Source: a candidate division WOR-3 bacterium (GTDB lineage Bacteria; Hydrothermota; Hydrothermia; LBFQ01). From it: a DNA stretch of 15,218 bases. Shown piece after piece: positions 1-15,218 of the stretch (the first letter of the stretch is position 1; the number at the start of each line of letters is the position of its first letter). A model generated the notes under the pieces. It saw only the letters and a program-made list of their open reading frames with translations. It was not told the DNA's origin and did not search any database. The stretch is from the NCBI GenBank assembly GCA_027050205.1, contig JALUCS010000049.1, positions 1 to 15,218 of the forward strand, read 5' to 3'. The position numbers were made by a program, and so were the translations under genes.

Positions 1-361
1 CGTACCCGATGAAGCGGTCCGGCTCACCCGTCTTGGGGTCTACGTAGAAGTCCTTGAGCTGGCTTATCTCCCAGTTCTGACAGAAGAGGCAGCTGAAGTT
101 GCACCCCACCGTACCTATGGAGAGGATGTCCTCACCGGGCAGGAAGTGGTATAGGGGTTTCTTCTCAATCGGGTCTATGTGTATGGCCGCCGCCTTGCCG
201 TAGGTGACGAGGTAGAGCTTGCCGTCGTAGTTCCTCCTGACCCCGCACTTCCCCGACTCCCCCGGTTTTATGGCGCACCAGTGGTGGCAGGCCGTACACT
301 GCACAACCCCCTTCTTCAGGGGCCTGTAGAGATCGCACTCTCTTAGGGACGATGAAACCAT
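1..361 (-). CDS. amrS: AmmeMemoRadiSam system radical SAM enzyme (5' part; runs off the window start)
   Basis: Not in the ORF track; translated by hand from the ATG at 361-359: MVSSSLRECDLYRPLKKGVVQCTACHHWCAIKPGESGKCGVRRNYDGKLYLVTYGKAAAIHIDPIEKKPLYHFLPGEDILSIGTVGCNFSCLFCQNWEISQ... It has the N-terminal CxxCxxxC...C cluster, the DPIEKKPLYHF signature and the radical SAM CxxxCxxC (CNFSCLFC) followed by QNWEISQ. Confidence 0.92.
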   Translation of the reverse strand, partial: MVSSSLRECDLYRPLKKGVVQCTACHHWCAIKPGESGKCGVRRNYDGKLYLVTYGKAAAIHIDPIEKKPLYHFLPGEDILSIGTVGCNFSCLFCQNWEISQLKDFYVDPKTGEPDRFIGY

Positions 362-370
362 CTACTGCGT

Positions 371-376
371 ATTTTA
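371..376 (-). promoter_or_regulatory. Putative -10 box (TAAAAT) 9 nt upstream of the amrS ATG
   Basis: Minus strand reads TAAAAT-ACGCAGTAG-ATG with no SD. The same arrangement occurs at three other genes in the window. Confidence 0.55.
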
Positions 377-385
377 AAGCAGAAG

Positions 386-408
386 GGGACGCCCCTTTGG
401 GGCGTCCC
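386..408 (-). terminator. Probable intrinsic terminator of gdhA
   Basis: Perfect 10-bp GC-rich inverted repeat GGGACGCCCC-ttt-GGGGCGTCCC, 15 nt past the gdhA stop. It is followed on the minus strand by CTTCTGCTTT, an imperfect U-tract. Confidence 0.75.
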
Positions 409-423
409 GATTAACCCTTGGCT

Positions 424-1797
<1,374 letters not shown>

Positions 1798-1799
1798 CC

Positions 1800-2799
1800 C
1801 CTGCTTTTACGAAAATGTAGGGGGCGATGGTGGTAATTCGTCCGAAGGGCCGATTCTCAATCTCCACCTACGTACTCCCCCGTTTGGGACAGGGTATTGG
1901 CCAACGGCAACGGGGACTGACGACGGCAGGGTAGCCCGCCTAGGTGTTGTGCTGGTAGGAGAATATACGAAACGTACCTTCAAAAATCCGGTATCCGCAT
2001 TTCAGGGAACTTGCATCCAAACTCATCCGCTAATCCTTGGAACGCCGTAGAAATCCCGTAGTTCTCTCTATAAACTTCAAAAATTGTGCAAGATGCCAAC
2101 CTCCCGTTTTCGGTCTGTGGGGAGTAGAATACGGCGTAGTGTTATGCCTGATAAGGGATCCAGTACGATTGTACCGAGAAACGCTACAAAAATCCACCTT
2201 CCAAATTACGATGTAAAAGTACGGGTCGCAATCCCTATTACGGATGATGAGAATCGGAAATCCGACTTGGTACCGGTGATGCGGGGAGACCCCCTAGAGG
2301 TTGCTCCATCCCATACGCTGAAGACCGGATTATGATCCCATTAAGTTCAGAGATATATCCGAATTTCTTCATAATTTTTGTTGTTTTTATGAGACAATAT
2401 CAGAAATTCCGTATAAATTAATGAAAAATATATTGAAATTAAAAACTTCGTTCCTAAAATGCTAATAATACCAAGATCTCCAATTCTAACATAAATTGGA
2501 TTTTACAGTTGCATCTGACAGAAACGCGGAGACCCACCGATTCCTTCAAAAACTGAAAATCGGACTTTAAGGAACTAAAACCTATACTTCAAAAAATTGT
2601 AAGTCGTAATGACAAATTTTGAAATCACCTGGGTATTACGCCGGTAAGGGTATGGACCGGATCTCGGAAAGGACGATCGGAGGAATTCGTTAGCATCCTC
2701 AAAAAGTTGAAATCTGACTTCGGTAAATATGAAAAACATTAACGAAAACCGTAAATTCAACCACCACTTCCACCGGATACCCGGATGCCTGTAGAAGAC
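1800..2799. other. About 1 kb apparently non-coding spacer with an AT-rich core (about 2340-2520)
   Basis: Contains only short ORFs with no recognisable motifs or SD. A CTTCAAAAA motif recurs and there are small inverted repeats. Confidence 0.55.
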
Positions 2800-5046
2800 C
2801 TACTTCAACAACCTCTCCCCCGTGTTCTCTATCCCGACCTTCCTCTTCTGTGGCAGCTTGAAGTCCCTGCTGAAATTATACTGCAGGACGAGGCTAACGT
2901 TGGGCCATTTCATTCGGTTGTACTTGTAGGAGTAGTAGTCCTCACCCTCTACCGTTATCTCGTACTTCCAGAGCTTAAAGGGGTCCGTGGCCGAGAGGAC
3001 GAGGGAGAAACCCTGCACCTGCGTCATAAAGGCAATCTGGGTGTATATCTCCTGGCCGTATCGCCCCCATACGGCCTTACGGGGGGCCATATAGTCTATC
3101 TGGGCCTGGAGCATGCCAACGAGGGCGAAGACGGTTAGGGAGGCCGAACCTCCGTACTCGCTTGAGGTGATATTTGCGTAGGAGTACCTCCTGTAGTTGG
3201 GACTTAGGTTGAAGCGGAGAAGACCCTTGAGAAGAGAGCCATCAAGGTAGAGCGAGCCTCCGTAGTCGTACCCGCCCCCGGCGTTTATGAACCTCTTGAC
3301 CATTACGTTATAGCCGTCCCCGTAAGGGTACTCTTGGACATCAAAGACATTCTCCCTCTTGGAGGCGTAAATTTCGGGTGTTATGGATAGGGGGCCGAGG
3401 GAGTAGTTGGTACCCACCTCAAGGGTGTTGGAGTACTCCGGCAGTACCTCCGGGTTCCCCTCCCGTATCTCCGTTCTACCTTCGGATATCCTGACCGGTA
3501 AGAAGACGTCCCCGTAGGGTCTCCAAACCCTCCGCGACAGGCTAACGTAAAAACGGTTCTTTCCGCCGTAGGGGTAGGAGAGGTGCAGGGTGGGGAAGGG
3601 AGCAAAGTACTTCACCCTTATGGGGGCATCCTCCGTGGTCACGTTGAAATGGCGGTTCATGTACTCCAGTCGCAGGCCCACCTTGTAGGAGATTTTGCCG
3701 AGGTTGGAGGATAGGGTGACATACATCGCATAGGTCTCGTCTCTCCCGTTGAAAGAGTAATCGGGAAGCTCCGGGAAGTTGGGCGTCGTTACGCGTAGGC
3801 TGTCATAACGGGAGTAAAGTTCAAACTCCCCCTTGTAGCCTGCATTGAGCTTGAAATCGCCCATCCTCCTCCCGTATCGTATCTCTCCGAAGCCGTACCT
3901 GACTACGCTTCTGCCTTCGTACTGGACGTAGCCGTCGGCCGCGCTGTCGTTGGAAAACCTGTGGCTGGAGTAGTGAGAGCCGTACAGGGTGAGGGAGAGG
4001 GTATGCCCCTTGGAGAAATCGTGGTCGTAGCCGAGGAGGAGATGGTGCCTGGGGGATGTGAGGGTAAGGATAGTGAAGTTTGCGTTAGTATCCCCGTTTA
4101 AGACGTACTCGTAAAGGGCGCTTACCGTAGGCTCCTTGTATATGCTTCCAACCTCAAAACTTACCCGGTCCTTCTCGGTTAAAAGGTACCTGAACCCTGC
4201 CTCTCCCCCGGCCGTTCTGTTCTCGTTTACGGCGTCCTCTGCAATCATAGCGACCGTATCGCCTCCGAGGATGTACTCACCATAAACTAAGGGCCTGTTT
4301 ATCCATCTCATCAACCTCAACCGGATGTAGGGCTGGAACCTCCCCGTACTCAAGCCGAAAGTACCGTTCAGCATACCACCGAGATAGGAGTTCGCCACCC
4401 CCTGAAGGCTGAAGCCGTACCCTGCTACCCTCCTCCGCTTCATCACTACGTTTATTATCGCGCTGCCTTCGGCGTCGTACTCCGCAGAGGGGTTGGTTAT
4501 GACCTCTATCCTCTCAACCTGCGAGGCCGGTATCTCCTTGAGGGTCATATTTGTGGGCCTCCCATCCACAAAGAGGATGTACCTGTCGCTTCCCCTTATC
4601 TCCACGTTCCCCTGCGGGTCCACCTTCACCCCCGGAACACCCCTCAAGGCGTCCGCCGCACTCCCTCCCCGGCTCACTATATCCGCCGAGGGGGTTATCA
4701 CCTTCCTATCCACCTCGTACCGTACTTTGGGGGGTGTGGCCTCAACGACCACCTCCTCTGTCCTTATGGGCTGCGGAGAGAGGGTGATGGTGCCGACGTT
4801 GGTGTCCCTCTTTACCTCAACCGGGCCGATGAAGGTCCTCCTGTAGCCTACGAAGTCTGCGGAGATGAGGTATCTGCCAGCTTTGATGTTTTTGAGGACG
4901 AAGACCCCCTTCTCGTCTGTGTATGTGCCGGTCAGTTTGGACGTATCCTTCGGGTTGTGGAGGATTACAACGGCGTAGGCCATGGGCCTGCCGCTTTCCG
5001 AGTCAATCACCTTGCCGCTGACGGTTAAGCCTATCAGATACATCAT
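2800..5046 (-). CDS. TonB-dependent-receptor-like outer-membrane beta-barrel protein (carboxypeptidase-regulatory-like N domain + plug + barrel)
   Basis: 748 aa. N domain TVSGKVIDSESGRPMAYAVVIL...TYTDEKGVFVLKNIKAGRYLISADFVGY; TonB-box-like EEVVVEA; plug DALRGVPGVKVDPQGNVEIRG...VDGRP...IPASQVERIEVITNPSAEYDAEGSAIINVVMK; alternating aromatic strands; EGNPEVLPE; last strand VSLVLQYNF plus a charged tail. Confidence 0.9.
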   Translation of the reverse strand: MMYLIGLTVSGKVIDSESGRPMAYAVVILHNPKDTSKLTGTYTDEKGVFVLKNIKAGRYLISADFVGYRRTFIGPVEVKRDTNVGTITLSPQPIRTEEVVVEATPPKVRYEVDRKVITPSADIVSRGGSAADALRGVPGVKVDPQGNVEIRGSDRYILFVDGRPTNMTLKEIPASQVERIEVITNPSAEYDAEGSAIINVVMKRRRVAGYGFSLQGVANSYLGGMLNGTFGLSTGRFQPYIRLRLMRWINRPLVYGEYILGGDTVAMIAEDAVNENRTAGGEAGFRYLLTEKDRVSFEVGSIYKEPTVSALYEYVLNGDTNANFTILTLTSPRHHLLLGYDHDFSKGHTLSLTLYGSHYSSHRFSNDSAADGYVQYEGRSVVRYGFGEIRYGRRMGDFKLNAGYKGEFELYSRYDSLRVTTPNFPELPDYSFNGRDETYAMYVTLSSNLGKISYKVGLRLEYMNRHFNVTTEDAPIRVKYFAPFPTLHLSYPYGGKNRFYVSLSRRVWRPYGDVFLPVRISEGRTEIREGNPEVLPEYSNTLEVGTNYSLGPLSITPEIYASKRENVFDVQEYPYGDGYNVMVKRFINAGGGYDYGGSLYLDGSLLKGLLRFNLSPNYRRYSYANITSSEYGGSASLTVFALVGMLQAQIDYMAPRKAVWGRYGQEIYTQIAFMTQVQGFSLVLSATDPFKLWKYEITVEGEDYYSYKYNRMKWPNVSLVLQYNFSRDFKLPQKRKVGIENTGERLLK

Positions 5047-6568
5047 ACGCCTTACCCCCTTTTATCTCCAAAATTCTCTCAAAACGCCTCCATAGTCCCT
5101 CGTTCCCGTGCATAACCACCACCAGAGCCTTCCCCTCCGTAAGGGAGAGTACGGCCTCCGCAACATCCGGAATGCTTTCGGTATCCACGTTCTCAAAAGG
5201 CTCGTCCAAGAGGTAGCAGTCGGCATCCCGCGATAGGGTTAGGGCTACGATGAACTTCTTGAGCTGTCCGGCCGAAAGTTGGGAGGGGGGTTTGTCCGTC
5301 GCTATGCGGAACCGTTTGAGGAGGTTCGCGAGTACCTCCCGGTTGAAAACGTCCAGATTCAAATACTCCCCCACCGGTACGTCCGGAACGTAATTTGGCA
5401 TAAAGGAGACCTCCCTACACCGGGAAACCCTACCACGCTCCGGCTTCAGGAGACCGGCCATTATCAAAAGTAGGGTACTCTTCCCGGAGCCGTTCGGACC
5501 CACCACAAGCACCCTCTCCCCCTTCCTTACGGTCAAGCTTACGCCCTCAAGTACCCTGCGGTCGCCGTAAGAGAAGGAGACGTCCTCAAGCCTTATTCCA
5601 TCGCCGGCCCCATCCTCACCTTCGGAGACAACGTTTAAGAGGCTATCCACCCTCTCCAGTTGTGCCTTCCGGCTCAAGACCTGCGGAATGCCCTCAATTA
5701 TGCTTCCAAGGGCGGAGTAGAAGGGGTAAAAGGCCGCCATAAAGCCAAAGAAGTCCCCAACGGTTATCTTGCCAAGTAGGAGGAGATAGACGTTCAGACC
5801 TATGAAGGCCACCTGGACGCTCATGCTCCCAAGGCGGTTGATGAGGACGTACCCCTCCCTGACCTTTTGAAACTCGTACAGGGTGTTGAGGAAGCCAAGG
5901 GCGTTTTTGAGGACGTAACCTGTCGCCCACCCTACGAGGTTGAAGACCTTAACGAAGGCGTAGGACTTGAGAGCATCTGTGAGGGAGGAGCGCAACCGTG
6001 CCTCCCTTTCCATCCTCTCCTTTGAAACCTCTCCCAGCCTCCCCCCGAACCTCCGCGTGATGATGAAGGATAGCAGGGCGAGGGGTATAACAACGAGGGT
6101 GGCTATCGGGGATAGGAGGAACATGACTATCAGGCGGGCGGCGGAGGATACGACGGCACTTATGAGCCTGAACATCAATGACAGGGTTGATATTACGACC
6201 TCTTGAGGCTCCTCGTATATGCGACTTAGGTAGTATCCCGGCCCCGATTTGACTATATCTTCGTACGGTAGGAGGTAGTAGTGCCGGAGGAGCTTACCGA
6301 GGATGTGGTACCGCACCCCGTTCTCAAACTTGGTGTATAAGAGGGTATAGAGGTACTCCAGAACGATGCCAGCGATGGAGAGGAGGACGAAGAGGGCGAA
6401 GACTAAAATAAAGCCCTTGAAGTCTCTGTAGTATAAGCTGACGTCAAAGAGTCTCTTCTGCAGCAGGGGTTCAACGAAAGCCAGAGCAGGGAATATTACG
6501 GCCACTACTACGATGTTTATGGCGATGGGCAAGGCGAAGCGTTTAAGTATCCCCTTGAGAAGTCCCAT
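5003..6568 (-). CDS. ABC exporter, fused permease + ATP-binding subunit
   Basis: 521 aa. About 6 hydrophobic segments in the N-terminal 300 aa; Walker A GPNGSGKS, signature LSAGQ, Walker B YLLDEP, H-switch VVMH. AAGGA SD-like sequence upstream. The 3' end overlaps the barrel gene start by 44 nt. Confidence 0.92.
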   Translation of the reverse strand: MGLLKGILKRFALPIAINIVVVAVIFPALAFVEPLLQKRLFDVSLYYRDFKGFILVFALFVLLSIAGIVLEYLYTLLYTKFENGVRYHILGKLLRHYYLLPYEDIVKSGPGYYLSRIYEEPQEVVISTLSLMFRLISAVVSSAARLIVMFLLSPIATLVVIPLALLSFIITRRFGGRLGEVSKERMEREARLRSSLTDALKSYAFVKVFNLVGWATGYVLKNALGFLNTLYEFQKVREGYVLINRLGSMSVQVAFIGLNVYLLLLGKITVGDFFGFMAAFYPFYSALGSIIEGIPQVLSRKAQLERVDSLLNVVSEGEDGAGDGIRLEDVSFSYGDRRVLEGVSLTVRKGERVLVVGPNGSGKSTLLLIMAGLLKPERGRVSRCREVSFMPNYVPDVPVGEYLNLDVFNREVLANLLKRFRIATDKPPSQLSAGQLKKFIVALTLSRDADCYLLDEPFENVDTESIPDVAEAVLSLTEGKALVVVMHGNEGLWRRFERILEIKGGKAYDVSDRLNRQRQGD

Positions 6569-6593
6569 AGCTTTTTCCTTCTGCGTGGAGGGT

Positions 6594-6599
6594 AATCTA
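6594..6599 (-). promoter_or_regulatory. Possible -10 box (TAGATT) for the ABC/barrel operon
   Basis: Minus strand TAGATT-ACCCTCC closely mirrors the gdhA upstream TAGAAT-ACCCTCC. It lies 25 nt before the ATG. Confidence 0.35.
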
Positions 6600-6621
6600 T
6601 AGGTGAAGGTGACGGGGTATC

Positions 6622-6652
6622 AGGCCTTTCGCCAGGGGGTTGGCGAACGCCT
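6622..6652. other. GC-rich inverted repeat (hairpin or operator) upstream of the ABC gene
   Basis: AGGC-ct-TTCGCCA-gggggt-TGGCGAA-c-GCCT. Confidence 0.4.
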
Positions 6653-6951
6653 CGGAGCTGAATTACGGATTTTAGAAATTTCTTCTTTACATTTTGCTAA
6701 TATTTGTGTTCATTTCTATTACGAATTTTAACCATCCTGTGCGTCAAAAATGTAAAGGGTAATTGGTAGAGGTCATTTATGTTAGTAATTTATATGAGGT
6801 TGAATAACTATATACCAAGAATACGTGAAATTCTAATCAATCTTCCAACTTCTTGCAACATCCTTTACTCATCCTCGTTATTCCCACCGTCCCCTATCCC
6901 CTTTGCTTAATAACCCAACATCGTACCGCCTACCATCCTCCCCTCCCGGCT

Positions 6952-6957
6952 TAAAAT
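6952..6957 (+). promoter_or_regulatory. Putative -10 box (TAAAAT) 7 nt upstream of the acyl-CoA synthetase ATG
   Basis: TAAAAT-ATCCCCT-ATG with no purine-rich SD upstream. Confidence 0.6.
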
Positions 6958-6964
6958 ATCCCCT

Positions 6965-8899
6965 ATGAAGGTGCTGAGTTTCCCCGTTGAATGGAAGCCC
7001 ACGGACGAGTGGATTGAGAACTCCAACATCTACCACCAGATGAAGAAGTACGGCATACCCTCCTACGAGGAGTTCCTGAAACGCTCCTTCAGCGACTACG
7101 ATTGGTTCTGGCGGGCCTACTTTGAGGACACCGGCTTCTACTGGCACGAGCCTTACAAGCAGACCGTAGACCTCTCCCGCGGCAAGCCTTGGGCGAAGTG
7201 GTGGGTGGGGGGCAAACTCAACTGGACCTACAACGCCCTTGACCGCCACCCCCAAGACAAGGTGGCCCTGATATGGGAGGGGGAGAACGGAGAGGTGCGC
7301 ACCTACACCTACGGCCAGCTGAAGGCGGAGGTGAACCGCCTCGCCAACGCCCTCAAGCAGCTCGGCGTAAAGGAGGGGGACGCCGTCGGCATATACCTGC
7401 CCTTCATACCGGAGACCGCCATATCCCTCCTTGCCATATCCCGTATCGGGGCGGTGGTGGTACCCCTCTTCTCCGGTTTCGGCCCGGAACCCATAAGGGT
7501 GAGGCTCTCGGACGCCGATGCCAAAGTCGTTATAACGACGGACTACGCCTGGCGCAAGGGCAACCGCATCCCCATGCTCAACACACTACGTCAGACCTAC
7601 AAGGACCTACCCTCCCTTGACAGGGTGATAGTCGTACGCCGGGACAAAAATACCTCCCTGATGTGCAACGAGCTGGACTACGAGGACTTCGTCAGGTGTG
7701 AGTCCAGCGACCTTGAGGTGAAGGCCTACGACCCCGATCACCTCTTTATGGTCATATACACCTCCGGAACGACCGGGAAACCCAAGGGGGCCAGGCACGT
7801 CCACGGCGGCTTCATGATAAAGGGCGCCCAGGATATGTATCACCTCTTTGACATAAAGCCCAACGATGTCATAACGTGGGTGACGGACATAGGCTGGATG
7901 ATGGGACCGTGGTTGATAGGGGGCGGACTGGTGAGCGGAGCCACCGTATTCATGTACGAGGGCCTTCCCTCCTATCCAAAGCCCGACCGCCTCTGGGAGA
8001 TGGTTGAGAGGCACGGCATTACCATCCTCGGCATAACCCCCACCCTCATAAGGGCCTTGATGAAGGAAGGGGACGAGTGGGTCAAGAAGTACGCGATGGA
8101 GCATCTGCGTATGGTGGGGTCGACGGGTGAGCCGTGGGACCCGAAGTCGTGGTCCTGGACCTACACTAATGTCCTGAAGGGTAAGAAGCCCATAATAAAC
8201 TACTCCGGGGGGACGGAGATCTCCGGCGGAATCCTCGGATGCGTGGTCGTAAGGCCCATAAAACCGACCTCCTTCAACACCCCCGTACCCGGCGTAGAGG
8301 CTCTGGCCGTGAACGAGGAGGGGAAGCCGGTTAAAGGGGAGATAGGCTATCTGGCCATCGCCAACGTCAACCCCGGAATGACCCGGTCCTTCTGGAAGGA
8401 CGACGAGAGGTACATCCGGACCTACTGGAGCCGCTGGGAGGGTCTCTGGTACCACGGGGACCTCGTTTATATAGACGAGGACGACTTCTGGTACATCCTT
8501 GGCAGGGCGGACGACACCCTGAAGATCGCCGGCAAGAGGGTCGGACCCTCCGAGCTTGAAGCCCTCGCCAACGAGCATCCGGCCGTGGTTGAGAGTGCCG
8601 CCGTCGGTGTCCCGGACGAGGTGAAGGGACAGGTGGCCGTCCTATTCGTCGTACTCAAGGAGGGATACGAGCCTTCGGAGGAGATAAAGCGCCAGATAAT
8701 GGAGAACGTCGTAAGGAAGATGGGTAAGGCCCTCGCCCCCAAGGACGTGGTCTTCGTAAGCGGCCTGCCCAAGACGAGGAACGCCAAGGTGATGCGTAGG
8801 CTCATAAGGGCGGCCTACCTCGGCGAAGACCTCGGAGACACCTCGGCCCTCGTAAATCCGGAGGTGTTGGAGGAGATAAGGAGGAAGGGCAGGGGGTAG
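6965..8899 (+). CDS. AMP-forming acyl-CoA synthetase (acetate/acetoacetate-CoA ligase-like)
   Basis: 644 aa. AMP-binding motif YTSGTTGKPKG, TDIGWMMG, NYSGGTE, WYHGD, GRADDTLKIAGKRVGPSELE and C-terminal LPKTRNAKVMRR with the catalytic Lys. The exact substrate cannot be assigned. Confidence 0.93.
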   Translation: MKVLSFPVEWKPTDEWIENSNIYHQMKKYGIPSYEEFLKRSFSDYDWFWRAYFEDTGFYWHEPYKQTVDLSRGKPWAKWWVGGKLNWTYNALDRHPQDKVALIWEGENGEVRTYTYGQLKAEVNRLANALKQLGVKEGDAVGIYLPFIPETAISLLAISRIGAVVVPLFSGFGPEPIRVRLSDADAKVVITTDYAWRKGNRIPMLNTLRQTYKDLPSLDRVIVVRRDKNTSLMCNELDYEDFVRCESSDLEVKAYDPDHLFMVIYTSGTTGKPKGARHVHGGFMIKGAQDMYHLFDIKPNDVITWVTDIGWMMGPWLIGGGLVSGATVFMYEGLPSYPKPDRLWEMVERHGITILGITPTLIRALMKEGDEWVKKYAMEHLRMVGSTGEPWDPKSWSWTYTNVLKGKKPIINYSGGTEISGGILGCVVVRPIKPTSFNTPVPGVEALAVNEEGKPVKGEIGYLAIANVNPGMTRSFWKDDERYIRTYWSRWEGLWYHGDLVYIDEDDFWYILGRADDTLKIAGKRVGPSELEALANEHPAVVESAAVGVPDEVKGQVAVLFVVLKEGYEPSEEIKRQIMENVVRKMGKALAPKDVVFVSGLPKTRNAKVMRRLIRAAYLGEDLGDTSALVNPEVLEEIRRKGRG

Positions 8900-8927
8900 T
8901 TTAGGCCACACGGCGGCGTTTCGGGGG

Positions 8928-8933
8928 TATAAT
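8928..8933 (+). promoter_or_regulatory. Putative -10 box (TATAAT) 8 nt upstream of the ankyrin gene ATG
   Basis: Consensus TATAAT-ATCTTCCT-ATG with no SD. Confidence 0.65.
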
Positions 8934-8941
8934 ATCTTCCT

Positions 8942-10810
8942 ATGCTGAGTATAATACTTACATTAGATCTATGTGGTGTTGTGGAAGAGGGGGATTATAA
9001 AACTTTGGTTAGTGCTGTAGAAAAGGGAGAGGAGGACTTTAGGGTAAAGTGTAAGAATGATAGATCATTACTTGATATAGCTATTGAAAATGCTGAGATT
9101 CACAATAACAATAATAATGGTTATATAAATATAATAAGGTATCTTGTGGAAAAATTCATAGGAAGTGGTGGGGTTTGGTATTATACGTCTTCGGGGAGGA
9201 CACTTTTGCATTTTGCAGCTTATGCAGGTGATTCAAGTCAGGTTAAACATATTATAAAAAAGTTTAAGGTAAATGTTCTTCCTACCGATTATATCCACGA
9301 CAACGATATTGATTACATACAGTACATCAGGTATATTCGTGAGATTGAAAGAAGAGAGGTTAACGCAAAGGATAAGAGTGGCAAAACTCCACTGCATATA
9401 GCCGCAGAAAAAGGACATATAAGTATTGTGAGATACCTAATAAACCATGGGGCCGACGTTAATGTAAAAGACAAGGATGATAGAACTCCATTGCATATGG
9501 CTGTAGAAAATGGCCATATGGATGTTGTTAGGATTTTGGTAAAACACAGGACAAATATTAACGCAAAGGATAAGAGTGGCAAAACCCCACTGCATATAGC
9601 CGCAGAAAAAGGACATATAAGTATTGTGAGATACCTAATAAACCATGGGGCCGACGTTAATGCAAAAGATTCAGAAATTTTAACTATAGCTGCAAGATGG
9701 GGTTATCTAGACATTGTAAGGTATTTAGTTAAACACGGTGTTAATATTAATACAGGTGATCCATTGCTTGAAGCGGTGAGATGGGGTCATATGGATGTTG
9801 TGAGTTATTTGGTTGAACATGGAGCTGATGTTAATATCAGTACGGAGGATGGATGGACTCCATTGCACGAAGCCGCAAAATGGGGACGCGTCAATATAGT
9901 TAGGTATTTAATAAACCATGGTGCTGACATCAATACGAAGGGATGGACTCCATTGCATGAGGCAGCGGAATGGGGACATACAGATGTTATGAAATACTTA
10001 ATAGAATACGGTGCTGATGTTAATGCAAAGGATTCTGAAGGTAGAACTCCCTTATATATAGCTGCTTTAAGGGGGTATTTGAATGTTGTAAGGTTTTTGG
10101 TTGAACATGGTGCTAATGTTAATCCGGGGGATCGTGATCCATTATATGTGGCTGTAAAGCATAATTATGTAGGTATTGTGAAGTATCTTGTTGAGCATCG
10201 GGCGAATATCCATAATAAAGATTATATGTATGAAGCAGTAAAACGAGGTTATATAGATATTGTAAAATACTTAGCTAATCAAGGGCTTAAGATTACGGAC
10301 AAACATATGTATATTGCTGCAAGAAATGGACATATAAATATTGTCAAGTATTTTATAGAGAAACAAGGTGATGTTATTAATTCTGCCTTACTTGGGTCAG
10401 CAGAAGGAGGGCATACAGACATAGTGAAGTTCTTAGTTGAAAAAAGGGCGGATGTTAATGCGAGGGATAAAGATGGTCGGACATCTCTGCACTTAGCGGC
10501 CTCCAAAGGCCACCTTGAAGTGGTGAAGTATCTCGTTGAGAAGGGTGCAGATGTTAATGCGAAGGATAAAGATGGTAATACGCCTTTGCACTTAGCAGTA
10601 GAAAGGGGACATGCGGACATAGTGAAGTTCTTAGTTGAGCACAAAGCCGATATCAATGCTAGAAATAATAACGGTATTACCCCCTTATGTTTGGCTGAGG
10701 TTCACATAGGTGGATATATAGTTGAGTATTTAATAAAAAATGGAGCTAAAAAGGATAAAAAGCGCTGTGAGAAATATTATAAGGAAAAATTTGGAGGTTG
10801 GGATTTTTAA
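8942..10810 (+). CDS. Ankyrin repeat protein (about 15 clear + 2-3 degenerate repeats)
   Basis: 622 aa of repeated (G)xTPLHxAAxxGHxxIVxYLxxxGADVNAKD units. It is much more AT-rich than the neighbouring synthetase gene. Confidence 0.96.
   Translation: MLSIILTLDLCGVVEEGDYKTLVSAVEKGEEDFRVKCKNDRSLLDIAIENAEIHNNNNNGYINIIRYLVEKFIGSGGVWYYTSSGRTLLHFAAYAGDSSQVKHIIKKFKVNVLPTDYIHDNDIDYIQYIRYIREIERREVNAKDKSGKTPLHIAAEKGHISIVRYLINHGADVNVKDKDDRTPLHMAVENGHMDVVRILVKHRTNINAKDKSGKTPLHIAAEKGHISIVRYLINHGADVNAKDSEILTIAARWGYLDIVRYLVKHGVNINTGDPLLEAVRWGHMDVVSYLVEHGADVNISTEDGWTPLHEAAKWGRVNIVRYLINHGADINTKGWTPLHEAAEWGHTDVMKYLIEYGADVNAKDSEGRTPLYIAALRGYLNVVRFLVEHGANVNPGDRDPLYVAVKHNYVGIVKYLVEHRANIHNKDYMYEAVKRGYIDIVKYLANQGLKITDKHMYIAARNGHINIVKYFIEKQGDVINSALLGSAEGGHTDIVKFLVEKRADVNARDKDGRTSLHLAASKGHLEVVKYLVEKGADVNAKDKDGNTPLHLAVERGHADIVKFLVEHKADINARNNNGITPLCLAEVHIGGYIVEYLIKNGAKKDKKRCEKYYKEKFGGWDF
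9360..9662 (+). repeat. Intragenic direct repeat: 105 bp at 9360-9464 and 9558-9662
   Basis: TTAACGCAAAGGATAAGAGTGGCAAAAC...GGGGCCGACGTTAATG occurs twice with one mismatch (ACT/ACC). The offset is 198 bp, equal to two ankyrin repeats. Confidence 0.92.
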
Positions 10811-10824
10811 TGTGGAGGTTGAAT

Positions 10825-11391
10825 ATGGCTGTTGCGGTTAAGGATATGCCTAAGGATAAAGTCTGGACATACGAAGACTACCTTCGCCTTACGGACGACA
10901 AACGCTATGAAGTCATAAACGGGAGGTTGATAGAGATGCCTGCGCCTACGACCTGGCATCAGGACGTTTCAAGGAATCTTGAGTTTTTGATGTGGAACTT
11001 CGTCCGAGAGAAGGGGTTGGGCAAGGTCTATGACGCCCCCATAGACGTAGTTTTGGGGGATAGGTACGTTCTCCAGCCGGACATAATCTTCATATCCAAG
11101 GAGAGACTCGGAATAATCGGCGAAAAGGCCATAATGGGACCTCCAGATCTCGTCGTTGAGATAATTTCACCCGCTACTGTGCGTAGAGACACGGTCATTA
11201 AGAAGGACATCTATGAGAGGTTCGGAGTCAAGGAGTACTGGATAGTCTATCCGGAGGAGAGGGTCGTTGAGGTGTGGGTTCTGAACGATGAGGGGAAGTA
11301 CGACCTCTTCAACGTAGCCGAGGGGGAGGGTAAGGTTAAGAGTAAAGTGTTGGAAGGGTTTGAGGTTGACCTTAAGGAAGTCTTCAAATGA
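10825..11391 (+). CDS. Uma2 family putative endonuclease, copy 1 (type A)
   Basis: 188 aa from ATG 10825, with GGAGG SD at 10814-10818 (preferred over the track's 10798 start). Motifs YEVINGRLIEMPAP..HQ, QPDIIFI, PDLVVEIISP, K..IYERFGVKEYWIVYP. Confidence 0.92.
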   Translation: MAVAVKDMPKDKVWTYEDYLRLTDDKRYEVINGRLIEMPAPTTWHQDVSRNLEFLMWNFVREKGLGKVYDAPIDVVLGDRYVLQPDIIFISKERLGIIGEKAIMGPPDLVVEIISPATVRRDTVIKKDIYERFGVKEYWIVYPEERVVEVWVLNDEGKYDLFNVAEGEGKVKSKVLEGFEVDLKEVFK

Positions 11392-11409
11392 GGATGAAGG
11401 AGGTTAAAA

Positions 11410-11964
11410 ATGGCCGTTGCAGTTAAGGAGAGGCCAAAGAGAAAAGTTTGGACCTACGAGGATTACCTTCGCCTCACAGACGACAAGCGTTATGAAATAA
11501 TAAACGGGAGGTTGATAGAGATGCCTGCACCCACAGTTTTACATCAAAGGGTCCTGGGTGATCTGTACTACATCTTCAGGGTTAGATTAAAGGGAAAGGG
11601 TGATGTCCTCATATCACCTGTTGATGTTATCCTATCAGATACGGCGGTTGTTCAACCGGATCTCATCTTCATTTCCCGAGAAAGACTTGGAATAGTCAGG
11701 GAGCGTATCTTCGGCCCGCCTGATCTGGTCGTTGAGATAGTTTCACCGAGTAGCTATGGGAGGGACAGATACGAGAAGTTCGTCCTTTACGAGAGGTACG
11801 GGGTAAAGGAGTACTGGATAGTTTTACCTCGTGAAAGGGTTATTGAAGTCTGGTGTCTGAAGGACGGCAAGTACGTTCTGCACGGCGTAGCCGTTGAGGA
11901 AGAGGAGATTGAGTCCTGCGTCCTCAAGGGCTTCAAACTAAAACTTGAGGAGGTATTGAAATGA
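11410..11964 (+). CDS. Uma2 family putative endonuclease, copy 2 (type B)
   Basis: 184 aa. AAGGAGG SD at 11397-11403; motifs HQ, QPDLIFI, PDLVVEIVSP, YGVKEYWIV. Confidence 0.92.
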   Translation: MAVAVKERPKRKVWTYEDYLRLTDDKRYEIINGRLIEMPAPTVLHQRVLGDLYYIFRVRLKGKGDVLISPVDVILSDTAVVQPDLIFISRERLGIVRERIFGPPDLVVEIVSPSSYGRDRYEKFVLYERYGVKEYWIVLPRERVIEVWCLKDGKYVLHGVAVEEEEIESCVLKGFKLKLEEVLK

Positions 11965-12527
11965 AGGAAGCGGTAGTTGATAGGCCAAAGGAGAGAATCT
12001 GGACCTACGGGGATTATTTGAGCGGCCGGATTCCAGCGGAAGTTTCAGAGATTGTAAAAGGTAAGGAGGTTAGAAAGATGCCTACGGGTTTTTCTCACGG
12101 TGCGATAGAGCTACTGATAGCAAACCTACTCCTGAAGTTGAAGGATAGATACAGGATATCCGTTGGGGAAGTGGCTTTACTCCTCTCCCGCTTTCCTTTA
12201 ACCCTTAGAGGTGCGGACGTGGTCGTAATATCTAAGGACAGGTTAAAGGGCATCCTAAAGGGGGCATTAGAGGTACCGCCAGACCTGATAGTTGAGATAG
12301 TCTCACCCTCCGACAGCCTACCCTACATACTTGAGAAGATGGAGGACTACAGGAGGTGGGGGGTGAAGAGGCAGGTTTGGGTTTTCCCGGAGGACAGGGA
12401 GGTGGTTGTGGTTGACGATGGAGGGGTCAGGGCCTTCGGTGAAGGGGATGAGGTGGACCTTCTGGAAGGCGTGAAGTTCAGGCTCAAGGACCTGCTGAAG
12501 GAGGTTGAGGATGAAGGAAATGGTTAA
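11961..12527 (+). CDS. Uma2 family putative endonuclease, copy 3 (divergent type C)
   Basis: 188 aa. ATGA overlap with copy 2 and GAGGAGG SD; motifs EIVKG..MPT..H, RGADVVVI, PDLIVEIVSPSD, KMEDYRRWGVKRQVWVFP. Confidence 0.88.
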   Translation: MKEAVVDRPKERIWTYGDYLSGRIPAEVSEIVKGKEVRKMPTGFSHGAIELLIANLLLKLKDRYRISVGEVALLLSRFPLTLRGADVVVISKDRLKGILKGALEVPPDLIVEIVSPSDSLPYILEKMEDYRRWGVKRQVWVFPEDREVVVVDDGGVRAFGEGDEVDLLEGVKFRLKDLLKEVEDEGNG

Positions 12528-13077
12528 GGATGGGCCGGAGGAGAAGGTCTGGACCTACGAGGACTACCTTCGCCTTACGGACGAGAAGCGCTACGAGGTC
12601 ATAGACGGGAAGTTAATGGGATTGACCACACCCACCCCTTTGCACCAAGGCATTTTAGGGAATATCGTATTCTTAGTATGGGATTTTGTCCGGAAGAGAG
12701 AAGCAGGGAAGATCCTGCATGCTCCCTTAGACGTGGTTTTTAGTGAGAGGTACGTTCTTCAGCCGGACATAGTCTTCATCTCCAAGGATAGACTTGGGAT
12801 AATTGGCGAGAAGGCCATAATGGGACCCCCGGATCTGGTCGTTGAGATAATCTCGCCTGCTACTGTGCGTAGAGACACGGTCATTAAGAAGGACATCTAT
12901 GAGAGGTTCGGAGTCAAGGAGTACTGGATAGTCTATCCGGATGAGAGGGCCGTTGAGGTTTGGGTTTTGAACGACGAGGGTAAGTACGATCTCTTCAACG
13001 TAGCCGAGGGCGAGGGGAAGGTTAGAAGTAAAGTGTTGGAGGGGTTTGAGGTTGACCTTAGGGAGGTTTTCAAATGA
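12511..13077 (+). CDS. Uma2 family putative endonuclease, copy 4 (type A')
   Basis: 188 aa from ATG 12511, with AAGGAGGT SD at 12498-12505; same length as copy 1. The C-terminal two-thirds are nearly identical to copy 1. Confidence 0.92.
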   Translation: MKEMVKDGPEEKVWTYEDYLRLTDEKRYEVIDGKLMGLTTPTPLHQGILGNIVFLVWDFVRKREAGKILHAPLDVVFSERYVLQPDIVFISKDRLGIIGEKAIMGPPDLVVEIISPATVRRDTVIKKDIYERFGVKEYWIVYPDERAVEVWVLNDEGKYDLFNVAEGEGKVRSKVLEGFEVDLREVFK

Positions 13078-13095
13078 GGACGAAGGAGGTTAAAG

Positions 13096-13650
13096 ATGGC
13101 CGTTGCGGTTAAGGAGAGGCCAAAGAGAAAAGTTTGGACCTACGAGGATTACCTTCGCCTCACAGACGACAAGCGTTATGAAATAATAAACGGGAGGTTG
13201 ATAGAGATGCCTGCACCCACAGTTTTACATCAAAGGGTCCTGGGTGATCTGTACTACATCTTCAGGGTTAGATTAAAGGGAAAGGGTGATGTCCTCATAT
13301 CACCTGTTGATGTTATCCTATCAGATACGGCGGTTGTTCAACCGGATCTCATCTTCATTTCCCGAGAAAGACTTGGGATAGTCAGGGAGCGTATCTTCGG
13401 CCCGCCTGATCTGGTCGTTGAGATAGTTTCACCGAGTAGCTACGGGAGGGACAGATACGAGAAGTTCGTTCTTTACGAGAGGTACGGGGTAAAGGAGTAC
13501 TGGATAGTTTTGCCACGCGAGAAGGTGATAGAGATATGGTGTCTGAAAGATGGTAGGTACGTCCTGCACAGCGTCGCTGCTGGCAGCGGGGAAGTTGAGT
13601 CCTGCGTACTTAAGGGCTTCAAGGTGAAGGTTGAAGAGGTTTTGAGGTAA
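13096..13650 (+). CDS. Uma2 family putative endonuclease, copy 5 (type B')
   Basis: 184 aa with AAGGAGG SD. Protein is identical to copy 2 up to YWIVLPRE, then diverges. Confidence 0.92.
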   Translation: MAVAVKERPKRKVWTYEDYLRLTDDKRYEIINGRLIEMPAPTVLHQRVLGDLYYIFRVRLKGKGDVLISPVDVILSDTAVVQPDLIFISRERLGIVRERIFGPPDLVVEIVSPSSYGRDRYEKFVLYERYGVKEYWIVLPREKVIEIWCLKDGRYVLHSVAAGSGEVESCVLKGFKVKVEEVLR

Positions 13651-13744
13651 AAGTAGAGAAGCCGGCATCAAAACACAAACCTTAATATCACCAACTATAA
13701 CCCCTTGGATCCCCCTACCCGCTAAAACCTACTGCGAGGAGCCT

Positions 13745-15218
13745 CTACTTCAGCATCGGTATCTTTATCCCCATCCTCTTAGCGAACTCTATGGCCTTCT
13801 CGTATCCGGCGTCGGCGTGTCTGGCCACCCCTATGCCGGGGTCGTTGGTGAGGACGAGCTTGAGCCTTACGTCCATCTCTTCAGAGCCGTCGGCCACTAT
13901 CACCTGCCCGGCGTGCAGGGCGTAGCCTATCCCTACACCTCCGCCGTGGTGGAAGGATACCCACGAGGCCCCGCTTACAGCGTTCAGGGCGAAGTTGAGG
14001 AGCGGCCAGTCGGCTATGGCGTCCGAGCCGTCCTTCATGGCCTCCGTCTCCCTGTTGGGTGAGGCGACCGAGCCGGCGTCAAGGTGGTCCCTCCCTATCA
14101 CGATGGGGGCCTTAACCTTTCCCTCCCTTACGAGGCGGTTGAAGAGGAGGCCGGCCTTGTCCCTCTCACCGTACCCAAGCCAGCATATGCGGGCGGGTAG
14201 TCCCTGGAACTGAACCCTCTCTCTGGCCTTGTCTAACCACCTGTGGAGGTAGTCCTTGTCGGGGAAGAGCTTCTTCAGCTCCTCGTCTATGAGGTAGATG
14301 TCATCGGGATCTCCGGAGAGGGCCACCCAGCGGAAGGGACCCTGCCCGACGCTGAAGAGGTCCCGGATGTATGCCGGTACGAAGCCGGGGTACTTCCACG
14401 TGCCGTCTGGGTTCTTGACCTCCTCCTCTTTGAGGTCGCTTATTCCCTTCTGGCCACCCTCAAGGGCGTTCCCGCGGAGGTTGTTCCCGTAATCAAAGGT
14501 CTCCGCCCCCATCTCCTGAAGTTTGATCATCAGGCGCACGTGCTTAGCCATAGTGCGGTAGGACCGGCGAAGGTACTCGTCGGGGTCCTTCTTTCGGAGT
14601 TCTACGGCCTCCTCGTAGGTCAGGCCCTCCGGTACGTAGCCGTTGAGGGGGTCGTGGGCACTGGTCTGGTCGGTCAGGAGGTCCGGCACTATCCCCCTCT
14701 CCACCAACCTCTCAAGGAGGGTGACGACGTTCCCGATCCAGACGATGGACCTTGCTATGCCCTTTTCCTTGTACTCAAGGGCGCGGTTTATGGCCGTGTC
14801 CAAGTCGTGTTCTATCTCGTCAAGGTAGCGGGTCCGGATCCTCTTCTTCGCCCTCTCTTCGTTCACCTCGGCGGCGAGGTAGGTAGCGTTGTTCATGGTG
14901 GCGGCGAGGGGCTGGGCGCCGCTCATACCACCGCACCCACCGGAAACTATGAGCTTCCCGCGTAGGTTGTCCGTCCCGAACCGCTTCCGGCCGGCGGCGG
15001 CGAAGGTCTCGTAGGTTCCCTGAAGTATCCCCTGTGTGCCGATGTATATCCACGAGCCGGCCGTCATCTGCCCGTACATTATGAGGCCTAACCTCTCAAG
15101 GTGGTGGAAGTACTCCCACGTGGCCCACTTGGGGACGAGGTTGGAGTTGGCTATTATCACGCGGGGCGCCCAGCGGTGGGTCTTGAAGACCCCCACGGGT
15201 TTGCCGCTCTGCACTAAG
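13745..15218 (-). CDS. hutU: Urocanate hydratase (5' end lies beyond the window)
   Basis: [129 protein letters not shown]. The frame stays open to the window end, so the track's 15214 GTG is internal. Confidence 0.98.

Follow-up and report, generated by a model that had tools for sequence, protein, structure and literature searches.

Mosaic Uma2 paralogues in a candidate division WOR-3 bacterium: likely gene conversion around an old variable helix, and a frozen internal ribosome-binding motif

Five nuclease-like genes lie in tandem on a contig of a candidate division WOR-3 bacterium (GCA_027050205.1, JALUCS010000049.1), and their DNA is a patchwork in which nearly identical tracts end abruptly at divergent ones. 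How did this patchwork arise, and does it serve to produce new proteins? A sequence-only reading of the contig (15,218 nucleotides, hereafter the window) proposed repeated recombination or conversion among the paralogues, with conserved motifs as homology handles, loosely analogous to hsdS shuffling. The array is likely explained by ordinary gene conversion through general homologous recombination, together with nucleotide-level constraint on a 29-nt motif. The chief long-run effect is that the frameworks surrounding old alleles of a single helix turn over, and not that new specificities quickly arise.

The array and its shared tracts

All five genes belong to the Uma2 family (PF05685), passing its curated cut-off (27 bits) with 60–127 bits. 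They are co-oriented, and each has its own ribosome-binding site.

8903-8933, forward strand: promoter-like leader, TATAAT hexamer at 8928-8933
8942-10810, forward strand: ankyrin-repeat gene (38% GC), between the leader and U1
10825-11391, forward strand: U1, alpha subfamily, A-type framework
11410-11964, forward strand: U2, alpha subfamily, B-type framework
11961-12527, forward strand: U3, beta subfamily, 4-nt overlap with U2
12511-13077, forward strand: U4, alpha subfamily, A-type framework; sole window copy lacking an internal GGAGG with ATG
13096-13650, forward strand: U5, alpha subfamily, B-type; first three quarters (5') nearly the same as U2, 3' end old

The leader, absent from the output of a sigma-70 scan, presumably acts as a promoter; the same element lies upstream of another array of this genome (C122) and of the syntenic array in genome G002. 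At the syntenic locus of G002 the ankyrin-repeat gene is missing. U2 and gene G002C31_2 share the same position and the same helix allele.

The tracts shared by these genes are as follows.

11422-11825, forward strand: 404-bp tract, copy in U2
13108-13511, forward strand: partner copy in U5, with three synonymous mismatches
11826-11961, forward strand: U2-specific 3' end (C-terminal beta strands), compared with U5 13512-13647
11173-11255, forward strand: 83-bp block of U1, identical to U4 12859-12941
12268-12374, forward strand: 107-bp block that U3 shares exactly with a beta gene of another array (contig C132)
10864-10907, forward strand: 44-bp block shared exactly by U1 and the first gene of array C122

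The three tracts on which the sequence-only reading relied were all found where it had placed them; the U3/C132 block is absent from that reading. The 404-bp tract, with its abrupt break at 11826/13512, was confirmed. Positions 11422-11690 and 13108-13376 are exactly identical, and the only mismatches up to 11825 (11691, 11757 and 11784) are all synonymous, because the first amino-acid difference between U2 and U5 is at residue 143. Past the break, 38 of 136 nt differ, with 12 amino-acid changes. Of the four-fold sites, 3 of 60 differ upstream of the break and 10 of 14 downstream, and MaxChi on synonymous sites gives p = 0.001. The tract spans the N-subdomain and the variable helix, and the four putative catalytic residues all lie within it. 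The search that had been suggested for donors of the divergent segments returned nothing above 86% in the genome itself and 40 loci of relatives; the best other matches to the two 3' ends are 0.86 (86% for 11826-11961 of U2) and 0.81, neither exact. U2 is the probable donor and U5 the recipient, a direction that rests on synteny with one genome, since neither 3' end has an exact donor.

The perfect U1/U4 block also proved exact. This pair has a 30-codon identical run, against 41 synonymous differences in its 141 same-residue codons (single-pair p = 0.0002), and with all sites the block clears the family-wide 5% threshold, but with third positions alone it does not. For the 29-nt tract (10915-10943 in U1), the observation stood, in that it is exact in U1, U2 and U5 and differs in U4 (at 10 positions), but the signal of conversion is weak (single-pair p = 0.029). 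An exact tract of at least 29 nt is common to 38 of 231 paralogue pairs of the genome, the same 29 nt are identical in 36 of 4512 cross-genome pairs, and among 104 genes U4 deviates most at this place. The tract is thus weak evidence of conversion and is better explained by nucleotide-level constraint, its conservation being due to selection on a Shine-Dalgarno motif that it contains.

Exchange across the family and the variable helix

The genome holds 41 Uma2 matches, and its 37 full-length genes fall in eight tandem operons, all of them in arrays of 3–6. Among these 37 genes there are 92 exact tracts of at least 35 nt, within and between arrays. Within-genome tracts of at least 45 nt (n = 88) spread along the entire framework; 29 of the 88 link genes of the same array, as against 114 of 844 pairs, and the middle of the variable segment (V) is covered only by the U2/U5 tract. 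The GENECONV check proposed by the sequence-only reading, run as a GENECONV-like test, gave significant pairs in all three subfamilies: alpha 23/231, beta 10/15 and gamma 20/36 with all sites, and 5/231, 5 and 12 with third positions only, U1/U4 not being among the latter alpha pairs. A PHI-like test agrees (p ≤ 0.0033). Pair, GENECONV-like and PHI-like tests therefore support repeated recombination or conversion among the paralogues, and a single duplication followed by uniform drift was rightly judged inadequate, as the patchwork lies in synonymous sites. Exact tracts of 77–107 nt are present in all six of the other genomes examined.

Breakpoints at conserved motifs are consistent with the data, but a random crossover would map to the same intervals: five framework chimeras in the genus switch in wide intervals that hold no diagnostic sites, with the PPDLVVE and EYW regions recurrent. 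All five are 5' B and 3' A, which represents about four independent events and is not significant.

Within each alpha gene, the V segment behaves differently from the framework segments (N, M, C1 and C2).

11533-11619, forward strand: V of U2 (residues 42-70: helix 43-59, loop, strand 64-68)
10948-11040, forward strand: V equivalent in U1
12634-12726, forward strand: V equivalent in U4
13219-13305, forward strand: V equivalent in U5

The helix after the catalytic histidine retains old cross-species alleles, and the frameworks resemble paralogues of their own genome. Among 104 alpha genes from seven genomes, the best match lies in the own genome for 70 (N), 62 (M), 68 (C1) and 71 (C2) genes, but for only 20 with V (random expectation 16%). 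In trees of 68 genes the middle and C-terminal parts cluster by genome (p = 0.002 each), V does not, and clustering of the N-segment is not significant (p = 0.086). Likewise, paralogues within a genome are closer than orthologues between genomes for the middle and C-terminal parts and not for V, with N mixed. Homogenisation is modest (median best identity 0.86–0.90 in the own genome, 0.85–0.89 in others). Between U2 and G002C31_2, synonymous differences affect 2 of 21 sites in V, resembling the adjoining acs gene (57/435), against 8.5/18, 16/25, 13.8/22 and 25.8/29 in the framework segments. The V alleles of U1 and U4 differ from each other, each having a counterpart in other species (0.92–0.94 and 0.83), and U1 carries a different allele from its syntenic partner (0.47). 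Positive selection on V between species was not detected, with pN/pS at 0.14–0.17 in all five segments of 33 same-allele pairs, whose low V divergence is biased because the pairs were chosen by V identity.

According to its AlphaFold2 model (pLDDT 91.6), U2 has a PD-(D/E)XK fold like TT1808, and Foldseek matches this model to 6okh (TM 0.91, E 7e-20), 1wdj (E 8e-10), 9y1l and 3ot2. The putative active site, with the motif (H, PD, E, migrated K) as defined by Feder and Bujnicki (2005; PMC551604), is intact in the alpha genes: D84, E109 and K123 in 104/104, H45 in 103/104. Uma2 nuclease activity is a prediction only in the accessible text of that paper. The cross-species helix alleles mark the segment to swap in specificity assays.

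Routes to the mosaic

The array belongs to a set of eight or more tandem Uma2 operons in a genome in which the family has expanded. On the preferred explanation, paralogues 60–90% alike would swap tracts of tens to hundreds of bases within and between arrays. The route would be general homologous recombination, whether as gene conversion or as double crossover, with no dedicated recombinase, presumably RecA-dependent; RecA is present in the genome. Exchange would occur often in the framework and seldom across the divergent helix, so that old helix alleles persist across species while frameworks are overwritten. The exception in the window would be one recent long event that copied the 5' 404 bp, helix included, from U2 to U5, which would have kept its old C-terminal strands. 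No gene carrying the lost 5' part of U5 is identifiable, and non-reciprocal transfer and two crossovers would both fit the sequence. Missing mismatch repair is not supported as a cause, as the genome has MutS and, at the end of a contig, a MutL_C match below the cut-off; NucS was not found in the genome. As for a Chi-like word, the two octamers examined are not over-represented (z 0.2 and 0.6). No close strains were found in metagenome and genome collections, which may omit near relatives.

It is improbable, though less so than the other rivals, that the Uma2 nucleases bring about the shuffling and spread of their own genes through nicks or breaks in or near the arrays that are repaired from paralogues. 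Recombinogenic nuclease activity and a selfish-element role are proposed in the accessible text of Feder and Bujnicki (2005; PMC551604), the putative active sites are intact, and the expansion is lineage-specific (matches in 9/11 same-family genomes, up to 34 per genome, and zero in most other families searched). The activity, however, is only predicted, and a second tandem family, DUF5618, also has exact tracts (30–50 nt, shorter than those of Uma2, in 5/36 pairs), pointing to a genome-wide tendency to exchange. Such a trigger would in any case leave the repair route unchanged.

Very improbable, and largely refuted, is programmed shuffling of the kind seen in hsdS invertons or the pneumococcal tvr locus, where cassettes are exchanged at fixed repeats by a site-specific recombinase and specificity thereby varies within a population. 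The proteins are modular, PPDLVVE and EYW are regions in which switches are seen repeatedly, and the low depth of the variable part of U1 (146.8, below neighbouring contigs) could reflect population variation. The analogy with hsdS nevertheless fails on both recombinase and inversion. As the sequence-only reading had noted, the window encodes no recombinase (no such domain in the 11 proteins scanned); no resolvase or reverse transcriptase was found in the genome (93.5% complete), and its two tyrosine recombinases are both on contigs that lack Uma2 matches. The copies are all co-oriented, not one of the 25 longest inverted repeats lies with its two arms inside the array, the tracts are spread over the whole framework, and U3 and U4 have the depth of their flanks, so that no excised form is common. 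The U2/U5 changes are not adenine-specific (16/38 at A in U2). A diversity-generating retroelement was likewise rejected, given the mixed substitution spectrum and no RVT_1 match in the genome.

That collapsed repeats or strain chimeras made the identical tracts, a case against itself that the sequence-only reading had raised, is scarcely credible. The assembly is of metagenome type (135 contigs), the 269-bp identical stretch exceeds the 127-bp overlaps at contig ends that suggest the assembler k, and the two-copy contig and the window disagree at a single letter. On the other hand, the shared tract (13108-13337) has a depth of 472.6 in public contigs, against 209–267 in six single-copy contigs, where depths are contig values and not read counts, possibly from the source sample; at twice the single-copy depth it is not an assembly collapse. 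Public contigs also cross the U5 breakpoint into the flank (13482-13863) and the U4-U5 junction (12912-13137) with 0 differences, the U2 and U5 copies carry three substitutions of their own, tracts of 83, 107 and 41 bp are shorter than 127, and the long exact tracts recur in all six other genomes. Equally remote is one duplication of a U1-U2 block followed by uneven selection or mutation rate: U1-U2 and U4-U5 do lie on a single gapless diagonal (offset 1686), but the patchwork is synonymous, the V alleles of U1 and U4 are each matched in other species, and the 18-nt spacer behind A-type genes recurs in another array, so that the diagonal is explicable by other means than block duplication. The synonymous-site tests refute this reading unless selection acts on all of those sites.

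A frozen motif for a possible internal start, and comparison with known systems

Mosaicism by itself adds little, as conversion is expected in tandem paralogues. The new lead is the frozen ribosome-binding motif inside the genes, which could explain why it is hard to assign a function to Uma2, a large family with solved structures.

10922-10938, forward strand: U1, internal GGAGGT and in-frame ATG (10936), within the 29-nt tract; would open a 151-aa isoform
11507-11523, forward strand: U2, the same with ATG at 11521 (Met38); putative 147-aa isoform
12065-12080, forward strand: U3, the same in Lys-Glu-Val codons with ATG at 12078; putative 149-aa isoform
13193-13209, forward strand: U5, the same with ATG at 13207; putative 147-aa isoform

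The 29-nt tract covers the Shine-Dalgarno motif 9 nt upstream of Met38. Across seven genomes its synonymous codons are frozen (Gly GGG in 103/104 genes, Arg AGG in 103/103, Leu TTR in 104/104), and two further subfamilies encode the same motif by different amino acids. No conserved RNA structure of note was found over these codons (consensus energy -2.7). There is a somewhat better than even chance that the motif is used as an internal start, which would yield an isoform of about 147 aa, possibly an inhibitor by analogy with Rpn. A short form from residue 38 would keep H45, D84, E109 and K123 and lose 37 N-terminal residues. The motif is not general in other phyla: only 2 of 22 Uma2 genes from viral contigs and plasmids attain -10 kcal/mol, with no gene doing better than a synonymous null at p<0.05, so a family-wide internal start is not supported. 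The DUF5618 genes have no common internal start either (1/9).

A broader proposal, distinctly less probable than not, is that array-borne Uma2 genes of this lineage are genes within genes, each encoding a full-length nuclease and a restraining short form, with helix alleles as specificity modules re-housed by motif-anchored conversion. If so, the short form would lack the N-terminal subdomain and start just upstream of the variable helix, about 40 apparently intact 'solo toxins' would be tolerated without an antitoxin gene, and old helix alleles (target or partner specificity) would be kept as a defence repertoire.

The Rpn nucleases have a fold of the PD-(D/E)XK type. Their gene-within-gene study is reportedly that of Zhong et al. 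from 2023. Rpn genes are gene-within-gene toxin-antitoxin nucleases with an in-frame internal start and ribosome-binding site (PMC10400941), and occur in tandem arrays in Thermosynechococcus (PMC9403480). Like them, the array genes are nuclease-fold paralogues with a conserved in-frame internal start signature at the sequence level, U4 excepted. Unlike RpnS, which is a small variable C-terminal tail, the Uma2 short form would retain the catalytic core in full.

Accessible portions of earlier work on Uma2/COG4636/DUF820 note paralogue cassettes (Makarova et al., 2009; PMC2701414) and describe tandem copies as rare and mostly pairs (Feder and Bujnicki, 2005; PMC551604). Family, fold, H-PD-ExxK-type site and lineage-specific expansion are the same here, whereas 37/37 full-length copies sit in arrays of 3–6; those portions make no mention of conversion mosaics or of an internal start. 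Among the matches listed in title searches, in which Uma2 and internal-start terms were not combined, none concerned Uma2 conversion, an internal start or PDC-S03. As in hsdS loci (invertons, PMC7672463; SpnIV tvr, PMC6265443), paralogous segments recombine and chimeric proteins are possible. Those loci, which switch within clonal populations, rely on an invertase or recombinase acting at defined repeats, inverted or direct, in an hsdRM context; for the Uma2 array no such enzyme, repeats or context was found. Models of the PADLOC phage defence candidate PDC-S03 match all five window proteins (best E 1e-47 to 3e-10). In the accessible text of their source, the 145 PDCs are predictions that rest on their being embedded within BREX, DISARM or type I RM loci (10.1101/2024.01.29.577857). 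Unlike the source loci of the PDCs, the window has no BREX, DISARM or type I RM context.

In multigene families, interlocus gene conversion that leaves islands of divergence in place is established. The Uma2 array resembles it in its homogenised frameworks, its old divergent segment, its variable tract lengths and the greater exchange between neighbours, and probably also in mechanism.

Uma2 arrays in the genome and its relatives

The window spans all of contig C49. The genome (2.05 Mb, 135 contigs, 93.5% complete) contains 41 Uma2 (PF05685) matches in an iterated profile search, of which 37 are full length, and the top public dataset matching the window is labelled a hydrothermal vent metagenome. 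All 37 full-length genes lie in tandem arrays, eight in number with 3-6 genes each, and belong to subfamilies alpha (22), beta (6), and gamma (9). This expansion is common to 9 of the 11 same-family genomes, and matches at E<=1e-20 occur in 15 of the 272 genomes of the phylum. The five genes of the window are co-oriented and are arranged as follows:

acs (acetate-CoA ligase-like) and an ankyrin gene (8942-10810), on one side of the array
10825-11391, U1, alpha
11410-11964, U2, alpha
11961-12527, U3, beta
12511-13077, U4, alpha
13096-13650, U5, alpha
hutU, convergent, on the other side

The ankyrin gene (38% GC) lies between a promoter-like array leader and U1, and looks like an insertion at the operon head, because the leader at the syntenic locus of a related genome, G002, leads directly into the first Uma2 gene, without an ankyrin gene. 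Its repeats at 9360-9471 and 9558-9669 are 98% identical over 112 nt and, judged by sequence, probably reflect recent duplication or conversion within the gene. Upstream of the array on contig C122 of the same genome (about 19160-19270) are the same leader and ~100 bp of degenerate sequence copied from the 3' end of acs, which suggests that this array was seeded from the window locus. A ~45-nt stub of a third Uma2 gene directly after G002C31_2, the syntenic partner of U2 (locus L043, behind the syntenic pair), shows array contraction. Fetched stretches (L001-L003, L041, L042) with hutU of G002, G004, and G006 and acs of G003 and G006 lack a Uma2 match; array positions are therefore unstable across the genus. 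Contig C110 of this genome has two broken Uma2 remnants (about 10940-11150 and 130-462), of which one is interrupted by both a frameshift and an in-frame stop. Another tandem family, the putatively HEPN-like DUF5618, has expanded alongside Uma2, with 10 matches in this genome and 25 in G009. At eight loci across four genomes it borders Uma2 arrays or is interleaved with them. The contigs noted for it are:

this genome (G000): C73, C94, C11, C67, C93
G002: C8, C86
G004: C14, C39, C58
G005: C10

Exchange among paralogues

The sequence-only reading described the Uma2 genes as DNA mosaics on the basis of three shared tracts, all of them correctly placed. The clearest joins U2 (11422-11825) and U5 (13108-13511), where 3 synonymous differences in 404 bp are followed abruptly by 38 differences in 136 nt; four-fold sites differ at 3/60 before the break and 10/14 after it (MaxChi on synonymous codons, p=0.001). 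It is the longest of 88 within-genome tracts of at least 45 nt, and the only one covering the middle of the variable segment V (residues 42-70; in the structure model, helix 43-59 plus the strand that follows). In that model, the break at residue 139 falls past all putative catalytic residues and ahead of the C-terminal strands, so that the two proteins differ only in 12 C-terminal residues. No close donor for either 3' end was found in the genome or the fetched loci of relatives; the recent event is therefore the 5' copy, and synteny favours U2 as donor. The 83-bp block of U1 (11173-11255) and U4 (12859-12941) is significant as a single pair (p=0.0002), but passes the family-wide threshold only with all sites. 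The 29-nt tract of U1 (10915-10943) and U2 (11500-11528) is exact but unremarkable as evidence of conversion (single-pair p=0.029): 38/231 alpha paralogue pairs share an exact tract of 29 nt or more somewhere, and the outlier over this stretch is U4, not U1. An exact block of 107 bases also joins U3 to a Uma2 gene on another contig.

The tracts withstood a check for assembly collapse against contigs of run X1, which may be the source sample. There the shared-tract contig (13108-13337) has a depth of 472.6, about twice that of six single-copy contigs (209-267). That contig begins at the first base past the last U2/U5 difference, and another starts 30 nt ahead of the U5 breakpoint and continues into the hutU flank with no changes. 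Depth over U3 and U4 equals flank depth; a form with the 1686-bp deletion is therefore not common. The contig over the U1 variable part (10878-11065) has a depth of 146.8 versus 209-267 nearby, possibly from strain variation at the allele.

Across the genome, a GENECONV-like permutation test found significant pairs in alpha (23/231), beta (10/15), and gamma (20/36) when all sites were used. With third positions, 5, 5, and 12 pairs, respectively, were significant; a PHI-like test gave p<=0.0033. The mosaic is real and of an ordinary kind. For comparison between genomes, 40 loci covering part of the relatives' arrays were used, and 104 full-length alpha genes were kept from 151 sequences after beta, gamma, and partial ones were dropped. 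Framework segments (N, M, C1, C2) have their best match in their own genome for 62-71 of the 104 genes, and V for 20; the 74 V clusters include 16 that span genomes. The G002 partner of U2, behind acs, carries the same V allele, with synonymous differences (2/21 sites) at a level like that of acs (57/435), but about half or more of the framework's synonymous sites differ. Turnover is thus faster in the framework, which looks conserved, than in the helix, which looks variable. As counter-evidence, the paralogues are only modestly homogenised, and genes do not group by genome in the N-segment tree.

General homologous recombination would be the simplest route of exchange. The 93.5% complete genome encodes RecA and MutS. 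Searches of it found neither a reverse transcriptase nor a resolvase or NucS, and its two tyrosine recombinases are on contigs without Uma2 matches. Crossovers may prefer conserved motifs, as was proposed, although any tract will seem to stop at the first variable site beyond such a motif.

A frozen internal Shine-Dalgarno-ATG

Most of the interest is carried by a frozen internal Shine-Dalgarno-ATG rather than by the mosaic. Among the 104 alpha genes, which are kin and in which the site was picked after looking, four of 67 conserved degenerate codon columns have one codon in at least 95% of genes: N32, G33, R34, and E181. The last is a natural positive control, because its codons overlap the next gene's ribosome-binding site where genes overlap. 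G33 is GGG in 103/104 genes (other invariant glycine columns, 15-36%), R34 is AGG in 103/103 (R27, 34/104), and L35 is TTR in 104/104, in genomes whose GC3 ranges from 0.35 to 0.62. Nearby, the codons of Y28, E29, E37, and P39 vary freely. The frozen codons spell GGAGGT, with 9 nt from GGAGG to Met38. In all 19 beta genes, Lys/Glu-Glu-Val codons form GGAGGT 8 nt ahead of the homologous ATG; in all 10 gamma genes, Pro-Glu codons form GGAGG 5 nt ahead of it. Spacings at first ATGs in the genome are mostly 5-10 nt, and GGAGG stands 4-10 nt ahead of only 192/6003 internal Met codons. Throughout the family, a Met at or next to position 38 is common, and the motif is missing from U4.

These data provide a solid signal at the sequence level. 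The motif may be an internal start that yields a shorter protein, or may instead serve pausing or mRNA stability. Conversion cannot easily have frozen the codons, because seven genomes share them while neighbouring codons vary.

The motif is not general outside the lineage, as 0/22 Uma2 genes from viral contigs and plasmids beat a synonymous null. A distant phylum member has it in a three-gene array (-10 to -12 kcal/mol) and lacks it in a solo copy. The Bacillus thuringiensis plasmid protein WP_000009552.1 is annotated at 154 aa, starting just ahead of the motif region; such a short form therefore exists in nature.

Comparison with known systems

In the literature, Rpn antitoxins are made from internal starts (PMC10400941), in-frame internal starts are the topic of a further study (10.1101/520783), expansions of Uma2 and Rpn are reported (PMC9403480), Uma2 is described as probably a solo toxin that occurs in cassettes of paralogues (PMC2701414), and phage defence candidates (PDCs) are described as untested (10.1101/2024.01.29.577857). 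The loose analogy to hsdS shuffling that had been drawn fails: hsdS shuffling uses invertases or recombinases and dedicated repeats (PMC7672463, PMC6265443), whereas neither a linked recombinase nor dedicated repeats were found for the Uma2 arrays in the 93.5% complete genome. PMC551604, which defines the family, describes tandem copies as rare and puts forward the idea of selfish, recombinogenic nucleases; in contrast to that rarity, every full-length Uma2 gene of this genome is tandem.
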